Source of the DNA: a phage
NCBI GenBank assembly: GCA_027337125.1
Contig: GCA_027337125.1_3057.1
Direction: 5' to 3' (one strand)
Length of the DNA stretch: 64,000 nt
In this document: in pieces, positions 1 to 64,000 of the stretch
Numbering within the stretch: position 1 is the stretch's first letter
How the letters are laid out: each line of letters opens with the position of its first letter
Program-made: the position numbers and the translations under genes
The notes under the pieces: generated by a model
Seen by the model: only the letters and a program-made list of their open reading frames with translations
Databases searched by the model: none
Told to the model about the DNA's origin: nothing

Positions 1-225
1 AAAAAAACAGTTCATCCTAATTGGCCTGTGCAAATAAAGTCATATGATGAAGCTAAACTATCTTGGCAAGTTAAAGTCATTGATGGTAAAGCTTGGGTCG
101 GTATGCCATTTGAAGATTCCCAGGAATTTCGTATTTGGCTTAATGATGTAAAACGATATGTACATGACCAAAAAACTATGATATGCTATTATCGTCAGGA
201 GCTAAAAGAGGATAAATGTAAATGA
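1..225 (+). CDS. hypothetical early protein, N-terminally truncated by window edge
   Basis: Reading frame open from position 1 to TGA at 223-225; ORF track calls internal GTG at 28; no recognisable motif. Confidence 0.45.
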   Translation, partial: KKTVHPNWPVQIKSYDEAKLSWQVKVIDGKAWVGMPFEDSQEFRIWLNDVKRYVHDQKTMICYYRQELKEDKCK

Positions 226-448
226 TTTCATGGCATCAATTTGAACATCTCAAAGGATTGATTTATGAATCTGAGATGGCTGCAATGATTTATGGACGCC
301 AGATTCAGCGGTTAGAATCTTTACCTCCAACTAATGATGTTTTATTAGCTCAATCTCGGGCTAATCTTAAAAATGAATACCAAAATAAGTGGGGTAAAGC
401 ATCTAAAGACCTGCATGATTATATTCAATCATTGGTTGAGAAAAATAA

Positions 449-452
<4 letters not shown>
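222..452 (+). CDS. hypothetical protein (76 aa)
   Basis: ATG overlaps upstream stop (ATGA); compact early-gene packing upstream of pseT. Confidence 0.5.
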
Positions 453-1656
<1,204 letters not shown>

Positions 1657-1845
1657 TGGCTTTGCATCATGAAACTTAGGCTATTGTTATTGTAAATAAC
1701 GGTTTAGTTGGTACTAGTAATGGGCAATTTTGTGTATTCACTAGTGAAAACAGAGCTTGGGAGGAATGTCTTAAATTAAGAGAAAAGAATCCTAATGTTG
1801 AACTAACAGTAAAGAAAACTAAACTGCCTTTACCATGGAAAACTT

Positions 1846-2046
1846 ATGAATAATCTAGAAAAGATTTATCGTCTTTGTGATAAAATTGAAAAAGAAAAGA
1901 AATATCTATTTTGTCTATGGCCTATTGTTGACGGAAGAGTAGGCTTAGATGTTCTTGATTATGAAACAGAAGACAAAGTAGATGGTTCAATTTTTGATAA
2001 CGCTTTGGATGTTATTGATTGGCTTGAAGAAAATTATGTGAGGTAA
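1846..2046 (+). CDS. hypothetical protein (66 aa)
   Basis: ORF in pseT-cd interval where T4 has small cd.x ORFs. Confidence 0.45.
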   Translation: MNNLEKIYRLCDKIEKEKKYLFCLWPIVDGRVGLDVLDYETEDKVDGSIFDNALDVIDWLEENYVR

Positions 2047-2048
2047 AT

Positions 2049-2324
2049 ATGTTTCCGACTTATTCTAAAATCGTAGAAGTAGTGTTTAGCCAAATTATCG
2101 CTAATAATATGTTTGAAAAGCTTGATAACGCAGCTGAGCTTCGAATTCATGCTCAAGTGACTCATGTATTGAACACTTTGCTTCCAAACCAAGTGGATTC
2201 TATTGCAATTACGCTGTATCCAGGTTCTGCGCATATCATTGTCGTATTCGGTCTTGATGCTGAGTTAGTTATCAAAGGCGATATTCGTTTTGAATCGCAG
2301 ACATCAGAATTCAAAGCAATTTAA
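2049..2324 (+). CDS. hypothetical protein (91 aa)
   Basis: ORF, tightly packed after previous ORF. Confidence 0.45.
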   Translation: MFPTYSKIVEVVFSQIIANNMFEKLDNAAELRIHAQVTHVLNTLLPNQVDSIAITLYPGSAHIIVVFGLDAELVIKGDIRFESQTSEFKAI

Positions 2325-2326
2325 TA

Positions 2327-2365
2327 GTTTACTTTACGGTAGAGTTGTGATATTATAGCTCTACC
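2327..2365 (+). promoter_or_regulatory. candidate early (sigma70-like) promoter: GTTTAC ... TGaTATTAT, with -10 inside loop of inverted repeat GGTAGAG/CTCTACC
   Basis: GTTTAC at 2327-2332, TATTAT at 2351-2356 preceded by TGa; inverted repeat 2338-2344 / 2359-2365. Confidence 0.45.
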
Positions 2366-2386
2366 AAAACAAATGAGGAAATTGAA

Positions 2387-2623
2387 ATGCTAAGCGAAAA
2401 ACCAATTACTGTTAAAGAATTCCAAGAAAAAGTTAAACTATTCGCTCAGGAACTGGTAAATAAGGTTTCTGAACGATTTCCTGAAACGTCGGTTCGTGTT
2501 ATTACCGAAACTCCTCGTTCAGTATTAGTAATTGTGAATCCAGGTGATGGTGACCAAATAACACATCTTAAACTGGATTTTGATGGATTAGTTGAAGCAC
2601 AAAGGGTGTATGGCGTACTATGA
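2387..2623 (+). CDS. hypothetical protein (78 aa)
   Basis: ORF with AGGAAA-type RBS upstream (aaatGAGGAAattgaaATG). Confidence 0.55.
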   Translation: MLSEKPITVKEFQEKVKLFAQELVNKVSERFPETSVRVITETPRSVLVIVNPGDGDQITHLKLDFDGLVEAQRVYGVL

Positions 2624-2958
2624 TGAATTTAACTGATATAATTGATAATTGTCTTGAAAATGATACTGGCGATCATAGAGCGCTTGATTCTGAAACAGCA
2701 CAGTTCATTAGAATAACTTTAATGAATGATACTCTGGTGAACAGTATTCATCCTTCTGTGTATGATGCTATTATTGTGACGAAGTATCCAGTTGAGCTTC
2801 ACAAAAAGATGGTTGGTGCAATTTTTATTGATAAGAAAAACCGCTTTAAAGACGGGCAGAATATAATTAGTTCTGTTATTAAAAGTATAACTAAACTTCG
2901 TCACGAAATTTATCGTGTTGAAACTGCTAAATCTGCTTATCTGGTGATTATGAAATGA
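2620..2958 (+). CDS. hypothetical protein (112 aa)
   Basis: ORF with ATGA overlap to neighbours. Confidence 0.5.
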   Translation: MMNLTDIIDNCLENDTGDHRALDSETAQFIRITLMNDTLVNSIHPSVYDAIIVTKYPVELHKKMVGAIFIDKKNRFKDGQNIISSVIKSITKLRHEIYRVETAKSAYLVIMK

Positions 2959-3536
2959 AAGCGAGTACAGTACTTCAAATTGCATATTTAGTATCACAAG
3001 AATCCAAATGTTGCTCCTGGAAGGTAGGAGCAGTAATTGAAAAGAATGGACGTATTATTTCTACCGGATATAATGGTTCGCCTGCAGGTGGTGTGAACTG
3101 TTGTGATTATGCTGCTGAGCAAGGTTGGTTGCTGAATAAGCCTAAACACACTATCATTCAAGGTCATAAGCCTGAATGCGTATCATTTGGTTCAACTGAT
3201 CGTTTTGTCTTGGCGAAAGAACACCGTAGCGCTCACTCTGAATGGTCGTCTAAAAATGAAATTCATGCTGAACTAAATGCAATTTTGTTTGCTGCACGAA
3301 ATGGTTCTTCAATTGAAGGTGCTACTATGTATGTAACACTTTCTCCTTGTCCAGATTGTGCAAAAGCGATAGCTCAATCTGGAATTAAAAAGCTGGTTTA
3401 TTGCGAAACATACGATAAAAATAAACTTGGTTGGGATGATATTCTGCGAAATGCGGGTATTGAAGTGTTTAATGTTCCTAAGAAAAACTTGAATAAGTTA
3501 AACTGGGAAAATATCAACGAATTCTGTGGTGAATAA
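2955..3536 (+). CDS. cd: dCMP deaminase
   Basis: 193 aa; cytidine/dCMP deaminase zinc motifs HAELNAI and PCPDCA; same length as T4 Cd. Confidence 0.92.
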   Translation: MKASTVLQIAYLVSQESKCCSWKVGAVIEKNGRIISTGYNGSPAGGVNCCDYAAEQGWLLNKPKHTIIQGHKPECVSFGSTDRFVLAKEHRSAHSEWSSKNEIHAELNAILFAARNGSSIEGATMYVTLSPCPDCAKAIAQSGIKKLVYCETYDKNKLGWDDILRNAGIEVFNVPKKNLNKLNWENINEFCGE

Positions 3537-3772
3537 TGAAATTTCGTTTGGTACAGCTCACAGCAATTAGTTCTTATTCCAACGAGAACATTTCATTTGC
3601 TGTAGAGTATAAGAAGTATTTTTTCTCTAAATGGAAGCAGTATTATAAAACTGATTGGACTAGTATTGATAGACCGTATAGTTGGAAATCTGATTTAGAA
3701 AAATGCCAAAAACTGCTTTCCACTCTTAAAGAACGTGGAACAACTCATATTAAAACTGTGATAGGTAAATAA
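3536..3772 (+). CDS. hypothetical protein (78 aa)
   Basis: ORF between cd and gene 31 (position of T4 31.2-type ORF). Confidence 0.5.
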   Translation: MKFRLVQLTAISSYSNENISFAVEYKKYFFSKWKQYYKTDWTSIDRPYSWKSDLEKCQKLLSTLKERGTTHIKTVIGK

Positions 3773-4081
3773 ATGAAACTGACGACTGAACAGAAAGTAG
3801 CAATTCGTGAAATTTTGAAAACTAAATTGTCCATGGGTATTTCAAACGTAGTTTTTGAAAAGTCTGATGGTACTATTCGTACTATGAAAGGTACTCGTGA
3901 TGCAGACTTTATGCCAACCATGCAAACCGGTAAATTGACTGAATCTACTCGGAAAGAATCTACTGATATGATTCCAGTATTTGATGTTGAGCTTGGTGCA
4001 TGGCGAGGTTTTTCTATTGACAAATTGATTTCCGTTAATGGTATGAAAGTTGAGCATTTGCTTCAATTTATTGGTAAATAA
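3773..4081 (+). CDS. hypothetical protein (102 aa)
   Basis: ORF between cd and gene 31 (position of T4 31.1-type ORF). Confidence 0.5.
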   Translation: MKLTTEQKVAIREILKTKLSMGISNVVFEKSDGTIRTMKGTRDADFMPTMQTGKLTESTRKESTDMIPVFDVELGAWRGFSIDKLISVNGMKVEHLLQFIGK

Positions 4082-4082
4082 A

Positions 4083-4107
4083 TGCTTTAAGAATTATTTG
4101 TTATTAT
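4083..4107 (+). promoter_or_regulatory. candidate MotA-dependent middle promoter for gene 31
   Basis: MotA box TGCTTTA at 4083-4089, 12 nt spacer, TATTAT at 4102-4107. Confidence 0.5.
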
Positions 4108-4137
4108 TAATTCATCTGTTAACAAAAAGGAAAAACA

Positions 4138-4473
4138 ATGTCTGAAGTACAACAGCTACCAATTCGTGCTGTCGGTGAATTTGTTATTTTAGTTTCTGAA
4201 CCTGCGCAAGCTGGTGATGAAGAAGTTACAGAATCAGGACTTATTATTGGTAAACGTGTCCAAGGTGAAGTTCCTGAACTGTGTGTAGTTCACTCTGTTG
4301 GTCCTGATGTTCCTGAAGGTTTTTGCGAAGTTGGTGATTTGACTTCTCTTCCAGTTGGTCAAATTCGAAACGTTCCACATCCTTTTGTAGCTCTGGGTCT
4401 TAAGCAGCCAAAAGAAATTAAACAAAAATTCGTTACCTGTCACTATAAAGCTATTCCGTGTCTTTATAAGTGA
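4138..4473 (+). CDS. 31: co-chaperonin GroES homolog gp31
   Basis: 111 aa, begins [19 protein letters not shown]; size and position between cd and rIII as in T4. Confidence 0.88.
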
Positions 4474-4481
4474 TATAAATA
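4474..4481 (+). promoter_or_regulatory. candidate late promoter (TATAAATA) upstream of rIII
   Basis: Exact TATAAATA immediately after gene 31 stop. Confidence 0.45.
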
Positions 4482-4620
4482 ATAATATGAATTGGGTGTC
4501 GGAATAATAAGTTAACCGAACAATTCTATGTGGTAGTCTACAACTGAGAGATCTGTCGAAAGAAGATGAAATTCAGAAGAACGTGACTACCGAGTTTTAA
4601 TCTCTAACGAGAATTTTTAA

Positions 4621-4869
4621 ATGATTAAACAATTACAACACGCTCTTGAACTGCAACGAAACGCATGGAATAATGGTCACGAAAACTATGGCGCATCTAT
4701 TGATGTTGAAGCCGAAGCTCTTGAAATCCTGCGTTATTTCAAACATCTGAATCCTGCTCAAACTGCATTAGCTGCTGAGCTTCAGGAAAAAGATGAACTT
4801 AAATATGCTAAGCCTCTGGCTTCTGCTGCACGAAAAGCAGTTCGTCACTTTGTGGTAACATTGAAGTAA
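4621..4869 (+). CDS. rIII: rIII lysis-inhibition accessory protein
   Basis: 82 aa, same length as T4 rIII and immediately downstream of gene 31 as in T4. Confidence 0.8.
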   Translation: MIKQLQHALELQRNAWNNGHENYGASIDVEAEALEILRYFKHLNPAQTALAAELQEKDELKYAKPLASAARKAVRHFVVTLK

Positions 4870-5293
4870 TTATGCCGTGGTTGGTAGTTATCCTGGCGTT
4901 AACGATGTAAAACTACCAAATTTCAGTTAGTATCGAGGAGCCGTCGAACTGTCTGATTAATGATTTGCGAATCATTATAGTTTTAAGACCCCGGCAGTTT
5001 TACGGTGTACCTCTTGAATGTTATTCTTATAGCGGCAAGTGCATGCTACCCCGAGGTGATGGCCAATCGGGAGTACGCCTCAAGGCCTATATATCCATCA
5101 GTATATATCTTATCCTCGAGAAATCGAACCCGGAACCTTTAAGCTAACGGTGTGCAACAGATAAGAGCTATAAGGTATGTTGACGAGGTTTATGGTTATC
5201 CTGTCGTTAAATATCCAAAACCTATGTTCCCCTTGAGGGCTTTCGCAGGCAATGCCAATAAGTCCTGCATTTTCATTTAAAAGAGAATTTATA

Positions 5294-5470
5294 ATGGCAA
5301 AACAAGCTAAAGCAAAGAAAGCAGTTGAAAAGAAAGTTGGTGATTCTAAACGCGCTGGCTACAAGCGTGGGTCGAACTCTCGTATCAATCAAACTATTGA
5401 GAAGATCATGCGCCGAGCACGTGCGGTTCTTCGAGATGATGCTTCTCGTTTTGGTAAGCAGAAAGCATAA
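5294..5470 (+). CDS. small highly basic protein (58 aa; K/R-rich)
   Basis: MAKQAKAKKAVEKKVGDSKRAGYKRGSNSR...; AAGAG RBS 9 nt upstream; followed by strong terminator. Confidence 0.55.
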   Translation: MAKQAKAKKAVEKKVGDSKRAGYKRGSNSRINQTIEKIMRRARAVLRDDASRFGKQKA

Positions 5471-5474
5471 GTTA

Positions 5475-5500
5475 AGGACTCCTTCGGGAGTCCTTTTTTA
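5475..5500 (+). terminator. rho-independent terminator (UUCG tetraloop hairpin + T tract)
   Basis: AGGACTCC-TTCG-GGAGTCCT followed by TTTTTTATTTT. Confidence 0.7.
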
Positions 5501-5523
5501 TTTTCCAAAGATTGCATAAAGTT

Positions 5524-5556
5524 GTTTACAGTATAGTTCCTTTGTGATAGTATTAT
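5524..5556 (+). promoter_or_regulatory. candidate early promoter (GTTTAC ... TGaTAGTATTAT)
   Basis: GTTTAC at 5524-5529, extended -10-like TGaTAGTAT/TATTAT at 5545-5556; spacing slightly atypical. Confidence 0.35.
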
Positions 5557-5580
5557 CTTACACAAACAAAGGAGAATAAA

Positions 5581-5904
5581 ATGAAAACGATTAATCTGAA
5601 CGCTACAGTTAAAACTAAATGCTTCAATGGTAAATATGATGAAACTATGTGGTTCTTAATGGCAGTTGAAGGTGATATTGTTGAAGTAGAAACAACAGAA
5701 GGTATGGGAACAGATTTCACCTTTACAATTCAAGTTCATAATTTCTTTACTGGTTGGATTTATGAATTGAATACAGTAATCGTTGGAAAAATTGAACAAA
5801 ATGAATTAGGTGAATGGTATTATGTTACAGCTCGCCAACGTGCCGAACGCTTAATTGAGAAGATGAAAAAGTTGGTAAACTTGACATGCAACATTGGAAA
5901 GTAG
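5581..5904 (+). CDS. hypothetical protein (107 aa)
   Basis: ORF with AAGGAG RBS (caaAGGAGaataaaATG). Confidence 0.55.
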   Translation: MKTINLNATVKTKCFNGKYDETMWFLMAVEGDIVEVETTEGMGTDFTFTIQVHNFFTGWIYELNTVIVGKIEQNELGEWYYVTARQRAERLIEKMKKLVNLTCNIGK

Positions 5905-5914
5905 TAAAATAATT

Positions 5915-5954
5915 GTTTACTTTGGTACAGGATATGATATTATATACCTGTACC
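5915..5954 (+). promoter_or_regulatory. candidate early promoter GTTTAC-17nt-TGaTATTAT with -10 inside loop of inverted repeat GGTACAGG/CCTGTACC
   Basis: GTTTAC 5915-5920, TATTAT 5938-5943; inverted repeat 5924-5931 / 5947-5954. Confidence 0.5.
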
Positions 5955-5980
5955 ACAATTAAACATCTCGGAGAATAAAA

Positions 5981-6346
5981 ATGAACTACATCAACTTTGA
6001 ACGTAAATATGTTTCTAATGGTATTGCAGGTTCTATTGATACTATCTGCCTTTGGAAACATCAAAATGGATCAGTATGCGAAATTGAACAGTATATGACT
6101 CCTAACTACGTTTATATGCGATTTGAAAATGGCATCACGGTTTCAATCACGAAAGAAGGTTCTTCTTTTAAAATCGCATTAGATGATGATTTCCGTCAAC
6201 GTGATTTAGGTACTCATCCTTGTTGGAATGGCGTCAATCGCAAACTTCTGGTTAAAACTTGGATTCGTCATATTCTGAGTAACAGAGCTAAACCTGAGCA
6301 TCTTGAAGCAATCTTTGATGTAGTTCTTAATGAATTTGATATTTAA
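5981..6346 (+). CDS. hypothetical protein (121 aa)
   Basis: ORF with GGAG RBS; followed by GGGGC-TTCG-GCCCC hairpin. Confidence 0.55.
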   Translation: MNYINFERKYVSNGIAGSIDTICLWKHQNGSVCEIEQYMTPNYVYMRFENGITVSITKEGSSFKIALDDDFRQRDLGTHPCWNGVNRKLLVKTWIRHILSNRAKPEHLEAIFDVVLNEFDI

Positions 6347-6355
6347 AATAAAATA

Positions 6356-6369
6356 GGGGCTTCGGCCCC
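6356..6369 (+). other. UUCG tetraloop hairpin (GGGGC-UUCG-GCCCC), intercistronic
   Basis: Perfect 5-bp stem with TTCG loop; not followed by clear T tract. Confidence 0.5.
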
Positions 6370-6386
6370 TTACTGAGGAAAATACT

Positions 6387-6674
6387 ATGTTTATGACTAC
6401 TTATTTTGATACTCGTAAAAATTTTTGCGAAGTAGTTTTCTCTAAGGCGCCTAAAGACCTTCCTGCTCATTTGCAGCCTACCAGTGAATCGATTAAAAAC
6501 TATGTTAATGCAGTCTGCCCTTTAGAGTTCCGTACTGTAAATGGGCGTGATACTCTAGCTATCGCTAAACTCAATCGTGAAATTGACATTGACCCTTCAA
6601 TTGCGCGTGAAATTAACATTTCTGATATTGACGGCGGTAATGTTAAATCGCATGGTTTTCAGATGAGGTTCTAA
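6387..6674 (+). CDS. hypothetical protein (95 aa)
   Basis: ORF with GAGGAA RBS. Confidence 0.5.
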   Translation: MFMTTYFDTRKNFCEVVFSKAPKDLPAHLQPTSESIKNYVNAVCPLEFRTVNGRDTLAIAKLNREIDIDPSIAREINISDIDGGNVKSHGFQMRF

Positions 6675-6871
6675 TGAAATTCTTTTTGGGTCAAACTGTT
6701 GAATTAAAGGGAGTCGGTATACCTGGATTAATTTCTAAGGTTCTACCTCCATTTAAATGGAGTGGTATTCAAATAAAAGAGGCTTATATTGTTTCCTGGG
6801 TAGATGGAAATGAAGACCTTCGTATGGGTGATGAATTATCTCCTATCTATGGATTAAAGGAATTAGTATGA
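6674..6871 (+). CDS. hypothetical protein (65 aa)
   Basis: ORF, overlapping stop/start with neighbours. Confidence 0.45.
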   Translation: MKFFLGQTVELKGVGIPGLISKVLPPFKWSGIQIKEAYIVSWVDGNEDLRMGDELSPIYGLKELV

Positions 6872-7074
6872 ATATAATTAATAAGATTTTTGGAATTCAG
6901 TACATTAAGGTCACATATAAAGTAACGTATAAAGGTCCGTATACCGATGAACATGAAGAACCACAAGTTAAGTCTATTATATTAGAAAAGGACCCTAACT
7001 GGCCAGTTGAATTTCGTCTTCCTTGCTATGGTCATTGGGCTGATGTTGAAATTATAAGTATTGAAAATGTCTGA
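6868..7074 (+). CDS. hypothetical protein (68 aa)
   Basis: ORF, ATGA overlap with upstream ORF. Confidence 0.45.
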   Translation: MNIINKIFGIQYIKVTYKVTYKGPYTDEHEEPQVKSIILEKDPNWPVEFRLPCYGHWADVEIISIENV

Positions 7075-7525
7075 GCTAGAAATAAGAAGCAATTTTAGAT
7101 GGCCATCATGTGCATTAAGCAATTTCGCCCAATGGCCTTTTGTTATGGATGGTATCCAATTTGGAGGTCTCGAAGGATTCCTCCAAGGATGTAAGGTGAA
7201 AAATGTTGAACAGCAAAGACGTATATTTGGGATGTCTGGGCTTGCCGCCCAACAAGCTGGAATGTCTTATGCTAGAGCTCAGGACCGTGGCACGTTGTTC
7301 TGGCTTGGAACACCATTTTCAAGATACTCTCCAGCGTGGAAAGAATTATACACAAATGCATATTTTGAAGCAGCGATCCAAAACAGGGGTTTTCGTGATG
7401 CATTACAAGCCTCGAAAGGAAAAGTTTTGAAGCACAGCATGGCTAGTGGTCTAACAAAAGATGATACAATACTAACCGAAGCTGAATTTATTGATGTGTT
7501 AAACCTATTAAGAGACTCTCTATGA
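7061..7525 (+). CDS. NADAR (YbiA-like, DUF1768) domain protein
   Basis: 154 aa; N-terminal ...LSNFAQWPF...GGLEGFLQ... resembles YbiA/NADAR FSNF-AAWP signature; position corresponds to T4 30.3-type gene. Confidence 0.7.
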   Translation: MKMSELEIRSNFRWPSCALSNFAQWPFVMDGIQFGGLEGFLQGCKVKNVEQQRRIFGMSGLAAQQAGMSYARAQDRGTLFWLGTPFSRYSPAWKELYTNAYFEAAIQNRGFRDALQASKGKVLKHSMASGLTKDDTILTEAEFIDVLNLLRDSL

Positions 7526-8367
7526 AGCCAACTATTTTGACTGATATTGATGGAGTATGTTTAAGCTGGCAATCAGGCCTTCCTTATTTTGCTCAGAAAT
7601 ATAATCTTCCATTAGAACATATTTTAAAAATGATCCAAGATGAGAAATTTATTTCTCCAGGTAAACTCTTTAATTGTGACGAAGAACTTGGCGTCAAGTT
7701 AATTGAAAAATACAATCGTTCAGATTTTATTCGTTACTTGTCTCCGTATAAAGATGCCCTGTGTGTAATTAACAAATTAAAAGAAGATTATAATTTTGTA
7801 GCTGTTACAGCATTGGGTGATTCTATTGATGCTCTATTAAATCGTCAATTTAATTTGAATGCTCTTTTTCCTGGTGCCTTTTCAGAAGTAATGATGTGTG
7901 GTCATGATTCTTCAAAAGAAGAGTTGTTCAAAAAGGCAAAAGAGAAATATAACGTAATTTGTTATATTGACGATCTCGCTCATCACTGCGATCATGCGAG
8001 TGAAATATTAAATGTTCCTGTTTATTGGATGGCTCGAGGAGAACGTGACAATATTCCAAAAACTGCTCAGCGAGTTTATACATGGAATGATGTAGAAAAT
8101 AAGCTTTTTTCGCCGAAGGAAAATAAAGAAAGTTTTGATAGTGAAAAAGCTATAAAAGATTTAATTGAGAAGATGGTTAAAAACGATTCTTTTCCTTGGA
8201 ACACTACCTGGAGAACGCCTGGATTAAATCCTTATAATCCATATTATCTATATCATCCATATCAGACACATCCGTTTCAGACATGGAACTATATTAAACC
8301 TGGTGGCATAGAGTATTTGTATAATAGACCTACTAGTGGTGATAATATTTTTCAAGGAGCATTCTAA
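7522..8367 (+). CDS. HAD-superfamily-like hydrolase with aromatic/Pro-rich C-terminal tail
   Basis: 281 aa; N-terminal ILTDIDGV (HAD motif I DxDG); C-terminus NPYNPYYLYHPYQTHPFQTWNY low-complexity. Confidence 0.55.
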   Translation: MKPTILTDIDGVCLSWQSGLPYFAQKYNLPLEHILKMIQDEKFISPGKLFNCDEELGVKLIEKYNRSDFIRYLSPYKDALCVINKLKEDYNFVAVTALGDSIDALLNRQFNLNALFPGAFSEVMMCGHDSSKEELFKKAKEKYNVICYIDDLAHHCDHASEILNVPVYWMARGERDNIPKTAQRVYTWNDVENKLFSPKENKESFDSEKAIKDLIEKMVKNDSFPWNTTWRTPGLNPYNPYYLYHPYQTHPFQTWNYIKPGGIEYLYNRPTSGDNIFQGAF

Positions 8368-8636
8368 TGTTTGTTGTTCATACTATTTATGAAAATGAAG
8401 GTAATACTACACGTGATTACGGTCACGTAAATCAATTTTTTAGATGCAATCCGGAATTCCGTGCTCAAAAAGACGAACGAATTTTTAAAAAATGTGTAGA
8501 ACAAGGTTTCATTTACGTCAAGCACTGGATGCAAGGAAATAAAGTTAGAACTACATATCATAAGTCTTTGCCTGAGCTTAATGATGAATTGATTTATAAT
8601 AGAAATGTAAATCAAACTTTGAAGGATGAACAATGA
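8367..8636 (+). CDS. hypothetical protein (89 aa)
   Basis: ORF immediately upstream of and overlapping ligase start. Confidence 0.5.
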   Translation: MFVVHTIYENEGNTTRDYGHVNQFFRCNPEFRAQKDERIFKKCVEQGFIYVKHWMQGNKVRTTYHKSLPELNDELIYNRNVNQTLKDEQ

Positions 8637-10093
8637 TTCTTAAAATTCTGAATGAAATAGCATCTATTGGATCAACTAAGCAGAAGCAAGCAATTCTTGA
8701 AAAGAATAAAGATAATGAATTGCTTAAACGAGTATATCGTCTGACTTATTCTCGTGGGTTACAGTATTATATCAAGAAATGGCCTAAGCCTGGTATTGCT
8801 ACCCAGAGTTTTGGAATGCTGACCATTACCGATATGCTTGACTTTATTGAATTTACGTTAGCTACTCGGAAATTAACTGGCAATGCAGCAATTGAGGAAT
8901 TAACTGGATATATCACCGATGGTAAAAAGGATGATGTTGAAGTTTTGCGTCGAGTTATGATGCGAGACCTTGAATGCGGTGCTTCAGTATCTATTGCAAA
9001 CAAAGTTTGGCCGGGTTTAATTCCTGAACAACCTCAAATGCTGGCAAGTTCTTATGATGAAAAAGGCATTAGTAAGAATATCAAGTTTCCAGCTTTTGCG
9101 CAGTTAAAAGCTGATGGAGCTCGGTGTTTTGCTGAAGTCCGAGGTGATGAATTAGATGATGTTCGTCTTTTATCGCGAGCTGGCAATGAATACCTAGGAT
9201 TAGATCTTCTTAAGGAAGAGTTAATCAAAATGACTGCTGAAGCCCGCCAGATTCATCCAGAAGGCGTGTTAATCGATGGCGAATTGGTATACCATGAGCA
9301 AGTTGAAAAAGAACCAGAAGGCCTAGATTTTCTTTTTGATGCTCCTGAAAATAGTAAAGCTAAAGAGTTTGCCGAAGTAGCTGAATCTCGTACTGCTTCT
9401 AATGGAATCGCCAATAAATCTTTAAAGGGAACTATTTCAGAAAAAGAAGCCAAATGCATGAAGTTTCAGGTCTGGGATTATGTTCCGTTGGTAGAAATAT
9501 ACGGTCTTCCGGCGTTTCGTTTAAAATATGATGTACGTTTTTCTAAACTAGAACAAATGACATCAGGATATGATAAAGTAATTTTAATTGAAAACCAAGT
9601 AGTAAATAACCTAGATGAAGCTAAGGTAATTTATAAAAAATATATTGACCAAGGTCTTGAAGGTATTATTCTCAAAAATACCGATGGATTGTGGGAAAAT
9701 GCTCGTTCAAAAAATCTTTATAAATTTAAAGAAGTAATTGATGTTGATTTAAAAATTGTAGGAATTTATCCTCACCGTAAAGACCCTACTAAAGCAGGTG
9801 GATTTATTCTTGAATCAGAGTGTGGAAAAATTAAGGTAAATGCCGGTTCAGGCTTAAAAGATAAAGCCGGCGTAAAATCGCATGAACTTGACCGTACTCG
9901 CATTATGGAAAACCAAAATTATTATATTGGAAAAATTCTAGAGTGCGAATGCAATGGTTGGTTAAAATCTGATGGCCGCACTGATTACGTTAAATTATTT
10001 CTTCCGATTGCGATTCGTTTACGTGAAGATAAAACTAAAGCTAATACATTCGAGGATGTATTTGGTGATTTTCATGAGGTAACTGGTCTATGA
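8633..10093 (+). CDS. 30: ATP-dependent DNA ligase
   Basis: 486 aa; adenylation motif KADGAR (KxDG); sequence and length match T4 gp30 as recalled. Confidence 0.95.
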   Translation: MILKILNEIASIGSTKQKQAILEKNKDNELLKRVYRLTYSRGLQYYIKKWPKPGIATQSFGMLTITDMLDFIEFTLATRKLTGNAAIEELTGYITDGKKDDVEVLRRVMMRDLECGASVSIANKVWPGLIPEQPQMLASSYDEKGISKNIKFPAFAQLKADGARCFAEVRGDELDDVRLLSRAGNEYLGLDLLKEELIKMTAEARQIHPEGVLIDGELVYHEQVEKEPEGLDFLFDAPENSKAKEFAEVAESRTASNGIANKSLKGTISEKEAKCMKFQVWDYVPLVEIYGLPAFRLKYDVRFSKLEQMTSGYDKVILIENQVVNNLDEAKVIYKKYIDQGLEGIILKNTDGLWENARSKNLYKFKEVIDVDLKIVGIYPHRKDPTKAGGFILESECGKIKVNAGSGLKDKAGVKSHELDRTRIMENQNYYIGKILECECNGWLKSDGRTDYVKLFLPIAIRLREDKTKANTFEDVFGDFHEVTGL

Positions 10094-10275
10094 AAGCTTA
10101 CTTAGAAACAATTGTTATAGCTCAAAAAGAAGGTGGAGATGTTTCTACTTCGGTATCGCAAGTCATTCTCGAATTTGTAGATGCGTATGCTTATAATAAA
10201 TTTACAGAAACATTTGATGCCTATGAAAAAGGTCCAAAGTTTGAAATATACCGTACTCTCTTACCATACCACTAG
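10090..10275 (+). CDS. hypothetical protein (61 aa)
   Basis: ATG overlaps ligase stop (ATGA); followed by terminator. Confidence 0.45.
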   Translation: MKAYLETIVIAQKEGGDVSTSVSQVILEFVDAYAYNKFTETFDAYEKGPKFEIYRTLLPYH

Positions 10276-10282
10276 ATTACTA

Positions 10283-10305
10283 AAGGCCTTTGGGCCTTTA
10301 ATTTT
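10283..10305 (+). terminator. rho-independent terminator
   Basis: AAGGCC-TTTG-GGCCTT hairpin followed by TAATTTT. Confidence 0.55.
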
Positions 10306-10312
10306 ATAAATA
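10305..10312 (+). promoter_or_regulatory. candidate late promoter (TATAAATA) for alt
   Basis: Exact TATAAATA about 24 nt upstream of alt start; Alt is a virion-packaged late protein in T4. Confidence 0.55.
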
Positions 10313-10335
10313 GAATAAACACTAGAGAGGCTATG

Positions 10336-12429
10336 ATGGAACTTATTACAGAATTATTTGACGAAGATACTACTCTTCCGATTACAAACTTAAATCCAAA
10401 GAAGAAAATACCGCAAATTTTTTCAGTTCATGTTGATGATGCAATTGAACAACCAGGCTTTCGTTTATGTACCTATACATCTGGAGGTGATACTAATCGC
10501 GATTTAAAAATGGGCGATAAAATGATGCATATTGTTCCTTTTACATTAACTGCTAAAGGTTCAATTGCTAAATTAAAAGGTCTCGGTCCAAGCCCAATTA
10601 ATTATATCAATTCAGTTTTTACTGTTGCAATGCAGACGATGCGTCAGTATAAAATTGATGCCTGTATGCTTCGTATTCTTAAGTCTAAAACTGCTGGTCA
10701 AGCTCGACAAATTCAAGTTATTGCTGATAGACTTATCCGTAGTCGTTCAGGTGGCAGATACGTCCTTCTTAAGGAACTCTGGGATTATGATAAAAAGTAT
10801 GCATATATTCTCATACATCGCAAAAATGTATCACTAGAAGACATTCCAGGAGTTCCGGAAATTAGTACCGAGCTCTTTACTAAAGTTGAATCGAAAGTCG
10901 GCGATGTTTATATCAATAAAGATACTGGAGCTCAAGTAACTAAAAATGAAGCAATTGCAGCATCTATTGCGCAAGAAAATGATAAACGTTCTGACCAAGC
11001 TGTTATTGTTAAAGTTAAAATTTCCCGTAGAGCAATTGCGCAAAGTCAGTCATTAGAATCTTCTAGATTTGAAAGCGAATTATTCCAGAAGTATGAATCT
11101 ACCGCAGCCAATTTTAATAAACCTGCTACAGCTCCTTTAATTCCTGAAGCAGAAGAAATGAAACTTGGAATTAATTCATTAGCTTCTAAAACTAAGGCAG
11201 CAAAAATCATTGCCGAAGGAACCGCAGATGAACTTCACTATGACTATAAATTCTTTTCAAAAAGTGAGGTTAATGAAGTTTCTGAAAAAATTAAAGATGT
11301 AATTCTTAATGCGATTAAAAATGAACCAACTACTTCAATAAAATGTTTAGAGAAATACGCAGCAGCTGTTAATCAGTTATTTGAAGAATATAAAGATAAT
11401 TGGCTTGATAAACATAATAAAACCCGTAAAGGACAGCCAGATGAAGTCTGGGAAGAAATAACTAAAAATTCCTGGAACGCAGCAAAAACTAAATTCCTCA
11501 AACGAATGATTTATAGTTTTTCTGGAATTGGTGCAGGTCCAATGATTGATATTACTATTGCCCGTGATGGTTCTAAATATACTCCATCGCAAAAGCGCGG
11601 CATTAGAGAGTATTGTGGATCAGGATATACTGACATCAATAATCTTCTTTTAGGCCGCTACAATCCAGAACGATATGATGTAATGAGTGAAAAAGAAATT
11701 GAATCTGCTATAAATAACTTAGATTCAGCTTTTGAAAATGGTGATCGTATACCAGAAGGCATTACAGTTTATCGTGCTCAAAGCATGACTGCTCCTATAT
11801 ACGAAGCACTAGTTAAAAATAAAGTGTTCTATTTCAGAAATTTTGTATCTACTTCTTTAACTCCTATCATTTTTGGACGTTTTGGAATTACACATGCTGG
11901 TATTGGTCTTTTAGAACCAGAAGCTCGTAATGAATTAACAGTTGATAAAAATGAAGAAGGAATAACTATTAATCCAAGCGAAATAAGAGCGTATAAAGAA
12001 AATCCTGAATACGTTAAAGTTCAAATAGGATGGGCAATTGATGGAGCTCATAAAGTTAATGTTGTATATCCAGGAAGTCTCGGAATAGCAACAGAAGCTG
12101 AAGTTATTCTACCACGCGGATTGATGGTCAAAGTTAATAAAATAACTGACGCTTCTAATAATGACGGAACAACATCTAATAATACAAAACTCATTCAAGC
12201 TGAAGTTATGACTACGGAAGAACTCACCGAATCAGTAATTTATGACGGTGACCGTCTAATGGAAACTGGTGAAGTAGTTGCAATGACAGGTGATATTGAA
12301 ATAGAAGACAGAGTTGACTTTGCATCATTTGTTTCATCAAATGTTAAACAGAAAGTAGAATCATCTCTTGGAATTATTGCGTCTTGCATAGATATTACAA
12401 ACATGCCTTACAAGTTCGTTCAAGGATAA
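10336..12429 (+). CDS. alt: Alt ADP-ribosyltransferase (capsid-packaged)
   Basis: About 697 aa; N-terminus MELITELFDE...; C-terminal ART motifs YRAQ, FVSTSL (STS), EAEVIL (ExE); GAGAGG RBS 5 nt upstream of second ATG. Confidence 0.9.
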   Translation: MELITELFDEDTTLPITNLNPKKKIPQIFSVHVDDAIEQPGFRLCTYTSGGDTNRDLKMGDKMMHIVPFTLTAKGSIAKLKGLGPSPINYINSVFTVAMQTMRQYKIDACMLRILKSKTAGQARQIQVIADRLIRSRSGGRYVLLKELWDYDKKYAYILIHRKNVSLEDIPGVPEISTELFTKVESKVGDVYINKDTGAQVTKNEAIAASIAQENDKRSDQAVIVKVKISRRAIAQSQSLESSRFESELFQKYESTAANFNKPATAPLIPEAEEMKLGINSLASKTKAAKIIAEGTADELHYDYKFFSKSEVNEVSEKIKDVILNAIKNEPTTSIKCLEKYAAAVNQLFEEYKDNWLDKHNKTRKGQPDEVWEEITKNSWNAAKTKFLKRMIYSFSGIGAGPMIDITIARDGSKYTPSQKRGIREYCGSGYTDINNLLLGRYNPERYDVMSEKEIESAINNLDSAFENGDRIPEGITVYRAQSMTAPIYEALVKNKVFYFRNFVSTSLTPIIFGRFGITHAGIGLLEPEARNELTVDKNEEGITINPSEIRAYKENPEYVKVQIGWAIDGAHKVNVVYPGSLGIATEAEVILPRGLMVKVNKITDASNNDGTTSNNTKLIQAEVMTTEELTESVIYDGDRLMETGEVVAMTGDIEIEDRVDFASFVSSNVKQKVESSLGIIASCIDITNMPYKFVQG

Positions 12430-12432
12430 ATC

Positions 12433-14490
12433 ATGGAACTTATTACAGAATTATTTGACGGCGCTTCGGCGCCGGTTGTTAACTTAAATCCTAAGCATAA
12501 AATACCTCAAATTTTTGCTATTCAAGCAGGCGAAGAAAGCGTGCTTCCTGGATTTAGATTTTGTACATACACCTCTGGCGGTGATACAAATAAAAACGTT
12601 AAGCCAGGCGATAAAATGATGCATATCGTAATGATAGGTGTCAATGAAAAGCTATCATTAGTTAAACTTAAAAACTTGGGTGGAAATCCAATTGGTGTTA
12701 TTAATGCGGTTTTTGATACTGCTCTTCAAACAATGAAACAGTATAAAATTGACGCATGCCTATTCCGCGTACTAAAGAGTAAAACAAACGGTGCAGCTCG
12801 TCAAATGCAAGTTATTGCTGACCGTTTAGTACGTACTAAAGGAGCAGGTCGATATGTTCTTTTAAAGGAAATCTGGGACTATGATAAGAAATATGCATAT
12901 ATTATGGTTTACCGTAAAAATGCCAATTTAGAAGACATTCCAGGTGTACCTCCTATTTCAACTGAGTTATTCACAAAAGTTGAATCAAAGGTTGGTGATG
13001 TTTATGTAGACGTTAAAACAGGTAATGCTGTTCCTAAAGCTGTTGCTGTTGCCGCTTCTATTGCTCTAGAAAATGATAAGCGCACGGATCAAGCTGTTAT
13101 TCAGAAAACTAAAATTAGTCGTCGATTAGCAGCACAAGCTCAATATTCTACTGTCGATGCTTCACTTCAGGGTGATAGCTTCGCCGCTAAGAAATATCAA
13201 GAGTTTGAATCTAAAGTTCCAGTATATAAAGCAGAAGGACCAATGAACTCTGGTGTTATTCAGATTGGTTCAAATTTCAGCAAAGGAGCTATAGGTGGTA
13301 TGAGGAGTGCTTCTCGTTTTAAATCTAATGATTATGAACTAGAAAGCTTCCGAAATCATATTGCATTAGCTCATGCACGTTTACGTGATCCATCTATCAA
13401 GTTACAGAGCGATATATCATATCAAGGTTCTCAAGAATATTTAAAGAATAAAGAATTTTTTGATTATAAAACTGATAAAATTTTAAGTGATCTTGCTGAC
13501 ATTAATATTTCTAATAGCTTTGATGTTATTAAGAAAATTGTCAATGATTTAGTTAAAGGTTCTAAAGCCACACCAGATGAAAAGGTAGCTATTGTTCAAT
13601 TTGTCATGAATGGCGTTTATAAATTGATTAATGAGTCTGCTTCTCAAGCGTATGAATATGCAAGTACTGAAGTAACTCCAAAAGGATTAACTCAGGCTGA
13701 GTCTGATGTAATTGAAGATTATTGTGCAGATTCATATGTTGAAATGAACTCGTTCCTTTTAGGTAAACCGGATTCTACCCGTGAAGAATATATGGAACGA
13801 GCTATTAAACACATCGAGACAATGGATTCTGCCTTTGCCAAAGGATCAGTTCTTCCTCCAGGAACTACGCTTTACCGTGGACAAGAAGTTACATTTAAAA
13901 CTTTACGTCATAATATTGAAAATAAAATGTTCTACTTCAAGAACTTCGTATCCACATCGCTTAAACCAAATATCTTCGGTGAGTATGGTAAAAACTATAT
14001 GGCTCTAGATGATTCCGGCGCAGTATTTTCTGGTGAAGGAGAAGGTTCAGTTGACGCAGAAGATTTGATGCATATGGGCAGTCACTCTGCTTATGCGAAT
14101 GAAGATGCTGAAACTAGCGTGGGTATGGTAATTAAAGGAGCTGAGCGAATCAAAGTTATCGTTCCAGGACATTTATCAGGATTTCCATCAGAAGCTGAAG
14201 TTATTTTACCGCGTGGAATTTTGCTGAAGATTAATAAAGTGAGTACGTACATGATGAAAGAAACTGCTTATAATAAGTATCTAATCGAAGGCACAATCGT
14301 TCCTCCTTCTGAACAATTAGAAGAATCGGTATATGATGGCGACCATCTAATGGAAACTGGTGAAGTTCGTCCAATGGCTGGATTTAATCAATTCCTTGTA
14401 GAAGAATCAAAAGAAGAGGAAAACGAAGTTTCTCAAATCTTGGCTTCTTTGGTTAACATCAACGGAATGTCTAAAAAGTTCAAAATGTAG
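12433..14490 (+). CDS. Alt-like ADP-ribosyltransferase paralog
   Basis: 685 aa; first ~230 aa clearly homologous to Alt (MELITELFD..., QYKIDAC..., GRYVLLKE.WDYDKKYAYI...); divergent C-terminal ART domain retaining YRGQ, FVSTSL, EAEVILPRG. Confidence 0.85.
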   Translation: MELITELFDGASAPVVNLNPKHKIPQIFAIQAGEESVLPGFRFCTYTSGGDTNKNVKPGDKMMHIVMIGVNEKLSLVKLKNLGGNPIGVINAVFDTALQTMKQYKIDACLFRVLKSKTNGAARQMQVIADRLVRTKGAGRYVLLKEIWDYDKKYAYIMVYRKNANLEDIPGVPPISTELFTKVESKVGDVYVDVKTGNAVPKAVAVAASIALENDKRTDQAVIQKTKISRRLAAQAQYSTVDASLQGDSFAAKKYQEFESKVPVYKAEGPMNSGVIQIGSNFSKGAIGGMRSASRFKSNDYELESFRNHIALAHARLRDPSIKLQSDISYQGSQEYLKNKEFFDYKTDKILSDLADINISNSFDVIKKIVNDLVKGSKATPDEKVAIVQFVMNGVYKLINESASQAYEYASTEVTPKGLTQAESDVIEDYCADSYVEMNSFLLGKPDSTREEYMERAIKHIETMDSAFAKGSVLPPGTTLYRGQEVTFKTLRHNIENKMFYFKNFVSTSLKPNIFGEYGKNYMALDDSGAVFSGEGEGSVDAEDLMHMGSHSAYANEDAETSVGMVIKGAERIKVIVPGHLSGFPSEAEVILPRGILLKINKVSTYMMKETAYNKYLIEGTIVPPSEQLEESVYDGDHLMETGEVRPMAGFNQFLVEESKEEENEVSQILASLVNINGMSKKFKM

Positions 14491-14519
14491 TTTACAAGTC
14501 CCTCGTGTTGTGTTATAAT
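14490..14519 (+). promoter_or_regulatory. candidate early promoter GTTTAC-18nt-TGtTATAAT
   Basis: GTTTAC 14490-14495; extended -10 TGtTATAAT 14511-14519. Confidence 0.45.
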
Positions 14520-14550
14520 AATTTTACTGACATAACATGAGGAACACAAA

Positions 14551-14841
14551 ATGAAATCTTCTTTGCGCTTTTTAGGTCAAGAACTCGTAGTTGAAGGCGT
14601 TATTCCTGCTGATAACGCTTTTAATGAAGTGGTTTACGACGAATTTATCAAAATTTTTGGAACAGATAAAAAGTTCGGAATTTTTCCTTCTGAAAATTTT
14701 TCAAAGCCAGAACAGACTGAAAGCATTTTCCAAGGTGTAGTAACAGGTAAATTTGAGTCAGAAGCTCCGGTAAAAATTGAAGTTTATATTGAAGACAGTT
14801 TAGTTGCTTCAGTTGCTGCTTTTATTTCATTCCGTAAATAA
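14551..14841 (+). CDS. hypothetical protein (96 aa)
   Basis: ORF with GAGGAA RBS downstream of early-type promoter. Confidence 0.55.
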   Translation: MKSSLRFLGQELVVEGVIPADNAFNEVVYDEFIKIFGTDKKFGIFPSENFSKPEQTESIFQGVVTGKFESEAPVKIEVYIEDSLVASVAAFISFRK

Positions 14842-14847
14842 AAACAT

Positions 14848-14865
14848 GGGGACCGAAAGGTCCCC
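14848..14865. terminator. bidirectional GNRA-tetraloop hairpin terminator (GGGGACC-GAAA-GGTCCCC) between convergent genes
   Basis: Perfect 7-bp stem; lies between + ORF end (14841) and - gene 54 end (14870). Confidence 0.6.
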
Positions 14866-14869
14866 ATTG

Positions 14870-15835
14870 TTATATTGCTCCCAATATTTTACTTTGCGAG
14901 TTGACAATTCCCGTCATAGTATTAATGTTTGAAATGCTTCCCGCAGTTCCTCCTAATCTACTAAGTCGTGAAAGCGAATTAGATAGTCCAGTAACACCTC
15001 CACTATTTCCGAGAACGCTTTGAATGCCATTTATAGCAGCAGATTCAAGCCATTCAAGCGCAGCTTGTCTATCAACTGCTCCAGCCTGCATGACTCTATA
15101 CGCAAAAGTAACATCAAATGTAGTTATTTGGTTATCTCCATCATATGATAACTCAGGAGCGCTCACTGACACTGGAATGCATCCGGTGAACATCACAGCA
15201 GTATGAGGTAATCCATTACGAGCATGAAGATTAACCTGAATGTCTGCCTCGACATCTTGTGGCAAAGCACGCAGTCCAGTTACTGGGTCTTGAACAGCGT
15301 TAACCCAGTCTTGCATCGCACGATAATTACATGCTTCTGAATCCATTCTAAATGAAATAACCAAAGGGTCTAATTCTCTCCCAGTTATACGAACATTAGG
15401 AGAATTATAGTTCCAGTCAGTTTCATAGGATAATCTATTCTCTGGCATTTTTACGGAGTATATCATCAATCCAGATGAGTTATATGCCATGTTAAAGAAG
15501 TCAATTAAATATGTACCAACTGTAAATGAGCCCAATAAACTTTGAACTGTACGTTGACTCATGGCACCAATAAGATATTTACTAACCCCTGATTTTCTTA
15601 TCAGTTTTTGTGTGCCAGCAGTAATTAGCGTGGTAATTCCCTGATTAATATCGCCTTGAGTCAATCCTAACCAATCTGAATTTAGGCCCAAGTTATTATA
15701 AGAAAAGTTGCTAATTGAACTTATCAACGAAGAGCTTTTAGTTGATGGAGTTGTCGCAAAAACGCAGCTAAACATATTATTACGCTGGAAATCTGCGTTT
15801 ATTGCTTGATTATTAAATTCCTCTAAAGAATACAT
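14870..15835 (-). CDS. 54: baseplate tail-tube initiator gp54
   Basis: 321 aa (T4 gp54 about 320); synteny 54-48-29-28-27-51. Confidence 0.85.
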   Translation of the reverse strand: MYSLEEFNNQAINADFQRNNMFSCVFATTPSTKSSSLISSISNFSYNNLGLNSDWLGLTQGDINQGITTLITAGTQKLIRKSGVSKYLIGAMSQRTVQSLLGSFTVGTYLIDFFNMAYNSSGLMIYSVKMPENRLSYETDWNYNSPNVRITGRELDPLVISFRMDSEACNYRAMQDWVNAVQDPVTGLRALPQDVEADIQVNLHARNGLPHTAVMFTGCIPVSVSAPELSYDGDNQITTFDVTFAYRVMQAGAVDRQAALEWLESAAINGIQSVLGNSGGVTGLSNSLSRLSRLGGTAGSISNINTMTGIVNSQSKILGAI

Positions 15836-16929
15836 TAAAAAGTCCCCGCATATAAAGAAGCACGGTTTAACGTGATAATTTCTCTCATAGTAATCTCAAG
15901 AGTAAATGTACTAGGGAGGTTTGGAGCAATAGCTAATCCGTTAAAGTTACCATTAGGTGTTTTATCAAATCTGATGCTTTGTATTTGGCATGGGCCAAAT
16001 ATTTCCGTTTTTCCATCAAACTTAGATGTTGCACCAAAGTTTTTCACCATCCAAATTGTCGGGTTTGAAACTACTAGAACGTTAGTTAAACTCGATGTCA
16101 TTTTCTCAAATAGTGTTTTATTTTTAGCTGCGTCTTCCGGAGATAAAGGTTCAATTAACGTAGAACGATACCAATCATCTAAATACCCCTTTATTTCAGC
16201 AGCATATTGAGATTTACCCGTTTCACCATAAGAAAAATAGTTAAAATATTGATAGATATTAATAATAGCCATCAAATCTTCTGTGGAACGTGGAGTCAAA
16301 TCCCATGTAAACACTTTAGTTCTATTCTCAGCACCGCCATACATACTTCTGGCTGTCGTATAAATCTGTTCATTATTATCAGCCATTATACCTTGTGTTA
16401 TACTTTCCAGTGCTCCAAATACTGCAGTTGAAGCAATATTACTTAACACACCAGTAGCAGTACCTCCGCCTCTGCTGATAAGACTTTCTTGAACATCATT
16501 AAATCTATGTGATGATGTATCAACATCAGACTTAGATCTCGGTAAAAGAATATTTGCCACAGGAGCTTTACTTATTGTTCCTGAATTATTGTTTGATATT
16601 AATCCATTTGATAGTTTTGATACTGTACTACTAATAGTGTTTCTAGCTGTACTTAAAATACTCGAAGATGAAGAAGAGTAGTTAGATCTCATCGATCTAA
16701 GACTTCCAGAATCCCTAGATGACATATTGTATGCAGTAAATAATAATCCATTCTTATATAGATCTGTTACCTGGAAGTCCCCTGTAGTGTCATTACCACT
16801 AGCACGCCCAGTTGGAAACTGGGCAGTGTATGTTTTAGTTACTACTTCTGATTTAGTGCTCTGTCCGGCTGAAATTTTCTCACCGGACTTTTTAATTAAA
16901 TCAGCAGTTATTTCTTTAACAATTGCCAT
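15835..16929 (-). CDS. 48: baseplate tail-tube cap gp48
   Basis: 364 aa matching T4 gp48 length; synteny. Confidence 0.85.
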   Translation of the reverse strand: MAIVKEITADLIKKSGEKISAGQSTKSEVVTKTYTAQFPTGRASGNDTTGDFQVTDLYKNGLLFTAYNMSSRDSGSLRSMRSNYSSSSSSILSTARNTISSTVSKLSNGLISNNNSGTISKAPVANILLPRSKSDVDTSSHRFNDVQESLISRGGGTATGVLSNIASTAVFGALESITQGIMADNNEQIYTTARSMYGGAENRTKVFTWDLTPRSTEDLMAIINIYQYFNYFSYGETGKSQYAAEIKGYLDDWYRSTLIEPLSPEDAAKNKTLFEKMTSSLTNVLVVSNPTIWMVKNFGATSKFDGKTEIFGPCQIQSIRFDKTPNGNFNGLAIAPNLPSTFTLEITMREIITLNRASLYAGTF

Positions 16930-16937
16930 ATTATTCC

Positions 16938-18710
16938 TTAATTAACTCCAGTCGCATCAAATACACCAGGAGCAGTCGTGCTCGTTACGGGTGTCATATT
17001 ATGAACGACAGTATTTTTCTTAACAACATTATTAGTATTATTGATCGAAGGAGATGCTTGTTGAACAGGAGCTTGCTGTGCTTTATTCTTTTCAATAACC
17101 TGGACCTGTTTCGCTTCTGGCGATTTAGCAGAAGTTTCAGGTTTGGCATTAGGTTGATTTTTCTTGAGCTCTTGATAAGTAGCATCAATTTTAGAAAATC
17201 TAGCCGCAAGTTCTTTTTTAACTGCCGGTGAATTATTTAAATCCGGGTCATCCATCCGTTTTTTAAGGTCTTCATAGGCAGATTCAACTGATTTAACCGT
17301 TGAGTCTTTACTCATATCAGCTGAATCAGCATATTTTTCAAAACGAATCATCGCGGCACGGGCTTCATTAGCCTTCATTAAAGCATTTTTTCTTTCTTCA
17401 GGCGAAAGTTGCTTTAATTTTTCTTCTTCTGCCGCACGCTCTTCGTCAGTAGTCAGTGCTTCTTTATTATCAACACCACGAATCCAGTTAGATGCGCGAG
17501 TTTTCCAGTTCGCAATTTTGTCTAACCCTTTTGCTATCGGACCAAGGTCTCCATTCATTCTTTTATCTTGATAATTTGCAACTTTTTCCTGGTCTTCTTT
17601 ATTGAGAGATGCTCCAGTAGAATTTTGGAAATTTTCCAATGCTCTTCCTTCTACTTCATCAGCAGTGTCTTTCATGCCAGGAATGACTCGAAGAATTGCA
17701 GCAGATAATTTAGCCATACCTAATTGAATAAGTTCACCTAAATTATAGAGAACCTTTCCAAGCCCTTCTACAATAGCTACCGTCAAACCACCCCAATCTC
17801 CCGCTTCCCAGAATTTTTTAATTTCGTCAATAGAGCTAAAGATGCTCTGTAATAAAGGCCCCCATGTTCCGGTTTCGCTAGAGAATTTAGTAAAGTCAGT
17901 ACTAAACAAGTCCCAGGCTTGCGAAAATTTATCTGACCAGTATTTAAAGTGAACCATCAAAAGGTCTATTCCAACAACAACAGCCAATATCATTGCAGTC
18001 ATTTTAGCAGCTTCAATAGCAGCACTGACGGTGTACTTAAATAGCATGCTTGATATTTTATCAGTAATTGAAATGGATTTCTTAAATCCAAAATCAACTG
18101 TCTTTGTTAATTTATCTAAAGCTTGAGATAATTTTAAGTTAAATGCTTCTTTTTTCTGTTTTTCTTCTGGTGATTCTTGCTTTGGCTCAACTGGCTGAGG
18201 AGTAGGGAAAAAATCAGCATCAGGATCATTATTAACTGCTTCAGGAGCAGGTAATAAAGGACCCACAGATTCAGCTGTATCATCTTCAACAACTTTAACA
18301 GGAATAGCATTTTCGACTACTGCTAAACTCGTTCCTGTTTGTTGAATTCCAGCTGTCTGAATTTTTTGTTCTAATAAACTCGTTAATTTATCTAATTTGC
18401 TTCCGAGTGATTCACCTATTTCTTTATTGATATTATTGCCAATTTCGACAGTTTCAGCAATTAACTCAGAACCAGCGGTAGTATCACTCACTGCGCTTTC
18501 TACATTATCAATTGCTCCAACTATTTCATTTGATTTTTCTTCAACAGTTTGAGCTATTAATTCAGAAGCAGCTTGAGCATCATCCAATTTTGTAGAAATG
18601 TCATTAAGCCCAGATAAAGTGTTGGAAGCGGATTTAGCCGCTTCCTGTGTTGGTTTATTATCTGAAATAACTTTTCTACGCATCGTTTGCATTTCTTGTG
18701 GCTTTTTCAT
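16938..18710 (-). CDS. 29: tail length tape-measure / baseplate hub protein gp29
   Basis: 590 aa matching T4 gp29 length; synteny. Confidence 0.85.
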   Translation of the reverse strand: MKKPQEMQTMRRKVISDNKPTQEAAKSASNTLSGLNDISTKLDDAQAASELIAQTVEEKSNEIVGAIDNVESAVSDTTAGSELIAETVEIGNNINKEIGESLGSKLDKLTSLLEQKIQTAGIQQTGTSLAVVENAIPVKVVEDDTAESVGPLLPAPEAVNNDPDADFFPTPQPVEPKQESPEEKQKKEAFNLKLSQALDKLTKTVDFGFKKSISITDKISSMLFKYTVSAAIEAAKMTAMILAVVVGIDLLMVHFKYWSDKFSQAWDLFSTDFTKFSSETGTWGPLLQSIFSSIDEIKKFWEAGDWGGLTVAIVEGLGKVLYNLGELIQLGMAKLSAAILRVIPGMKDTADEVEGRALENFQNSTGASLNKEDQEKVANYQDKRMNGDLGPIAKGLDKIANWKTRASNWIRGVDNKEALTTDEERAAEEEKLKQLSPEERKNALMKANEARAAMIRFEKYADSADMSKDSTVKSVESAYEDLKKRMDDPDLNNSPAVKKELAARFSKIDATYQELKKNQPNAKPETSAKSPEAKQVQVIEKNKAQQAPVQQASPSINNTNNVVKKNTVVHNMTPVTSTTAPGVFDATGVN

Positions 18711-19240
18711 TCAAATAATCCAATAATATTGCCAATTCCAGTTATTGGACCATTAGGGCCAGGAATTGCTAAAGTTGTAAAAATATCATTTGCCCATTTT
18801 AAAACGAATGCTGGCATCTCAAGAAAATTAATTTCTTTAACTTCGTCATTGACCTTAAGCAAGCATTTGGATAACATATCGCTCACAGTTAAAAATTGTT
18901 CAAATTTTCCAGGAGGTCTAAAATAAAATGTATTTCCTTGGTATTGAAATTCTAATCTTTGACATACATAAACATCATTTATGTCATAAGTATATCCATC
19001 TATTTCTTTACGAGATTTAATCTTTCCATTAAATTCCAATAAATGAATGGAAACGAAATCAACTTCTGCTGGTGATAAATTCGGACAAATAGAATCAATA
19101 AGAAGTTTTAAATTTTCATCAGGACCTTTAACATCTTTTAAAATATTATAATGTTTAAGACCCATTTTAGGAATAGAAACTTCTTTATTGCTTATTGGAA
19201 GAACTACTTTCTTCAGTGGTAGTATCAGATTTAAATTCAT
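18707..19240 (-). CDS. 28: baseplate hub distal subunit gp28
   Basis: 177 aa matching T4 gp28; overlaps gp27 3' end. Confidence 0.8.
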
Positions 19241-20360
19241 TTTTAACCTTAACTGGGTCTATTGTTTCCAGTTTCGTTGCATTAGTGAACATATATAGAT
19301 GAGTTACGGAATTATTATTTGATAATTCATGGATAACTTCATCAACGTAAAATTCGGTTTTAAATTGATTTTTACTATCATTAAAAATAATTTTAACGCC
19401 AGGAGTCAAGTTAAAATTACCGACAGTAGAACATTTAGCATAACCATCATACTGTGCCATAGTCTGAAGACGAATAGCTTCTTCATAGCCATTCCTATAA
19501 GTCATTTCAGAATAAGCTCCTGACCTTGACACTACAATAGAGTTTTCGCCCTTTCCTGTAGTAATCATTGGCAATGAAGAATCTAAAAATGAATGCGCAT
19601 AGATAGTAGCATTTTTCATTGGGTCACGTTTATGAGGATTCGATTTAGTCAACCAAACGAAATCATATGCTAATGGATATTTTAATTCTTGGATGAATTG
19701 ACCTATTAAAGATGGCTCACCGACAATCATTGGATATGGTTCTTGATTTATCATCATATCATAGTCCATCATGTTAACTCCCATGATGTCTTGCCACACA
19801 AATACAAATTTGTCACTTCCTACAGCTAGAGCAACTTCTCTTACATAGGACAAATAATTTTCAAATGTACTAGTCCATGGAATATCAGGAACATAAGCAT
19901 TTATAGCATTTATTGCTGGAGTTAATAATGTGCGGTCTTGATAAATGACACCAAGCATTTCCTTTATAGATTCACCTGCATCAGGGAAAAACGGTCTGCC
20001 AAATTTAAGATTTTCTATAGAATGAATAGTTCCCAATTCAATAGCAATGATGTTATCACCCTTTGAATCTACTGACACGGAAAAATGCTTACATCCATAA
20101 ATTCTTGTTTTAACATTATTAATATCGTTTGCATTAGCTACAGAAATCTGAATTATTTCATTTCCATCCATTTTTGTATGGATGTTTTTAGAATCATAAA
20201 ACTGCAGCATTCCTTCATTTCGGCCATAAAGAGAATCCCGCATAGTTAATGTGGTAATAGTAGCAGCTAATTCAACAAATCTATTATTACTCCAAGCGTC
20301 GTAGCTATCAAATAATTTAACGCTGAGATTTGGATATCCAGGGCGTCGTAACATACTCAT
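19185..20360 (-). CDS. 27: baseplate hub subunit gp27
   Basis: 391 aa matching T4 gp27 length; synteny. Confidence 0.85.
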
Positions 20361-21109
20361 TGATGTTTATCCTTCTCAATCAGTTTTAATACGAATCCGC
20401 GCTCGGCAGGAATCATTTTCATTATTGAATTTAAGCTATAATTACTTTTTACGAGTGTGTGATTAATTTGATAAAAAGTAAATATTTCATCTGGGTTAAC
20501 TAATAGCTTAAACACATCTACTATATCAGTGTATTTTTTTACATACTTATTACAACACGACATGTGCAATGTTAAATTAATAGGATTCATTGAATCGAGA
20601 ATTTTTTCTAATGTTTCTATCTCGATGGCGTCAACAAGTTCTATTTGACTCGATTCGCTAATTTCCTTCCAATCATACCAAGTTTCATCTACTTGGACAG
20701 AATGAATATTTTCAGTAATCATCTTTGCTTTATTTTCATAAAACTCGGAAGGAAACTTTAATTTAATTTTAACATTAGCTACATCAAAAACAGGTTCCTT
20801 TAATTCTTTTTGGTATATTTCAAATGGAACTGTCTTTTCTTTTTTACATTTTGGACATACAAATGTGACTGGTACTTTAGTTTTACCTATTGAACCTACA
20901 AATACCTGCAAAAATATAAATGGTTGCCAAGTCTTCGGATAGTCTCCAAAATAATCGGCAATTAAATCAGCAATTATTTCTTTTTGTTCTTGTGGTGACC
21001 GATGTTCTATATCGTTTCGAACTAACAAAAAATCTCGATAATCTTCTACCGTAAATGGTTTAAAACGATGAACACCATCTGGTAATTTACAACGAATAAT
21101 GTTTGCCAT
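20357..21109 (-). CDS. 51: baseplate hub assembly protein gp51
   Basis: 250 aa (T4 gp51 249); synteny. Confidence 0.8.
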
Positions 21110-21126
21110 AGATGCTCCTTTTATTC

Positions 21127-21138
21127 TATTTATAAATA
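21127..21138. promoter_or_regulatory. overlapping divergent late promoters (TATTTATAAATA) for gene 51 (-) and genes 26/25 (+)
   Basis: TATAAATA on + at 21131-21138 and on - at 21127-21134 within 50 bp divergent intergenic region. Confidence 0.55.
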
Positions 21139-21159
21139 TGATAAATAAAGGAGCTAAAT

Positions 21160-21786
21160 ATGTATGAATACAAATTTGATGTGAGAGTTGGTTCTAAAAT
21201 AATCAACTGTCGCGCATTTACTCTCAAAGAATATCTAGAACTTATTACTGCTAAAAAGAACGGTTCAGTAGAAGAGATCGTTAAAAAGCTAATTAAAGAC
21301 TGTACAAATGCAAAAGATTTAAACCGCCAAGAATCAGAACTATTGTTGATTCATTTATGGGCGCATTCTCTTGGAGAAGTTAATCACGAAAACTCCTGGA
21401 AGTGCACCTGTGGAACTGAAATACCAACCCATATAAATCTATTACATACACAAATAGATGCACCAGAAGACCTCTGGTATACACTGGGTGACATTAAAAT
21501 TAAGTTCCATTACCCTAAAATTTTTGATGATAAAAATATAGCCCACATGATAGTATCATGTATAGAAACGATTCATGCTAACGGTGAAAGCATTCCAATT
21601 GAAGACTTAAATGAAAAAGAGTTGGAAGATTTATATTCTATCATCACAGAGTCAGATATTGTAGCTATAAAAGATATGCTTTTAAAGCCTACTGTTTATT
21701 TGGCTGTTCCAATTAAATGTCCAGAGTGTGGAAAAACTCACGCTCATGTAATAAGAGGACTCAAAGAATTCTTTGAGCTATTGTAA
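21160..21786 (+). CDS. 26: baseplate hub subunit gp26
   Basis: 208 aa matching T4 gp26; AAGGAG RBS. Confidence 0.8.
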
Positions 21787-22184
21787 TGGCAAATATTAAT
21801 AAGCTTTATTCTGACATTGACCCAGAAATGAAAATGGATTGGGACAAAGATGTTTCTAGATCTCTTGGATTAAGGTCAATTAAAAATAGCCTTTTGGGAA
21901 TTATTACAACCAGAAAAGGGTCAAGACCTTTTGACCCAGAATTTGGATGCGATTTATCTGATCAACTTTTTGAGAATATGACTCCTCTTACTGCCGACAC
22001 AGTTGAGCGTAACATTGAAAGCGCAGTAAGAAACTACGAGCCACGTATTGATAAATTAGCAGTTAATGTAATACCGGTTTATGATGATTATACTCTGATA
22101 GTAGAAATACGCTTTTCAGTCATCGATAACCCTGATGATATTGAGCAGATAAAACTGCAATTGGCTTCCAGTAATAGAGTATAA
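21786..22184 (+). CDS. 25: baseplate wedge subunit gp25
   Basis: 132 aa matching T4 gp25 length; synteny. Confidence 0.85.
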   Translation: MANINKLYSDIDPEMKMDWDKDVSRSLGLRSIKNSLLGIITTRKGSRPFDPEFGCDLSDQLFENMTPLTADTVERNIESAVRNYEPRIDKLAVNVIPVYDDYTLIVEIRFSVIDNPDDIEQIKLQLASSNRV

Positions 22185-22210
22185 TGCTTCACGTATAAAC
22201 GTGGTATAAT
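22185..22210 (+). promoter_or_regulatory. MotA-dependent middle promoter upstream of uvsY (T4 oriF-type position)
   Basis: MotA box TGCTTCA 22185-22191, 13 nt spacer, TATAAT 22205-22210. Confidence 0.55.
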
Positions 22211-22250
22211 GAATCTAAGTCCATCCAATAACAATTGAATAGAGAACAAT

Positions 22251-22664
22251 ATGAAATTAGAAGATCTTCAAGAAGAATTGAAGAAAGATGTGTTTATAGA
22301 TTCGACTAAATTACAGTATGAAGCAGCTAATAATGTGATGTTATATAGTAAATGGCTCAATAAGCATTCAAGTATTAAAAAGGAAATGCTTAGAATTGAA
22401 GCACAGAAAAAAGTTGCTCTTAAAGCTAAATTAGACTACTACTCGGGACGAGGAGATGGTGATGAATTTAGTATGGACCGTTATGAGAAATCAGAAATGA
22501 AGACAGTTCTATCAGCTGATAAGGATGTTTTAAAAGTTGATACTTCATTGCAATATTGGGGAATTTTATTGGATTTCTGTAGCGGAGCTCTTGATGCTAT
22601 TAAATCACGCGGATTTGCTATTAAGCATATTCAAGACATGCGAGCATTTGAGGCTGGAAAATAA
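22251..22664 (+). CDS. uvsY: recombination mediator UvsY
   Basis: 137 aa, same length as T4 UvsY; sequence recognised. Confidence 0.9.
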   Translation: MKLEDLQEELKKDVFIDSTKLQYEAANNVMLYSKWLNKHSSIKKEMLRIEAQKKVALKAKLDYYSGRGDGDEFSMDRYEKSEMKTVLSADKDVLKVDTSLQYWGILLDFCSGALDAIKSRGFAIKHIQDMRAFEAGK

Positions 22665-22888
22665 TGAAATATAGCATTGATGATGCTTTTAATTATGAAG
22701 AAGAATTCGAAACGGAAATTCAATTCTTAATGAAAAAGTATAATCTCAAGCGTCAGGATATTCGTATCCTGGCCGACCATCCATGCGGTGAAGATGTACT
22801 TTATATTAAAGGAAAATTTGCTGGATATCTTGATGAATATTTTTATTCTAAAGATATGGGCATTGATATGCATATGAGAGTTATATAA
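22664..22888 (+). CDS. hypothetical protein (74 aa; T4 uvsY.-1 position)
   Basis: ORF with ATGA overlap to uvsY. Confidence 0.6.
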   Translation: MKYSIDDAFNYEEEFETEIQFLMKKYNLKRQDIRILADHPCGEDVLYIKGKFAGYLDEYFYSKDMGIDMHMRVI

Positions 22889-22916
22889 ATAGATATATAA
22901 TTTAGAGGAGACAATC

Positions 22917-23084
22917 ATGTCAGATAAGATTTGCGTTGTCTGTAAAACTCCAATCGATTCTGCATTGGTTGTTGAAACAGACAAAGGTCCTGTACATCCT
23001 GGGCCTTGTTATAATTACATCAAAGAACTACCAGTTTCAGAAAGTTCGGAAGAACAATTAAATGAAACACAACTTTTGCTATAG
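22917..23084 (+). CDS. small Cys-containing protein (55 aa; T4 uvsY.-2 position)
   Basis: MSDKICVVCKTP...PGPCYNY; GAGGAG RBS; not in ORF track because under 60 aa. Confidence 0.5.
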   Translation: MSDKICVVCKTPIDSALVVETDKGPVHPGPCYNYIKELPVSESSEEQLNETQLLL

Positions 23085-23107
23085 TGTGACCTTTAGTCTA
23101 TAGTTTT

Positions 23108-23136
23108 GGCCCTTCCTTTTTGGTTGGGCCTTTTTT
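23108..23136 (+). terminator. rho-independent terminator after uvsY operon
   Basis: GGCCC ... GGGCC stem followed by TTTTTT. Confidence 0.55.
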
Positions 23137-23139
23137 AAT

Positions 23140-23370
23140 TTAAAAGCTTTCTTCTACTTCATCGTCTGAATCTTCTAATTCAGCTCTTTTTCCTGCCAAA
23201 GCATCTCTGACAGAGATGTCATCAGTATCTTTTAATTCAGTTTCTTTAACTCTTTTCTTATAATAAGCTTCAAGTTCTTCTAGACCTTCTAATGTTTGGC
23301 AAGAGGCAATTTTACCCATAAATTCATCAATAGAAGCTTCATAAAGAAATTGTTTAAATTCTAGTAACAT
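23140..23370 (-). CDS. uvsW.1: UvsW.1-like small acidic protein
   Basis: 76 aa from ATG (GGAG RBS 8 nt upstream); ORF track extends to TTG at 23382; in T4 this gene directly follows uvsW. Confidence 0.7.
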   Translation of the reverse strand: MLLEFKQFLYEASIDEFMGKIASCQTLEGLEELEAYYKKRVKETELKDTDDISVRDALAGKRAELEDSDDEVEESF

Positions 23371-23383
23371 CTTTTTCTCCAAA

Positions 23384-23395
23384 GGGCCGAAGCCC
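23384..23395 (-). other. short UUCG tetraloop hairpin between HNH gene stop and uvsW.1 RBS
   Basis: + strand GGGCCGAAGCCC; - strand reads GGGC-UUCG-GCCC. Confidence 0.45.
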
Positions 23396-24088
23396 TTATA
23401 AATTAACTGTTTTTCTAAGTATTCTTAGTTTGTACATTGATAATCCAGTAGCTTTAGAAGCATCTTTCATGCATTTATACTTAACACCATTTATTTCTAT
23501 AGGTTTAGCAGCTGGGTTATTAGCTCCTGAATTATCTGGCATGTTATCTTTAATTTTCTGAATAGATTTAGCGGAATGTTTCCTTCCATACATGCCATTA
23601 TTTTTACCTGATTGATTGATAGAATGCAATCTTTTAGCTTCTTCAGTCCATTTTGTTGGGTTCATTCTTTTAGTTTTACTAATTTTACTTCCCCACGTAA
23701 TTGGACGATTTTTCATGAGTTTTGACATATATTGTTTATGTTCTTCCGTATGGTGTTTTCCGTAAAATGGATTGCCTTCACCTGATTGAAGTTCTGCCAT
23801 TTTACGACGTTCCCAGGCGTAAGATTTATTAACGTGTCTTTCATGAGTCTTTGAATTCATCCCCATACATATAACGGCTTTAATTATACCGTAATGGTTC
23901 GGATGAATTTTAGCTAAAAGTTTATGAGCTATAAAATGCTCTTCAGCTGTTAGTTCTACCAAATTACACTTATCATCTGTACCGCCCATACATCTAGGAA
24001 TTATATGATGAGTTTCAGTGTATCCATTAAGGCGAGCCCGATTCTGGGCTCTATTAATTAAATTATCGTATATTAATTTATAATTCAA
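23396..24088 (-). CDS. freestanding HNH homing endonuclease (Mob-like, with NUMOD-like repeats)
   Basis: 230 aa; HNH core YTETHHIIPRCMGGTDDKCNLVELTAEEHFIAHKLL; C-terminal repeats NPFYGKHHTEEHK / NGMYGRKHSAKS; start overlaps uvsW stop. Confidence 0.85.
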   Translation of the reverse strand: MNYKLIYDNLINRAQNRARLNGYTETHHIIPRCMGGTDDKCNLVELTAEEHFIAHKLLAKIHPNHYGIIKAVICMGMNSKTHERHVNKSYAWERRKMAELQSGEGNPFYGKHHTEEHKQYMSKLMKNRPITWGSKISKTKRMNPTKWTEEAKRLHSINQSGKNNGMYGRKHSAKSIQKIKDNMPDNSGANNPAAKPIEINGVKYKCMKDASKATGLSMYKLRILRKTVNL

Positions 24089-25593
24089 AGTTTAACCTCT
24101 TTCATCACATAATTAAACTTCTCATCAGCATAACGCTGAATACGATCAAGTCCATGTTTTAAAAGATAGTTTAAATGCGAGTATTTTTTAGAAGATGTTT
24201 TTGATTTAGAAACTACGCCCGCGTCATCTATGAGGTCCCAGACTGTTGCTATTGTTTTAGAACCATGCTTACGTAATACGCGACCTATTGTTTGCAATAC
24301 AATAATTTTAGATTTAACACCGTGCGCTAAAACAACGTGATGCAGATTTTTAACTGAAATACCAGTAGAAAATACACCATAACTAGCTACTATAATTATT
24401 CCTTTACCGTTTTCAGCTAAGGTTTTCATTACATTGCGTGTTTCAGTATCAACTTCCCCTGATACGTAATAAACTTTATCGTATTCATTTTTAATTAAAT
24501 CGAAAATAGCTTTACCATGTGATACATGCTTAAACATGACAAAAGCGTTTTCATCTTTTTGCGCAAGCTTAATAGCTAATTTAGCGATCCATTTATTTCT
24601 TTTACTGAGCCCAGTAATAATTTTTATTTCTTCTTGGTAAGTTTTTCCCTTTAATTTAGTAGTGAACTCATCGGGATAGCGAAGAAAAATACTATTAATT
24701 TTTAGCTCAGTTACTTGTCCATCTTCCATTAATTTAGAAGTCGTTACTGGCTTAAATATTTCACCAAACATTCCAACATACTGCATGATATTAGCTTTGC
24801 CATCGCGCAATGAACCGGACAAACCAAATTTAAACATACAGTTATTTAAACCTGATATGATAGATGAAATACTTTTTCCTGTAGCAAGATGGCATTCATC
24901 ATTCATCATCATTCCAAACTGTGAGAACCATTCTTTCGGTTGTTTTACTACAGTTTGCCATGTACCAACAACGACTGGTGCATCATTTTTATATTTATCA
25001 TCTTTTGATGCTCCACCACCGATTTTCTTTATCATTGCATGACTGAATAAACGATAGTCAACAAAGTCATCAGCCATCTGAGTTGTTAAAGCAGTTGTTG
25101 GAACAATGATAAGAATTTTACCTTCATAATTTTCCAAATAATAACGTGCAAGCAAAGCTTGAATTAAAGATTTACCTGCGGATGTTGGAAGATTAAGAAT
25201 TCTACGACGATTAACTAATCCTTCGAACACTGCATCTTTTTGATACCAGTGTGGTTCAATTCTTTTATTTCCTGAATAGATTTCTAATTTAGAAAGCCAT
25301 TCATCAAAATCTTTTCTTGATAATTCTTCTTTTTCGTTAATCTGTGGGTCAATCCAGGCTTTATAGCCAAAGTTATCGCAGAACTTTTTAATTTGCCCGA
25401 CTAAGCCGAATGGAAGAAGACGATTATAATCTAAAAGACGGATTCGTCCATCCCAGTTGCCATATCTGAAGCGAGGGTTAAACCTATATCCATCGGCCTC
25501 AAACGAAAAGAAATCTCTTAATTCGTGGAACGTGCTCTCTTCACAATCGATGCGTACATGACTGAAGTCGTGAAAATGTACTTTAATATCCAT
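24085..25593 (-). CDS. uvsW: UvsW DNA/RNA helicase
   Basis: 502 aa; Walker A PTSAGKS, DECH box MMNDECH; matches T4 UvsW. Confidence 0.93.
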   Translation of the reverse strand: MDIKVHFHDFSHVRIDCEESTFHELRDFFSFEADGYRFNPRFRYGNWDGRIRLLDYNRLLPFGLVGQIKKFCDNFGYKAWIDPQINEKEELSRKDFDEWLSKLEIYSGNKRIEPHWYQKDAVFEGLVNRRRILNLPTSAGKSLIQALLARYYLENYEGKILIIVPTTALTTQMADDFVDYRLFSHAMIKKIGGGASKDDKYKNDAPVVVGTWQTVVKQPKEWFSQFGMMMNDECHLATGKSISSIISGLNNCMFKFGLSGSLRDGKANIMQYVGMFGEIFKPVTTSKLMEDGQVTELKINSIFLRYPDEFTTKLKGKTYQEEIKIITGLSKRNKWIAKLAIKLAQKDENAFVMFKHVSHGKAIFDLIKNEYDKVYYVSGEVDTETRNVMKTLAENGKGIIIVASYGVFSTGISVKNLHHVVLAHGVKSKIIVLQTIGRVLRKHGSKTIATVWDLIDDAGVVSKSKTSSKKYSHLNYLLKHGLDRIQRYADEKFNYVMKEVKL

Positions 25594-25595
25594 AA

Positions 25596-26213
25596 TTATG
25601 CCTTACTAAATTTGCCTTTAGAGTCTCTTTTCATGAGACGACCTTTAATAAATCCGTCGGGAATAATACCGTCTGGTTGTATTAATTTATTTATTGCACC
25701 ATTATTGACCCAAAAAGTTCCTGTGGTAGTCGGTTTGACTTTACATCCTTTTCTGGACTTTCTATTAGGATGAACCATCCCTTTTACAAATCCTTCTGGA
25801 ACAAGTTCTCCAGGTTTAATAAAAATATTTTTAGTTCCATTAGTGTAACAAGTTGCACCTAATACCGTGCCCGGTGAGTTTTCAAATCTCTTAGCGGAAG
25901 ATTCTTTCATCTTTGATATAACCTCTGTAGTCATAACAATTCCGCCAATTCCGCCAGGTTTCATATTATAATAATTTTTGCTTTTTATTATTTCAGGAGT
26001 TATAATTTCTTCTTCATACATGTACGCTTCTTCGGAAGTTTTAAACTCTTTTAGTATTGTTCTAGAGAAATTGTTTTCACCATATTTCTTTATAGCCTGC
26101 TGAATTGCCTTACCGGAACCAAGATAACCATCATTCAAGTCATCAGTAGAGTGTTTTCCTATATACTTTTTACTATTTATTAGATTTGTTGTTTCATATA
26201 CAAAGTGGTACAT
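25596..26213 (-). CDS. segE: GIY-YIG homing endonuclease, SegE-like
   Basis: 205 aa; N-terminal GIY-YIG region FVYETTNLINSKKYIGK...GYLGSG; located between uvsW and inh as T4 segE. Confidence 0.8.
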   Translation of the reverse strand: MYHFVYETTNLINSKKYIGKHSTDDLNDGYLGSGKAIQQAIKKYGENNFSRTILKEFKTSEEAYMYEEEIITPEIIKSKNYYNMKPGGIGGIVMTTEVISKMKESSAKRFENSPGTVLGATCYTNGTKNIFIKPGELVPEGFVKGMVHPNRKSRKGCKVKPTTTGTFWVNNGAINKLIQPDGIIPDGFIKGRLMKRDSKGKFSKA

Positions 26214-26241
26214 ACTATTTTCCGAGTAATAAATATATCTA

Positions 26242-26249
26242 TATTTATA
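26242..26249 (-). promoter_or_regulatory. candidate late promoter (TATAAATA on - strand) upstream of segE-like gene
   Basis: + strand TATTTATA 29 nt upstream of segE start. Confidence 0.45.
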
Positions 26250-26262
26250 CTGAGGAAATATT

Positions 26263-26943
26263 ATGATAGATAAAGATTATATTGCAGAGCTGAAGGCTCT
26301 TGATGATAATAAAGAAGCTAAAGCTAAATTAGCTGAATATGCTGAACAGTTTGGTATAAAGGTCAAAAAGAATAAATCTTTTGATAATATCGTTAATGAT
26401 ATTGAAGAAGCCCTCCAGAAGCTCGCTAGTGAACCTATGCCAGAGACTGATGGGTTATCTATTAAAGACTTAATTAATGCTGCTGATGCTGCAGAGGGAT
26501 TAAAATATGACGATGAAGAAGTCAATCCAGAAGCAGCACTTCTGATTGATTCTCCGGTTAAATCTGACATTAAAATTGAAGTGGTAGAAACGGATAAAAT
26601 TCCTGAAAATACCGATGTTTTGATTGAAGATACTCCTTTTATTGAAGAAAAATTCGAACAGGCTGTAGCTGAGATTATTGAATCTGAAAAGCCGTCTGTA
26701 TTTACTCTTCCGGAAAACTTTAGTCCGAATCTTCAGTTGATTGGAAAAAATCCAGGATTCTGCACGGTTCCTTGGTGGATTTACCAGTGGATTGCTGAAA
26801 CTCCGGATTGGAAATCTCACCCAATTAGTTTTGAACACGCGTCGGCACACCAAACTTTATTTAGCTTAATTTACTACATTAATCGTGACGGATCAGTTCT
26901 AATTCGTGAAACACGCAACTCTTCTTTCGTAACATTAAAATAA
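26263..26943 (+). CDS. inh: Inh, inhibitor of prohead protease (hoc.1 position)
   Basis: 226 aa acidic protein immediately upstream of hoc, as in T4. Confidence 0.7.
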   Translation: MIDKDYIAELKALDDNKEAKAKLAEYAEQFGIKVKKNKSFDNIVNDIEEALQKLASEPMPETDGLSIKDLINAADAAEGLKYDDEEVNPEAALLIDSPVKSDIKIEVVETDKIPENTDVLIEDTPFIEEKFEQAVAEIIESEKPSVFTLPENFSPNLQLIGKNPGFCTVPWWIYQWIAETPDWKSHPISFEHASAHQTLFSLIYYINRDGSVLIRETRNSSFVTLK

Positions 26944-26952
26944 GGATAACTT

Positions 26953-28083
26953 ATGGCTTTTACAGTTGATATAACTCCTAAAACACCTACTGGAGTTATA
27001 GATCAGACTCAGCAGTTTACTGCTACACCCAGTGGTCAAACTGGAGATGGACCTATTACATATGCTTGGACTGTAGATGATGTTCCACAAGATGGAGCTG
27101 AAGCAACTTTTAGTTATGTACTAAAAGGACCTGCTGGTCAAAAGACTATTAAAGTAGTTGCAACAAACACAGTTCCAGATACTGATGCTGAAACAGCAGA
27201 AGCTACTACAACTATCACAGTTCAAAATAAGACACAGACAACTACCTTAGCTGTAACTCCTGATAGTCCTGCTGCTGGAGTGATTGGAACTCCTGTTGAA
27301 TTTACTGCTGCTTTAGCTTCTCAACCATCAGGCGCATCTGCTACGTATCAATGGTACGTTGACGGTTCTCCTGTGAGCGAAGCAACTTCTGCTACATTCA
27401 ATTACACTCCTACTACAAGCGGAGTTAAAAAAATTAAGTGTGTAGCTCAAGTAACTGCGGCAGATTATGATGCAAAGGAAGTTACTTCCAACGAAGTGTC
27501 ACTGACGGTTAATAAGAAGACAATGAATCCACAGGTTACATTGACTCCTCCTTCTATTAATGTTCAGCAAGATGCTTCGGCTACATTTACTGCTAATGTC
27601 ACTGATGCCCCGGAAGAAGCGCAAATTACGTATTCATGGAAGAAAGATTCTTCTCCTGTAGAAGGGTCAACTAATGTATACACTGTTGATACATCATCTA
27701 TTGGAAGTCAAACCATTGAAGTTACTGCAACTGTTACCGCTACTGACTATGATAGCAAAACTATTACAGCAGAAGGTCAAGTTCAGGTAACTGATAAAGT
27801 TGCTCCAGAACCAGAAGGTGAATTGCCTTATGTTCATCCTCTTCCACATCGTACTTCAGCTTACATCTGGTGTGGTTGGTGGGTTATGGATGAAATCCAA
27901 AAAATGACTGAAGAAGGTAAAGATTGGAAAACTGAAGATCCAGATAGTAAATATTACTTGCATCGTTACACTCTTCAGAAGATGATGAAAGACTATCCAG
28001 AAGTTGATGTTCAAGAATCACGTAATGGATACATCATTCATAAAACTGCTTTAGAAACTGGTATCATCTATACCTATCCATAA
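26953..28083 (+). CDS. hoc: Hoc, highly immunogenic outer capsid protein
   Basis: 376 aa; begins MAFTVDITPKTPTGVIDQTQQFTATPSGQTG..., repeated Ig-like modules; matches T4 Hoc length. Confidence 0.9.
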   Translation: MAFTVDITPKTPTGVIDQTQQFTATPSGQTGDGPITYAWTVDDVPQDGAEATFSYVLKGPAGQKTIKVVATNTVPDTDAETAEATTTITVQNKTQTTTLAVTPDSPAAGVIGTPVEFTAALASQPSGASATYQWYVDGSPVSEATSATFNYTPTTSGVKKIKCVAQVTAADYDAKEVTSNEVSLTVNKKTMNPQVTLTPPSINVQQDASATFTANVTDAPEEAQITYSWKKDSSPVEGSTNVYTVDTSSIGSQTIEVTATVTATDYDSKTITAEGQVQVTDKVAPEPEGELPYVHPLPHRTSAYIWCGWWVMDEIQKMTEEGKDWKTEDPDSKYYLHRYTLQKMMKDYPEVDVQESRNGYIIHKTALETGIIYTYP

Positions 28084-28089
28084 TCATAA

Positions 28090-28112
28090 GGGGCTTCGGC
28101 CCCTTTCTTCAT
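28090..28112 (+). terminator. rho-independent terminator after hoc
   Basis: GGGGC-TTCG-GCCCC followed by TTTCTTCATTTT. Confidence 0.6.
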
Positions 28113-28172
28113 TTTGAAAGCACACAAAACACAATCAGAAAACGATGTATATAATGGCACCAACTCGATAAC

Positions 28173-28388
28173 ATGAGATTGATTATGAGAACTGAGGTTG
28201 TGGTGTTTACTCTTCATGAGTCTGGAAAGTCATTCATTGAAATTGCTCGTGAATTGAACTTACAGGCAAAAGAAGTGGCTGTATTATGGGCTCGAGCTAT
28301 GACTGCTAAAAATAAATTTGATACTCGAGAAAAAGTTGTCTATAGAAAAAGACATATTAATAAAAAGGTGAAAAATGGAACAGTATGA
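28173..28388 (+). CDS. hypothetical protein (71 aa), possible helix-turn-helix
   Basis: ORF; segment ESGKSFIEIARELNLQAKEVAVLWARA resembles an HTH. Confidence 0.45.
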   Translation: MRLIMRTEVVVFTLHESGKSFIEIARELNLQAKEVAVLWARAMTAKNKFDTREKVVYRKRHINKKVKNGTV

Positions 28389-28653
28389 TCTTTATGAAAA
28401 TGAATCTTTTGCTAATCAATTACGCGAAAAAGCACTTAAAAGTAAACAGTTTAAGCTAGAGTGTTTTATTAAAGATTTTTCGGAACTTGCTAATAAAGCA
28501 GCTGAACAAGGTAAAACATATTTTAGTTATTATTGTACTGCTCGTGATAAATTGATTACTGAAGAAATTGGTGATTGGTTGAGAAAAGAAGGATTTAACT
28601 TTAAAGTCAATAGTGATCAGCGTGATGGTGATTGGTTAGAAATTACATTTTGA
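28375..28653 (+). CDS. hypothetical protein (92 aa)
   Basis: ORF overlapping previous; upstream of rnlB as T4 24.2. Confidence 0.5.
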   Translation: MEQYDLYENESFANQLREKALKSKQFKLECFIKDFSELANKAAEQGKTYFSYYCTARDKLITEEIGDWLRKEGFNFKVNSDQRDGDWLEITF

Positions 28654-28662
28654 GGATTAATT

Positions 28663-29667
28663 ATGTTTAAAAAGTATAGCAGTCTTGAAAATCATTACAA
28701 TTCTAAATTCATTGAAAAACTTTACAGTTTAGGATTGACTGGCGGCGAATGGGTAGCTCGTGAAAAGATTCATGGTACAAATTTCTCGTTGATTATTGAG
28801 CGCGATAAAGCAACTTGTGCTAAACGTACTGGACCGATTCTTCCTGCTGAAGATTTCTTTGGGTATGAAATTATTCTAAAGAATTATGCTGATTCCATTA
28901 AAGCAGTACAAGATATTATGGAAACTTCAGCAGTTGTATCTTATCAAGTCTTCGGTGAATTTGCTGGACCTGGCATTCAGAAGAATGTCGATTATGGTGA
29001 TAAAGATTTTTATGTATTTGACATTATTGTTACTACAGAAAGTGGTGATGTGACTTATGTCGATGATTATATGATGGAATCATTCTGTAATACATTCAAA
29101 TTTAAAATGGCTCCACTTTTAGGTCGTGGTAAATTTGAAGAGCTTATTAAATTGCCAAATGATTTAGATTCTGTAGTCCAGGATTATAATTTTACGGTAG
29201 ACCATGCTGGATTAGTTGATGCAAATAAATGCGTTTGGAATGCCGAAGCAAAAGGCGAAGTATTTACTGCTGAAGGATATGTATTGAAACCTTGTTATCC
29301 TTCTTGGATGCCTAATGGCAATCGTGTAGCTATTAAATGCAAGAACTCTAAATTTAGTGAAAAGAAAAAGTCTGATAAGCCTATTAAAGCTAAAGTTGAG
29401 TTGTCAGAAGCTGATAATAAATTGCTGGGAATTTTAGCTTGCTACGTTACACTGAACCGAGTAAATAACGTTATTTCTAAAATTGGCGAAATTGGTCCGA
29501 AGGATTTTGGAAAGGTGATGGGACTAACTGTTCAAGATATTTTGGAAGAAACTTCTCGTGAAGGTATTACTCTAACTCAAGCGGATAATCCTTCTTTGAT
29601 TAAAAAGGAATTAGTTAAAATGGTACAAGATGTACTTCGTCCGGCTTGGATTGAATTGGTAAGTTAA
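28663..29667 (+). CDS. rnlB: RNA ligase 2
   Basis: 334 aa; nucleotidyltransferase motif KIHGTN; matches T4 Rnl2 length and sequence as recalled. Confidence 0.9.
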
Positions 29668-29674
29668 ATAAAAA

Positions 29675-29700
29675 GGGACCGAAAGGTCCCTTTGTTTTAT
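29675..29700. terminator. bidirectional hairpin terminator (GGGACC-GAAA-GGTCCC) between rnlB (+) and gene 24 (-)
   Basis: Perfect stem, GNRA loop, T tract on + (TTTGTTTTAT) and A/T run on -. Confidence 0.6.
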
Positions 29701-30980
29701 TCATCAACGATAATTTTTGGTAGTTTAACACCTAATAAAACAGACAAATCTGAACGACCCGCCATTTTATCCATGTCTCCACCATCAATTATTCTTGCTT
29801 CTTTTTCATCTTTTGCTACAGTGTAAGGATTTGCAGATAAAGCATATCTAACCAATAAACCGATAGATGGCTGTAAGCTTTCTGGATCAACTACAACTTT
29901 AAATGCACCTACATGTTCAGGGTCATCTAAGTCAAGACCTTCTGTATACGGAGCATAGAAAATTGATCCAACAATTTCTTTTTCGCCAATATTTTCTACT
30001 ACGCCAACGATTACATAATCTAATGGGCTGTTAGTATCGCAATAAAGCGGTAAACCATTAGCTAAGAACCCGTAGGCATTTTGTGAAAGATATTTATCAT
30101 CTTCTGGTTTATGTTTTAACCAACCTGATGCAGCAAGAATCGCAGCGGCACGAGCTGAAGCAACACAGAACGTTGCAGTATAAGTTGATTCTTTTTGGAT
30201 ATGCGAAACCATTTCACATACCATTCGGTATAATGAACGACCAGCTTCAGGTGCAGATGCATAACTCAAATCAATGAATCCGGTATCAGTAATTCCTGTA
30301 ACTTTATAGCGTTTTGACACTGTAATCAAAGACTGCAGAATATCTTTATTGATTTCATCCGCCATTTCAGTTGCAAGCAAATCTTCCAGGAAATTAGGAG
30401 CATCGAATCCATTTGCTTCTAAATCTTGTGCTAATTCAACTGTGATGCCAGTTTTAAGTTTACGAGATTTAACTGCAGTTTGCCATTTATTAATCTGGAA
30501 TCTAGCATCCGCAATTTCACTATCAGAGCTTTCAAATTTGCTCGTTGACGCTGCGTCAGAAAATAGACGAACCTTTAAAAGAACAATTGCAATCTGAAGA
30601 GCTAATTCTAAATCGCTTTCTTCAATGGTAGCAAATGGTGTATCTTCTAATACTTTATAAACGATATTATTATATTTGAATAAATCGCCTTTATTGAGAG
30701 TTAATTTAGACTCTTCTGTTAATTCTGTGATTTGTTCTCGGTCTACATACCCAGCTTCGCCAGCGTAAGTAGCACCAGTTTTAAATGTAAATTCGTTATC
30801 TGGGTTAAGGTATTTGATACCGTAAAAAGCAGCAACAGGTTGATTAGTTCTTTGCGTTGCTACAATGTCAGAATATATTAATTTAGTGGTAGCGCGAGTC
30901 AAAGCAACGAGATTTGGGCGACCGATTGAGTTGCTATTCGTTGTGGTTGATTCGCGCAGAAGTTCGTTGATTTTAGCCAT
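29697..30980 (-). CDS. 24: head vertex protein gp24
   Basis: 427 aa matching T4 gp24; paralogous to gp23. Confidence 0.9.
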   Translation of the reverse strand: MAKINELLRESTTTNSNSIGRPNLVALTRATTKLIYSDIVATQRTNQPVAAFYGIKYLNPDNEFTFKTGATYAGEAGYVDREQITELTEESKLTLNKGDLFKYNNIVYKVLEDTPFATIEESDLELALQIAIVLLKVRLFSDAASTSKFESSDSEIADARFQINKWQTAVKSRKLKTGITVELAQDLEANGFDAPNFLEDLLATEMADEINKDILQSLITVSKRYKVTGITDTGFIDLSYASAPEAGRSLYRMVCEMVSHIQKESTYTATFCVASARAAAILAASGWLKHKPEDDKYLSQNAYGFLANGLPLYCDTNSPLDYVIVGVVENIGEKEIVGSIFYAPYTEGLDLDDPEHVGAFKVVVDPESLQPSIGLLVRYALSANPYTVAKDEKEARIIDGGDMDKMAGRSDLSVLLGVKLPKIIVDE

Positions 30981-31007
30981 TGCGCTTTCCTTTTGGTTTA
31001 TATGATT

Positions 31008-31015
31008 TATTTATA
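31008..31015 (-). promoter_or_regulatory. candidate late promoter (TATAAATA) for gene 24
   Basis: + strand TATTTATA 28 nt upstream of gp24 start. Confidence 0.55.
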
Positions 31016-31032
31016 CCATAAAAACAACTAAA

Positions 31033-31048
31033 GGGACCCGAAGGTCCC
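31033..31048 (-). terminator. hairpin terminator after gene 23 (GGGACC-UUCG-GGUCCC on - strand)
   Basis: + strand GGGACCCGAAGGTCCC; on - strand followed by TTTAGTTGTTTTT. Confidence 0.6.
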
Positions 31049-31063
31049 TTAAATCGTCAAAGA

Positions 31064-32629
31064 TTAGATACCTTTAACATATACACGGCGGAAGTAAGCG
31101 TTTTTACCAAGGCTATTCAGAATAGAAGGCATACCGCTCTGGATGCGAGAAGCCGGAGCCTGAGCAGCGGATTCTGCAAATGGGTTGATACCGATACCGT
31201 AACGAGTTTTGAATCCCATTACTGGTTGGAAGTTCTTCGGATCGGAACCACGCAGCGGAGTCAGAGCTACATATGGAGCATAGTAAATACCAGCATCCAT
31301 TTCGTTCGGACCTTTATAACCTACAGTGAAATAATCCTGTTTAGCATACTGGTCGATATATACACGGTATTTACCACCCAGAACGCCAGCAAATACTGAC
31401 TTGGTAGTATCAGTGTTAAAGCCGGTAGCCAGACCCTGTGCAGCATAAGAAATGCCAGTATCAACTGAAGCCAGAACGTTAACTACGTTACGGGAAGCGA
31501 TAATGAAGTTACCTTCACCACGACCGGTCTGACGAGCAATTTCAACTGCTTCTTTGTCAATCTGGAACAACAGAGCTTTAAAGGATTCACCCGCCCAGCG
31601 AGCACCACGAATATCAATCGGATCCTGGAAGTCAAATACACCAGCTTTAGAACCTGGAGTCAGGGTCATACCAGATTTACCAACCTGAGCTGAGTAGTTA
31701 ATCCAATCAACAACTTCACGGTTAATTTCCAGCATGATTTCGGTAGCCAGAATACCAGACAGTTCAGCATCAGCATCCATACCGTGAACAGCGCGGAGGT
31801 CTTGTGCTAATTCGATAGAGTAAGCAGCTTTCAGCTGACGAGATTTAGCTTCGATAACTTGTTTATCGATACGGAAGCCCATTTCATTCCATGGGTTATC
31901 GGTGGAACCGTTGAAACTTTCCTGAAGTTCAGCGATAGAAGTAGCCATACCTTCAGCGATTTCTACCAGTGCACCAGCTTCCATTTGTTTCTTAATTTCA
32001 GCATCTAATTTAGCTGCATCAGTTGCGCCAGCATCGATTGTTACTACAGCAGAAGCCTGCAGATACACAGTACCAGTGTCCTGGAAGAAGTGAGTATAGA
32101 TATCACCTACTGTGGTTTGTGTGCTAGCAGCCAGAGCTGTGAATTTCTTAGCAGCACCCTGACCAGAGAACATTGCATCTGGACCATACATTGGGTGGAA
32201 TGCTTCTTTAGCACCGGCAGCGATTGGGTCTTTACCATATACTGCGCGCAGTGCGAATACCTGACCGGTCGGGCTGTTCATCGGCTGAACACCGCAAATA
32301 TCGAAAGCAATCAGGTTAGGAATAGCACGACGTACCATACCCATAACAGCTGGGCCAATCTGAGTTACTGCGCCAGAAGTCTGACCAGCAGCGATGTTAG
32401 TAGCGTTGTAACCATGGTCACCACCGATTTCAGCTTCTGTTAAGAAAGAACCGAATGCCTGAGCAATTTTTTCGTCTTTGTACTCTGGAGCTGTCTGGAA
32501 ATCTTTTTCCTGGTTTTCAAAGATTTTAGCGATAATCGCTTGTTTGCTATTAGCAATTTCCGGTAAACCTTCACCTTCCAGTAATGGCTTCCATTTGTTC
32601 AAAAGTTCAGCTTTAGTTTTGATAGTCAT
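31064..32629 (-). CDS. 23: major capsid protein gp23
   Basis: 521 aa matching T4 gp23 length; abundant structural-protein composition; synteny 24-23-22-21. Confidence 0.95.
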   Translation of the reverse strand: MTIKTKAELLNKWKPLLEGEGLPEIANSKQAIIAKIFENQEKDFQTAPEYKDEKIAQAFGSFLTEAEIGGDHGYNATNIAAGQTSGAVTQIGPAVMGMVRRAIPNLIAFDICGVQPMNSPTGQVFALRAVYGKDPIAAGAKEAFHPMYGPDAMFSGQGAAKKFTALAASTQTTVGDIYTHFFQDTGTVYLQASAVVTIDAGATDAAKLDAEIKKQMEAGALVEIAEGMATSIAELQESFNGSTDNPWNEMGFRIDKQVIEAKSRQLKAAYSIELAQDLRAVHGMDADAELSGILATEIMLEINREVVDWINYSAQVGKSGMTLTPGSKAGVFDFQDPIDIRGARWAGESFKALLFQIDKEAVEIARQTGRGEGNFIIASRNVVNVLASVDTGISYAAQGLATGFNTDTTKSVFAGVLGGKYRVYIDQYAKQDYFTVGYKGPNEMDAGIYYAPYVALTPLRGSDPKNFQPVMGFKTRYGIGINPFAESAAQAPASRIQSGMPSILNSLGKNAYFRRVYVKGI

Positions 32630-32647
32630 TTGTGTTAACCTTTAAAA

Positions 32648-33457
32648 TTAGAAACGAGATGCGACTTTCGCATATACACTTACAATATCTTCTGCACCGG
32701 GTGCAGCTTTATCTTCTACAGCTTCAGTGACGAAATTCAGTCCGGCTGCTTCAGTATCAGGAGTATTTATACCCTCAGTAATAGTGCTTTCATCTTTATT
32801 AGACTTCTTCACCATTTCTACGATGGCACTCAATTTACTTGAGAATTCATCTGAATAATCCATACCTTCGACCAGAGCAGAGACTTTTTCTTTTTGAGAC
32901 TCAGTCAGATCTTTAGTACTTTCGCTCAATGCCACTTCACGCTGCACATAATTGATATATGCGTCGCGCATATTGAGTTCTTCGAACAGACGAGCTGATT
33001 CTTCTTTATGTTCTTGCAGCTCTTCTTCCATTTCAGCCACAACATCAACTGATTCTTCTGGAACAACAACGTTGTGTTCAACAAAGAGCTCTTTTAATCC
33101 ACCAAGCATGGATTCAAACAGTTCGGCTTTGATGCCTTTATCAACTGCTAATTTATTTTCAGCGAGCCATTCTTTCGCAAGATGGTCGATGAATTTAGAA
33201 GCTTGCTCAGCGATTTTCTTCTCAGCTTTTTCTTCGGCTTCTTCTTTATTTTTTTCTACTTCTTCTTCTGCTTTTTCAGCAATTTTAGCGATATGAGATT
33301 CAGCTAATTTAACGGCGTGCTGCTTGACGGTAGCTTCGAATACAGTGCCGAAAGTTTCTTTTGCTTCCGGAGAAATATTAACTGATTCGAAAATACTATC
33401 AAGAGCAACGGAAGCATCAATTTTTTGCGCTTCAGCAATCAGTTGTTCTTTAAGCAT
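32648..33457 (-). CDS. 22: prohead core scaffold protein gp22
   Basis: 269 aa, highly charged coiled-coil-like (EEEVEKNKEEAEEKAEKK); matches T4 gp22. Confidence 0.85.
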   Translation of the reverse strand: MLKEQLIAEAQKIDASVALDSIFESVNISPEAKETFGTVFEATVKQHAVKLAESHIAKIAEKAEEEVEKNKEEAEEKAEKKIAEQASKFIDHLAKEWLAENKLAVDKGIKAELFESMLGGLKELFVEHNVVVPEESVDVVAEMEEELQEHKEESARLFEELNMRDAYINYVQREVALSESTKDLTESQKEKVSALVEGMDYSDEFSSKLSAIVEMVKKSNKDESTITEGINTPDTEAAGLNFVTEAVEDKAAPGAEDIVSVYAKVASRF

Positions 33458-33484
33458 TTTGTAGTCCTGTTGTTTAGATAATAA

Positions 33485-33492
33485 TATTTATA
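33485..33492 (-). promoter_or_regulatory. candidate late promoter (TATAAATA) for gene 22, inside 3' end of gene 21
   Basis: + strand TATTTATA 28 nt upstream of gp22 start. Confidence 0.5.
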
Positions 33493-34126
33493 ACGCTTTT
33501 TTCATGGCCTCTGCGAGAGCCATATAGGCGTCATCGGCACTTGTATCGGCTTCCGCCGTCTGTGATTCGGTAATTTCCTTAGGAGTTACCCATGCATCTG
33601 GAGCACTTGGACCCCATACTGCATCAACACCTACAGTTAATTTGAATCCTTCGTTTACGATACGATAACCTTTATTTGTGTCAGTCAATGAACCTAATCC
33701 ACGAGAAGAAACTCCTGGAATCCATCCGGCACGAATATTAGCTGCTAATTTATCTCCAGGACCGTGGTCACCTTCAATAACACGAGCTCGTCCGTATACG
33801 TCATTTCCTTTCCACCACATATCTTCTATAATGATAGCGGCTTGCATCGGGTCAACATTAGCGCGTGGAGGATGATTTAATTCTCCGAGAGCTTGTTTAG
33901 TTAAAACTTGCTCATTAATATAGTCTTTTACCGCTTTTTCTAATATGCGTTTTGGATAAAGACGTTTATTTCTATTGACGACTTCTGCTTGCATGAATAT
34001 TCCTTCGATGTATAAACCCGGTTTTAAACCTAAGTCTTTTCCATCGTGGGATTCAAGCATTGGCACACCATCAATAATTTCGCCAGGTTGACCCCAAGTT
34101 TCAATTAGTAATTGGGGTTCATTCAT
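33488..34126 (-). CDS. 21: prohead protease gp21
   Basis: 212 aa matching T4 gp21 length; synteny. Confidence 0.9.
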   Translation of the reverse strand: MNEPQLLIETWGQPGEIIDGVPMLESHDGKDLGLKPGLYIEGIFMQAEVVNRNKRLYPKRILEKAVKDYINEQVLTKQALGELNHPPRANVDPMQAAIIIEDMWWKGNDVYGRARVIEGDHGPGDKLAANIRAGWIPGVSSRGLGSLTDTNKGYRIVNEGFKLTVGVDAVWGPSAPDAWVTPKEITESQTAEADTSADDAYMALAEAMKKAL

Positions 34127-34551
34127 TAGCTTAATCCTAATGCTTTACGGCGTTTAAGAGCTTTTTTACGCTTACGCTGAGCACGAGATTGACCTGCTGG
34201 ATTGGCAATCTTCGTTTTGGTAGCTTTGCGAGCAATTTGTCTACGTTTTGCTTTAGACAGCCCAGTGGTTTGAAATGCATTACGTTCGCGTGTTTTGCGG
34301 TCTTTAGTACGTGTAATTTCACCACGAGCTGAAACGTGCTTAACAATGAATTCATTTAACGGCATGTTTTCATTAATAGAAGCTAATGCAACTGCTAAAT
34401 CAGTTTCATCATCAAGCATATTCTCGACAATTGTATTTATATCGTCTTTATTTAAAGCAGAAGACAATTCGTCAAAGCGACCCTGTGCTTCAGGAATAAG
34501 TGCTTCGACATTCTCGAGAACTAATTCATGAGTTTCAGGGATCAGAAGCAT
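34126..34551 (-). CDS. 68: prohead core protein gp68
   Basis: 141 aa matching T4 gp68; basic C-terminus. Confidence 0.7.
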
Positions 34552-34780
34552 TATTCATCATCCTCGTCTTCGTCATCTTCGTCTTTTTTGTCGTCTTTAT
34601 CATCACCGTCTTCGTCATCATCCTCGTCTTCAGGTTCTTCACCTTCGATTAAGAAATTACGAGCGATAGCGATTTTTTCTTCTTTAATTAAATCAATCGT
34701 TCTTGCAGCCATGGCTTCAGCAAATAATTTACGAGCGGCTACGAGGTCGTTTGATTTAATAGCTTCAATTAAACCTTCCA

Positions 34781-34781
<1 letters not shown>
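34551..34781 (-). CDS. 67: prohead core protein gp67 with poly-acidic tail
   Basis: 76 aa; C-terminal [28 protein letters not shown]; position between 20 and 68. Confidence 0.7.
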
Positions 34782-36406
<1,625 letters not shown>

Positions 36407-36438
36407 TTAAGCAGGATGGGGATTTCTCCCCATTCATT

Positions 36439-36930
36439 TTATTCCCAATAATCGAGAGCGAGAGTTACTTCAAAGGTTTGGATTTCATTGTTTGAATCCC
36501 AATCTAACTGAAGTTCACCCACGTTAGTAGGCCACAGGCCTTTAATTTCGACTTCTTTTGTTACAGTTTTAGCGTCACGAGCATATTGGCGTACAATAGC
36601 ACTCTTTTTATACTCTGCTGGTTTTCCACCAGTAATTTCGTTTCCTTGCCCAGCAGCAATGCTTTGCCAGTCAACAAACTTCTGGCGTGCATCATGCGCC
36701 TCATCATTCATTACTGTAATAGTCCAGTCATCGAATGTACGATCGCCTGCTACGTTAATTTTACGGTTCATAAATCCGACTGGAATTTTTTCTACAATAC
36801 CAGCTGGTAAAGCAGTGGCTTTACATTGAAACGTAAAATTTTGTCCAAGATAAGAAATTTCTACTTGGAATAAGTTAGGTCGAGCAAAATCACCAGATTC
36901 AAACGCTCGTGTTACATCATCTACAAACAT
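36439..36930 (-). CDS. 19: tail tube protein gp19
   Basis: 163 aa matching T4 gp19. Confidence 0.9.
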   Translation of the reverse strand: MFVDDVTRAFESGDFARPNLFQVEISYLGQNFTFQCKATALPAGIVEKIPVGFMNRKINVAGDRTFDDWTITVMNDEAHDARQKFVDWQSIAAGQGNEITGGKPAEYKKSAIVRQYARDAKTVTKEVEIKGLWPTNVGELQLDWDSNNEIQTFEVTLALDYWE

Positions 36931-36944
36931 ATTAGCCTCTGTAG

Positions 36945-37011
36945 TATTTATATCCCTATGTTTAACCTAGGGCATATAGAATTAAAGAATTAAGGATATA
37001 GTGTATTTATA
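36945..37011 (-). promoter_or_regulatory. two candidate late promoters (TATAAATA) upstream of gene 19
   Basis: + strand TATTTATA at 36945-36952 and 37004-37011; second abuts GGCCTG-ccgaaa-CAGGCC hairpin. Confidence 0.5.
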
Positions 37012-37037
37012 TGGCCTGCCGAAACAGGCCTTTAGAA

Positions 37038-37676
37038 TCATTCTAGTAAATCCCAAAGATCTACGCTATTTCTTTTTGACTTTTCTCGGTTAGATTCCCA
37101 AGTGATTATTTCTAAATTTTTTACGCTTGCTATAATTTCCGGTGGAATTAAATTATCAAATCCATATTTGATAGATACTTTATGATCGAGTTGGTAAGCA
37201 CCTTCTACACCACACACTCCTATTTTATCAGCATTCGGCCATTTTGACCAAATTTTTCTTATTTTAGCTGACTTAGTTATAGAATGAACTCTACTAGCAT
37301 ATAATGCAAACTCTTTTCTTTTACCAGTCCATCGAGGATGTTTATCGCCTCTTTGCCATGGTCTGCTTATTCCAGATTGAACTTCCGAATTTTTAATAGC
37401 AACTTGTTTAATGCTACATTTTCTACATGCGTGGGTGGGTGTTCTATTTAAAAGCTGAATGCTTCTACTAAATTTAACACCACACAAATCGCATTTAGCG
37501 TCAACTATTTTATTACTATTCTTTGGCATTAATTCTATTGGAACAGATATTGTATCATGATATGATACTTTATATCCCAGAATTGTCGACCACATTTTTG
37601 AATGATTTCTTGGTTTTATTGTAACAAACTTAGAAATAATCACTTGTTTCCTCGATAATAGGGGCCGAAGCCCCAT
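37038..37676 (-). CDS. freestanding HNH-family endonuclease with N-terminal Cys4 zinc finger
   Basis: About 212 aa from ATG (214 from TTG at 37682); CDLCG...CRKC zinc motif; C-terminal QLDHKVSIKYGFDN...NLEIITWESNREK His-Me finger-like; inserted between genes 18 and 19. Confidence 0.72.
   Translation of the reverse strand: MGLRPLLSRKQVIISKFVTIKPRNHSKMWSTILGYKVSYHDTISVPIELMPKNSNKIVDAKCDLCGVKFSRSIQLLNRTPTHACRKCSIKQVAIKNSEVQSGISRPWQRGDKHPRWTGKRKEFALYASRVHSITKSAKIRKIWSKWPNADKIGVCGVEGAYQLDHKVSIKYGFDNLIPPEIIASVKNLEIITWESNREKSKRNSVDLWDLLE
37661..37674 (-). promoter_or_regulatory. UUCG tetraloop hairpin overlapping start codon of the HNH gene (possible translational occlusion)
   Basis: - strand reads AUG-GGG-CUU-CGG-CCC-C; stem GGGGC/GCCCC includes the G of AUG. 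Confidence 0.5.
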
Positions 37677-37686
37677 AATCAATCAA

Positions 37687-39666
37687 TTAACCTGCAAGAC
37701 CAGTCAACTCATCGAAATCTGCACCAGTAGCAGTTGCGACGAAATTAAGTTGGATATAATTTATACTACGAGCCGGTTGGATGTAGAATGTTGCAACAAA
37801 CTCATTTCTATCAATTACTGACGGAGTATTATTTGTTGTATCGCAAACTACACGATATTCATAAATTCCACCGAGAGCTTTAATTCCCTGTAAGTATTGG
37901 GCAGTTTCTGTGCGGAATGATGAACGAGTAAACGCGTTGTTTAATTCGAACAAACGATATTTTGAACTACGTCCGATATTCGTTTTCAACATATTAAACA
38001 GACGGCGAACGTTAATACGATCAAATGGAGAAGGAACAGAAGTAGCTGTTTTATCACCATACAATACGTAACCATCACCACCGGTACCAGTTACAGGGTT
38101 AATAGCTTCTTGATATAAGCGGTCACGCTGAGATTGGCGAGTTTCAATAGCAAGTTTAATAACGTTCAGAATTTGACCACGATTATAACCAGCTGGTGAC
38201 ATCCAAGTTTGAGAAACATTATCAGTTCTTGCGCACAATCCAGCAATATCAGCTGCTAATGGAACCCAACGATTCACATCATTATATTTGTCATACTGAT
38301 ATTTGTAGTTACCATCAATTGCTGCATAGGTTGAACTAATATTAAAGTTATTATCAGTATATGAACCTGCGGCAGTTCTCCAGTTAACTAAATTATCTAC
38401 TGCACGAGTTACAGGAATTCCAACTACAGTTTCACGTGGAGGAGAGCACAATACTAAGCAATCTTGACGAGCATCACCAATTGAAACAACATGTTTTTGA
38501 ACAGTAGATGCTGTTTCAAGAGATTCACCGGCACAAGAACCAGCAATAAACAACTGAACATCTACAGATTCACGGTCAGCAAAGAAGTCCCATGCTTCCA
38601 TCAAATCTCCTGCTGTTACTTCAGCATTTGATGATAACCCACCAGACAGAGTTAAAATTCCAGAGAATCCTTCTGGCCAGTTTTGTGCAGTTGCAAAAAT
38701 ATATTCTGAACCACCTTTTGCGAAAAAGTCATCGATATAGATGTTACTATCGTAAATATCTTTTTCACCACGCTTAGTTGAAAGAACAATGCTTTGAACA
38801 ATAGCATCATTTCGACGAACTATAATTGCGTACTGTGAGTCAGTCTGCGGTCCATATCCAAACACTGCCTTGGCAGTAGATGCACGAGTACCACCACCTG
38901 GATAAATTGGGAGTAATGCAGAAGCGCCTTTCGCGTAGTCAGCTTTAGATACGATTTCAATTTCAATTTTATCGCCTAATTCGCCTGGATAAAGAGCTAC
39001 TACTCCTGGAATTCCATATTTTTTAAGATTTTCCTGAAAATCAACAGCTGTTATAGCAGCTTCAGCATTTTCAATTTCAGCTAATAAAATACCAGAATCA
39101 GTAATAATTTTTCCAAGAGTTATTACTGCAGCTAAACCAGAGGAAGATGAAGAAACTTCAGCGGTCCAGTTAGAACCTAATTCCGGATATTCACCGACTT
39201 CTTTCGCTTTAGCGATAATTTTTGCAGTAGGAATATTAATTTTCTTAATTTTTCCATCAGCATCTACTTCGGTAATTTTACCTTCCGTTTCAATGTCTTC
39301 TGAAACATACTTAACTGTGATTTTATCTCCAACCGCGTAGTTACTACCTGGGGTAGAAATAGTGTATTCAATATTACCAGCAATCGGAGATGAGTTTTTA
39401 GCGGTATCTCTATCGACAGCACGCACAACTCGCAAATCATTTCCATATTGTAAGAAATTCATTGCAGACATAAAATAGTCAGCAGTTTCAGCTGTAGGTT
39501 GACCAAAAGTATTAACTAAATCTACTTCATTTGTAACCTGTTTAATTTGAAAAGCAGGACCCCACTGGAATTTACCGGCCAAAGCTGCTGTACCAGTAGA
39601 GTTATTAACCACGGTGCTTTGAACCGTAGTTTCTTTGAGCTCAATGCCCGGAGATAATAAAGTCAT
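37687..39666 (-). CDS. 18: tail sheath protein gp18
   Basis: 659 aa matching T4 gp18. Confidence 0.95.
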   Translation of the reverse strand: MTLLSPGIELKETTVQSTVVNNSTGTAALAGKFQWGPAFQIKQVTNEVDLVNTFGQPTAETADYFMSAMNFLQYGNDLRVVRAVDRDTAKNSSPIAGNIEYTISTPGSNYAVGDKITVKYVSEDIETEGKITEVDADGKIKKINIPTAKIIAKAKEVGEYPELGSNWTAEVSSSSSGLAAVITLGKIITDSGILLAEIENAEAAITAVDFQENLKKYGIPGVVALYPGELGDKIEIEIVSKADYAKGASALLPIYPGGGTRASTAKAVFGYGPQTDSQYAIIVRRNDAIVQSIVLSTKRGEKDIYDSNIYIDDFFAKGGSEYIFATAQNWPEGFSGILTLSGGLSSNAEVTAGDLMEAWDFFADRESVDVQLFIAGSCAGESLETASTVQKHVVSIGDARQDCLVLCSPPRETVVGIPVTRAVDNLVNWRTAAGSYTDNNFNISSTYAAIDGNYKYQYDKYNDVNRWVPLAADIAGLCARTDNVSQTWMSPAGYNRGQILNVIKLAIETRQSQRDRLYQEAINPVTGTGGDGYVLYGDKTATSVPSPFDRINVRRLFNMLKTNIGRSSKYRLFELNNAFTRSSFRTETAQYLQGIKALGGIYEYRVVCDTTNNTPSVIDRNEFVATFYIQPARSINYIQLNFVATATGADFDELTGLAG

Positions 39667-39694
39667 TTTTAATCCTCTTTAATATGCTTTAATA

Positions 39695-42835
<3,141 letters not shown>

Positions 42836-42876
42836 GATTTCTCCTAATCTGGGCTTTAATTAGTTTATAATATTTA

Positions 42877-45387
<2,511 letters not shown>

Positions 45388-45400
45388 TTAAAAATCCTTT

Positions 45401-45416
45401 GGGGCCTTGCGGCCCC
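45401..45416 (-). other. tetraloop hairpin after wac (GGGGCC-GCAA-GGCCCC on - strand)
   Basis: + strand GGGGCCTTGCGGCCCC between wac stop and gene 13 start; weak U tract. Confidence 0.45.
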
Positions 45417-45419
45417 ATG

Positions 45420-46877
45420 TTATGCTGGTGATAAAAAGGTAGAAAGTAGTACCCATTCGCCGTCTTTACGAACGTAAGCTTGGCCATCTTTTGGAGCTTC
45501 AGGGATATAACCTGCTTCCTGTAAAGTCTGAACATCCCCCTGTAATGAAGATACATTACTTTTAATACTACGCATTTCTTGATTAATAGAAGAAATGTTA
45601 GTTTCATTAGCTTTTATTGAATTAGTTAATCCGCGCTCTTCTACCGTTGAACCATTTGGATTTGTGCCGCTTACTAGTTTATTTAGTGCAACAACTTGGC
45701 CTTTAATTCCAGTAGTGTTATTACCAATTTCAACCTGTAAGTTTTGAACATCATTGTTCAGTCTATTAACTGAAGTTTCAACAGTTGAAACCCTATTTAA
45801 AAGAGACCCAGGAGGAGAAGGCTGACCTCCACTAGAATCAGTTCCAACGATTTGGTTTAGCCATGAAACGTTTGCTCGTAGTCCAGATGAAGTGTTTTCA
45901 CCAACAATTCCATTTAAAAACTCAATTGATGTGGTATTATCTTTAATTTGACCTTTAATACTAGAAGGAATATCATCTGAGCCAATTGATGTTTCAATGA
46001 CAGTCAATCGTTGTTTAATACCTCCGCTTTTATTTAGTTCATCATTTAAAGCTGAAATTTCTCGTGTATTAGTGTTAACATCTGTGATTATTGAAGTATT
46101 TCCTGGATATCCAATAGAAGTTTTGATAGATTTAATTTCGGAACTAAGATTAATCTGCGATTGATCTAAATTATGAACACGTGAATATATGCTTTCACTG
46201 AATGAAGATGGTCTTTGTCCAAGTTCTTGTCTAAGATTTCCGACTTCAATTGTCAGTGAACCTACATCAGATTCAATAAATTTTTCTTCCAAATCACTTA
46301 GACGTATTCCTTGGGAAGTTATAGCATCTGTATTATTAATGATGCGGTGCTTCATACCCGTGCTGCTATTTCCTACAACAGGAAGACCATTAATGTCTTG
46401 CCCAGCATATTGTCCTAATTCCCTTTTAATCCATAACAAATCATTTCTAATCGTTCTATAAACTGAATTTGCTTGCGAATTAAATGGACCAATATCAGAA
46501 AGAATATTATCAACCGTAGTATTTGTACCATTTAATATATCAGTATGTTCATTCGTGAGTGTCTTTAAATTTGATATATCATTTTTATTAACACTGATCT
46601 GTGATAGCGCTTCTATATCTCCTGATACATCTAAAATGCCTTGAATGGTTTTAATATCTTCCTGAGATGTTTCAATGGCAGTTTTAAGAATTCCTACATT
46701 TTCGTCGAGAACCTCGACATTTTTAAACACAGAAACAGTTGGTCTATTCATTGACCCATCGTTTCCGTACTTAGTACTAGCTCCTAATATTTCTTCACCA
46801 TTTTTAATCCATGAAATACGTTCCTGACCTTCGCCAGGAACGCTATCAACAAAAGGTAAATCTTTTAATTCAATCAT
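45420..46877 (-). CDS. wac: fibritin (whiskers)
   Basis: 485 aa, coiled-coil heptad-rich; C-terminal [27 protein letters not shown] foldon-like; matches T4 wac. Confidence 0.88.
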
Positions 46878-46886
46878 TTGTAATCC

Positions 46887-48443
46887 TTAGTAATGAATTT
46901 TAATAATATAGTTTAATGATATATTCCATGGTCTAGTTTCATAACCAATTAATCCTTCGCGATTTAACGTGCCGAACGAGTCACGAGGACCACCCATTTC
47001 AAATCCGTCATTAGTAAAGAACAAATGGTTGTCCCAGTCGGCGCTTCTACCATTGCCCAAATATCCATTGCCATTAGATGCGCCAAACGGTGCATAACCT
47101 CTGTTATTTCCATTTTCCCCCCAGGCACCAGCATGTTTATGGTATGATATTTGTTGTGCTTGAACACCACCAACATGCATTCCATCACATCCTACACCAA
47201 GTCTATCCTTCCCATAACCATCTTGTCCTCGTTGATTTAAAATATGACCGCCGGTGCCCGCTCCTCTAACAAAAAGACCTCGCATATCAGGAATCCCTGG
47301 ATTATTCCAATCCCCGCCAAATCTTGTTCCAACCGTGTTTCTATAATCAGGATATTGATCTCCTGACACGGTTCCGCCGTGGCACATAATCCAACCCGGA
47401 GGTGCTGAATCACCCGCAAACATCATAATAGTTCCAACTGGAACTCTTTCGGACGCATATCTTTCAGTGGCAACAGGTTGATCGCCATTTTTCCACATTC
47501 CGCCGCGCGACCAAATTCCGTTTGCTGTAAGATGGTCTAAATTTAAAGAACCATTAATAGTTTGTCCACCACGAGTATTAATTACATCTGCGTTCCATGC
47601 TAATGCACCAGAGCTATCACCTTCAGGGGCAATACCGGCTTGCGTCGTTAATTTAACTACTCCACGCATAGAACCAGTAGCTCCTCGACCATTTAGCGTT
47701 TCACCCGTTACTGCAACATCTCCCAAATTACTGTTAATTTCCGATTGTGTTCCTAAACGTATAACACCCTTATATTCTTGTGTTGCAACAGAATTCATAA
47801 AGGTATACGGAGAAATTGCATATCCTTCGCGGAGAGTTCCTTGACGAGTTTGCGCAACAGTAGATAATTGAACTACACCTCTCACAGATTCTGATGCAGT
47901 ATCTTCGGAAGGAGCTATTTGTGAAATTAATTTTATTGCAAGTTTTTGCGTTTTTAATGGAGTCATTGCCGTAGTATCATCAACTCCAGCTAAAGCTGCA
48001 GGTGTAGATGATATTTTAATAACCCCGTTTGATGACTCAGACGAATATCTATTTTGGAACACATCGTCAGTGTGGTATTTCAGTTTTTGCGGCGTTATTG
48101 ATGAATTATTATCTGAACCTTCTAATGTTTCTTCATTTGTTGAATAACGCGTTAAACCATATTTAGTTTCAGTAGCATTTGGATATAATAATCTTGTTGC
48201 TAATGTAGCTGGTGTAACGATTTTAGAATTATTAGTTCCATCTAAAACCTCTTGCTCTGACGCAATCATTGCTATTCCTTTAACTTCCATAGTTGCATCA
48301 GGAATACCATTTACGCCGATATTACTTATTTTTGATAATGCAGACTGCACTGTCACGACAGTGTCAGGAAAATTCGATCCAGTAGGATCGAATTTAACAT
48401 ATTTTGATTCATTTGATACGTGCTGATATGTATTGTTACTCAT
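46887..48443 (-). CDS. 12: short tail fibre protein gp12
   Basis: 518 aa (T4 gp12 about 527); synteny. Confidence 0.85.
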
Positions 48444-49099
48444 GCTATTCTCTCAAAATAATAAAATACCGTAGGTTGTGTGTGACTATCTAGCGTGACA
48501 GTTTGCGCACCTAATAATTGCCAAGTTCCGTATCCAGGTTTAGAAGGAGAAATTATTTCTTGTTTGAAAGTAATTCCTTTATCAGAGTATTGTTCTAAGA
48601 TATGTTCTTGGTTATCTAAATACTTAACTTGTATTTTATTTCCTATGGTAGGATGGTCTTCAAATGAATCAATTGCAATAAATTTTGCAACCATTTCCTG
48701 CAGAGCTGTTCTAACGGCACTGGTAAATTCGATTGAAGTCATTCCGTTAGTAGCTTTAACAGGAATGCCAAACATGTTAACAATAACTGGGTCACCTGGT
48801 TTGGCTGAAGTATCATTGACAGTTCCTTCAAATGACCAATAGTCTGTTTGCTGCACGCCAGTAGGAGATACGCCACTTATATTAACTAATACAGCTCCAA
48901 CCTGTTGCTCTGCCATATTTCTAACATCATTGATAGCAGATTCTACATTTGGGTCATAAAAACCTTTTGCTATTTGTGAAATTGTTACAGCACCTACTGG
49001 CTGATTATTCATAACCGAAATATCATTTTTCTTAGTTCTAAAACCAAGAAAATCTGCTAAGCGGGAAATAACTCCCGCTTTATTATTAAGTAAACTCAT
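48440..49099 (-). CDS. 11: baseplate wedge / short-fibre attachment protein gp11
   Basis: 219 aa from MSLLNNKAG...; ORF track start at 49117 adds 6 aa. Confidence 0.8.
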
Positions 49100-50904
49100 T
49101 ATGCAATCCTTATCCAACGGTATACAGTAATAGACGGTTGAATATTACTAATATTAGCAGGAGGAGTATGTGAAGAGTTTGTTGTTGCATAGTCTTCACG
49201 ATATTTTGTATATATAGGACCAGTTTCATCTGGGTCATATTGGCAACCCCCAATAATAACCGATCCATTTTCGTCTTCAATTAAAACTCTTTCGTCGGTT
49301 TTAGTCGCAGGAAGATTTGCGTTTTCAAGTGTCACCGTTGTTGTTCCAACCGTTCCACCGGCAGTATGTGAAGGATTTCCGCTAGAATCTAAATCATTAT
49401 TGTTTAAAGCAAAGTTTGGATCCGTAACATCATCATTCCATCCTACTAAAACTTGTCCTTTACCAAATAATTTCCATGAACCAAATCCCATATAAGTCAC
49501 CGGATTATTTGGATTTATAGCATTTTCATAAATTGAACCTACAGGATAAATGCTATCGAAAATAGATGATATTGAATTATACGTTCTAGTATAAGAATCA
49601 ACTTTTTCAACATTTGGCCAACCGATTTTATCAAAATCTGTTAAGGCCACATCACCAGTAACTTCAGTAGATGATCCTTTACTAACATAACGGTCATCCG
49701 TTAATTCAATAATGTCATCTTTTTCTAAAAGAGTTCCTAAATCATTATTGAACCACGTTATAACGATTATATCGCCTGATTCAAATTTTCTATCAAATAA
49801 AAGACTGATAGGTTTTCCATCTTCATATTCTATAGAATAATCTGTGTTTGATTCTTTCCATTCGCCACCAAGAGATATACATCCTTCTTGCGTATCTGAA
49901 TTAGCGCCTTCACACAAAAACAGAGGATATCCAGCGGTTCCAGCCTGCTGCTGTAAAATTCCATTAAAACGAACCTCAAGAGAATTAGGATTAATGGGTT
50001 CACCAGGAATTAATCCAAATGCAGAAAATGGAATTGATTTCATCGCCGATAAATCAGTAACATAAATGCTTCCTTCTAAAGAAGTCTTTGATGTTAGTTT
50101 TGAATCCAGTACTTTTATTTGGCGTCTTGTATATGAACTTCTCCATTGTGATACACCATCCATAAATGTTTCAATTTGAACGGTGTCACCAATATTACAA
50201 GGCTGTCTTAATCGAATATTAAATCCATCAAGAGGAACTAATTCGCCTTCATTTTCGCCCGGAGAGCCAAAGTCACTGTTTTCGCTAAATACATCACCGT
50301 AATACAATTCGTTACCACGATGTTTTACTCTGATGTTATTGACATTATAACTAGTTCCATTGAAAACATCTAAAAAGTCTGTTTGCCCTTGAACTTCAAC
50401 TAAAAATTCTTTGCGAGCTACATTACTAATGTCTGAACTAATAATTTTATCAATTTGCTTATTTTTGACATACTCCCAGCGTCCTGGAGCGCAATAAACG
50501 AGCTCTAAATCACTAAATTGAATATTAATTTCAACTGATGATGACGACCCTTTAATTGTATCTCCGGAAGCAGCTACTAGTGTAACTGGATTGATGTTCC
50601 ACGTTGCAAATACATCCCTGGCTCTAATTACCTTGTTGTAATCATTGACAGTTCCTTTAGGAAGTTGTAGAGTTACTCTTCCAGAAGAGGTATTAATAGC
50701 GTATGATTTTCCCCATTCTGCCGTTAGTGTTTGACCAGATGAAGCATCATAAGTTTTCCAGGCACCGGCTGAATATGGAACATCTCCATCACCAAGTTCA
50801 TAATAAAGCTCATCAAAGTTTTCATTTATTTTTATACCACCTTTACGCAGGTAGTCACCGGTACCATCATCAACAACATTACCGATATTAATATTTTGTT
50901 TCAT
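49099..50904 (-). CDS. 10: baseplate wedge protein gp10
   Basis: 601 aa (T4 gp10 602). Confidence 0.85.
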
Positions 50905-51770
50905 TATTGAGCCACCCCGATTTTCTGCGTAGCGATAACTTTAACTGCTGCTCTCATACCGACAGTTGAAGAACTTATAGTCGCCGTTACATAATTTTCT
51001 TTAATACTAAATGCAATATTAGCGATTTCGTCTTCTTCGGTTTCATTCCCAACCCGCATGACAGCATATTCAGAAGAAATGACCGTTGAATTAACAGTAT
51101 CTACAAGAATATTTATTTCTGCTGTTTTAATTTTTCTTCCATCTACTGATTGGCATGTAACTAACAATTTAGCCATGTTATATTCAGTACGATGAAATAA
51201 TGGAATGTCAACTGACCCAGATGTAGAAATATTCCATGTACCTTCGACCGGTGATTCCTTTTGGCCAAACATACTTTCAATAGAATAATTCCAAACTGAC
51301 GTAGAATTATCAGATGAAATACAACGTAAAGTAACTTTACTATATGGGCTAGTTACTACCAAATTACCCGAAACACCTTTAATTGAATCAATGGCTTGAA
51401 TTGTTAAAGGATTAGTAACTGATATCGATCCGTTAGAATTAATGAATTCAACACAGTCACCGAGTTCTCCTCTTTCAATGATAACTTTAACACCTACAGT
51501 AGAGGTATCAATATCATGTCTAGTGCCAACTTTTACTGGAGTTGCGTACTCTGTGATAGAATGCTTTTGATAATATCCAGTAGCATGGATAATTTGGCCG
51601 TCAGCGCCAGTACCATTTGCTACTGCCATTTTACGCTGATCGCCAAACGCGTTATAAATTGCATTAAAATCACTATTAATTTTATTACCACCGTCGAATA
51701 AGATATCACCAGTAGAAGCGTTACCAATTTCGCCGGTATCAATCAATTTCTTTGGTTCTTGAATGAACAT
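50904..51770 (-). CDS. 9: baseplate wedge / long-fibre socket protein gp9
   Basis: 288 aa matching T4 gp9. Confidence 0.85.
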   Translation of the reverse strand: MFIQEPKKLIDTGEIGNASTGDILFDGGNKINSDFNAIYNAFGDQRKMAVANGTGADGQIIHATGYYQKHSITEYATPVKVGTRHDIDTSTVGVKVIIERGELGDCVEFINSNGSISVTNPLTIQAIDSIKGVSGNLVVTSPYSKVTLRCISSDNSTSVWNYSIESMFGQKESPVEGTWNISTSGSVDIPLFHRTEYNMAKLLVTCQSVDGRKIKTAEINILVDTVNSTVISSEYAVMRVGNETEEDEIANIAFSIKENYVTATISSSTVGMRAAVKVIATQKIGVAQ

Positions 51771-51794
51771 AGCGGTTTCCTTATGAGTTTATAG

Positions 51795-51802
51795 TATTTA
51801 TA
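51795..51802 (-). promoter_or_regulatory. candidate late promoter (TATAAATA) for gene 9
   Basis: + strand TATTTATA 25 nt upstream of gp9 start. Confidence 0.5.
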
Positions 51803-51810
51803 AAGAAAAA

Positions 51811-51828
51811 GGGAGCCCATGGGCTCCC
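51811..51828 (-). terminator. perfect 18-bp palindrome GGGAGCCCATGGGCTCCC; terminator after gene 8
   Basis: Self-complementary; on - strand followed by TTTTTCTTTATAAATA. Confidence 0.55.
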
Positions 51829-51833
51829 TTAAT

Positions 51834-52838
51834 TTAAAATGTAAACAGAATATTGATTTCTTCTGTTTGATCCATTGCCATAATAATAGGTGGCCTATTT
51901 TCCATATAAATCATTTCGCCCGAATGCCTCATTAAATCTTCCGGATCATAGTAATCCTTTTCAGCTTTAACGTTTGTGTCATTTGGATGAACTTTAGCTT
52001 CAAGAGGATTCGTGATTATCGATATTTGTCTAAATCCTTTATTTCCTGGCAATGCAGCTTCAGGAAAATAAACTGAATCTAAGTATGCTTTAAAACGAAT
52101 AGTATTTGCCTTAACCCGGTAAATTAATCCAAAATCATCTTGCTGCCAAGTGAGGTTATCTTCATACCCCCATCTAGTCGGATCTTCTTTTAATTCCTCA
52201 GGCCAAGGAACCACGATATATTCATTCGTGCATCTGTTTATAGATACATCAGGCGGAATCTCAAAAAGATATTCCCATACATACCCGTCTCCAGGTTCGA
52301 TTGTTCCTTCCGCGTCTCCTCGACCTTCAGGAGGAGTCATTGACCTAACAGAAGGAGTCCATTTTCCACCTAGCTTAAGGCATTCATCCTTATTAGTTAA
52401 AGACTCAATTGAGCACATTCCGGTATCAGGAACATCTAAACAACGATATACTAACCAGCCTGCGCCTGATTCGGTAGCGTTGTAAGGAGCTGAGTTACAC
52501 ACTACAATATCGTTAATTCTAAATGTGTATGGATCCGGATATCTAGTATCTCCCCAATCTCGACGAGGAATAACTGCATCAAGCATAGATGGAAGAACCT
52601 TCACGGTTCCCATCATATGAGTCCACATGTCAGTTACACCTAACACAGAATCGGTGGGATAAGGTGGGGCAAATCCCACCTCATTTTCGTTTGATGACCA
52701 CGGTTCTGATCTTCCAAATGTAATAAAGATAGTGTTTTTATCCGGACCACTTCCAATTGAATTATAAAAATTCAACATTTTTTCTGTTCTAAATTTTGAA
52801 GTAACTATCGCACGATAGATAACACTTGAATCATTCAT
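51834..52838 (-). CDS. 8: baseplate wedge protein gp8
   Basis: 334 aa matching T4 gp8. Confidence 0.85.
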   Translation of the reverse strand: MNDSSVIYRAIVTSKFRTEKMLNFYNSIGSGPDKNTIFITFGRSEPWSSNENEVGFAPPYPTDSVLGVTDMWTHMMGTVKVLPSMLDAVIPRRDWGDTRYPDPYTFRINDIVVCNSAPYNATESGAGWLVYRCLDVPDTGMCSIESLTNKDECLKLGGKWTPSVRSMTPPEGRGDAEGTIEPGDGYVWEYLFEIPPDVSINRCTNEYIVVPWPEELKEDPTRWGYEDNLTWQQDDFGLIYRVKANTIRFKAYLDSVYFPEAALPGNKGFRQISIITNPLEAKVHPNDTNVKAEKDYYDPEDLMRHSGEMIYMENRPPIIMAMDQTEEINILFTF

Positions 52839-55800
52839 CTATTTTAACCTGTGTTGGATTTTCAGGGTCTCTTGGATTTCCTATATTATCTTTTAGACGT
52901 TTATTAACTAAATCCCTAAATTGTGCAAATGTTGTTCCAGATGCATCAAATAGAGGACTCATTAATTTACGTCGTTCAGATGGCAATTGACCTTGAAATA
53001 TTGAATTATTATTTTCAGCATTATAGTCATCAGGAAGAGGATATTCTACACCAGCCATTGGGCCAGGTTCATAAATTGCTTCGCCTGTTACTGAGTCATG
53101 CTCAATTTCACCGGTTGGAGTCAATTTGGCTACTCTATCAGCATATTCAGTAGGCAATCCAGAATCCCATTTATAGTTTTTGTATTTATTAATTATAGTC
53201 TCTGTGTGTTTAAGAGTTAAACCAACATTAATAAACATTGTTAAAAGGGTAATTGCTATAAATCCAAATCCTACTGGATGAACAAAACGAATAACGTCAG
53301 ATTTCCAGCGGGAAGAAGGTAAATTGGATTTAATTTTCATTACATAATATGATCTACTTCTATTAATATAGTCTATATTATTTTGAAGCAAATCCTTTCC
53401 TTTAACCCCGCGAATAATTTCGCCTTCGAAACTAGGGAGTCTTTCTGCTTTAACTTCTTGACCGGCAATTAATCTTCCCAAAAGATTATGAATAGTTACG
53501 GTCCATTGCAATTTACCATTAGAATAGCTTCTTTCTATATAAGTAACATTACATCTTCCTGTAGCTGTATAAATCGTTTGTCCTACTAAGTCTTCGGTTA
53601 AAGAATCAGATTGAACGATTACATCATATTCAGTACCAGCTCCAGATTCAATTTCAATTTCAACTTCTTCATTATAAAGAACTTTAAAAAGAAATTTGTA
53701 TGATGCTTCAATTCCTTTAGTAGAATAAAAATCATAGCTACGTGATTCAAAAAATCTTGCAACAGCATCACGTTTATCAGCATTTAAATAAATGTTTCTT
53801 TTATATATCTCTGACCACAAATATTCCCATGCGTGCTCTTCTCGCGGATATTGGTTACGAATTAAATTTCGTAAATTATTATACTGAGTTCCATATCCAT
53901 CAGAAAGATACTGAATATATGCTTCGCAGAATGCCTCAAAATTAGAATCCTGTAGCAAATAAGAATCAGGCATCATTGTGCCAATCAATGGTCTTAAATC
54001 AGGATCAGCTAATCCATGCTCTTCTTCCGGGGACCAAGGAGTTTCACGCTCTTGGTTTTGTAAAAATGCTTTTAAAAATATTCCAGTTGGCTTCCAAATT
54101 ATTTCAACCGTGTCTCTCACTCGATAGTTAAAATCATAGTAAGAAATTATTTCACCAGAAGACTTATAAAAAAGCATCCCAGACGCGTATTTTTTAAATC
54201 CCGTGAATTTAACATTTGGCATTACTATCGTGCAATCACCATCATCCCAATATTCATGAACTAATCTATCTGGCGATGTTTCCGGAATATTTTCTATAAC
54301 TTTGGTGTATTTTAAATCAGCATAAACTACTACAGCTCTATCAGAGTTGTTTATCCAACAGCGTGTGTTAGATTTTTTAGACCAGTTAAAGAATGGTTCT
54401 GCATAGTATTTCATCGGCTGAGGCGTAAAAGTTTCCCAATCAGATTTTTCATCTGCTATAAATGCCATCATATGATAATGCTTATCAGCTAGCCATTCAC
54501 GAGGAAATTCATATTTAACAGCACCGATTAACTGATATTTCGCTGCAGTTTCAGGGTCATTAACAATGTTATCACTTAAAAATTTAAAATTACTCGAAGA
54601 CAGAGAAACTAATTTACCGTCAGTTGACATATTCGCATATCCAGGTTGAATACGTCTTCTTTCTTCTTCAGTGTTGCCAAAAACTCTTTTCCATGTTTTC
54701 GTGTCATGATTTAAAACATATATTCCTTTATCAGCAGAATCAATTATTTTTGATGTTCTAGGATTAGCATTTAATGTTTCAACTTCACCAATAATAAGAG
54801 CAAAAACTTTATCACCAATAGAATCCATTTTATAACATACTGCTTTAGGATTTCCGGTTATAGTCATTGTGTCAGGTTCAAAAAGTCTTTCCGAATATGT
54901 TGGAGATAATGGATCAGAATCTATAGGTGCATTACTCGTTTTTATGTATCTAACTTTATCTCTGGCAACAACATAGATATAATCATCCGTGCAAGTAATA
55001 GCCTCAGCTATACGGTATACATTCGCTGGTAAAGTTGCGTAAGTGGCAAAAATTTCTACATCAAATCCTAGATGTAATTGGTCGCCAAGTTTAGCGAATG
55101 TTATATCCTGTGAACTGAATCTGACATCATCGGCTGACCATCTAACATCAGTAGATTTACGGTCATAGAAAATCTTGTCGTATCCTAGAACGTATGTAGT
55201 GTTCGCGGATTGGTAATATACAGTCTTAGATAAAGGATATCCTACGCGGTCATTGAAGAGCTTTACAGCTTTCCAAGTTTGTCCTTTATCATTGGATACT
55301 TTAACTACGGGTTGATAGCGCTCAAAAAGATATAGAACCCCTTCTGATTCCATCAAATAAACTCGGTTAATATCCTTACATACTTGCTGAATAGAACCTT
55401 GTATTTCATGATACTCATTTTCACCAATAATAAAATTACTTATTGATGAAACATCGACATATGATGGGCTGAATTGAAACGATTCATTCATCAATGCAGC
55501 CATTATAGTGTCATTGTTAAAATTGACATAGTCAGAATTATTAAGAGTAAATTTTTCCTGAATGAATTTATTAGCTAATTGCATTTCAATCATGTTTTGA
55601 AATGTATAAGCGTTTGTAGCAAAAGTTTCAAACTCTTCAGTATAAATCCAATCAGACTGCTCAAAATCCTGCGCAGCTGTAGCTACTCTAATAATGTACG
55701 ATGTCAATGGATTAGCATTATCAAAAAAGAAGCTGTTATTTGCAGTATATCCTAAGTTAATCCATCTGTATTGATTACTCGGGAGATTTTCCCCCAAGTT

Positions 55801-55929
55801 TGTTTTTGTCTCAGCGATTTCTACAAAATAGTAGAAATTAGCACCAACGTCATCCCAGCGTACTTGCACCTGATTTGCGGATAACTTGGAAATTCTGAGA
55901 CTAGTGACTGAAGGTGCTTTTACTGTCAT
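52831..55929 (-). CDS. 7: baseplate wedge protein gp7
   Basis: 1032 aa matching T4 gp7. Confidence 0.9.
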   Translation of the reverse strand: MTVKAPSVTSLRISKLSANQVQVRWDDVGANFYYFVEIAETKTNLGENLPSNQYRWINLGYTANNSFFFDNANPLTSYIIRVATAAQDFEQSDWIYTEEFETFATNAYTFQNMIEMQLANKFIQEKFTLNNSDYVNFNNDTIMAALMNESFQFSPSYVDVSSISNFIIGENEYHEIQGSIQQVCKDINRVYLMESEGVLYLFERYQPVVKVSNDKGQTWKAVKLFNDRVGYPLSKTVYYQSANTTYVLGYDKIFYDRKSTDVRWSADDVRFSSQDITFAKLGDQLHLGFDVEIFATYATLPANVYRIAEAITCTDDYIYVVARDKVRYIKTSNAPIDSDPLSPTYSERLFEPDTMTITGNPKAVCYKMDSIGDKVFALIIGEVETLNANPRTSKIIDSADKGIYVLNHDTKTWKRVFGNTEEERRRIQPGYANMSTDGKLVSLSSSNFKFLSDNIVNDPETAAKYQLIGAVKYEFPREWLADKHYHMMAFIADEKSDWETFTPQPMKYYAEPFFNWSKKSNTRCWINNSDRAVVVYADLKYTKVIENIPETSPDRLVHEYWDDGDCTIVMPNVKFTGFKKYASGMLFYKSSGEIISYYDFNYRVRDTVEIIWKPTGIFLKAFLQNQERETPWSPEEEHGLADPDLRPLIGTMMPDSYLLQDSNFEAFCEAYIQYLSDGYGTQYNNLRNLIRNQYPREEHAWEYLWSEIYKRNIYLNADKRDAVARFFESRSYDFYSTKGIEASYKFLFKVLYNEEVEIEIESGAGTEYDVIVQSDSLTEDLVGQTIYTATGRCNVTYIERSYSNGKLQWTVTIHNLLGRLIAGQEVKAERLPSFEGEIIRGVKGKDLLQNNIDYINRSRSYYVMKIKSNLPSSRWKSDVIRFVHPVGFGFIAITLLTMFINVGLTLKHTETIINKYKNYKWDSGLPTEYADRVAKLTPTGEIEHDSVTGEAIYEPGPMAGVEYPLPDDYNAENNNSIFQGQLPSERRKLMSPLFDASGTTFAQFRDLVNKRLKDNIGNPRDPENPTQVKIDE

Positions 55930-57908
55930 TGTGATATAGGCTCCAAATCGATAGTTAAGTATTGTGGACGTAAATCATTTTCAAATACAATCAGTGAACC
56001 ATCGCGTGTGAAAATAACATCGTCTATTGGATCAGAATATAGCTCAATAGTCTGAACCTCAAATTTATCGGATGTTAAATTAATTTTAGCGATATTCCAA
56101 TAAATCATGTCAGCTGGATAATTTATTTCACCGATAACATAGTATTTGTCACGTCCATCGGAACTTGCTAATTTATTAAAATCATTGCCTGTATATGGCT
56201 GAATGTTTTCATTTTCTGTAACATCGCCAGAAGCAAATGGACCAATAATAACTTTGCCAATTCCTTTAGAATCTCGGTCTGTTGATACTATACGAACGTC
56301 ATATAATACATCTTCTTCTAAACCAGTATCAGGATTTACAACCTTTCGTCCAGAATTAAATGAAAACGTATTAGATTCCATAGAACGATCTTTTATTTGA
56401 TTATTGTATTTAATACCAGCTTCAGGCGTTTTATAGAAGTTTTGTACTTCACGTACCATTTGAATTGTCGCGGATGAGCCAATGATAGAATGATCTGCAT
56501 CATCTACATATGTCAACATCTTAGATTTAGCGAAAGATGAGTTAAAAATTTCTACATCTTCGGTATAATAACGATCAATTTTATCAATTATTTGACCTTC
56601 TAGCCACTGTTCTGATTCTTGCAGTTTATTTAAAGCATATGTGACTTTTAAATTAGTCTTAACAAAAAGATAATTAGGAGAAATAATTGATGGTGTAATA
56701 GGAGCTAAATTATAATCTTTAAGATAATTTTTAATATCTTCACGTTGTACAGTAGTTAAATATAGTCCTGATTTAGGTTTAGCAGCAATAAATGCATAAC
56801 CGGGTTTAGTAGAATCAGTGAACGTCTGAACTGCTTGAATAATAGAACCAAATCTCTCTGAAACGAATGTATCATAGTCAGTCGCAGTTACGCAGCGTTG
56901 CTGGGTTTCGCGTTTAATAGTACCCAATTCGCGAATACGCTCAATATCTTCTGGATCGCCGCCGCCATCTGCCCCAACAAAATCTGGGTCATCATTTGGA
57001 TTTTCGTTAATATTGATGACAGTTATATTTGTTAATGTATCTGCGTATGAAAATCCGACTGCACCATTCGCATCTGCACCGTTAGTACTGATGTACTCAA
57101 TAACAATCGTAGAGTTCTGGGTAGGTTTAAGACCTCCAATATAATTAGCGGTCAATGCTCCTTCTGCCGCGTTAACAGAAATCTCACCTTCACCAAAATA
57201 AAATTCAGTATTTCCATCAATAGTTTCACGCATGTAGTAAATTGTTGATGTAGAACCAGCATGAACCATTGACTTTCTTGTCCAGTTAATCCATTCTGCT
57301 CCATCAACGTATAGTTTAACTTGGTTTCTATCTATATTTTTGTCATAAATGATAATAGGTGTTAATTTATCATAAATGATTTCAGTTCTTACTATACGTC
57401 CCTGGGCTAATTTTAAACGTGGAAAATACTGGTTATTTTTATCACGAATAGCAATAACATCTTCGGTAGAGACAAAGTTATAAGGATTAACAGAAGTATC
57501 TTTTGCATATGCTAAAAAGCGAGTACCACGAGGAATAGTAATGTAATTTCTATTCAATGCGTCTGTACAAGTTAGCATAATTTCAGTTTGAGCAGCTGAT
57601 TTTGAAGTAGGTAAATATCCATTATCTTGCGCCGCTTGAACTACTGAACTACGTAAGTTAGCAGTACGCATAAAGCTTTCATATACGGCAGCATTACCAA
57701 ACTGCTGAATGTATAATGTATTATAAGCTAAAAGGTCACACAGAACGTTTAATCTTGAGCCTTCAAAATCATAATCCAAAAATTCATTTTGGCCATTAAG
57801 CCATTCAATGAGGTTTTGTTTTATTTCAGCAAATGTGCCCCCGACGAATATCTCGGGAATAGCATTTGCTGTTCTTGTTAATTGATAATTTACAGGGGTA
57901 TTTGCCAT
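55926..57908 (-). CDS. 6: baseplate wedge protein gp6
   Basis: 660 aa matching T4 gp6. Confidence 0.9.
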   Translation of the reverse strand: MANTPVNYQLTRTANAIPEIFVGGTFAEIKQNLIEWLNGQNEFLDYDFEGSRLNVLCDLLAYNTLYIQQFGNAAVYESFMRTANLRSSVVQAAQDNGYLPTSKSAAQTEIMLTCTDALNRNYITIPRGTRFLAYAKDTSVNPYNFVSTEDVIAIRDKNNQYFPRLKLAQGRIVRTEIIYDKLTPIIIYDKNIDRNQVKLYVDGAEWINWTRKSMVHAGSTSTIYYMRETIDGNTEFYFGEGEISVNAAEGALTANYIGGLKPTQNSTIVIEYISTNGADANGAVGFSYADTLTNITVININENPNDDPDFVGADGGGDPEDIERIRELGTIKRETQQRCVTATDYDTFVSERFGSIIQAVQTFTDSTKPGYAFIAAKPKSGLYLTTVQREDIKNYLKDYNLAPITPSIISPNYLFVKTNLKVTYALNKLQESEQWLEGQIIDKIDRYYTEDVEIFNSSFAKSKMLTYVDDADHSIIGSSATIQMVREVQNFYKTPEAGIKYNNQIKDRSMESNTFSFNSGRKVVNPDTGLEEDVLYDVRIVSTDRDSKGIGKVIIGPFASGDVTENENIQPYTGNDFNKLASSDGRDKYYVIGEINYPADMIYWNIAKINLTSDKFEVQTIELYSDPIDDVIFTRDGSLIVFENDLRPQYLTIDLEPISQ

Positions 57909-57916
57909 TTTAAATC

Positions 57917-58210
57917 CTATTTAATGAATACTTTAGATGATGCCTGAGCCACAGTATCACCGCATGATATTGGATCAGCCATTTGAACAGCTTTCTTTCC
58001 AGTGACATATACCTTAGAAGTTCTAGGTTGTGTCACTCCGCCATGTGTTTCATATGGCTTTTTAATTTCTGTATGTTCTGTAATTGGATCGCCTTCTACG
58101 AGAACAGCAATTCCTCCGGTGAATACTTTACTTTGTGTAGCATTCACAACTGTTGGAGGCCATGCTTCATGGCCAGCAGTAACACACTTATCATAACTTA
58201 ATCCTGACAT
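57917..58210 (-). CDS. 5.4: baseplate spike tip protein gp5.4 (PAAR-like)
   Basis: 97 aa matching T4 gp5.4 length; between 6 and 5. Confidence 0.75.
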
Positions 58211-58776
58211 TATTGCCTCTCATATACGTAGCTTCTCAATTTATTAGCCCAACGACTCCAATTTCCAACTATAGTTTTTGTGTAATTTTTAACAAGAGTT
58301 TTTCTTATTGGAGCTGGAGGATCGGTTGGATCGGTTGGTTCAGTAGTATCAGAAGATGACCTAGAATTACTGCCAGAACCTCCAGATTCACTTTGTTCTT
58401 GGTAGTCATATATTAATGTTACTTCGTAAGTGAATGTCTTCTGGAGGTTTTGAGGAGCTTTCCATAGATATAACTGAGTATTAGAATCAGTTGGAAGGTC
58501 TTCCCATGAAGCAGCAGTTTTAAATTCATCATCTAAACGATATTTCAATGCGTCATTTCCAAATCCAAACACAGATTCATACGTTCCATATAAATGATTT
58601 TCTTCTACTAAAACCCCAGGAGTTTCTTCGTAACTAGTTATATTTATAGATACTAACGTTTCACCTGTTTCTAATTGAGCGGTAAAGGTGACGTCGATAG
58701 AAGAACCTTCCATGGATTCTCCTAAATCAGCGCTCATTGGAAGTATATTAGCCAATGTCAATCCTCGATCCATCAA
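58210..58776 (-). CDS. hypothetical protein at T4 5.1 position
   Basis: 188 aa; overlaps 3' end of gene 5. Confidence 0.6.
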
Positions 58777-60475
58777 TTGTGTATTGACCAGATGAAATAG
58801 AACTCATAGATGCCATTTTTTCTGTCCAATCACCACCAACGTCCCAATCAACTGTCCCAGCAACTTTCCAAGAAAGATTTCCATTTACTGTATTAGTTTG
58901 ATTTCCTTCAACTAAAGTAGTAGCATCCCCTTTAACTGTAATGTCAGCATTACCTTCAACTACAATAGTAACATTACCTTTAACTAGGATAGTTCCATTA
59001 CCTTCAACTGTCTTAGTTTCATCGCCACGCACAAATATTGTGTTGCTTCCATCTATTTGGTGAAGACGATTATCCATGTTGTAATAAATTTCTGATCCAC
59101 CAACGTTAGTCTTTTTATCGCCGGCTACTAAAAAATTACCATCAGCATTTGTTATATCATACAAATTATCAACGGTTTTTCTTGTTCTTCTTCCTGATGG
59201 TGATACTTCCTCATACGTTCCAGTCGGATGAACTAATCTGTATCGTTCTTGTCCAGGGGTATCATCAAATTCCTGAATATGACCGCTTTCAGTTTCCATT
59301 GTGTGAACATACGGATATTCACCTTTATATGAAGAAACAGGTTCTTTGAATAAAATTCTCGAATCATTCGGAATAGGAGGATCGGCCGGGTCAGAAGACT
59401 TTGCTACAGTAGCAGCCATTGCTGACAAAGACCTAGCTGGCGTTTTAACTTCAATACCGTATGATTCCAAATTCCCGGTAAGAATAATCATGGTAACACG
59501 GGATGCACGGCCTTTTGTTTGTTGATACCACAATGAATCACGACCGGCTTTATATGCTTTTTCCCAATCTCCGGCTAACATAGCAGTTAACATTGTGTTA
59601 AATTTAGCTACGCCACCAACGCCCATTTGGAATGCCATATTTTCTAACGCCATTTGACGAGAACGATTAACTGCCTGCCAAACTGGGCCAACTTTAGAAT
59701 GTGATTTAATGTCACGTTGCATATCAGCCAAATCGCGTTCAAATAAAGTTACCGCTTCTTCCATTGTAATAGAACCTGGATTTCCGGTAATTTCACGACC
59801 AACTTGTTTTGATAAAACTTTATTAATTTGGGCCATATCACGAACTGGCTGCTTCATGATAAGATGACCAATACCAATTGTCGGATATCCTTCGGTATCC
59901 CAATAAACTTTTAGTCTTAATCCTTCATCACGGCGAAGCATTTCAGCCATTGACATATTTGGATTATCATCAGTTGGAATCTCTGATAGTGGTCTATCAT
60001 CGGGATTTATCGCAGTATCTAAATTACTATCTTGGATAATATTAGAAGACGAATCATATCCTACTTCTCCGCCTTGGTTTAATACGTTAGTATCATTTCC
60101 TAGACGTCTAGGATACTGTCCAGTTGGGTCAGAAAATCCTTCAAGTCTATTAGGTTTTTCGCGAACTATCCCACCATACGTGCCAAGGACAATTCCGTTA
60201 GTTTTCCATTTGTCTAAAAAATGACCATATACTCTAGTTCCTTCTACCGGACCAGTAACAGAACCTCCAATTCCAGACATTGCTGCAGAAGTTATAGGTT
60301 GAATAACTGACATCCATGGCAATTTATCGGTTGGAATACCCATTACGTCGCCTTGCGCTCTTTGGGGTGGATGCAGACCAACCACACGAACACGAACACG
60401 ACCTAATTTTAATGGGTCCATTCTATCTTCAACAACACCAACAAACCAGTTGAGGTTATTACTTATCATTTCCAT
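58748..60475 (-). CDS. 5: baseplate central spike / tail lysozyme gp5
   Basis: 575 aa matching T4 gp5; central lysozyme-like region, C-terminal VxGxxxxx beta-helix repeats. Confidence 0.92.
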   Translation of the reverse strand: MEMISNNLNWFVGVVEDRMDPLKLGRVRVRVVGLHPPQRAQGDVMGIPTDKLPWMSVIQPITSAAMSGIGGSVTGPVEGTRVYGHFLDKWKTNGIVLGTYGGIVREKPNRLEGFSDPTGQYPRRLGNDTNVLNQGGEVGYDSSSNIIQDSNLDTAINPDDRPLSEIPTDDNPNMSMAEMLRRDEGLRLKVYWDTEGYPTIGIGHLIMKQPVRDMAQINKVLSKQVGREITGNPGSITMEEAVTLFERDLADMQRDIKSHSKVGPVWQAVNRSRQMALENMAFQMGVGGVAKFNTMLTAMLAGDWEKAYKAGRDSLWYQQTKGRASRVTMIILTGNLESYGIEVKTPARSLSAMAATVAKSSDPADPPIPNDSRILFKEPVSSYKGEYPYVHTMETESGHIQEFDDTPGQERYRLVHPTGTYEEVSPSGRRTRKTVDNLYDITNADGNFLVAGDKKTNVGGSEIYYNMDNRLHQIDGSNTIFVRGDETKTVEGNGTILVKGNVTIVVEGNADITVKGDATTLVEGNQTNTVNGNLSWKVAGTVDWDVGGDWTEKMASMSSISSGQYTIDGSRIDIG

Positions 60476-61049
60476 AAGATTTCTCCATTATACGTATAAG
60501 GTCGTTCATAAATGAATTAATGTCTGATTTTGCTATTATTTTTATTTGACGAAGTTTTTCATTTTCAAGAACAGCAGCTTCATACGTATCGACCGCAGCA
60601 AGTGCTCCTTCGTATTGAGGATATTTTCTAGCTTTATCGCCTTTATCATACCAAACATATGGATTATCATCGTATGATATTAAATTATAAAATTTTTCAC
60701 CATTCTCATTCACATGATATACTATTTGGTCTCCACCTACATTTTTGTATTTTTGTATAGATGCTTGATAAGCAGCTTCTTGCGAAGTAATCCATCCATA
60801 ATACGGATCATAATTATCATTACACATCAATAAAACCCAATACAACTGCGGATTTCCATATATAGCATTTGCTAATTCTTCCGGGCGTGGTGAACCTTTA
60901 ATATAATAAGTACGTAAGCGATATCCCGCAAGAGCGCGTTTGAAATAGTCTTTATAGTTTCTAAAAATATCTGTCATAGGAATAGTCGGCGCGTTTTTAT
61001 TCACCGTTTTGGCCGCATATTCAATCGGATCAAAAAATGTAAAGAGCAT
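60459..61049 (-). CDS. 53: baseplate wedge protein gp53
   Basis: 196 aa matching T4 gp53. Confidence 0.85.
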   Translation of the reverse strand: MLFTFFDPIEYAAKTVNKNAPTIPMTDIFRNYKDYFKRALAGYRLRTYYIKGSPRPEELANAIYGNPQLYWVLLMCNDNYDPYYGWITSQEAAYQASIQKYKNVGGDQIVYHVNENGEKFYNLISYDDNPYVWYDKGDKARKYPQYEGALAAVDTYEAAVLENEKLRQIKIIAKSDINSFMNDLIRIMEKSYGNDK

Positions 61050-61062
61050 GGGCCCTCCTGTT

Positions 61063-61085
61063 TATAAATATATTATCTATTTATA
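61063..61085. promoter_or_regulatory. divergent late promoters: TATAAATA (+, 61063-61070, for 4/2) and TATAAATA on - (61078-61085, for 53)
   Basis: Both exact octamers in the 47 bp divergent intergenic region. Confidence 0.55.
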
Positions 61086-61096
61086 AGGAGAATCCA

Positions 61097-61549
61097 ATGG
61101 CATATTCTGGAAAATGGGTTCCTAAAAATATATCAAAATATAGAGGTGACCCTAAAAAAATTACGTATAGATCAAATTGGGAAAAATTCTTTTTTGAATG
61201 GTTAGATAAAAATCCAGAAATTATTGCATGGGGTAGTGAAACAGCAGTAATTCCTTATTTTTGTAATGCAGAAGGGAAAAAACGTAGATACTTCATGGAT
61301 ATTTGGATGAAAGATTCTTCTGGACAAGAATTTTTTATTGAAATAAAGCCTAAAAAAGAAACACAACCACCAGTTAAACCAGCACATCTAACAACTGCAG
61401 CGAAGAAAAGATTTATGAATGAAATTTATACATATTCCGTTAATACTGACAAATGGAAAGCAGCACAATCTTTAGCTGAAAAGCGTGGAATAAAATTTAG
61501 AATTCTAACAGAAGATGGATTACGAGCTCTTGGCTTTAAGGGGGCATAA
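61097..61549 (+). CDS. 4: head completion protein gp4
   Basis: 150 aa matching T4 gp4; AAGGAG RBS. Confidence 0.85.
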
Positions 61550-62376
61550 TGGCTATTTTTCAAATAATTAATGAAAGCACTCCCCAAGTTCCAAAGGTTA
61601 AGCAATCATTAAACGAAAAGAAATGGATTCAGATAGGTCTTGAATACAAAAAGGCCAAAGCAAAAGGAATGACAGGAAAGCAATTTGCTGAAGAAAGAGG
61701 AATCAAATACTCTACGTTTACTTCGGCAATGTCAAAATATGCTTCAGGAATTAAAACGGCTGAAAAGATTCAAAAGCTTGAATCAAAACCAATGAATAAA
61801 CTCAATAAGCAAGAAAGACAACTGCTTATGATAAATTCATTCAGACAAACATTGCGTGATAAAATTCGTAATGAAGGCGCAGCAATTAATAATAAAACCA
61901 GAAAGTGGTTTGCTGAAACTATTAAGCAAGTAAAAGGACATAAAGTTGTTCGCCCGCAGCCGGGACGAATATATGCTTTTGCTTACGATGCTAAACACAA
62001 AGAAACTCTTCCTTATTGGGATAAATTTCCTTTGATAATTTACCTTGGTTTAGGTAAACATAATTTAATGTATGGATTGAACTTGCACTATATTCCACCT
62101 AAAGCTCGTCAACAGTTTCTAGAAGAGCTTTTAAAGCAATATTCAAATACACCTACTATTACTAATAAAACGAAATTAAAAATTGATTGGAGTCAAGTGA
62201 AAGGATTTAGGGGTGCAGACCAAATGATTAAGGCATATATACCCGGTAATATTATGGGTAGCCTTGTTGAAATCGCCCCGAAAGACTGGGCGAACGTTGT
62301 GTTAATGCCACTCCAAAGCTTCTACTCCAAAGGAAAACGTTTCTCTGCAAACAAAGTTTGGAGCAATGTACGATGA
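61549..62376 (+). CDS. 2: DNA end-protector protein gp2
   Basis: 275 aa (T4 gp2 274). Confidence 0.85.
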
Positions 62377-63032
62377 ATTATGAAAAAATTTATAATTCAC
62401 TAATTGATAGGGCTCGCAATAGAGCCCTTACTGGATATAAAGAAAGACATCATATTATTCCGAAATGTTTAGGCGGTAGTAATGATGCTTCTAACTTGGT
62501 TGATTTAACTCCAGAAGAGCATTATGTTGCACATCAGCTATTAGTAAAAATACACCCAAATTCTTTAAAATTATCTTATGCAGCCATAAAAATGACGGTT
62601 TCAACTAAATATGTTAGGAGAAATAATAAAGTTTATGGTTGGTTAAAAAGAAAACATGCAAATAATATTTCAAATACACAAACTGGACGAAAATATTATA
62701 ATAATGGTAAAAGATGTATAAAATTGCATGATGGAGATATAATTCCTGAGGGATTTATTTTAGGAAGAGGATGGAGTCCGACACAAGGAACAACTCATTC
62801 TAGAAAAAATGACACATTTAAAAACAAAAAGCTTCAATCTGCTTTAGCTAATAAACGGTGGGAAAAAGAAAAGAAAATAATGTTAGATAACTTTGGAGTT
62901 AACACTATTGATGAAGCAAAGAAAATTGTTCTTGATTTAAAATCAACTTGTCATCCAAGATATTGGCGAAAGCCAACTTTAGAAAAATTTCCATTTATGA
63001 CTTCTGCTCGTTTAAGAAGTCTAATAAATTAA
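62373..63032 (+). CDS. freestanding HNH homing endonuclease (Mob-like)
   Basis: 219 aa from ATG overlapping gp2 stop (ATGA); [36 protein letters not shown]; C-terminal [25 protein letters not shown] repeat shared with the SegE-like protein. Confidence 0.85.
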
Positions 63033-63138
63033 TTCTATTATCTTCCATTCTTTTCTATTGTTTGTTCTAATTGGAATTGAATGGAAGGGACTTAGACCCA
63101 TTATACCACCAACACTTATAAAGCATTATGAGGAATAT

Positions 63139-63669
63139 ATGTCGCAAGCACTACAACAAATTTTTAACCAAGCAAATACAACTAACTTTGTAGTATCAAT
63201 ACCGCATAGCAATACTACATCTGCTTTTACTTTAAATGCTCAGTCAGTTCCTATTCCAGGAATTAGAATACCTGTTACTGATACCGTGACTGGGCCGTTT
63301 GGACTAGGCAGAGCGCAACGTCCAGGAGTTACATTTGAGTACGATCCACTCATCGTGAGATTTATAGTTGACGAAGAGCTTAAGTCGTGGATAGGAATGT
63401 ATGAATGGATGCTAGGAACTAGTAACTATCTTACAGGTGAAAATACTGCCCAAAAAACAGGTCCTGAATACATTACGCTTTACATTTTAGATAATAGTAA
63501 AACTGAAATCGTGATGTCAATAAACTTTTATAAGCCTTGGGTTTCTGACCTGTCTGAAGTAGAATTTAGCTACACAGAAGATTCAGACCCAGCTTTAGTA
63601 TGCACAGCAACGATTCCTTATACGTATTTTCAAGTAGAAAAAGATGGCAAAATTATAGCAGAAGTTTAA
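63139..63669 (+). CDS. 3: tail sheath terminator / tail completion protein gp3
   Basis: 176 aa from MSQALQQIFNQ...; GAGGAA RBS; ORF track start at 63058 is an upstream extension. Confidence 0.85.
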   Translation: MSQALQQIFNQANTTNFVVSIPHSNTTSAFTLNAQSVPIPGIRIPVTDTVTGPFGLGRAQRPGVTFEYDPLIVRFIVDEELKSWIGMYEWMLGTSNYLTGENTAQKTGPEYITLYILDNSKTEIVMSINFYKPWVSDLSEVEFSYTEDSDPALVCTATIPYTYFQVEKDGKIIAEV

Positions 63670-63693
63670 TGCTTCAGTTTCATGTGTTATAAT
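63670..63693 (+). promoter_or_regulatory. candidate MotA-dependent middle promoter for gene 1
   Basis: MotA box TGCTTCA 63670-63676, 11 nt spacer, TATAAT 63688-63693. Confidence 0.5.
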
Positions 63694-63718
63694 CTTAACT
63701 AAATTTGAGGAGAAACAT

Positions 63719-64000
63719 ATGAAACTAATCTTTTTAAGTGGTGTAAAGCGTAGTGGAAAAGATACTACTGCAGATTTTATCATGAATAATTATTCTGCAG
63801 CTAAATATCAACTTGCTGGTCCTATTAAAGATGCATTGGCTTATGCATGGGGCGTATTTGCAGCAAACACTGACTATCCTTGCTTAACTCGTAAAGAGTT
63901 TGAAGGAATTGACTATGATCGTGAGACTAATTTAAATCTGACTAAATTAGAAGTAATTACGATTATGGAACAAGCATTTTGCTATCTTAATAGTAAAAGC
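63719..64000 (+). CDS. 1: dNMP kinase gp1 (3'-truncated by window end)
   Basis: Begins MKLIFLSGVKRSGKDTTADF (P-loop GxxxSGKD); matches T4 gp1 N-terminus. Confidence 0.85.
   Translation, partial: MKLIFLSGVKRSGKDTTADFIMNNYSAAKYQLAGPIKDALAYAWGVFAANTDYPCLTRKEFEGIDYDRETNLNLTKLEVITIMEQAFCYLNSKS

Follow-up and report, generated by a model that had tools for sequence, protein, structure and literature searches.

Positions 4870-5293 of the window (the whole 64-kb stretch of phage DNA analysed here) form the spacer between rIII and gene 30.9 of a Tequatrovirus-like phage. This spacer is non-coding, and is not a pseudogene, a tRNA or a member of an Rfam family. Within it we identified element B, a complex RNA fold that represents a new RNA family. 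The fold of B, its strand and its non-coding nature are shown; its function is unknown. The order of modules in the window is L', A1, B, L, S, a terminal hairpin and a Shine-Dalgarno (SD) hairpin (Table 1). Transcription of the gap is inferred, in the absence of expression data.

Table 1. Features of the rIII-30.9 region, in window coordinates.
Feature	Position	Strand	Description
Late-promoter consensus	4474-4481		TATAAATA; directly after the gene 31 stop codon (4471-4473)
rIII	4621-4869	+	Upstream cistron; phrog_1457, lysis inhibition accessory protein, E 5e-44
L'	4872-4919	+	First copy of the L H-type pseudoknot; contains the first predicted palindrome
A1	4934-5020	+	Long irregular hairpin; outer stem GAGG (4935-4938) with CCUC (5010-5013)
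B	5026-5174	+	149-nt RNA of complex fold; covariance model, 29-sequence alignment
L	5175-5226	+	Second pseudoknot copy, with a conserved loop
S	5226-5245	+	Small hairpin, GUUCCCC-UUGA-GGGCUUUCG
Terminal hairpin	5245-5268	+	GCAGG, 14-nt loop CAAUGCCAAUAAGU, CCUGC; the third predicted palindrome
SD hairpin	5269-5288	+	AUUUUC...GAGAAU, predicted to pair the Shine-Dalgarno region of 30.9; MFE fold, palindrome I6
gp30.9	5294-5470	+	Downstream cistron; basic, 58 aa; phrog_1427, family with unknown function
Intrinsic terminator	5474-5495	+	Strong; 9-bp GC-rich stem then U run; right after 30.9
Early-promoter-like site for 30.8	5525-5553	+	TTTACA-17-TAGTAT with TG, T4-early type

Genomic locus

The sequence around the gap (1.3 kb) is 96.5% identical to many Tequatrovirus genomes. 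Genes cd, 31.2, 31.1, 31, rIII, 30.9, 30.8 and 30.7 follow one another in the T4 order, all on the + strand. The spacer between rIII and 30.9 is 150-430 nt long in every T4-like phage that encodes 30.9. We place the start of 30.9 at the ATG at 5294, as the N-terminus encoded from there (MAKQ...) is kept in 21 homologues. The upstream ATG at 5252, used as the start in some annotations, is not conserved and was rejected. All 66 homologues of gp30.9 are from T4-like phages, and searches of Pfam and PDB returned zero matches. The AlphaFold model (pLDDT 68) consists of a single helix (residues 29-53) and a disordered basic N-terminus. The protein offers no clue to the function of the spacer in any of these sources (PHROG, Pfam, PDB, AlphaFold).

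Annotation of this locus is inconsistent in public records (window positions 5252-5293; locus L002, 1039-1336; locus L005, 1383-1632). Some begin 30.9 at the upstream ATG (a 72-aa 'ORF 31.-2'), others in GenBank place small ORFs within B and L, and some label 30.9 a '1,4-alpha-glucan branching enzyme'. The ORFs annotated inside B are spurious. The analysis corrects several GenBank records, which either put ORFs inside B or lengthen 30.9 upstream.

The original prediction, made from the sequence alone, described the gap as ORF-free, GC-enriched and palindrome-rich. This description held, and its coordinates and all the repeats it listed are exact. The repeats are TTGGTAGTT (4881-4889) with AACTACCAA (4911-4919), enclosing CGTTAACG (4897-4904); (T)AATGATT (4958-4965) with AATCATT(A) (4970-4977), around the loop TGCG; and GCAGG (5245-5249) with CCTGC (5264-5268). 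The gap was also claimed to be the longest ORF-free stretch, which is correct at a 65-aa threshold: 4870-5251 (382 nt, both strands) is the largest such stretch in the 64 kb, and the second-largest internal stretch measures 239 nt. Lowering the threshold to 50 aa introduces a single interruption, a 60-codon TTG ORF (4965-5147). This ORF had been considered spurious, and it has no PHROG match. GC content is 41.7%, compared to 35.9% in the window (94th percentile of 424-nt windows), and reaches 47% in element B. The statement that no tRNA cloverleaf could be built was borne out by ARAGORN, which found 0 tRNA or tmRNA genes in the whole window. A search with Rfam 15, whose 4227 models cover group I introns, ribozymes, riboswitches, EAR and retron msr among others, gave 0 matches within 4870-5293 at E<=10. 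Searched alone, B had no match at E<=10, and the divergent spacer of phage EcS1 gave only noise.

The original reading was that the region is a non-coding RNA with structure, or else a long leader that regulates the downstream basic protein. This is supported at the level of structure, and transcription and function remain inferences. The folding energy of the single sequence is not significantly below that of shuffles on either strand (z -0.8 to -1.6), so the palindromes alone prove little. We take them as real because of covariation in related phages, which covers most of the region. All three predicted palindromes fall within conserved modules: the first is stem 2 of L', the second is the apical hairpin of A1 and the third is the terminal hairpin. 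Two outcomes had been named as refuting the prediction, a coding pattern and a lack of conserved structure, and neither was seen in homologues. The main element, B, had been overlooked; the only long perfect repeat in it is its 8-bp closing stem. The modularity of the spacer and its partial absence from T4 were beyond the reach of the original prediction. We found no description of these spacer RNAs in the full-text literature searched.

Structure of element B

B is closed by stem P1 (5026-5033 with 5167-5174), which leads to a perfect four-way junction of P1, P2, P4 and P5 with zero linker nucleotides. P2 continues through a conserved 8x6 internal loop into P3. The P3 loop (UGAUGG, 5057-5062) and the P4 loop (CCAUCA, 5095-5100) form a 6-bp Watson-Crick kissing interaction. 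All 6 bp are present in 29/29 sequences, in five covarying versions (including CGAUGG/CCAUCG, UGAUGG/CCAUCA, CUAUGG/CCAUAG and CAAUGA/UCAUUG). P5 leads to a three-way junction with P6, a tetraloop hairpin (5116-5127), and P7. The loop of P7 and the 3' joiner form a nearly invariant 20-mer, GCUAACGGUGUGCAACAGAU (5143-5162), in which the sole change is one C-to-U in Yersinia phage fHe-Yen9-01. An RNAalifold 'helix 4' within the P3 loop was superseded by the kissing loop, which is better supported. B (5078-5085) and S (5231-5238) share 8 nt of complementarity, which is unconserved in other genera and is treated as chance.

Across the 29 distinct sequences, pairing holds in 99.0% of 1356 cells of the refined structure, which comprises 47 pairs. 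Compensatory changes affecting both sides occur in 24 of the 47 pairs. The observed values were reached by 0 of 500 shuffles, and pairing fell to 25-42% when partners were slid by 1-3 columns. Close relatives make up much of the alignment, and the shuffle controls therefore overstate significance. For this reason the argument is carried by the slid controls and by the divergent sequences of EcS1, Yen9, COW86c and 4S.

A covariance model of B (R1), built from nine sequences spanning its diversity, has a single match in the window, at 5026-5174 (177 bits, E 2e-38). The minus strand of B scores at most 7.4 bits, and G.U pairs are frequent (e.g., pair 77-84 is U.G in 26 of 29 sequences). Thus, we conclude that the + strand RNA is the selected molecule.

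Distribution and conservation of element B

We identified B at 412 places in 411 phage records, with one copy per genome. About 1006 records encode gp30.9, so B occurs in ~40% of T4-like phages. The carriers belong to at least seven genera according to the taxonomy given in the records themselves (Tequatrovirus, Dhakavirus, Gaprivervirus, Moonvirus, Karamvirus, Kagamiyamavirus and Tegunavirus), and also include unclassified phages of Klebsiella, Serratia and Erwinia. B is absent from T4, T2 and T6, Mosigvirus ATK48, Karamvirus CC31 and Gelderlandvirus STML-198. The distribution is all-or-none, with scores of either >=120 bits or <10 bits and none in between. Presence and absence vary among near-identical Tequatroviruses, and both states are found in Karamvirus. 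B was not identified in the E. coli genomes searched. Loci with the conserved core pattern (80 bacterial, 120 metagenome and ~90 further viral) were scored with the model, and only T4-like contigs scored.

The synteny of B is strict. Gene 30.9 lies downstream in all 36 loci with enough flank, and rIII was recognised upstream by motif in 34 of these; one more (L017) was confirmed by ORF listing, leaving locus L016. This pattern does not in itself imply a function in cis, as vertical inheritance alone could account for it.

B is more conserved than the genes that flank it. In Dhaka-, Moon-, Karam- and Klebsiella-phage lineages it is 91-98% identical to the window, whereas gene 31 is 66-80% and rIII 73-84% identical in the same lineages. 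The 135-nt core is 91-96% identical in phages of Klebsiella, Enterobacter and Citrobacter, compared to 66-84% for flanking genes.

The difference between T4 and the Tequatroviruses that carry B is a clean indel at GAATGT|...|ATGATG. Since T4, T2, T6, ATK48, CC31 and STML-198 keep 30.9 without B, we infer that B is not required for expression of this gene. A 5-nt direct repeat, ATGTT, brackets B (5018-5022 and 5177-5181), and STML-198, which is without B, has a single ATGTT at its A1'-L junction. Insertion with duplication, or deletion via microhomology, could each have produced this pattern.

Other modules of the spacer

L' and L are two copies of an H-type pseudoknot. In L', stem 1 pairs AUGCC (4872-4876) with GGCGU (4895-4899) and stem 2 pairs UUGGUAGUU (4881-4889) with AACUACCAA (4911-4919). 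L' is a direct repeat of 5172-5221 (72% over 50 nt). This copy is peculiar to the window; L modules from Karamviruses and a Citrobacter phage are the most similar to it, with the best match in Citrobacter phage Ursula (94.6%). In L, stem 1 pairs UGACG (5181-5185) with UGUCG (5202-5206) and stem 2 pairs GGUU (5194-5197) with AACC (5219-5222). The loop contains a conserved AUCC...CGUUAAAUAUCCAAA. The characteristic pattern is a conserved 5' AUGNN that pairs with NNCGU inside the apparent loop of the outer hairpin. In a test on 17 modules from different phages, the interleaved stems were 82.6% paired, compared to 37-56% when slid, and stem-1 pairs 5-27 (UA/AU/CG/GC) and 6-26 (CG/GC) were paired in 17/17. 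All genera examined have L, even where B is missing (T4, CC31, STML-198).

A1 is almost unchanged in T4, Mosigvirus, Dhakavirus and Gaprivervirus. It has 25 predicted pairs, among them the apical hairpin at 4958-4977 (the second predicted palindrome), and two compensatory double changes (G-C to A-U in locus L014; C-G to U-A in SP18). Covariation support for A1 is modest because the sequences are nearly invariant; one row of the alignment (L009) is noise.

S is kept in all genera, at positions that vary between before and after B and L. The loop of the terminal hairpin is the same in Gelderlandvirus, on a different stem (GAACUGG/CCAGUUC). The stem has a G.U variant in L014, and other hairpins occupy the equivalent place in other genera. 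We considered the terminal hairpin plus AUUUUCAUUU as an intrinsic terminator and rejected it: the terminator scan did not call it, its loop spans 14 nt and its U tract is broken. An MFE fold of 5226-5300 pairs AGGGCUU (5236-5242) with AAGUCCU (5260-5266), in competition with S and the terminal hairpin. This alternative is not obviously conserved across genera and its energy is not below that of shuffles.

All other genera have equivalent anti-SD/SD hairpins (UCUCC...GGAAGA), and in SP18 the pairing is compensated (AUUCU/AGAAU). We infer that the SD hairpin sequesters the Shine-Dalgarno sequence of 30.9. This inference rests mainly on conservation, as there is only a single compensated variant.

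Recurring spacer blocks were identified by eye and by tool alignment. T4 has the order X-A1-L-S-hairpin, without B. Moon and PG7 have B-L-S-H, Roth17 has L-X-B-S-H, Serratia phage 4S has L-B-S, EcS1 and COW86c have S-B-L, and CC31 has S-L. Because module order differs between genera, and because L' replaces X in the window, we conclude that the spacer is a recombinational mosaic. The locus emerges as a hotspot of RNA-module shuffling between phage genera.

Module X is a hairpin with a conserved loop, U(G/A)CC(U/A)(U/A)AGU, on covarying stems (UCAC/GUGA, UCGC/GCGG, UUGC/GCAG). It was identified after rIII in T4, ATK48, Yen9 and Roth17 (L003, 1352-1390; L004, 1465-1503; L020, 1080-1115), the place taken by L' in the window.

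Transcription context

The late-promoter consensus after gene 31 is likely to be one start point of the rIII-30.9 transcript, as inferred from its sequence. One paper (PMC9409239) notes that early, middle and late promoters all serve rIII, and cites a study of rIII and 30.9 expression. A promoter scan found no sigma-70-like site between 4675 and 5524. The terminator after 30.9, followed by the promoter-like site before 30.8, indicates that 30.9 is the last cistron of its unit. With no promoter in the gap and a terminator after 30.9, the spacer is most simply internal to the rIII-30.9 transcript; transcription through it is an inference. A sub-threshold Rfam match to Atu_C8 at 5474-5495 is merely the terminator.

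Proposed function

We favour, with a probability of roughly 0.6, the explanation that the gap is a transcribed, modular RNA spacer and structured leader of 30.9, in which B is an autonomous partner-binding domain. The polycistronic rIII-30.9 mRNA would be made from the + strand, from promoters upstream of rIII (including TATAAATA) to the terminator at 5474-5495, and the spacer would function at the RNA level, neither encoding a protein nor serving as a DNA site. L', A1, B, L, S and the terminal and SD-pairing hairpins would each fold independently. In each module the stems covary while the loops stay constant, which suggests a trans-acting partner. The last 50 nt would be the translation-initiation region of 30.9, with the Shine-Dalgarno sequence paired in the small hairpin, and for this reason we read the whole spacer as a structured leader for this gene.

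B would be an accessory domain of the leader, closed by its own P1 and with a compact body and long conserved single-stranded segments. We infer autonomy from the closing stem (P1 covaries freely), from neighbours that differ by genus, and from the loss of B without loss of 30.9. The very high conservation of B, stems included, across hosts that share core machinery suggests contact with a conserved macromolecule. Our best guess is that the infected enterobacterial cell supplies a conserved macromolecule or ligand to which B binds. Once bound, B may modulate the surrounding mRNA (its processing, its stability or read-through into 30.9), or B may be released as a stable RNA. No expression data are available, and both a discrete B RNA and any binding partner are inferred. 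A cis element for processing, stability or read-through, a released stable RNA and a ribozyme are indistinguishable on present evidence.

A bolder reading, possible but less likely than not, makes B the first member of a new functional RNA class limited to enterobacterial T4-like phages. Its role might then be that of a ribozyme or of a riboswitch whose read-out is unconventional, or B might engage conserved host machinery, such as RNA polymerase, the ribosome, an RNase or a defence protein. The loss of B from the model phage T4 would explain why it has gone unnoticed, and the other hairpins and pseudoknots, whose loops are all conserved, would give the same post-transcriptional system additional binding sites.

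Alternative explanations

It remains possible that B is released from the transcript and acts in trans as a stable RNA, serving as decoy, sponge or scaffold for a protein of the host or the phage, perhaps with a role in counter-defence. It is accessory, being present or absent among near-identical Tequatroviruses and within Karamvirus; its fold is autonomous, closed by P1; its sequence conservation across hosts sharing core machinery is tRNA-like; and the shuffling of neighbouring modules is as expected of a fast-evolving accessory region. However, B has no promoter or terminator of its own (in Moon it begins 4 nt past the rIII stop), there is no evidence of processing sites, it is always at one locus, and no similarity was found to E. 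coli sequences or to the bacterial genomes searched. It is unlikely that B is a riboswitch aptamer that binds a small metabolite and switches 30.9 expression. The fold is aptamer-like and backed by covariation (P1, junctions of several helices, kissing loops and extended invariant segments in the junctions), B is 5' of 30.9 on the same strand in 36/36 loci, and an SD-sequestering hairpin lies downstream. A classical riboswitch is nevertheless disfavoured because no alternative pairing of P1 or P5 with downstream sequence was found in 10 lineages (RNAduplex z -1.8 to +1.3 relative to shuffles). In addition, 75-150 nt of genus-varying modules separate B from the start codon, the terminal hairpins are identical with and without B, the stems are conserved far beyond the needs of pairing, and no Rfam riboswitch matches. 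Also unlikely is a self-cleaving ribozyme, or an RNA-processing or antitermination element acting between the rIII and 30.9 parts of the transcript. B is inside the operon, 5' of hairpins with U-rich tracts and of a strong terminator, a position that resembles those of EAR and put RNAs, and it has a compact pseudoknotted fold and the nearly invariant 20-mer. Yet it matches no ribozyme, EAR or other Rfam model, its 149 nt exceed the length of most self-cleaving classes, no cleavage site is identifiable in the sequence, and phages without B have the same downstream hairpins.

We consider it very unlikely that the element acts as DNA (a replication origin, a recombination or homing site, or a promoter cassette) or that B is a functionless selfish insertion. 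One record marks a 10-bp 'ori type 2 repeat' nearby, the ATGTT repeats around B and the single ATGTT at the empty STML-198 site could be read in this way, and B is polymorphic for presence. Against a DNA element, the G.U pairs and the scoring of the model on only one strand indicate selection on RNA, the gap has no sigma-70-like promoters, and each genome has a single copy with none elsewhere. Strong purifying selection on unpaired segments argues against selfish junk. A decayed protein gene or small peptides (the ORF at 4965-5147, or a 'YVDEVYGYPVVKYPKP' frame across L) can be all but excluded. In its favour, small ORFs are annotated here in GenBank records and the L loop shows some third-position-like variation. 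However, B has stops in all six frames in every homologue, its variable columns show no codon periodicity (28/26/29), and a PHROG search found no match for the ORFs of the gap. T4 and the window differ in L by +1/-1/-1 indels within 40 nt, and the frame across L has in-frame UAA codons in EcS1, COW86c and CIP9/PEi20. Variation tracks base-pairing instead. Module L as the remnant of a 'YVDEVYGYPVVKYPKP' peptide gene was accordingly ruled out by the frameshifting indels, the in-frame stops and the covarying stems.

Comparison with known systems

The leader of the T-even gene 32 mRNA has an autoregulatory H-type pseudoknot that is recognised by a protein. L meets the criterion for an H-type pseudoknot (two interleaved covarying helices). 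Like the gene 32 structure it is in a non-coding leader, and it has a conserved loop and covarying stems. No sequence relationship between the two was seen, and the partner of L is unknown. Unlike the gene 32 pseudoknot, L is 70-420 nt upstream of the start codon and its order relative to other modules changes. Protein binding or repression by L is suggested only by analogy with gene 32.

B shares a closing P1, multi-helix junctions, Watson-Crick kissing loops and conserved junction nucleotides with the aptamers of purine and lysine riboswitches, and these RNAs, like B, are upstream of a gene on the same strand. Unlike them, B has no Rfam match and no expression platform coupled to P1, is dispensable for the downstream gene in many phages, and has unusually invariant stems.

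HK022 put and Bacillus EAR are intra-operon RNAs of ~70-120 nt that act on the transcribing polymerase. B is similar in size and position and has a strong terminator downstream, and the likeness is by analogy only. In contrast to put and EAR, it matches no Rfam sequence or structure model and there is no evidence that it controls read-through.

T4 rnaC and rnaD (species 1 and 2) are stable RNAs of ~120-140 nt in the tRNA cluster, with unknown function. The B model, run with filters off on the rnaC/rnaD/tRNA region of T4, scored at most 4.6 bits. T4 has rnaC and rnaD but not B, and the locus differs (the tRNA cluster versus the rIII-30.9 spacer). PeSL cassettes combine an early promoter and a stem-loop and are shuffled between T4-type genomes. 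The spacer modules are likewise short and shuffled between such genomes. They differ from PeSL cassettes in that the gap has no promoter-like site and the covarying RNA folds are confined to one locus.

No virulent phages are better studied than T4 and its relatives, and T4-like phages are used in phage-therapy work, yet no such RNA has been annotated in them. With higher conservation than its neighbours and a presence in ~410 of ~1000 sequenced T4-like genomes, B is a strong candidate for a new functional RNA class. It should clearly interest both RNA and phage biologists, and the natural alleles without it make it readily testable: T4, T2 and T6 are natural knock-outs with the same spacer, from which an isogenic comparison would be easy to build.

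An additional element in the gene 31-rIII spacer

We identified a further conserved and structured element, H, in the spacer between gene 31 and rIII (4532-4591, + strand), for which there is no Rfam match. Its GGUAGUC...GACUACC stem encloses both CUGA...UCAG and AUCU...AGAU, around GUCGAAAGA. Element H takes another position in Moon, PG7 and Klebsiella phages, just 5' of 30.9, and has covarying stems there (GGGAGC/GCUCCC, CCGA/UCGG and AACU/AGUU).

Follow-up and report, generated by a model that had tools for sequence, protein, structure and literature searches.

Resistance of the phages T2 and T4 to DarTG1 has been mapped to gene 30.3, which was renamed adfN (Johannesman et al., Nat Commun 2025, PMC11825919). 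Without adfN, T4 or T2 forms no plaques on DarTG1 cells, and ectopic AdfN rescues RB69, a phage that is naturally DarTG1-sensitive through a 1-nt insertion that cuts 15 residues off its own AdfN (PMC11825919). In that study AdfN proved both necessary and sufficient against DarTG1. Purified AdfN takes ADP-ribose off DarT1-modified DNA in vitro, which the E36A variant does not do. Rescue is weakened by E36A, by K43A and by truncation, and DarTG2 is not countered by AdfN (PMC11825919). In vitro, T4 gp30.3 hydrolyses guanine-ADPr and leaves thymine-ADPr unhydrolysed (Toxins 2024, PMC11125620). The anti-DarTG1 NADAR role of gp30.3 is therefore already known from the genetics and biochemistry of 2024-2025.

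The phenotype of the gene is narrow. adfN is non-essential on K-12, and its deletion phenotype is confined to DarTG1 hosts (PMC11825919; bioRxiv 10.1101/2025.11.20.689424). When T4 was screened with transposons, insertions in 30.3 were lost specifically on the DarTG1 host (HIDEN-SEQ preprint, bioRxiv 10.1101/2025.11.20.689424). T4 gp30.3 does not rescue uninfected E. coli from DarT1 toxicity (PMC11125620), and T4 AdfN rescues unrelated phages weakly. By these two observations, the mechanism in vivo has a T-even-specific component. The proteins AdfN-Bas32 and AdfN-Bas60 (from T5-like and Vequintavirinae phages) are likewise phage orphan NADARs with anti-DarTG1 activity, but by the published description they were acquired independently from other NADAR branches and are active without T-even infection.

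The locus described here lies in a phage DNA stretch of 64,000 nucleotides (the window; assembly GCA_027337125.1). It belongs to a Tequatrovirus, a phage of the T4 type. Between positions 6000 and 9000 the window shares 99.4% identity with Enterobacteria phage vB_EcoM_IME340, and matches were found in 735 phage records. The open reading frame at 7061..7525 on the plus strand encodes 154 aa if read from the TTG at 7061. It matches the Pfam family PF08010 Phage_30_3 ("Bacteriophage protein GP30.3") with E 2e-69 and 232 bits, against a gathering cut-off of 36, over profile positions 1-138 of 138; no other Pfam family was matched.

A first-pass annotation of this DNA had described the product as a 154 aa protein. 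The frame exists as described, but the start is most likely the ATG at 7067, which gives 152 aa. This follows from the T4 annotation, in which gene 30.3 is 459 nt long, encodes 152 aa and starts at the equivalent ATG; read from that codon, the window protein is identical to T4 gp30.3 at 147 of 152 residues (97%) without gaps. The published residue numbers E36 and K43 also agree only with this start. The coding sequence at 7067..7525 (plus strand, 152 aa and a stop) is adfN, T4 gene 30.3, and a member of the PF08010 gp30.3/AdfN family by its sequence.

The five substitutions that separate the window protein from T4 gp30.3 (L56M, R66M, V82T, K107R and I125M) are conservative or of a surface type, and they spare E36, K43 and H123.

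The adfN product occurs in 1,511 phage records of the collection searched, and among the 40 AdfN phage records listed the label is "hypothetical protein" almost everywhere. A PHROGs search with the product returned an unnamed family only. In IME340 the protein is annotated from an internal Met (locus L001, 9146..9526), 26 codons late, as a protein of 126 aa; the IME340 DNA is nevertheless open from the same T4-type ATG, and the shorter annotation is a start-calling artefact. Several database entries (P0004-P0006) begin at the internal Met as well, and so lose the first strand and the SNF motif. Much of the practical value of the present analysis lies in annotation, since AdfN is mostly listed as a hypothetical protein or started too late.

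Two kinds of overlapping frame were considered inside adfN and set aside. T4 annotates an internal gene 30.3' of 75 aa, which corresponds to window positions 7203..7430 on the plus strand, in the +1 frame. This frame is unlikely to be a real gene. Relatives have ACG, ATT, ATC or GTG where its ATG would stand, the proteins it would encode are 62-78% identical against 83-95% for the main frame, and 14.5% of synonymous recodings contain an open frame as long. Minus-strand frames of 43-53 aa within adfN are without support.

The link between this protein and the NADAR fold depends on how it is searched for. The first-pass annotation had proposed a NADAR protein and expected a profile search to recover that family. 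As a single query, the window protein gives no match to Pfam NADAR (PF08719) at E values up to 1, and no NADAR match in NCBIfam, in PADLOC (DarG models) or by phmmer against PDB sequences. Taken naively, this outcome would have counted against the proposal. The expectation held once the family, rather than the single protein, was used: a 66-sequence profile, together with structure, was needed to make the connection.

A profile search of 1.84 billion representatives yielded 1,456 relatives. From these an alignment of 66 sequences (A3), 30-87% identical to the window protein, was made. Its profile, searched against PDB sequences with hmmsearch, found E. coli YbiA as the best match (E 0.0018). 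Profile-profile alignment with hhalign then joined the family to YbiA with 94.8% probability and E 4.9e-8 over 111 columns. PF08719 itself is reached at E <= 0.01, though always under the gathering score, by 11 of the 66 members. An AlphaFold2 model built from a 10-sequence alignment has a pLDDT of 87.3 and a pTM of 0.84.

The motifs SNFAQWPF and GLEGFLQ quoted in the first-pass annotation are present in the frame exactly as given. The first of these, the N-terminal NADAR motif S18-N19-F20-A-Q-W-P-F25, is encoded at 7118..7141 (plus strand) and aligns to FSNFAAWPI of YbiA. Throughout the 66 sequences N19 is invariant and S18 nearly so.

The catalytic residues can be placed in the same way. Glu36, encoded by GAA at 7172..7174 (plus strand), stands opposite YbiA E48 in the hhalign columns and corresponds to E43 of PnNADAR; Lys43, a conserved ADP-ribose-contacting residue encoded by AAG at 7193..7195 (plus strand), stands opposite YbiA K55. 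E36 is invariant in A3, while K43 and H123 are at least 90% conserved. The T4 mutants E36A and K43A, in which AdfN is impaired, agree with the assignments of E36 and K43. A further set of 80 viral loci was retrieved with a family pattern that itself contained E36 and K43, which makes the invariance of these two residues there circular; independent support for them therefore comes from the A3 alignment.

The third residue of interest is His123 (CAC, 7433..7435, plus strand). It closes the last beta-strand in the AlphaFold2 model, and it is present in all 79 complete copies among the 80 viral loci. Published work distinguishes NADAR families by the residue in this position: the YbiA family has Glu, the DarT-linked BC4488 (DarG1) family Asp and phage gp30.3 His (PMC11125620; PMC11543638). 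H123 would thus mark the phage gp30.3 branch as the counterpart of the last-strand Glu of YbiA. The correspondence draws on published statements and on where H123 lies in the last strand, rather than on a superposition; in the hhalign alignment H123 faces H126 of YbiA, with a gap, and misses E125 by one column.

Finally, the C-terminal helix (residues 138-152, at 7478..7522 on the plus strand; helix 140-153 of the model in the 154-aa numbering) is intact and identical to that of T4; it is the part that the frameshift removes from the inactive AdfN of RB69. Taken with the alignment of the family profile to YbiA, the sequence and the model support a NADAR-type assignment of the window protein in both fold and catalytic residues, as had been proposed.

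Similarity to YbiA, structural as well as at the profile level, raises the idea that AdfN could be a YbiA-like N-glycosidase acting on intermediates of the riboflavin pathway. This is extremely improbable. The last-strand Glu of YbiA is replaced by His, the protein falls in the gp30.3 branch of phages, riboflavin damage control is of no obvious use to a phage, and the experimental data indicate DNA as the substrate. E. coli YbiA (2b3w) and the Phytophthora NADAR (8bau), both members of PF08719, are 18-21% identical to the window protein, which falls in the separate Pfam family PF08010.

The NADARs of the DarG1 type, for instance Geobacter lovleyi NADAR (8bat) and E. coli C7 NADAR, are 14% identical to the window protein. 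They differ from it in the last strand, where the BC4488-type proteins carry Asp and the window protein His, and in genomic setting. DarG1 sits beside DarT1, whereas the window adfN is an orphan with gene 30.4 and the HAD-like gene 30.2 as neighbours and without a PADLOC match. Their roles are also distinct, as T4 AdfN is no substitute for the antitoxin DarG1 when cells are uninfected (PMC11825919; PMC11125620).

By comparison, the resemblance to T4 AdfN extends to length, to the neighbouring genes (30.4 on one side; 30.2, 30.1 and ligase on the other), to E36, K43 and H123, and to the C-terminal helix. Since the three residues and the full helix are kept, the window allele can with high confidence be expected to share the function of T4 AdfN. 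The first-pass annotation had named an anti-DarT factor as a candidate role, and this is borne out by the 97%-identical T4 gp30.3, a guanine-specific DNA ADP-ribosylglycohydrolase that defeats DarTG1 (PMC11825919; PMC11125620). The adfN product is accordingly taken, with a probability of roughly 0.93, to be a stand-alone ADP-ribosylglycohydrolase of the NADAR fold that lets the phage escape DarTG1.

In the proposed mechanism, a T4-like phage would make AdfN from its prereplicative 30.x transcription unit. Host DarT1 would attach ADP-ribose to the N2 amino group of guanine in phage DNA and so block replication. AdfN would then hydrolyse the N-glycosidic bond, releasing ADP-ribose and restoring guanine, and replication could proceed in cells that carry DarTG1. 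Catalysis is expected to proceed through Glu36 and Lys43 of the N-terminal motif, probably with His123 of the last strand, and full activity would require the C-terminal helix. An intact AdfN predicts that the window phage is resistant to DarTG1, which is relevant to the prediction of host range.

The genes around adfN are arranged as in T4, with the order 30.4, 30.3, 30.2, 30.1, 30 common to both. The ATG of adfN overlaps the stop of the gene 30.4 homologue (6868..7074, plus strand; identified from the open reading frames and the T4 gene order) by 8 nt, and its own stop overlaps the ATG of gene 30.2 in the sequence ATGA at 7522-7525. In T4 the order runs from 30.9 to 30.1, then 30, then alt, and because of this order adfN is inferred to be expressed early.

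The best promoter-like site on the plus strand is found at 5881-5910, upstream of 30.7, although promoter-like sites overall are not enriched over shuffles. Two strong hairpins of terminator type, each with a T-run behind it, are present on the plus strand: one at 5474..5495, after an rIII-like frame, and one at 10281..10300, directly behind the ligase/alt.1 region and ahead of the first Alt gene. They hint that the Alt genes may be transcribed as a unit apart from the 30.x block. Scans of the whole window for tRNA and Rfam families found nothing.

Downstream of DNA ligase (8633..10093), which lies between adfN and the Alt genes, the window carries two full-length genes for Alt ADP-ribosyltransferases on the same strand as adfN. 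The first, at 10333..12429 (plus strand), is 70% identical to T4 Alt by BLASTP and matches PF03496 (ADPrib_exo_Tox) with E 1.3e-37. The second, at 12433..14490 (plus strand), is a divergent paralogue 41% identical to T4 Alt, with a PF03496 match of E 2.4e-20. The co-linearity with Alt genes reported in the first-pass annotation is thus real, and co-expression of gene 30.3 with ADP-ribosyltransferases was already in print in 2022.

This arrangement invites a different explanation, in which AdfN erases or regulates the modifications made by the phage's own ADP-ribosyltransferases (Alt, ModA, ModB), acting on modified host proteins or RNA. adfN does share a strand and an early gene block with the two Alt paralogues, the first of which begins 2.8 kb downstream. 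The adjacency is loose, however: between 30.3 and alt, T4 has the ligase gene and alt.1. Alt-type enzymes, moreover, modify protein side chains, the target being arginine. The T4 record describes alt as a mono-ADP-ribosyltransferase that acts on host proteins, whereas all NADARs that have been tested, T4 gp30.3 included, take guanine-ADPr in DNA as substrate and leave thymine-ADPr untouched (PMC11543638; PMC11125620). Given also that deletion of adfN has a phenotype only on DarTG1 hosts and is tolerated on K-12, a role as eraser for the phage's own transferases is very unlikely. The suggestion, also made in the first-pass annotation, that the gene regulates the phage's own ADP-ribosylation finds no support beside a guanine-DNA substrate and a DarTG1-specific knockout phenotype.

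T4 differs from the window phage in having one Alt gene and remnants in place of two full-length Alt genes. The short T4 genes alt.-1 and alt.-2 (locus L003, 1066..1451) correspond to residues 1-56 and 62-116 of the second Alt, with 95% and 98% identity, respectively. By sequence they look like what is left of a second alt gene that T4 has lost; the T4 record instead calls them a partial duplication of alt.

Gene 30.2 (7522..8367, plus strand) is translationally coupled to adfN through the ATGA overlap. Its product has no annotation in Pfam or NCBIfam. The model gives residues 1-200, with good confidence, the fold of a HAD phosphatase; the four HAD motifs are all conserved, and the closest resemblance is to 5'(3')-deoxyribonucleotidases. 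The remaining 80 or so residues form a tail in which aromatic residues, Pro and Asn are abundant and which is predicted with low confidence. By its fold, gp30.2 is an NT5C-like HAD phosphatase.

Domains of this kind are also found fused to NADARs. Three unrelated clusters (P0033, P0040 and P0146) within the top 147 gp30.3-type representatives join NADAR to an NT5C-type HAD domain, and P0033 matches PF06941 with E 1.6e-16.

Before the experiments, Iyer et al. (2022) proposed that phage NADARs degrade soluble molecules derived from ADP-ribose, such as immune signals or by-products of NAD or of RNA repair, rather than DNA adducts. The nucleotide-phosphatase-like HAD product of gene 30.2 and the NADAR-NT5C fusions elsewhere would suit such small-molecule processing. 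Yet the gene is sufficiently explained by the in vitro activity on ADP-ribosylated DNA together with a phenotype specific to DarTG1, which makes a soluble substrate highly improbable for AdfN.

AdfN and gp30.2 might also act together. The substrate of gp30.2 might then be ADP-ribose set free by AdfN, or (deoxy)nucleotides that still carry ADP-ribose after DNA degradation. T4 AdfN needs a T-even factor to be fully active, and gp30.2 could conceivably be that factor, but it is unlikely that the two proteins cooperate in this way.

An obligate partnership between the two was considered and rejected. A gp30.2 HMM has no match among the 147 gp30.3-type representatives, and the likeness of gp30.2 to the NT5C part of P0033 is distant (BLASTP E 0.027; hhalign 60.8%). 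Of the 80 viral loci, 13 have a gp30.2-like gene directly downstream of the adfN homologue, and in 23 such a gene lies no more than 3 kb away. The T4 transposon screen on DarTG1 names 30.3 only (bioRxiv 10.1101/2025.11.20.689424).

NADAR domains of the gp30.3 type are found in other architectures as well. Extensions of more than 80 aa occur in about a third of the top 147 representatives, and the domain is also present in tandem copies. Further fused proteins (P0051, P0084, P0093, P0130 and P0024) carry a GDSL lipase/acylhydrolase, BspA-type leucine-rich repeats or an FtsW/RodA-like membrane domain. In P0084 the C-terminal extension is about 200 aa long and looks alpha/beta-hydrolase-like by eye.

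Follow-up and report, generated by a model that had tools for sequence, protein, structure and literature searches.

The locus raises the question of what a phage gains from two adjacent genes for Alt-family ADP-ribosyltransferases (ARTs), and whether the second encodes an effector of its own or a spare copy of the first. The window, the whole stretch of 64,000 nucleotides analyzed here (GenBank assembly GCA_027337125.1, contig GCA_027337125.1_3057.1), contains the pair in tandem and in the same orientation, with lengths of 697 and 685 aa, as the original prediction stated and as the ORF listing and BLASTP confirmed.

The gene pair and its conservation

10336-12429, + strand: alt1, 697 aa plus stop, a T2-type Alt (start at 10333 or 10336 in the ORF listing)
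12433-14490, + strand: alt2, 685 aa plus stop (ORF listing)

Both genes are intact and only 3 nt separate them. The two proteins were 41% identical overall (E = 4e-159 in BLASTP of the pair), a value that reflects homology and not chance. Alignment in windows revealed that their divergence is uneven along the protein length. Identity was ~68% over the N-terminal ~238 aa (53-80% per 30-aa window), ~10% in the helical region (aa ~239-418), 35% in the ART domain (35-54% in the ART core) and ~5% in the insert between the STS and ExE motifs; a YDGDxLMETGE block near the C-terminus was kept in both. The strong divergence noted for the C-terminal parts was evident in the helical and ART regions. The N-termini had been called near-identical, which is too strong for Alt1 and Alt2; near-identity, at 99.6%, is a property of Alt1 and T4 Alt. 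The parts of the two proteins are:

Alt1: propeptide, aa 1-6 (ITE-6); N module, 7-238; variable helical region, 239-415; ART domain, ~416-626; C-propeptide, 633-697
Alt2: propeptide, aa 1-6 (ITE-6); N module, 7-237; variable helical region, 238-418; ART domain, ~419-626; C-propeptide, 632-685

No NCBIfam model matched Alt1 or Alt2. The dN/dS ratio was 0.02-0.05 for alt1 and alt2, and strong purifying selection acts on both genes. The possibility that alt2 is a pseudogene was rejected, with its frame intact in five phages and a dN/dS of ~0.03.

Expression signals and neighboring genes

10281-10300, + strand: intrinsic-terminator-like hairpin, an 8-bp stem followed by a T-run (terminator scan), closing the upstream early unit (gene 30 / alt.1)
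10305-10312, + strand: T4 late promoter box TATAAATA, exact match, 24 nt 5' of the alt1 start codon
11709-11716, + strand: second TATAAATA box, within alt1, 717 nt 5' of alt2
12421-12425, + strand: Shine-Dalgarno-like AAGGA for alt2, overlapping the last alt1 codons, 7 nt before the ATG at 12433
14491-14519, + strand: early-type sigma-70 promoter for alt.-3 (TTTACA, 17 nt spacer, TG-TATAAT; 11/12 matches)
14551-14841, + strand: alt.-3 homologue, 96 aa, DUF5498 (Pfam 8e-64), a neighbor outside the pair
14846-14867, no strand assigned: bidirectional terminator hairpin separating alt.-3 from the converging gene 54

The surroundings are those of an Alt-family locus, with the DNA ligase gene 30 and alt.1 on one side, baseplate gene 54 on the other and a late promoter. 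Exact matches to TATAAATA numbered 19 in the window against 9.6 expected, and the box at 10305-10312 is the sole one directly upstream of the pair; we infer that this box is in use. The box at 11709-11716 may serve as a late promoter within the gene or have arisen by chance. The ATG of alt1 at 10336 begins 5 nt past a GAGAGG Shine-Dalgarno sequence. The alt.-3 homologue (99% identical to T4 alt.-3 and 97.9% to bas37_0031) has its own sigma-70 promoter and so is a transcription unit apart from the predicted late alt operon.

Catalytic domains and family membership

Both proteins matched PF03496 (ADPrib_exo_Tox) well above its Pfam gathering cut-off of 23.4 bits, Alt1 with 129.5 bits (1.3e-37) and Alt2 with 73.2 bits (2.4e-20). 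All of the motifs quoted in support of the ART assignment and the shared N-terminus (MELITELFD, QYKIDAC, GRYVLLKE.WDYDKKYAYI, YRAQ/YRGQ, FVSTSL and EAEVILPRG) were found. The catalytic residues are:

Alt1: R480 (11773-11775), S505/S507 (11848-11856), E587/E589 (12094-12102)
Alt2: R482 (13876-13878), S507/S509 (13951-13959), E587/E589 (14191-14199); F584 at the ARTT-loop position

The R-S-E triad claimed for both proteins held up on alignment: the R, S-T-S and E-x-E residues fell in invariant columns among 53 diverse family members and also lined up with the catalytic residues of known toxins. The E-x-E motif reads EAE in Alt1 and Alt2 and EME in T4 Alt. An E-x-E rather than a Q-x-E motif is the signature of arginine specificity in the R-S-E family. 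The predicted fold comprised the split beta-sheet core and N-terminal helical subdomain of ARTs. Both proteins aligned end to end with PHROG 802 (Alt1, 2e-272; Alt2, 4e-255), and PF26846 (Tevenvirinae_ADPRT) was present in precomputed annotations at the N-terminus of homologues at least 88% identical to each. Alignment-based homologue searches returned the same Tequatrovirus set, and diversity came only from a profile of distant members. A search by sequence for a solved structure of any Alt gave none, with weak matches to Vis, CDTa and iota only, and a MuF (Phage_Mu_F) domain N-terminal to an effector was not found in the window proteins. By these sequence comparisons, alt1 and alt2 are intact Alt-family ART genes with catalytic residues in place, and both products look active. 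No characterized target of Alt2 was found.

Delivery module and prohead-protease sites

12223-12231, + strand: Alt1 cleavage motif LTE-632, predicted gp21 site
14317-14325, + strand: Alt2 cleavage motif LEE-631, predicted gp21 site

T4 Alt is present in the capsid at ~40 copies and is ejected with the DNA (PMC9026906), and its gp21 sites have been mapped at ITE-6 and LTE-619 (PMC5694885). Motifs for gp21 occur at the aligned positions in both window proteins (ITE-6 and LTE-632 in Alt1, ITE-6 and LEE-631 in Alt2), where cleavage is predicted, and residues 1-9 of Alt2 are identical to those of Alt1. The suggestion that Alt2 is a second injected effector is reasonable in that Alt2 keeps the N module and both gp21 motifs. 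When aa 1-240 of Alt2 were used as the query, only Alt-like proteins were matched, always at their N-terminus. A survey of N-domain cargo comprised 69 clusters, with an ART in nearly all; a role for the N-domain as a general carrier of many cargo types was rejected, the exceptions being P0267 (non-ART C-part) and P0266 (degenerate ART). Neither virion proteomics nor biochemistry of Alt2, nor any paper naming Alt2, was found in the literature searched outside subscription journals. We infer that Alt2 is packaged, injected and enzymatically active. Sequence divergence alone suggests that Alt1 and Alt2 have distinct targets; with a delivery module in common, they are probably rivals for a limited set of packaging sites.

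Distribution and the T4 deletion

The tandem pair is already known and is the usual arrangement of T2 and ~400 sequenced relatives. Alt1 was 99.4% identical to Bas37 bas37_0033 ("Alt") and 98.6% to T2 Alt; Alt2 was 98.8% identical to bas37_0032, already annotated "ADP-ribosyltransferase Alt2", and 97.7% to the second Alt of T2. The novelty implied for the pair is therefore lost, and the RefSeq label "Alt-like RNA polymerase ADP-ribosyltransferase (x2)" appears in many Tequatrovirus records. The check proposed for the second copy in T4-like phages found Alt2 to be widespread (402 phage records in GenBank at 90% identity or above). The best DNA match over 5 kb was PP01 (97.9%). For a T2-like phage such a pair is commonplace, and the window adds nothing new on gene content.

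The statement that T4 has only one full-length alt was correct. Alt2 is absent from T4 and from about a quarter of Tequatrovirus records, and its presence or absence differs between close relatives. The missing part was located by blastn against the T4 remnant:

12781-14470, + strand: alt2 stretch deleted in T4

Nucleotides 1-396 of the T4 remnant correspond to 12384-12780 of the window (95.2%) and nucleotides 388-617 to 14471-14700 (95.7%); T4 alt.-1/alt.-2 equal window positions 12433-12780, and the deletion junction has the microhomology CTAAA(G/A)AG. These alignments indicate that T4 is the derived state, with alt.-1/alt.-2 the leftover of Alt2 after a 1.69-kb deletion.

Recombination at the locus

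Natural Alt1N::Alt2 chimeras had four different breakpoints in four samples. The breakpoints share 2-12 nt, and the longest exact match between alt1 and alt2 is 28 nt. Assembly artefacts are an unlikely source of the chimeras given this short shared sequence and the four breakpoints in four samples; in addition, one of the long contigs with a chimera as sole alt gene came from a k=99 assembly. The cargo of Alt2 resembled the sole Alt of JS10-type phages (47-54%) more than it did the neighboring Alt1, and relationships of N module and cargo were incongruent. The alt locus behaves as a recombining cassette system with a shared N-terminal module and swappable catalytic modules.

Phenotypes of Bas37 insertions

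Published Tn-seq of Bas37, whose two genes are ~99% identical to those of the window, gave unlike phenotypes for the paralogs and supports the prediction that they differ. Alt was required against Mokosh type I and Alt2 was not. Alt2 insertions were under-represented on all hosts tested, with the cost already seen on K-12 and K-12 deltaRM and a Tn-seq call of "Intermediate", and were enriched (+1.32) under Mokosh type I, an enrichment published without discussion. The baseline cost of disruption was greater for Alt2 than for classical Alt in Bas37, the one phage measured. The phenotypes show that Bas37 Alt and Alt2 are not redundant. Bias of the transposon or toxicity of truncated products, instead of a lost useful activity, could account for the low density of Alt2 insertions, and the Mokosh enrichment has possible explanations besides packaging competition, such as Alt2 activity sensitizing the phage to Mokosh.

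Ectopic Alt(T4) restores plaque formation on Mokosh type I and ectopic Alt(Bas37) does not. Genetic evidence bearing on ADP-ribosylation of the host came from the Alt1 orthologue only (Mokosh evasion, Bas37).

Function of the pair

We favor, with fair but not strong confidence, a late bicistronic operon for two paralogous, capsid-delivered, arginine-specific mono-ADP-ribosyltransferases that act on different sets of host proteins. Alt1 and alt2 would be co-transcribed late. In each product, delivery would fall to the conserved 6-aa N-propeptide, a Tevenvirinae_ADPRT N-domain of ~230 aa and a propeptide at the C-terminus, after the LxE site. A hypervariable helical region would form the second part, and catalysis would lie with an R-S-ExE domain of the C3/VIP2/Vis type, whose insert and ARTT loop are hypervariable. 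Both would join the prohead core, be trimmed by gp21 at ITE-6 and LxE-631/632 to ~69-70 kDa and stay inside the head until they pass with the DNA into the next host, there to modify their different host proteins using NAD+. Alt1, of the T2 type, would help to evade Mokosh type I; Alt2 would have no Mokosh role and a host-general one that raises infection fitness. Recombination within the shared modules would swap, delete or fuse catalytic cassettes. In some backgrounds the role of Alt2 is dispensable, given that T4 and roughly one Tequatrovirus record in four lack the gene and do well.

The original prediction had guessed at an anti-defence function. Spelled out, Alt2 would be injected before gene expression and would disable, by ADP-ribosylation, one immune system other than that countered by Alt. 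T4 and Bas37 each need their Alt against Mokosh type I, with alleles that are not interchangeable ectopically, cassette swapping and hypervariable substrate-facing regions resemble an arms-race locus, and the presence of Alt2 varies among close relatives. Against this, no host-specific anti-defence role for Alt2 was seen in Bas37 Tn-seq on five clinical E. coli isolates or under Mokosh type I: log2FC values for Alt2 insertions were +0.11 on CFT073, +0.19 on CFE299, 0.00 on CFE303, +0.12 on CFE331 and +0.36 on CFE336, none significant, and insertions were enriched under Mokosh. The cost on K-12 and K-12 deltaRM is a better fit to a general role, and we regard a dedicated anti-defence effector as unlikely, judged from a few hosts and a single cloned system. 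The general-role interpretation is also preferred over a largely redundant dosage copy with the same main targets as Alt1 (RNA polymerase alpha among them), which would just increase or buffer the activity injected. The two proteins have a common family architecture, the same catalytic residues and one expression unit, and T4 lacks Alt2 with no obvious harm. Alt enzymes are promiscuous in vitro, as Depping and colleagues reportedly found in 2005, so the substrate sets of Alt1 and Alt2 may overlap heavily. A dosage copy is nonetheless quite improbable when the ART domains are just 35% identical and the helical region and insert 5-10%, yet each copy is 97-99% conserved between phages with dN/dS of ~0.03, when the JS10-like cargo of Alt2 points to old separate lineages, and when Tn-seq phenotypes are opposite under Mokosh and unlike at baseline.

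A late cytoplasmic role in the producer cell, with Alt2 unpackaged, is compatible with sequence alone, but the N-propeptide, the N-domain, the LxE motif aligned with the mapped C-terminal cleavage of T4 Alt and the exchange of N modules in natural chimeras speak against it; a catalytically inactive structural or regulatory relative fits poorly with catalytic residues that are all invariant under strong purifying selection. We give either version very little credence. An extension of the preferred reading, in which two differently targeted warheads on one delivery module compete for ~40 capsid slots and the target of Alt2 matters in every E. coli tested, is tentative and more doubtful than the operon itself. 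If true, the phage trades one injected activity against the other, with the Mokosh enrichment of Alt2 insertions as the first sign, and by recombining within the shared N and C modules populations can quickly gain new combinations of warheads, fuse them or lose them as host immunity and physiology demand.

What textbooks say about Alt was learned from T4, a phage with the rarer, deleted arrangement; in the majority of sequenced Tequatroviruses another Alt, very different from the first, is injected or at least encoded. With one delivery module common to a defined pair, chimeras available from nature and knockout tools in hand, the specificity of injected ARTs is directly testable. Escape from Mokosh type I has recently been linked to Alt alleles, and Alt and Alt2 are relevant to the choice and engineering of therapeutic T-even phages.

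Comparison with known systems

In T2 and in the BASEL phage Bas37 (KarlGJung, MZ501089), both genes recur with order and surroundings unchanged (gene 30, alt.1, alt, alt2, alt.-3, gene 54) and no substantive difference, and the window is another isolate of that arrangement. T4 Alt (gpAlt, NP_049811) shares with Alt1 the N module (99.6% over aa 1-246), the C-terminal tail (~90%), gp21 sites, R/STS/ExE residues and locus, whereas in the central cassette identity falls to ~31% (helical region) and 59% (ART domain). T4 Alt has the architecture and motifs of Alt2 with 0-20% identity in the helical region and ~37% in the ART domain, and T4 has a single full-length alt plus the 5' Alt2 remnant (alt.-1/alt.-2) in place of two intact genes.

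The toxins C3, VIP2, iota-Ia, CDTa and Vis have the R-S-ExE residues (arginine- or Asn-specific) and rely on a binary-toxin pore or secretion, in contrast to capsid/tail delivery for Alt. The C3/VIP2-type toxins lack the long phage-specific N-domain, helical region and protease-removed propeptides of Alt, and the 45-85-column insert between STS and ExE. T4 ModA and ModB are also R-S-E ARTs of the same phages acting on host proteins but, unlike Alt, are ~200 aa, early and unpackaged. The T4 internal proteins IPI-III are, like Alt, prohead-core proteins that gp21 trims and that leave the head together with the DNA, and theirs is likewise a hypervariable anti-defence cargo locus. They are small non-enzymes with a CTS of 10-20 aa, whereas the Alt N-domain, at ~230 aa, is retained after maturation and hardly ever occurs with cargo other than an ART. 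The MuF-fused and polyvalent head-packaged ARTs (Iyer, Burroughs & Aravind, PMC9503650) follow the same logic, a head-associated module joined to an injected Alt/VIP2-type ART.

Organization of the alt locus

The window comes from a Tequatrovirus (T4/T2-like) genome and contains, as originally predicted, two adjacent, co-oriented genes.

Features of the alt locus, in window coordinates
8633-10093, DNA ligase gene 30
10090-10275, alt.1
10281-10300, terminator-like hairpin closing the upstream early unit
10305-10312, T4 late-promoter box TATAAATA, directly after the hairpin; an SD sequence and the ATG start codon (10336) come next
10336-12429, alt1, same strand as alt2, 697 aa
12433-14490, alt2, same strand as alt1, 685 aa, starting 3 nt past the alt1 stop with its own SD-like AAGGA
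14491-14519, strong early-type promoter belonging to alt.-3 (11/12 matches, extended -10)
14551-14841, alt.-3 (DUF5498)
3' of alt.-3, bidirectional terminator
after alt.-3, baseplate genes 54, 48 and 29, convergent

An exact copy of the late-promoter box TATAAATA also lies within alt1 (11709-11716), 717 nt 5' of alt2; should this copy be active, alt2 could be transcribed without alt1.

On balance, we favor the explanation that the products of alt1 and alt2 are capsid-delivered, arginine-specific mono-ADP-ribosyltransferases, which would have a delivery module in common and differ in their catalytic and recognition cassettes, and that the locus evolves by recombination inside the shared modules.

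Family identity and modular anatomy

Alt1 and Alt2 are clear homologues (41% identity, E = 4e-159 in pairwise protein comparison). Both passed the gathering score of the Pfam ADP-ribosyltransferase (ART) exoenzyme family and matched the PHROG family "Alt-like RNA polymerase ADP-ribosyltransferase" end to end. An alignment of Alt1, Alt2 and T4 Alt, together with a 53-member family alignment, revealed that Alt proteins are built of modules.

Modules of the Alt proteins (Alt2 numbering): Alt1 versus Alt2; family mean identity
First 9 residues (MELITELFD): identical
N-domain, ending near aa 238: ~68%; 47%
Helical region, aa ~239-418: ~10%; 14%
ART core: 35-54%; 45-53%
Insert separating S-T-S from E-x-E: ~5%; 15%
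Block around (L)xES..YDGDxLMETGE: conserved; 53%
C-terminal ~40 residues: variable; 26%

The N-termini of the pair are thus homologous, but their description as near-identical was overstated; near-identity (99.6%) holds for the N modules of Alt1 and T4 Alt. Among 1.84 billion proteins, the N-domain formed 69 clusters at 50% identity, was N-terminal in every case, was paired with an ART in almost all clusters, and is restricted to the Alt family. In one 541-aa protein (P0267), the N-domain (aa 3-161) precedes about 380 aa in which neither an ART nor any Pfam domain was detected, so P0267 may couple the Alt delivery module to another kind of cargo. A 485-aa protein (P0266) has a degenerate ART in which the catalytic R is replaced by K and the first E of ExE by N.

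Predicted catalytic competence and capsid delivery

The predicted ART triad was present in both proteins. R480, S505, S507, E587 and E589 of Alt1 and R482, S507, S509, E587 and E589 of Alt2 occupy invariant columns of the 53-member alignment, and the catalytic motifs line up with those of Vis and CDTa; thus, neither protein lacks the catalytic residues. AlphaFold models of the two proteins were confident (mean pLDDT 79.7 and 81.9), with values mostly of 79-95 over the ART domains, apart from a section of the Alt2 insert that scored lower. Foldseek neighbors of Alt1 were Vis, CDTa, iota Ia and C3. Among five phages, alt1 and alt2 showed strong purifying selection (dN/dS 0.02-0.05, dS up to 0.25).

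In T4, about 40 copies of Alt reside in the prohead core and are ejected with the DNA (PMC9026906). Mass spectrometry of T4 Alt showed cleavage by the prohead protease gp21 at ITE-6 and LTE-619, with a 68.2-kDa product (PMC5694885), in agreement with the 68.25 kDa computed for residues 7-619. Motifs at the aligned positions were ITE-6 and LTE-632 in Alt1 and ITE-6 and LEE-631 in Alt2, with predicted products of 70.1 and 69.1 kDa. In the family alignment, E6 did not vary and the glutamate of the second cleavage site hardly did, and the AlphaFold models showed disorder precisely over residues 1-10 and 629-636. The expression and delivery features suggest that Alt2 is packaged and processed as Alt is.

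Recombination and loss at the alt locus

Between Alt1 and T4 Alt, identity is 99-100% for the N module and about 90% for the C-terminal tail but only ~31% across the helical region and 59% across the ART domain, the pattern of a swapped central cassette. Phage SHFML-26 has a T4-type Alt alongside an intact Alt2; therefore, the two alt positions assort independently. The Alt2 cargo is 47-54% identical to Alt proteins of JS10-type phages versus 0-37% to Alt1, whereas the Alt2 N module has the reverse affinity (68% to Alt1, 45% to JS10), so the modules have different histories.

Four metagenomic proteins were clean single-crossover chimeras that switch from an Alt1-type N part to Alt2 at about aa 44, 103, 175 or 219, a different point in each. 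These are encoded on metagenomic contigs L014 (4001-6055), L015 (4001-6061), L012 and L013. In the 65- and 110-kb contigs, no alt gene other than the chimera lies between alt.1 and alt.-3. The longest exact match between alt1 and alt2 spans 28 nt, and just 2-12 nt are common to both genes at the breakpoints, which makes assembly artefacts unlikely. Single-chimera phages are Alt2-only phages that arose by recombination between tandem copies.

T4 does have a single full-length alt, as originally stated. T4 alt.-1/alt.-2 (4066-4451 of the T4 alt locus, L002) are 95% identical in DNA to the first 348 nt of alt2, and the T4 sequence resumes at the last 20 nt of alt2, indicating a 1.69-kb deletion (window 12781-14470) and a frameshift. 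CTAAA(G/A)AG microhomology occurs at the deletion site, and the PHROG families of alt.-1 and alt.-2 match Alt2 far better than Alt1. Together, the identity, the deletion and the PHROG matches show that T4 is a recent derivative that lost Alt2, rather than the window having gained it. The T4 annotation reads "an old duplication of the first part of gene alt"; alt.-1/alt.-2 would be better described as the remnant of a full-length Alt2 after a recent microhomology-flanked deletion.

Function of Alt2

T4 counters Mokosh type I through Alt, an anti-defence factor for which ectopic Alt from Bas37 (BASEL phage KarlGJung, MZ501089) cannot substitute, and Bas37 itself requires alt, modA and the beta-alpha glucosyltransferase against Mokosh (HIDEN-SEQ preprint, 10.1101/2025.11.20.689424). 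The preprint text does not discuss Alt2; the transposon data are in its Extended Data Table 7. On K-12, Alt2 (bas37_0032) was classed as "Intermediate" (116/164 TA sites hit, ~42-45 mean reads) and Alt as "Non-essential" (164/179 sites, ~204-213 mean reads). Alt2 insertions had no host-specific change in CFT073, CFE299, CFE303, CFE331 or CFE336 (log2FC +0.11, +0.19, 0.00, +0.12 and +0.36, none significant). With cloned Mokosh type I, Alt fell to zero reads (log2FC -7.74) and Alt2 insertions were significantly enriched (+1.32, adjusted p = 0; 10.1101/2025.11.20.689424). Therefore, Alt and Alt2 are not redundant, and the Mokosh countermeasure is not Alt2.

Disrupting Alt2 carries a host-general cost, although the K-12 baseline could also reflect insertion bias or a truncation artefact; the neighboring alt, of the same architecture, had no such baseline effect, which argues against an artefact. 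The enrichment under Mokosh suggests that Alt2 loss frees shared packaging sites for Alt, although Alt2 activity itself might instead aggravate Mokosh. The original prediction of a second injected effector with a different role gained support in that Alt2 is an intact, probably injected ART; an anti-defence role is unsupported by the data so far, given the unchanged isolates and the Mokosh enrichment.

Neighboring genes

The alt.-3 orthologue bas37_0031 (97.9% identity) was depleted in uropathogenic CFT073 (log2FC -2.70, adjusted p 0.02, from the supplement of 10.1101/2025.11.20.689424, apparently not discussed in its main text), making alt.-3 a candidate host-specific factor. A homologue of T4 gene 30.3 (7061-7525; Pfam Phage_30_3, 2e-69) lies 3 kb 5' of the alt pair. 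Gene 30.3 encodes the NADAR-type anti-DarTG1 factor AdfN (HIDEN-SEQ preprint, 10.1101/2025.11.20.689424), and the homologue is probably a second ADP-ribosylation-related counter-defence gene near the pair. Ordinary T-even genes encode polynucleotide kinase/phosphatase PseT (748-1656), dCMP deaminase (2955-3536) and RNA ligase 2 (28663-29667); the Bas37 PseT orthologue turns essential in isolate CFE336 (log2FC -7.58; 10.1101/2025.11.20.689424).

Comparison with known alt loci

The 5-kb region matched 546 phage records, 354 of them with at least 80% coverage. At 90% identity or more, Alt2 was detected in 402 records, T2-type Alt1 in 317 and the T4-type central cassette in 173. Phage T2 has the identical arrangement (697 + 685 aa), and Bas37 encodes an "ADP-ribosyltransferase Alt" (bas37_0033) and "ADP-ribosyltransferase Alt2" with 99.4 and 98.8% identity to Alt1 and Alt2, respectively. 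The implied novelty of the pair was therefore unfounded; this is a standard T2-type alt locus that had been annotated before. Duplications of alt in T4-like phages were already remarked on by Nolan et al. 2006 (PMC1524935) and are also mentioned in the T4 GenBank notes. In Aeromonas phage 31, three alt-like genes stand in tandem 5' of gene 54 (L008 1-4426), and Acinetobacter phages ZZ1 and Henu6 have "split" Alt genes (BFVD matches). Changes in copy number and architecture at the alt locus recur across Straboviridae.

Follow-up and report, generated by a model that had tools for sequence, protein, structure and literature searches.

What kind of gene sits at the junction of the helicase gene uvsW and its neighbor uvsW.1 in a T4-like phage, how does it fit there and how does it persist? 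We asked these questions of a 64,000-nucleotide stretch of phage DNA, which we call the window. We put the probability at about 80% that the gene is a free-standing member of the T-even Mob family, predicted to encode an HNH nuclease domain followed by NUMOD3 repeats and a helix-turn-helix tail. Its role as an endonuclease is assigned by homology.

The Gene and Its Neighbors

The window is a T4-like segment of the Tequatrovirus type. On its minus strand, segE, uvsW, the HNH gene and uvsW.1 follow one another, and after uvsW.1 come the converging plus-strand genes uvsY.-2, uvsY.-1, uvsY, gene 25 and gene 26. The four minus-strand genes are the following.

25596 to 26213, minus strand: segE, a GIY-YIG homing endonuclease gene at the other end of uvsW (Pfam SegE_GIY-YIG; named segE in T4 and T6)
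24085 to 25593, minus strand: uvsW, the helicase gene and upstream flank (502 aa; Pfam UvsW_N 8e-44, ResIII, Helicase_C)
23396 to 24088, minus strand: predicted Mob-type HNH homing endonuclease reading frame (230 aa, TTG start, TAA stop; from the ORF listing, PHROG and Pfam)
23140 to 23370, minus strand: uvsW.1, the downstream flank (76 aa; Pfam UvsW-1 1.7e-30)

The start codon of the HNH gene is a TTG at 24086–24088. It overlaps the uvsW TGA (24085–24087) as TTGA, and a GAGG Shine–Dalgarno sequence (24096–24099) lies seven bases upstream of it. An alignment of the family bears on the choice of this start, as the N-terminal MNYxKIY is conserved from the TTG onward. The stop codon is the TAA at 23396–23398, 25 nt from the uvsW.1 ATG (23368–23370). 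The ORF listing hence agrees with the original prediction of a 230-aa frame reaching from the uvsW stop codon to 25 nt before uvsW.1. The same prediction had drawn the boundary of the feature at 23384, which is the end of a hairpin (GGGCTTCGGCCC, 23384–23395) and not the end of the frame (23396). Both flanking genes had been named correctly, since Pfam matches them to UvsW_N and UvsW-1. The UvsW protein of the window shares 97.6% of its amino acids with that of T4.

The same coding sequence has already been annotated in T6 and other phages. In one GenBank record (MK327944) it is labeled a group I intron endonuclease, a label that we reject. The gene is free-standing: it lies between the conserved uvsW and uvsW.1, on the same strand as both, and its frame is directly abutted by their coding sequence. 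No Rfam family, group I introns included, was found between 22500 and 26500, even at E-values up to 1. A match to TIGR01453 stays below threshold (28.9 vs. 56 bits) and covers only the DNA-binding C-terminal region.

A Mob-Type Nuclease Domain with an I-TevI-Like Tail

The predicted protein can be divided into three parts.

23804 to 24088, minus strand: N-terminal HNH (beta-beta-alpha-metal) nuclease domain, about residues 1–95, core THHIIPRCMGGTDDKCNLVELTAEEHFIAH (alignment, profile matches, pLDDT)
23519 to 23791, minus strand: central NUMOD3 repeat region, about residues 100–190, NPFYGKHHTEEHK and NGMYGRKHSAKS (Pfam NUMOD3, match to 1i3j)
23411 to 23506, minus strand: C-terminal predicted helix-turn-helix module, about residues 195–226, INGVKYKCMKDASKATGLSMYKLRILRK (1i3j alignment, structure model)

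The HNH core and the NUMOD-like repeats are present as first described. PHROG 655, "homing endonuclease," matches the protein at 2e-61 and Pfam NUMOD3 at 7.7e-14 in two stretches; the Pfam HNH model scores 16.8 bits, below its curated cut-off of 21.4. The catalytic block is intact. A substitution of the catalytic histidine or asparagine would speak against a working nuclease, and neither residue is substituted: H28 and N42, together with H51 and H55, are invariant in 27 homologues, as are Y3, Y23, P31, G36, L46, E50 and A54. With a profile of the family, HNH cores of solved nucleases are matched as well, namely those of EcoKMcrA (2.3e-4), Cas8-HNH (0.0079) and a group II intron maturase (0.0044), and the structure model has a pLDDT above 90 for residues 1–70.

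The tail resembles a different protein. The DNA-binding domain of I-TevI (1i3j) is matched with an E-value of 0.0058 by the single sequence and of 7.6e-5 by the family profile. It is also the top Foldseek match of the C-terminal region (probability 1.00). In the structure model the C-terminal module consists of two short strands followed by two helices.

Among 5.8 billion proteins the orthologues form a well-delimited group of 224–233 aa and 55–97% identity, after which scores drop sharply to other Mob-like proteins. MobB of RB55 (a phage of the T4 species), MobD of RB3 and MobE of T6 align with the protein over the first ~100 residues, with an identical catalytic block. The identity to the three is 30–39% overall, concentrated in residues 1–100, and at the nucleotide level 75–82% over about 110–120 nt. 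This homology agrees with the proposed Mob-like membership. The proposed paralogy with two other HNH genes of the window holds as well, for the N-terminal catalytic domain only: the gene at 43649–44461 is 41% identical over 114 aa (E 5e-24) and the gene at 62373–63032 is 55% identical over 98 aa (E 4e-34).

How the Gene Fits into the Operon

In two loci that lack the gene, L006 and L007, the junction reads ...TACGTAATGAAAACAGTTAATTTATAA-GGGCTTCGGCCC-TTTGGAGAAAAAGATG. Comparing these empty sites with the filled site of the window defines three elements.

24085 to 24102, minus strand: substitute uvsW end contributed by the cassette, AAAGAGGTTAAACTTTGA (K-E-V-K-L-stop; from filled vs. empty junctions)
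23396 to 23413, minus strand: original last codons and stop of uvsW, AAAACAGTTAATTTATAA (K-T-V-N-L-stop; identical in the empty sites of L006, L007 and T4)
23384 to 23395, minus strand: GGGC-UUCG-GCCC hairpin, GGGCUUCGGCCC, between the stop codon and the uvsW.1 ribosome-binding site (from the fold and the empty-site loci)

In the filled site, uvsW ends on codons that the cassette supplies in place of the original ones. This copy, AAAGAGGTTAAACTTTGA, also holds the signals for translating the HNH gene, its GAGG ribosome-binding site and its TTG start. From AAAACAGTTAATTTATAA onward the window is unchanged, yet this sequence now terminates the HNH frame (…RKTVNL-stop). Hence the cassette contributes no stop codon to the HNH frame and borrows the original one of uvsW; signals for stop–start coupling are kept for both the HNH gene and uvsW.1. 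The substitute end and the borrowed stop together allow both uvsW and uvsW.1 to stay expressed. The cassette is a clean natural example of how a homing endonuclease gene can fit into a tightly packed operon.

The same design is found in the Dhakavirus PSD2002, where uvsW ends in …KEVQI-stop and the HNH frame in …MKQVDL-stop. In Jiaodavirus there are ATGA overlaps on both sides of the gene. In the Gaprivervirus DK-13 the gene lies between two identical 19-bp copies of TAATTAAACAGGTGGAAAT, of which the empty relative EAWsc9 has only one; the flanking repeats are degenerate in Tequatrovirus (11/18), Jiaodavirus and Dhakavirus. We read the repeat as a probable functional duplication of translation signals.

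Aligning the uvsW–uvsW.1 junction with T4 and other relatives, as had been suggested, upholds the location of the gene and its absence from T4. It does not uphold a strictly intergenic site, since the insertion lies inside the last codons of uvsW. The hairpin needs a similar qualification. It does separate the stop codon of the HNH gene from the uvsW.1 ribosome-binding site, a GGAG that comes next, and it folds in both the minimum-energy and the centroid structure. In the empty-site loci L006, L007 and L010, however, it is found directly 3′ of the uvsW stop. Hence it belongs to the ancestral uvsW–uvsW.1 spacer and is ruled out as a feature of the insertion.

Expression

One exact match to the T4-type late promoter consensus lies upstream of segE.

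26242 to 26249, minus strand: T4-type late promoter consensus, TATAAATA (exact match)

Between it and uvsW.1 there is no other exact late-promoter match on the minus strand, which makes TATAAATA a candidate promoter for a segE–uvsW–HNH–uvsW.1 transcript. In a scan for consensus promoters and terminators, matches were not enriched over shuffled sequences. The HNH gene is probably expressed late and at a low level. With a TTG start and no promoter of its own, very little protein could be made. A 9-bp helix that might cover the ribosome-binding site and start is predicted by the centroid fold only and is absent from the minimum-energy fold; an equivalent helix was not seen by eye in Roth77 (Jiaodavirus) or DK-13.

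Occurrence and Selection

The original prediction had uvsW and uvsW.1 contiguous in T4, and this was right: the T4 reference (NC_000866) carries no gene there. A known sequencing error in the record fuses uvsW and uvsW.1. T6 carries the gene, as "T6ORF179, hypothetical protein." By BLAST summaries of the phage collection, which are not record-by-record tables, the gene occupies uvsW/uvsW.1 in 49/500 Tequatrovirus-type records (at least 80% of a 1.5-kb query covered), in 13/188 Jiaodavirus-type records and in 9/102 Gaprivervirus-type records. A query with the gene alone likewise returned 49 records with copies of at least 95% identity. The Jiaodavirus orthologue (Roth77) shares 68% of its amino acids with the gene of the window and the Gaprivervirus orthologues (DK-13 and SP18) share 57%; all of them, and the orthologue in the Dhakavirus PSD2002, are at the same site. 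BLAST of the phage collection found the gene only at uvsW/uvsW.1. IMG/VR yielded only 14 uvsW.1 loci, which is why the counts rest on the BLAST summaries. Minority presence in each genus at a single site, as these matches suggest, is the classic pattern of a homing endonuclease gene.

The gene is under purifying selection, with a dN/dS of 0.05–0.07 within Tequatrovirus and 0.12–0.17 between genera. The window differs from T6 or G8 by 21–22 synonymous and 5–6 nonsynonymous changes in the gene.

The gene is already present in dozens of deposited genomes (~50 relatives including T6), most of which annotate it by homology. Most carriers have it as a homing endonuclease; other labels are mobD, mobile endonuclease E, NUMOD3 protein, group I intron endonuclease and hypothetical. 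In the open-access literature we found no published description of it. To judge by its sequence and occurrence, it is an ordinary, uncharacterized and probably active member of a known family.

A Divergent Tract of uvsW Accompanies the Gene

We aligned ~6 kb of the window with the carriers T6, ZN18 and G8 and with the noncarriers T4, L006 and L010. Carriers and noncarriers differ markedly in one part of uvsW.

24089 to 24235, minus strand: 3′ tract of uvsW linked to the HNH gene, about 150 nt (divergent from empty-site alleles)

In successive segments of this tract carriers and noncarriers differ at 14/60, 16/60 and 7/35 positions, compared with a background of 0–5/60 and with 0–7/60 over the rest of uvsW. 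This amounts to a divergence of 22–27% from empty-site relatives, with 0–4% in the flanks beyond. Measured as a block, the tract diverges by 26.9%, a genus-to-genus level, and the preceding 600 nt by 3.9%. Among themselves, carriers are nearly identical within the tract. On the other side of the gene, uvsW.1 has 0–3 mismatches per 55–60 nt to empty alleles, and the three are errors of the T4 reference at the junction. The divergence changes amino acids as well: in Tequatrovirus, VVSKSKTSSKKYSH replaces a VKPKSANxKKKYxH motif that is otherwise universal. For genome annotation, the cassette explains why UvsW C-termini vary between T4-like phages that are near-identical in other respects.

The association with the gene is seen beyond the aligned phages. 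A BLAST search with the tract alone returned 49 records at 95% identity or more, one at 90–95% and the rest at 90% or less. Records with the tract haplotype equal gene carriers in number, 49 each, which is a match of counts and not of individual records. In Jiaodavirus, the carrier Roth77 differs from LilPanda by 9/60, 19/60 and 6/39 within the tract, by 0–1/60 nearby and by 0/60 on the uvsW.1 side. Gaprivervirus has a weaker and shorter version. SegE, whose gene adjoins the opposite end of uvsW, served as a positive control: in uvsW 25455–25574, 15–20/60 positions separate segE-less phages from the window. The one-sided tract looks like an indirect footprint of homing, of the same kind as the one SegE appears to have left at the 5′ end of uvsW.

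A donor of the tract was not found: no uvsW allele that we compared is close to it (distance 27–36%), and the tracts of Roth77 and DK-13 are each other's nearest (17%). We also searched across genera for columns that separate filled from empty sites, as a guide to the target site. There is only one such column, the third base of the K/R/Q codon in ADE(K/R/Q)FNY, and it is not significant, as 26/220 random labelings do equally well.

The tract and the interrupted junction are the only local differences between carriers and noncarriers, and a carrier has to be immune to its own enzyme. Hence the recognition site should fall at least partly within the final ~150 bp of uvsW or across the junction, which leaves only a short stretch in which to look for the target and makes the element easily testable. 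The tract is also too divergent for homologous exchange inside it, so that gene and tract act as one ~850-bp block of nonhomology. On the uvsW.1 side, where sequences are identical, recombination can resolve immediately. The tract could also be foreign DNA that hitch-hiked once, instead of a determinant of immunity.

Proposed Homing and Alternative Explanations

The pattern suggests the following mechanism. No promoter consensus lies within the cassette, which would be transcribed as part of a late segE–uvsW–uvsW.1 unit. Ribosomes finishing uvsW would then probably translate the HNH frame at a low level. The TTGA overlap of stop and start suggests as much, as do the GAGG site and the weakness of the TTG start. 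When a carrier co-infects with a phage that lacks the gene, the extended tail of the protein might recognize the 3′ end of the empty uvsW allele or its junction with uvsW.1, uvsW being the probable carrier of the target site in such genomes. The HNH domain would nick or cut nearby, and the recombination-dependent repair of the phage would copy the gene from the carrier genome. Carriers would be immune because their junction is interrupted and because the last ~150 nt of uvsW that accompany the gene are foreign and 22–27% divergent.

One could go further and argue that the mobile unit is larger than the gene. It would be a composite of ~850 bp, made of the foreign last ~50 codons of uvsW, the substitute stop and start signals and an endonuclease frame without a stop, which the uvsW end of the recipient completes. 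Each homing event would then rewrite the C-terminus of UvsW. We put this forward tentatively, as a possibility with somewhat less than even odds. If it is true, uvsW is a gene with a selfish element at either end, SegE being the second, and each of the two independently moves its own end of uvsW between phage genera.

It is also conceivable that the gene is an inactive or decaying remnant, kept by linkage and recent descent. Degeneration after fixation is common for homing endonuclease genes (PMC13405050). The weak TTG start and the Pfam HNH score below threshold would fit this explanation. A remnant is nevertheless unlikely. The frame is full length in four genera, all residues of the HNH core are invariant, and dN/dS is low both within Tequatrovirus (0.05–0.07) and between genera (0.12–0.17). 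Furthermore, the gene is far from fixed: at ~5–10% of genomes it is at the stage expected for active elements. A benefit to the phage, more than its own spread, might also be what keeps the gene, which is under strong purifying selection. The protein could harm co-infecting competitors, or it could act with SegE in mobilizing or amplifying the uvsW region. Two independent endonuclease genes do bracket uvsW, and it has been proposed that islands of genes between such endonuclease genes move as units (PMC10448857). In T6, amplification of anti-defense loci by SegB has been reported (PMC13096335). If segE and the HNH gene formed such a unit, they should travel together. They do not, as all four combinations of presence and absence occur: both genes in the window and T6, segE only in T4, the HNH gene only in ZN18 and G8, and neither in L006. 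Between the two tracts uvsW is ordinary (0–7 mismatches per 60 nt), and the gene is infrequent in every genus, as one would sooner expect of a selfish element than of a beneficial gene. Hence we give a benefit to the phage only a slim chance.

The least credible explanation, which we would be very surprised to see confirmed, is that the element duplicated its target on arrival, by illegitimate or transposition-like insertion, and does not spread through repair-mediated homing. It is suggested by the direct repeats of the terminal uvsW codons around the gene, which in DK-13 are perfect over 19 bp. The repeat is, however, explained by the need of both the HNH gene and uvsW.1 for a ribosome-binding site and a stop–start overlap. 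No transposase or recombinase is encoded, and the gene is found only at uvsW/uvsW.1. A divergent tract on one side is the footprint of recombination, not of transposition, and the family members that have been studied spread by homing (PMC2988022).

Comparison with Known Systems

The closest relatives by catalytic domain are the Mob proteins of T4, such as MobA and MobE. The N-terminal block YTETHHIIPRCMGGxDDxxNLVxLTxxEHFIAHxLL is common to them and the HNH frame. Like the mob genes, the HNH gene is free-standing, apparently without a promoter, oriented as its neighbors, located beside a gene of DNA metabolism and sporadic in its occurrence. It differs from MobE in its tail, which is made of NUMOD3 and a helix-turn-helix, whereas the tail of MobE is Cys-rich. 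It also differs in its location, because uvsW/uvsW.1 is not among the five mob sites of T4 in a 2010 review (PMC2988022). With this unnamed site the classic list for T-even phages grows from five insertion sites to six. MobA and MobE have been reported to nick their targets (PMC2988022); for the product of the HNH gene, cleavage and homing are inferred. The findings leave the current understanding of homing endonucleases unchanged.

The tail links the protein to I-TevI, the intron-encoded GIY-YIG endonuclease of T4. Both the NUMOD3 helix and the C-terminal helix-turn-helix align with PDB 1i3j. Such a tail implies a recognition site that is long, modular and asymmetric. The HNH frame would thus encode a further HNH nickase or nuclease with a long target site and a modular DNA-binding tail like that of I-TevI. 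Unlike I-TevI, it has an HNH and not a GIY-YIG catalytic domain, and its gene lies outside any intron.

SegE is the closest parallel in terms of location. It is listed as an active endonuclease with uvsW as its target gene (PMC2988022 Table 1; PMC2330249), and homing with co-conversion of flanks has been shown (PMC2330249). Both genes adjoin uvsW, and in both cases the neighboring end of uvsW has a stretch, similar in size, over which carriers and noncarriers diverge strongly. segE, however, belongs to the GIY-YIG family, lies between inh and uvsW at the other end, and is distributed independently of the HNH gene.

Another Mob-type gene within a host coding region is mobE of Aeh1, which splits nrdA into two genes while the function of the host gene is kept. 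Here, only the last five codons of uvsW are displaced and replaced, and the UvsW protein is not split. Regulation by an RNA structure over the ribosome-binding site has been reported for Aeh1 mobE (papers cited in PMC2988022).

Finally, an important gene flanked on both sides by homing endonuclease genes is reminiscent of the "HEG islands" of Barth, Dunham and Seed (2023, PMC10448857). The likeness is limited to this arrangement. segE and the HNH gene occur independently of each other, and the interior of uvsW is neither unusually conserved nor unusually divergent.

Selfish genes at both ends of uvsW

The HNH gene between uvsW and uvsW.1 is not the only homing endonuclease gene next to uvsW. 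At the opposite end of the gene we found:

25596-26213, minus strand: segE, a GIY-YIG homing endonuclease gene abutting the 5' end of uvsW

The part of uvsW beside segE (25455-25574) is divergent as well: 15-20 of 60 bases differ between the window and phages without segE (the HNH gene carriers ZN18 and G8, and the empty-site phage L006). Hence, uvsW is bracketed by two independent selfish genes. All four combinations of presence and absence of segE and the HNH gene are found among relatives.

At the other end, the linked tract, the last part of uvsW that travels with the HNH gene, also differs in the protein it encodes. Tequatrovirus carriers encode VVSKSKTSSKKYSH at UvsW residues ~459-472 (window ~24170-24214, minus strand), where all other T4-like genera examined, carriers and non-carriers alike, have VKPKSANxKKKYxH. 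In the linked tract of Tequatrovirus carriers, a conserved helicase motif of UvsW is swapped for VVSKSKTSSKKYSH.

Age and insertion of the HNH gene

Across 23399-24084, the synonymous divergence of the HNH gene from that of T6 (dS ~0.17, roughly 4% of bases) exceeds the value for the genes immediately beside it (~1-2%). The HNH gene lineages may be older than their present flanks.

In the Gaprivervirus carrier DK-13, a perfect 19-bp direct repeat, TAATTAAACAGGTGGAAAT, lies on both sides of the HNH gene (L004 1665-1690 and 2355-2380); the empty-site relative EAWsc9 has a single copy (L020 ~1525-1550). The repeat resembles a target duplication, yet the ribosome-binding site serving both the HNH gene and uvsW.1 also lies within it.

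The T4 reference (NC_000866) reads AATTTAATAAGCTTCGGCCC at the junction (L002 4180-4215), whereas other empty-site phages read AATTTATAAGGGCTTCGGCCC (L006 2955-2990). This difference is a known sequencing error, by which uvsW and uvsW.1 are fused into a 587-aa ORF in the T4 record.

RNA structure at the start of the HNH gene

Two helices are predicted here:

24034-24051, minus strand: 7-bp GC-rich hairpin GAGCCCAGAAUCGGGCUC, codons 13-19 of the HNH mRNA
24112-24120 paired with 24088-24096, minus strand: candidate 9-bp helix, in the centroid structure only

The 131-nt region containing both folds better than shuffled sequences (z = -2.96). If formed, the candidate helix would overlie the TTG start of the HNH gene and the end of its ribosome-binding site.

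Further Mob-like HNH genes

The window contains two more genes of this kind:

43649-44461, minus strand: second Mob-like HNH gene, located between neck protein genes 13 and 14; its product has 270 aa and a C-terminus rich in Cys
62373-63032, plus strand: third Mob-like HNH gene, 219 aa counted from ATG

Of the 503 phage records that match around the second gene, about 47 extend across it and the remainder lack it; for the third gene the figure is about 37 of 513 matching records. The latter's neighbours are a 275-aa protein, annotated as "DNA end protector" in relatives, and a downstream baseplate/tail gene.

Follow-up and report, generated by a model that had tools for sequence, protein, structure and literature searches.

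A putative homing-endonuclease-type gene cassette inserted between the tail sheath and tail tube genes of a T6-like phage

Genes 18 and 19, encoding the tail sheath and the tail tube, are neighbors in phage T4. What is the open reading frame that separates them in the phage DNA studied here, where does its translation start, and is it a mobile element? The original prediction had seen in it an HNH endonuclease gene whose start codon is buried in a hairpin. The window, that is the whole 64,000-nucleotide stretch that was analyzed, corresponds to a T6-like Tequatrovirus and carries the late structural genes on the minus strand. As predicted, the ORF lies between gp18 and gp19, on this strand. 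The locus is organized as follows.

37687..39666, minus strand: gp18 (tail sheath), with its TAA stop codon at 37689-37687
37039..37686, minus strand: cassette of 648 nt, absent from T4, with boundaries set by comparison to T4 (NC_000866) and to five further empty loci
37038..37682, minus strand: mechanically called ORF, 214 aa from a TTG or 212 aa from the ATG at 37676
36439..36930, minus strand: gp19 (tail tube)

Comparison of the 18-19 junction with that of insert-less relatives, proposed earlier as a check, gave precise insert boundaries with respect to T4 and to the five other empty loci. The T4 sequence at the junction is GGTTAA-TACGGTGC-ATTCTAAAGGCCTGTTTCGGCAGGCCATATAAATAC. In the T4 alignment, the empty junction is GGTTAA/TACGGTGC/ATTCTAAAGG; its central 8 nt, TACGGTGC, give way to the 648-nt cassette, and the window is identical to T4, base for base, from ATTCTAAAGG through to the ATG codon of gene 19. 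After the TAA codon of gp18, the minus strand of the window reads TTGATTGATT-ATG-GGGCTTCGGCCCC-TATTATC-GAGGAAA-CAA-GTG-ATT-ATT. Relative to T4, the cassette is an optional insert located directly after the stop codon of gene 18. It consists of a C(UUCG)G hairpin, a Shine-Dalgarno sequence and an ORF of 201 aa.

A second hairpin and two late-promoter boxes TATAAATA are found downstream of the stop codon of the ORF, and it had been proposed that they restore the expression of gene 19.

37013..37030, minus strand: hairpin GGCCUGU-UUCG-GCAGGCC, native post-gene-18 element, identical in T4 and not part of the insert
37004..37011, minus strand: distal late-promoter box TATAAATA, native, identical in T4
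36945..36952, minus strand: proximal late-promoter box TATAAATA, native, identical in T4, 14 nt upstream of the gene 19 ATG
39695-39702, minus strand: late-promoter box of gene 18

These downstream elements are indeed present. Because the hairpin and both boxes are identical in insert-less T4, they are native to the 18-19 intergenic region, do not belong to the insert and do not compensate for it. The cassette has simply been inserted ahead of the native control region of gene 19. The native hairpin has a fold energy of -12.8 kcal/mol (z=-3.1). Its version in a more distant relative (L019) shows compensatory changes, GGGCUAU...GUAGCCC, indicating that the native hairpin is functional independently of the cassette.

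We then looked at the distribution of the insert. In the phage collection, the junction is empty and T4-type in 382 records. It contains the T6-type allele, which is that of the window, in 70 records and an RB9-type allele in 48. The ORF is missing from about three quarters of the close relatives, in which the junction is clean. Carriers of the T6-type allele include T6, Yersinia phage PST and ECML-134. Gelderlandvirus is a second lineage with a cassette at the same point, as seen by comparing an empty locus (L020) with the filled one of STP4-a. Overall, at least three lineages have empty and filled genomes side by side. Such a presence/absence polymorphism with precise boundaries among close relatives is a feature by which free-standing homing endonuclease genes are recognized.

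Among T6-type alleles, 8-10 synonymous differences are observed versus 1-3 non-synonymous ones. The corresponding omega values, 0.02-0.09, show that the ORF is under purifying selection and is a functional gene. At least 80% of its length is kept in 233 of the 243 phage records; in Salmonella phage S16, only a 106-aa C-terminal fragment is left. The possibility raised against the original prediction, of an ORF conserved in all relatives and under strong purifying selection, is therefore borne out for selection, which is strong, and contradicted for conservation by the empty records.

The genomic context was examined in 16 cases, comprising the window, T6, Ptacy1496, ten GenBank phages (RB9, UP19, Bp7, phiS, Roth77, STP4-a, AbTZA1, CHI14, AS-zj from Aeromonas and phiM12 from Sinorhizobium) and three metagenomic contigs. 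In all 16, the homologue directly follows the sheath gene. It is then followed by the tube gene in 15 contexts and by a gene for a 'tail protein' in phiM12. The divergence of the ORF is out of step with that of its neighbors, as seen from identities to the window.

RB9: gp18 98.3%, gp19 98.8%, ORF 49.8%
UP19 (Dhakavirus): gp18 about 72%, gp19 about 73%, ORF 66.5%
Bp7 (Dhakavirus): gp18 about 72%, gp19 about 73%, ORF 32.7%

The position of the ORF within the intergenic region also varies. In UP19, T6 and STP4-a, the ORF immediately follows the gp18 stop codon and precedes the native intergenic block. In Bp7, it is downstream of the native block and abuts gp19, as in CHI14 and another locus (L024), where it has its own TATAAATA. 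As the ORFs of UP19 and Bp7 are on opposite sides of the native block, there are two insertion registers in a single intergenic region. The ORF abuts or overlaps the start of gp19 in CHI14 and in three other loci (L030, L033 and L034).

Finally, the alleles are mosaic. Sliding identity shows that the T6-type and RB9-type alleles have about 90% identical DNA at the 5' end (37615-37700), which includes the hairpin, the Shine-Dalgarno sequence and the first codons, and in the HNH part (37038-37255). Between these two regions, the following segment cannot be aligned.

37260..37615, minus strand: central module (N-terminal domain and linker), about 355 nt, DNA unalignable with the RB9-type allele

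At the amino acid level, the first 100 codons are 35% identical and the C-terminal part 87%. Another mosaic breakpoint is found in pSs-1. Taken together, the identities, the two registers and the mosaic alleles show that the history of the ORF is discordant with that of the flanking genes, a second feature by which homing genes are recognized.

Does the flanking DNA carry a trace of homing? No flank polymorphism separates 8 carriers from 12 empty genomes. Two sites of gene 18, -55 and -49, seemed fixed with respect to the insert when 9 loci were compared, but this link was lost with 20 loci, because the empty genomes of T2 and PYps15T carry the 'carrier' bases. Each allele is found on one flank haplotype, and the same haplotypes also occur in empty genomes. 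Since carriers and empty genomes do not differ in this respect, there is no sign of immunity through variation of the target site, nor can a co-conversion tract be demonstrated; if the enzyme homes, protection must come from the insert splitting its site. The C-terminus of gp18, LNFVAT(A/S)TGADFDEL, is conserved in nearly all genera examined and its coding region lies 10-55 nt from the insertion point. This region is a plausible candidate target.

The protein had been described as having a Cys4 zinc finger and an HNH-like motif. The corresponding motifs, CDLCG...CRKC and LDHKVSIKYGF...NLEIITWESNREK, are both present in the ORF.

37416..37493, minus strand: Cys4 zinc finger (C51, C54, C73 and C76), treble-clef-like, presumed part of the DNA-binding module
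37080..37211, minus strand: His-Me finger or HNH-like domain, residues 145-188, with G145, Q151, D153, H154, G161, N176, L177, W182, N185 and K188 invariant

Alignment of 46 homologues showed almost no variation at the four cysteines, and none at Y115 or at the C-terminal residues listed above. The invariant C-terminal pattern, D-H...N-L...W..N..K, is the motif of the 'HNN' variant of HNH domains, which is devoid of the second histidine and of the zinc-binding cysteines found in many of them. His-Me fingers are characterized by a catalytic histidine ending strand 1, a structural asparagine and a metal-binding asparagine or histidine in the helix; D153-H154, N176-L177 and N185 provide these elements. 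In the AlphaFold2 model (pLDDT 93.1), the motif is carried by two strands and a helix with beta-beta-alpha topology, so that the predicted structure has the beta-beta-alpha-metal fold of the His-Me superfamily.

Sequence searches were of limited yield. The protein matches PHROG 5104 over residues 1-200 (E=1.7e-82), a family annotated as 'unknown function', and 7241 cluster representatives match the ORF family at E<=1e-3. Pfam and NCBIfam searches with the ORF protein returned nothing significant. When the 46 members were considered, 16 matched Pfam DUF4379 (best E=1.3e-4) and four matched Pfam HNH_4 below threshold (E ~0.045). The N-terminal part resembles the treble-clef finger of DUF4379 and mS66, the latter being found in PDB searches, and matches phrog_12131, annotated 'homing endonuclease' (3.9e-7). 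As for the C-terminal domain, a profile search for an HNH or His-Me fold had been proposed as a check. The C-terminal 68 residues of some members, taken alone, match the PHROG of endonuclease VII (2.7e-6) and HNH endonuclease PHROGs (5.4e-5).

Searches of the PDB with phmmer and hmmsearch identified no nuclease, only noise from C2H2 and mS66 zinc fingers. Leucine-rich-repeat proteins matched by the 68-aa C-terminal profile in the PDB were discarded as spurious, because the pattern 'P.eIG.l.NLq.i.w..N' mimics the leucine-rich-repeat consensus and the score is summed over repeats. Foldseek gave no significant match in the PDB. The best structural matches of the C-terminal domain are small HNH nicking endonucleases (Gme HNH, 4h9d, and phage GVE2 HNH, 5h0o). 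A Foldseek search of viral models (BFVD) retrieved homologues, DUF7487 proteins and several annotated HNH or homing endonucleases. The assignment of the protein as an N-terminal zinc finger followed by a C-terminal His-Me/HNH-like domain, as originally proposed, is well supported by the invariant motif, the model and the PHROG matches, albeit with modest scores.

The 5' part of the cassette contains two candidate start codons, one on each side of the hairpin.

37674..37676, minus strand: in-frame ATG overlapping the hairpin, probably unused as a start
37661..37674, minus strand: GGGGC-UUCG-GCCCC (GGGGCUUCGGCCCC) tetraloop hairpin, extending from 12 nt after the gp18 stop codon to 7 nt before the Shine-Dalgarno sequence
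37647..37653, minus strand: Shine-Dalgarno sequence GAGGAAA, with its GAGG core 6 nt upstream of the GTG at 37643
37038..37643, minus strand: coding sequence of 201 aa, with a GTG start and a TGA stop (37040-37038), PHROG 5104

The perfect hairpin was correctly identified in the original prediction. It is also true that an ATG is in frame and that its G (37674) is the first base of the stem. The use of this ATG as the start codon is a different matter. Nothing resembling a Shine-Dalgarno sequence is found upstream of it, the spacer that precedes it is of variable length, and the codon itself is AAG in ECML-134 and GTG in Ptacy1496. The 11 codons (33 nt) between this ATG and the GTG at 37643 are missing from PHROG 5104 and from almost all homologues. 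The first residues of PHROG 5104, and of almost all of the 52 homologues, are M/V-I-I-S-K, at the position of the GTG. The T6, ECML-134 and PST records annotate a 606-nt CDS, the T6 annotation (AXN58201) having the same start. Moreover, GTG-ATT is found at the start in eight of eight type-A loci (T6-type cassette), belonging to four genera. On the basis of the Shine-Dalgarno sequence, the homologue starts, the annotated CDSs, the GTG-ATT conservation and the variability of the ATG, we place the start at GTG 37643; the ATG of the hairpin is probably not a start codon. The start codon of the mechanical ORF is corrected accordingly.

RNA folding of the initiation region, which had been suggested as a check, did not favor sequestration. 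The Shine-Dalgarno sequence and GTG 37643 are outside the stem, and GAGGAAA is unpaired in a 131-nt fold. A lower stem that would occlude the Shine-Dalgarno sequence was considered and rejected. It is absent from the 131-nt fold and seen only in a 55-nt fold, where it is weak and pairs only the first two Shine-Dalgarno bases; an A-to-C change in T6 and RB9 would remove one of its five pairs. Hence, the hairpin at 37661-37674 does not mask the ribosome-binding site.

What then is this hairpin? Hairpins of the C(UUCG)G type were reportedly described between T4 cistrons in 1988. The GGGGC-UUCG-GCCCC sequence, allowing up to two mismatches, occurs five times in the window as compared with 0.06 expected by chance. 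Three copies are exact (37661-37674, 6356-6369 and 28090-28103) and variants are found at 12460 and 23383. The succession of stop codon, hairpin, Shine-Dalgarno sequence and start codon is also observed before ordinary genes at 6346-6390 and 23396-23369. The copy at 28090 follows the stop codon of an ORF (26953-28083) read from gene order as hoc. In addition, a strong hairpin of some kind immediately follows the sheath gene in nearly every distant relative, with or without the ORF. A simple scan for intrinsic terminators flags neither 37661-37674 nor 37013-37030, as no T run follows either of them. For the same reason, a role in RNA 3'-end stability or in partial attenuation is only proposed here.

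The recurrence of this GC stem, closed by a C-G pair around the UUCG loop, between cistrons of the genome, and at two other junctions directly before a Shine-Dalgarno sequence and a start codon, resembles the intercistronic hairpins well known in T4 (PMC4371310, review). Unlike these, the present copy travels with an optional cassette and not with a core gene. We therefore consider that the hairpin at the 5' end of the cassette is, as judged from its sequence and layout, a generic T4 intercistronic C(UUCG)G element. It probably marks or stabilizes the 3' end of the gene 18 message and dampens read-through.

In I-TevI, mobE and segB, a hairpin pairs the ribosome-binding site and a late promoter bypasses or frees it (PMC2988022). 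The locus shares with I-TevI, I-TevII, I-TevIII, segB and mobE a stable hairpin located 5' of an endonuclease ORF on read-through transcripts. In contrast with them, the Shine-Dalgarno sequence and the start codon are here outside the stem, and there is no internal late promoter that would give late transcripts lacking the 5' arm. Among published cases, seg43(25) of Aeromonas phage 25 comes nearest, with an unexplained hairpin just upstream of the ribosome-binding site that does not sequester it (PMC2988022). Initiation at the hairpin ATG, with silencing of read-through translation as in I-TevI, mobE and segB, was the reading of the original prediction. The in-frame ATG leading into a very stable stem and the documented T4 devices make it attractive. 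It is nevertheless highly improbable, given an ATG that is variable, lacks a Shine-Dalgarno sequence and precedes 11 codons absent from almost all homologues, the strong and accessible Shine-Dalgarno sequence and GTG just downstream, the absence of a late promoter positioned to relieve the hairpin, and the identical hairpins that precede ordinary genes in the same layout. More generally, a C(UUCG)G hairpin beside an endonuclease ORF should not automatically be read as a translational silencer. Overall, every sequence feature listed in the original prediction is present in the DNA; three of the interpretations attached to these features fail and two hold.

Regarding expression, no TATAAATA is present on the minus strand between 39695 and 37011, that is from the gene 18 promoter to the ORF. 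Without a promoter of its own, the ORF would depend on late transcripts that start at the gene 18 late promoter and read through into it. Its translation would be low-level because of the GTG start.

Altogether, we favor, with somewhat better than even confidence, the view that the region is a free-standing homing-endonuclease-type gene cassette placed after the stop codon of gene 18, upstream of the native elements of gene 19. From the sequence comparisons, the ORF shows the population-genetic pattern classically associated with homing endonuclease genes and is most likely a selfish, locus-specific element. In a mixed infection, the enzyme would nick or cut either the 18-19 junction of an insert-less genome or the conserved 3' end of gene 18, and recombinational repair would copy the cassette into the cut genome. 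Carriers would be protected from their own enzyme because the insert splits the site.

Some of the same observations could be explained by a conserved beneficial accessory gene of the sheath-tube module, mainly inherited vertically and repeatedly lost, for instance a regulator that binds DNA or RNA, or a nuclease directed against the DNA of the host or of competitors. Such a non-selfish gene would account for the identical position in all 16 contexts, which span several subfamilies and very distant phages, for the strong purifying selection, for the conserved GTG-ATT start and for the ORFs abutting or overlapping gp19 in CHI14 and the three other loci. We consider it unlikely, since the ORF is missing, with a clean junction, from about three quarters of close relatives, its identity is decoupled from that of its flanks, two registers coexist within one genus, the alleles are mosaic, and the combination of a zinc finger and a His-Me nuclease is typical of homing enzymes, with an N-terminal part matching phrog_12131. 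The 'HNN' variant, with its missing second histidine and zinc ligands, and the fragment kept in S16 could suggest a remnant, decaying or domesticated, that is no longer active as a nuclease. The candidate catalytic residues are, however, all invariant in the 46 sequences, omega is well below 1 and nearly all phage records hold most of the length, which makes a remnant very unlikely.

An HNH gene is also found beside the terminase and portal genes of cos phages, and HNH-terminase partnerships were reportedly described in 2014. The gene order terminase (16, 17), sheath, ORF, tube and portal could thus evoke an HNH accessory factor of the DNA packaging machine. This has hardly any likelihood: T4 and most relatives package their DNA without the ORF, packaging is by the headful in T4-type phages, and the 2-kb sheath gene separates the ORF from the terminase. 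Returning to the homing cassette, a bolder and rather doubtful extension would be that the ORF family is a one-locus nuclease lineage, tied to the sheath-tube junction across the whole T4 superfamily, whose insertions occur in two registers and whose DNA-binding modules can be exchanged. The two alleles, T6-type and RB9-type, with their common nuclease domain and distinct N-terminal modules, would then be homing genes that compete for the same site with different target specificities, each able to displace the other as well as to invade empty genomes. If homing were confirmed, this family would offer a clean natural system for asking how a homing gene remains faithful to one intergenic site over long evolutionary distances, how different DNA-binding modules come to be joined to an unchanged nuclease domain, and whether genes of this type cause marker exclusion near the tail genes when T-even phages are crossed. 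What is still of interest is that the family keeps to one locus and that modules have been swapped between its two alleles; the current understanding of phage biology is unchanged by these results.

The relationship with known HNH genes was also considered. The ORF had been assigned to a family different from the Mob-like HNH genes of the window. This holds for the one that was compared, located between genes 13 and 14 (43649-44461): within the window, no paralogue of the ORF is detected by BLASTP, and hhalign of the ORF family against this Mob-like ORF gives a probability of 0.5%. No similarity to the annotated HNH protein of Bp7 was detected by hhalign either. Like MobA-E and Hef, the ORF is a small optional gene between conserved essential genes, sporadic in close relatives, which associates an HNH-type catalytic motif with zinc-finger elements and probably shares their late, low-level expression. 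Unlike in Mob proteins, where HNH is N-terminal and the zinc fingers are C-terminal, the zinc finger is here N-terminal and the HNN domain C-terminal. With this opposite domain order and no homology, the protein does not belong to the T4 Mob family. It is best classed as an uncharacterized kin, by kind, of the free-standing T-even HNH homing genes.

For T6, the survey of Petrov et al. (2010) counts a single 'other HNH' gene, without giving its position (PMC2993671); this entry may be the present ORF. Our literature searches found no paper describing it. The gene is found many times in GenBank, almost everywhere as 'hypothetical protein', with occasional labels such as 'HNH endonuclease', 'homing endonuclease', 'type II restriction endonuclease', 'holin' or 'head morphogenesis protein'. 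The present analysis gives a reasoned annotation to a gene that is 'hypothetical' or mislabelled in well over a hundred T-even phage genomes, including T6, and sets right the labels 'holin', 'head morphogenesis protein' and 'restriction endonuclease'. The same gene, at the same locus and 97-99.5% identical, is T6ORF160 (AXN58201), ORF163 of Yersinia phage PST and '19.1' of Shigella phage vB_SsoM_113.

The locus of phage pSs-1 (L043) carries, at positions 859-960, a T6-type 5' end (GAGGAAACAAGTGATTATTTCTAAGTTTGTT) joined to an RB9-type core of the cassette, the zinc-finger and HNH-like ORF inserted between genes 18 and 19. As read from its sequence, this hybrid shows that the T6-type and RB9-type alleles have recombined within the ORF. 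Upstream of the cassette, about 15 synonymous polymorphisms are clustered at the 3' end of gp18 (37735-37771, minus strand), 46-82 nt upstream of its stop codon. These polymorphisms fall into a few discrete haplotypes. Each cassette allele is found on a single haplotype, but the same haplotypes are also found in genomes without the cassette, such as T2 and PYps15T.

A shorter relative is present in Salmonella phage S16 (UniProt M1HDJ8), where the 106-aa protein corresponds to the C-terminal nuclease domain only (59% identity, TM 0.90). It may be a decaying copy, since the related phage STP4-a has the gene at full length. In the alignment of this C-terminal domain, the segment 'IPPEIIGxIxNLxIIxWExN' resembles the leucine-rich-repeat consensus. 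Because of this mimicry, leucine-rich-repeat proteins were matched by HMMER with scores summed over repeats; these matches are spurious.

Other genes of endonuclease type, one of them only probable, are found in the window:

43649-44461, minus strand: 270-aa ORF, an insert separating genes 13 and 14 of the neck
23396-24088, minus strand: 230-aa ORF with two NUMOD3 motifs (7.7e-14)
25596-26213, minus strand: 205-aa ORF, SegE-like GIY-YIG endonuclease (Pfam SegE_GIY-YIG, 7e-9)

The 270-aa ORF has an HNH motif at its N-terminus (Pfam HNH_4, 1.2e-5) and CxxC zinc-finger repeats at its C-terminus, an architecture that identifies it as a Mob-like homing endonuclease gene. The 230-aa ORF is probably another endonuclease-type gene. 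Among the relatives, Bp7 has a further ORF between gp19 and gp20, annotated 'HNH endonuclease', which had no match in Pfam. In the loci of Bp7 (L012, 4269-6481) and Ptacy1496 (L003, 2946-3901), the annotation splits portal gene 20 into two CDS.

Several hairpins and an inverted repeat were located, in addition to the C(UUCG)G tetraloop hairpin GGGGCTTCGGCCCC at the cassette 5' end:

36953-37000, minus strand: native inverted repeat TATATCCTTA...TAGGGATATA of the 18-19 intergenic region
6356-6369, 28090-28103 and 12460-12473, plus strand: additional exact or near-exact copies of GGGGCTTCGGCCCC
23383-23396: variant hairpin AGGGCTTCGGCCCT, adjoining the stop codon of the 230-aa ORF

The inverted repeat is identical in T4, and the sequence that it pairs takes in the start of the proximal late-promoter box, at 36945-36952. 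The copy at 12460 reads GGCGCTTCGGCGCC and lies 27 nt within ORF 12433-14490 as listed. It is either part of the coding sequence or a sign that this gene begins further downstream. The variant hairpin is followed by GGAG, then by the ATG of the next gene.

Follow-up and report, generated by a model that had tools for sequence, protein, structure and literature searches.

The open reading frame between genes 2 and 3

The window, by which we mean the whole stretch of 64,000 nucleotides that was analysed, is a segment of a Tequatrovirus (T4-like) genome, in which the open reading frame (ORF) studied here has the following neighbourhood.

58748–60475, minus strand: gene 5
60459–61049, minus strand: gene 53
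61097–61549, plus strand: gene 4
61549–62376, plus strand: gene 2 (DNA end protector), 275 aa, left flank of the insert
62373–63032, plus strand: free-standing Mob-like HNH homing endonuclease gene, 219 aa plus stop codon (PHROG 655, RB32 identity)
63139–63669, plus strand: gene 3 (tail completion), 176 aa counted from its ATG, right flank of the insert

The ORF lies between the stop codon of gene 2 and the spacer of gene 3, and its ATG overlaps the TGA of gene 2 by 4 nt (ATGA), with a GGAG motif 9 nt upstream. An earlier note on this DNA had described a Mob-like HNH ORF of 219 aa with this overlap between the two genes, and all of these features are present. PHROG 655, 'homing endonuclease', matches the ORF (E = 1.5e-58), and the protein is 99.5% identical to the RB32 'site-specific intron-like DNA endonuclease'. 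BLASTP against the T4 Mob proteins returned MobB (E = 3e-29; 45% identity over aa 1–114), MobE (3e-26; 62% over aa 1–62), MobD (3e-22; 53%) and MobC (4e-17; 34%), with alignments spanning the N-terminal 60–128 residues of the 219-aa protein. A search of the window against Rfam found no family, and hence no group I intron, indicating that the ORF is free-standing. As far as sequence allows the matter to be judged in silico, the ORF has every property of a Mob-like homing endonuclease gene. It is also not a new gene at this junction: the RB32 copy has long been annotated, and what we describe is a routine Mob-like gene at a recurrent insertion site. RB32 was tabulated in 2010 with two mob-like HNH genes (PMC2993671, Table 5).

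The protein divides into four parts, each of which is given below with the span of the window that encodes it.

62373–62672, plus strand: HNH (beta-beta-alpha-metal) nuclease core, aa 1–100 (homologue alignment, AlphaFold2, Foldseek, BLASTP)
62685–62771, plus strand: module shared with the GIY-YIG protein, aa 105–133 (alignment, profile, AlphaFold2)
62772–62825, plus strand: linker, aa 134–151, the lowest-confidence part of the model
62826–63029, plus strand: C-terminal four-helix domain, aa 152–219, helix-turn-helix (HTH)-like

Several lines of evidence, in addition to the Mob homology, support the HNH fold that the earlier note had proposed. An alignment of 54 homologues shows E24, H26, H27, P30, C32, G35, N41, E49, H50 and H54 to be invariant, so that the catalytic His...Asn...His arrangement (H26, H27, N41, H50, H54) is retained throughout. 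AlphaFold2 predicted the full protein with a pLDDT of 89.9, rising to 96–98 over aa 1–70, and placed a beta-beta-alpha unit at strands 24–27 and 42–45 and helix 47–60; two extra helices accompany the core in the model (aa 1–102). In a Foldseek search against the PDB, the best seven matches were the HNH domains of Cas8-HNH, although these matches were weak (E 0.4–1, probability 0.7–0.9). The Pfam models HNH (16.5 vs 21.4 bits) and HNH_5 (17.8 vs 27.5 bits) both score below their gathering thresholds in this protein, and its homologues likewise fall below the Pfam HNH thresholds; these models cover the Mob-type core poorly.

Beyond the core, the model predicts a beta-hairpin (strands 107–110 and 115–118) followed by the segment IPEGFILGR (IPxGF..GR), which together form the shared module. 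A linker with 10-residue block means of 65 and 56, the lowest in the model, separates this module from the helical domain at aa 152–219, which resembles helix-turn-helix DNA-binding domains in its predicted structure and has no match in Pfam. A separate model of aa 96–219 (pLDDT 85) agrees with the full model on the four parts, and the predicted order is therefore HNH core, beta-hairpin module, flexible linker and HTH-like helical domain. The shared segment had previously been called C-terminal; its resemblance to the GIY-YIG repeats holds, but its position does not, since the module is central (aa 105–133) and a separate helical domain follows it.

A module shared with SegE and with many phage endonucleases

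The GIY-YIG protein that carries the same segment is encoded elsewhere in the window, on the opposite strand.

25596–26213, minus strand: segE, GIY-YIG homing endonuclease gene, 205 aa (97.6% protein identity to T4 SegE)
25773–25859, minus strand: SegE module copy 1, aa 119–147, GATCYTNGTKNIFIKPGELVPEGFVKGMV
25635–25721, minus strand: SegE module copy 2, aa 165–193, GTFWVNNGAINKLIQPDGIIPDGFIKGRL

Being 97.6% identical to T4 SegE over 205 aa, this protein is SegE itself. The gene adjoins uvsW and a hoc homologue, the protein scores 36.4 bits against a cutoff of 25 with PF19835 (SegE_GIY-YIG), which places it in the Seg family, and homing by SegE is cited as experimentally shown in PMC2330249. 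The HNH-core and repeat strings that had been quoted for the two proteins were all found, the former together with one repeat in the 219-aa ORF and both remaining repeats in the 205-aa GIY-YIG ORF. These three copies, one in the HNH protein and two in SegE, are the only ones in the window.

The similarity between the HNH protein and SegE is real, as established by shuffling, by a profile built from SegE alone and by BLASTP, and the claim that it exceeds a shuffled background was thereby borne out. Smith-Waterman alignment of the two proteins gave a score of 72, with the best local alignment pairing aa 94–131 of the HNH protein with aa 108–145 of SegE, whereas shuffled sequences averaged 32.2 (sd 5.1, maximum 64) and none of 2000 reached 72. 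A profile made from the two SegE copies alone retrieved the HNH ORF as its best non-self match (E = 9.8e-6) among 496 six-frame ORFs of the window, and BLASTP against 15 T4 homing endonucleases matched the HNH protein to SegE at both repeats (E = 5e-5 and 0.002). A short segment of about 30 aa rich in K, N and G might be expected to find compositional partners in an AT-rich phage genome, but given these results, and given thousands of family members with strongly conserved positions (G 92%, P 94%, G 93%, G 99%), we regard a chance match as practically negligible. The aligned regions thus confirm that one module is common to an HNH protein and a GIY-YIG protein, as the earlier note had proposed.

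The same module occurs on a broad scale. Over protein cluster representatives, an exhaustive profile search with 27 module copies found 6157 that match at E<=1e-3; of these, 1630 still match at <=1e-10 and 99 at <=1e-30. A single protein can hold as many as 13 matched stretches. By word-indexed search, the module profile recovered just 10 fragments, all of them short. Among the 148 best module proteins, 48 have a Mob-type HNH host domain and 65 a SegE-type GIY-YIG domain, extending the pairing of the module with both nuclease folds well beyond this genome, while the other 35 are fragments, module-only proteins or proteins with other GIY-YIG-like N-termini. Pfam detects SegE_GIY-YIG in 23 of these best 148, GIY-YIG in 19, NUMOD3 in 20 and HNH in 8. 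From 832 module instances we derived the consensus G-x2-W-[IYV]-[TN]-[ND]-G-x5-[ILV]-x5-[IVL]-P-x-G-[WFY]-x2-G-[RK]; successive repeats are spaced at a median of 37 aa. The C-termini of proteins with a homologous HNH core vary, comprising one to four copies of the module, NUMOD3 repeats, a NUMOD1 / I-HmuI-like HTH, or cysteine clusters.

No model in Pfam or NCBIfam covers the module, and no chain in the PDB contains it. Module arrays show weak Pfam resemblances to Toprim_C_rpt, MbtH and SH3, with no single stretch passing alone: the arrays of P0120 and P0252 pass the whole-protein Toprim_C_rpt score in this way, and one array protein matches MbtH (E = 1.9e-5). Designed 'Pizza' propellers, which surfaced in a PDB profile search, were rejected as homologues because their scores were sums of partial matches of 3.6 bits. 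Neither window protein matches the Pfam NUMOD1, NUMOD3 or I-HmuI_NUMOD-like models at E <= 1, and the NUMOD models are detected in homologues with other C-termini; the module is therefore NUMOD-like in behaviour but distinct from NUMOD1, 3 and 4. In the searchable literature we found neither a description of its motif nor anything on a NUMOD5 or NUMOD6. What is mildly new here is accordingly a module family that is large, repeat-forming and without a database model, with a putative role in DNA binding.

Some members of this family are unusual in their size. Arrays occur in very long proteins, such as P0181 (942 aa), P0153 (677 aa, 13 copies), P0120 and P0252. P0181 combines NUMOD3 and modules with a weak, sub-threshold Vsr-like match (E = 0.011), a hint at a third nuclease fold. 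At the other extreme, P0121–P0130 are predicted proteins of 36–81 aa that comprise barely more than one module each, each being either an independent module ORF or what is left of a broken endonuclease gene on a short contig.

In its sharing of modules, the protein follows known precedents. That NUMODs are common to HNH and GIY-YIG homing endonucleases is textbook knowledge. Mob proteins combine an HNH domain with a distinct C-terminal region that is presumed to bind DNA (PMC2988022), the DNA-binding regions of the HNH and GIY-YIG families are organised as beads on a string (PMC2988022), an arrangement known from I-TevI and the Mob proteins (PMC2988022, PMC3943268) and paralleled by the predicted layout here, and DNA-binding modules common to the two families are established (PMC2988022, PMC3943268, PMC1564403), as are repeated or shuffled DNA-binding domains in homing endonuclease genes (PMC10448857). 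The sharing seen here is ordinary module mixing among phage nucleases.

Compared with individual systems, the 219-aa protein resembles T4 MobB, MobC, MobD and MobE in its homologous N-terminal HNH core, its free-standing intergenic ORF and a variable C-terminal region of the kind presumed to bind DNA (PMC2988022). It differs from the T4 Mobs in its locus at the gene 2/3 junction, which is empty in T4, in a module that is absent from all of MobA–E, and in an HTH-like C-terminus without a Pfam match. With T4 SegE, which is sited between hoc.1 and uvsW, it shares the module, present there in two copies; the catalytic folds, HNH and GIY-YIG, are unrelated, SegE lacks the HTH-like C-terminal domain, and the SegE copies of the module are not close relatives of the HNH copy. 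Like the NUMODs, the module is small, follows the nuclease domain, is found in HNH and GIY-YIG hosts as beads on a string and often stands beside NUMOD3; unlike them, it is predicted to form a beta-hairpin rather than a helix or HTH, and builds tandem arrays of up to 13 copies. The predicted series of nuclease core, small extended module, flexible linker and HTH-like domain recalls I-TevI and I-HmuI (PMC2988022), from which the protein differs in having no sequence match to either of them in the PDB search, no zinc finger and a different middle module. The CapR/DUF723-type zinc-finger domains of T5orf172 (PMC10448857) offer a precedent for repeated and shuffled modules in phage homing endonuclease genes, but the module described here is unrelated to them in sequence and fold and has no cysteine/histidine zinc ligands.

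By position and by analogy with such systems, the module is a probable DNA-binding repeat. The shared segment could instead be homologous yet serve as a structural spacer, or contact another protein such as a replication, recombination or transcription factor; no solved structure contains the module, and its only, weak Pfam resemblances are to non-nuclease repeats, both of which leave some room for such a role. We nevertheless consider it unlikely, since the module sits where DNA-binding modules sit, between the nuclease and the C-terminal HTH, co-occurs with NUMOD3 in 20 of the 148 proteins, forms arrays of 2–13 copies with a regular period of about 37 aa, and accompanies two nuclease folds that are unrelated but both have to recognise a target. 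A bolder version of the DNA-binding reading, which we put forward as speculation with rather long odds against it, is that the module represents a new nuclease-associated repeat, a fifth NUMOD so to speak, whose arrays (2–13 copies at a period of about 37 aa) read DNA repeat by repeat, with a conserved scaffold (W/NG/P-G-W/G-R) presenting variable hairpin residues. Were this so, adding, dropping or swapping repeats would retarget phage endonucleases of unrelated catalytic folds, and module arrays might be exploited as a programmable DNA-recognition scaffold. A definition of the module would improve the annotation of many 'hypothetical' C-terminal regions of phage endonucleases, and would give a handle for testing how these enzymes choose and change their targets.

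The earlier note had further suggested that the module was shuffled between endonuclease families within one genome. Recent exchange of this kind, in which the HNH gene took the module from segE, or the reverse, during infection, would be in keeping with the presence of both genes in one genome, with scaffold residues shared by the three copies and with the recombination of repeated DNA-binding modules of homing endonuclease genes in other phages (PMC10448857). The three window copies are, however, only 38–41% identical in protein and 55% in DNA. Ranking the 805 other module instances by closeness to the HNH copy puts its own orthologues first, and the SegE copies come only 94th and 187th. Moreover, orthologues from other genera, 54–60% identical to the window protein, carry the module at the same position, so that the fusion is older than this genome. 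Exchange between these two genes is on this evidence scarcely credible, and this part of the proposal has to be given up. Among the module instances as a whole, HNH-hosted and GIY-YIG-hosted copies interleave by similarity, and the 30 modules closest to each SegE copy are partly HNH-borne and partly GIY-YIG-borne. Read from sequence similarity, this pattern indicates old, repeated swapping of the module among phage endonuclease families, and not between these two genes.

Only two T4 proteins have the module, SegE with two copies and SegB with one. The single module of T4 SegB (NC_000866, 71253–71918) stands at the extreme C-terminus (EKNSQFGMMWIHSLDEKVSKRIKKTDPIPEGWFKGRKMKF, E about 1e-14), preceded by a GxxNxxxG stretch, as in many HNH homologues. 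One protein with the appearance of a fresh chimera, P0025 (UniRef, from UFV-AREG1), has residues 1–74 identical to the 219-aa protein and continues into a NUMOD3/NUMOD1 tail, which is that of the nrdA-located HNH gene of UFV-AREG1. Because the current UFV-AREG1 record holds a non-chimeric protein inside nrdA, 88.6% identical to P0025, the latter is probably the product of a faulty older assembly, and we left it out of the evidence. In UFV-AREG1 v4 (L010, 401–1111), the related HNH gene lies between nrdA_2 and nrdA_1, splitting nrdA.

Presence, absence and decay of the insertion

Megablast of the gene 2-to-3 region returned 514 matching phage records, of which 37 carry the insert (97.5–98.6% identity; RB32, RB33, HY03 and others), and the rest match the flanks only. 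The insert is thus present in a minority of phages that are otherwise about 98% identical, and lacking from about 93% of the Tequatrovirus records, including T4, where genes 2 and 3 are separated by nothing but the 106-nt spacer that in the window comes after the insert. Alignment of occupied with empty sites (SP1, T4) showed that about 659 nt had been cleanly inserted behind the penultimate codons of gene 2. Decayed copies are also found: in FL23 (L003, 2325–2983), a 1-nt deletion frameshifts the gene into two ORFs, and in CT01 (L002, 2325–2498), an internal deletion leaves a 174-nt ORF remnant while the occupied-type flanks are kept. The comparison of this junction across related phages, which had been proposed as a check, therefore yielded a presence/absence polymorphism with precise boundaries, accompanied by copies in decay.

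The GC content of the insert is 29.5%, as against 35.3% in gene 2, 37.3% in gene 3, 35.9% in the window and 33.3% in segE. Homing endonuclease genes typically show low GC and sharp presence/absence boundaries, and the pattern at this junction is the one that a free-standing gene of this type ordinarily leaves as it goes through invasion, decay and loss.

Full-length orthologues occupy the same junction in other genera, namely in the Gaprivervirus P479 (60% identity) and the Acinetobacter Lazarusvirus Konradin (54% identity), in each case overlapping gene 2 by 4 nt, as in the window, and preceding gene 3. Both phages also have a second annotated homing endonuclease gene directly upstream, overlapping the start of gene 2 by 4 nt (P479, L008 1–380; Konradin, L009 1–368), such that gene 2 is bracketed by two endonuclease genes.

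Proposed expression and homing, and the 3' end of gene 2

Scanning the window with the T4 late-promoter consensus gave 19 sites, compared with 9.6 +/- 3.0 in shuffled sequences, none of which reached 19. Two of these sites concern the genes discussed here.

61063–61070, plus strand: T4 late-promoter consensus TATAAATA upstream of gene 4
26242–26249, minus strand: T4 late-promoter consensus TATAAATA, 29 nt upstream of the segE start

The site upstream of gene 4 is the only T4 late-promoter consensus near the ORF and, going by the T4 consensus, is the likely source of a late transcript running through gene 4, gene 2, the endonuclease gene and gene 3. A scan for sigma-70 promoters and terminators gave nothing above shuffled sequences. 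The ATGA overlap suggests that translation of the ORF is coupled to that of gene 2. We also noted a predicted RNA hairpin at 62325–62420 (plus strand) that takes up the GGAG by pairing and encloses the AUG within an AU-rich stem of 11 bp (energy -20 kcal/mol; z = -2.76; matched by 0 of 200 shuffles). The orthologous loci of P479 (z = -1.05) and Konradin (z = -0.34) do not reproduce this structure, and we make no claim of conserved control of translation by it.

Taken together, the evidence makes it likely that the ORF is a selfish gene for a Mob-type HNH homing endonuclease, free-standing and placed exactly where gene 2 ends in a T4-like phage. In the mechanism that we propose, the gene would be transcribed late with genes 4, 2 and 3 and its translation coupled to gene 2. 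In a co-infecting, endonuclease-free phage, the protein would bind a long, asymmetric site close to the gene 2/3 junction through its beta-hairpin module and HTH-like C-terminal domain, as beads on a string, and the HNH core would then nick or cut the DNA; MobA and MobE are known to nick (PMC2988022). Recombination-dependent repair by the T4 machinery would give the recipient a copy of the gene together with gene 2 polymorphisms from its flank. The module, for its part, reflects old, repeated swapping of DNA-binding modules among phage endonuclease families.

A selfish gene is not the only conceivable occupant of this site, because the coupling to gene 2 and the conservation of the location across genera could equally be expected of a domesticated HNH protein that serves the phage, for example with gp2 in DNA-end protection or packaging. 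Such a service is, however, hard to reconcile with the lack of the gene from some 93% of Tequatrovirus records, T4 among them, with the persistence of frameshifted and deleted copies in viable phages, and with the low GC content and precise boundaries of the insert, and we hold domestication to be very improbable.

The homing reading draws attention to the 3' end of gene 2, where the differences between endonuclease-carrying and endonuclease-free phages cluster in two patches, with almost identical sequence around them.

62313–62328, no strand assigned: patch A, 3' end of gene 2, 9 substitutions in 16 nt between occupied and empty alleles
62358–62372, no strand assigned: patch B, last codons of gene 2, at the left insertion boundary, differing between occupied and empty sites

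Patch A encodes PLQSFYSKG in endonuclease-carrying phages and PLQQFVSKG in endonuclease-free phages, and patch B reads GTTTGGAGCAATGTA at occupied and GTCTGGTCAAATATC at empty sites. Over the last 120 nt of gene 2, the records fall into two allele classes, with 53 records at least 95% identical to the window and 451 at about 91%. The patches are candidate determinants of target recognition or immunity, or may represent a co-conversion scar, and they provide a testable guess at the target or immunity site. FL12 (L007, 901–1021) has an empty junction with an occupied-type patch A and an empty-type patch B, a mixture from which it follows that recombination occurs between the two patches; an empty site with an occupied-type patch A also means that the patches are possibly scars of co-conversion and not the target itself. 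In about 16 records, the gene 2 allele is of the occupied type although no intact insert is present, and these could be resistant alleles or footprints of loss.
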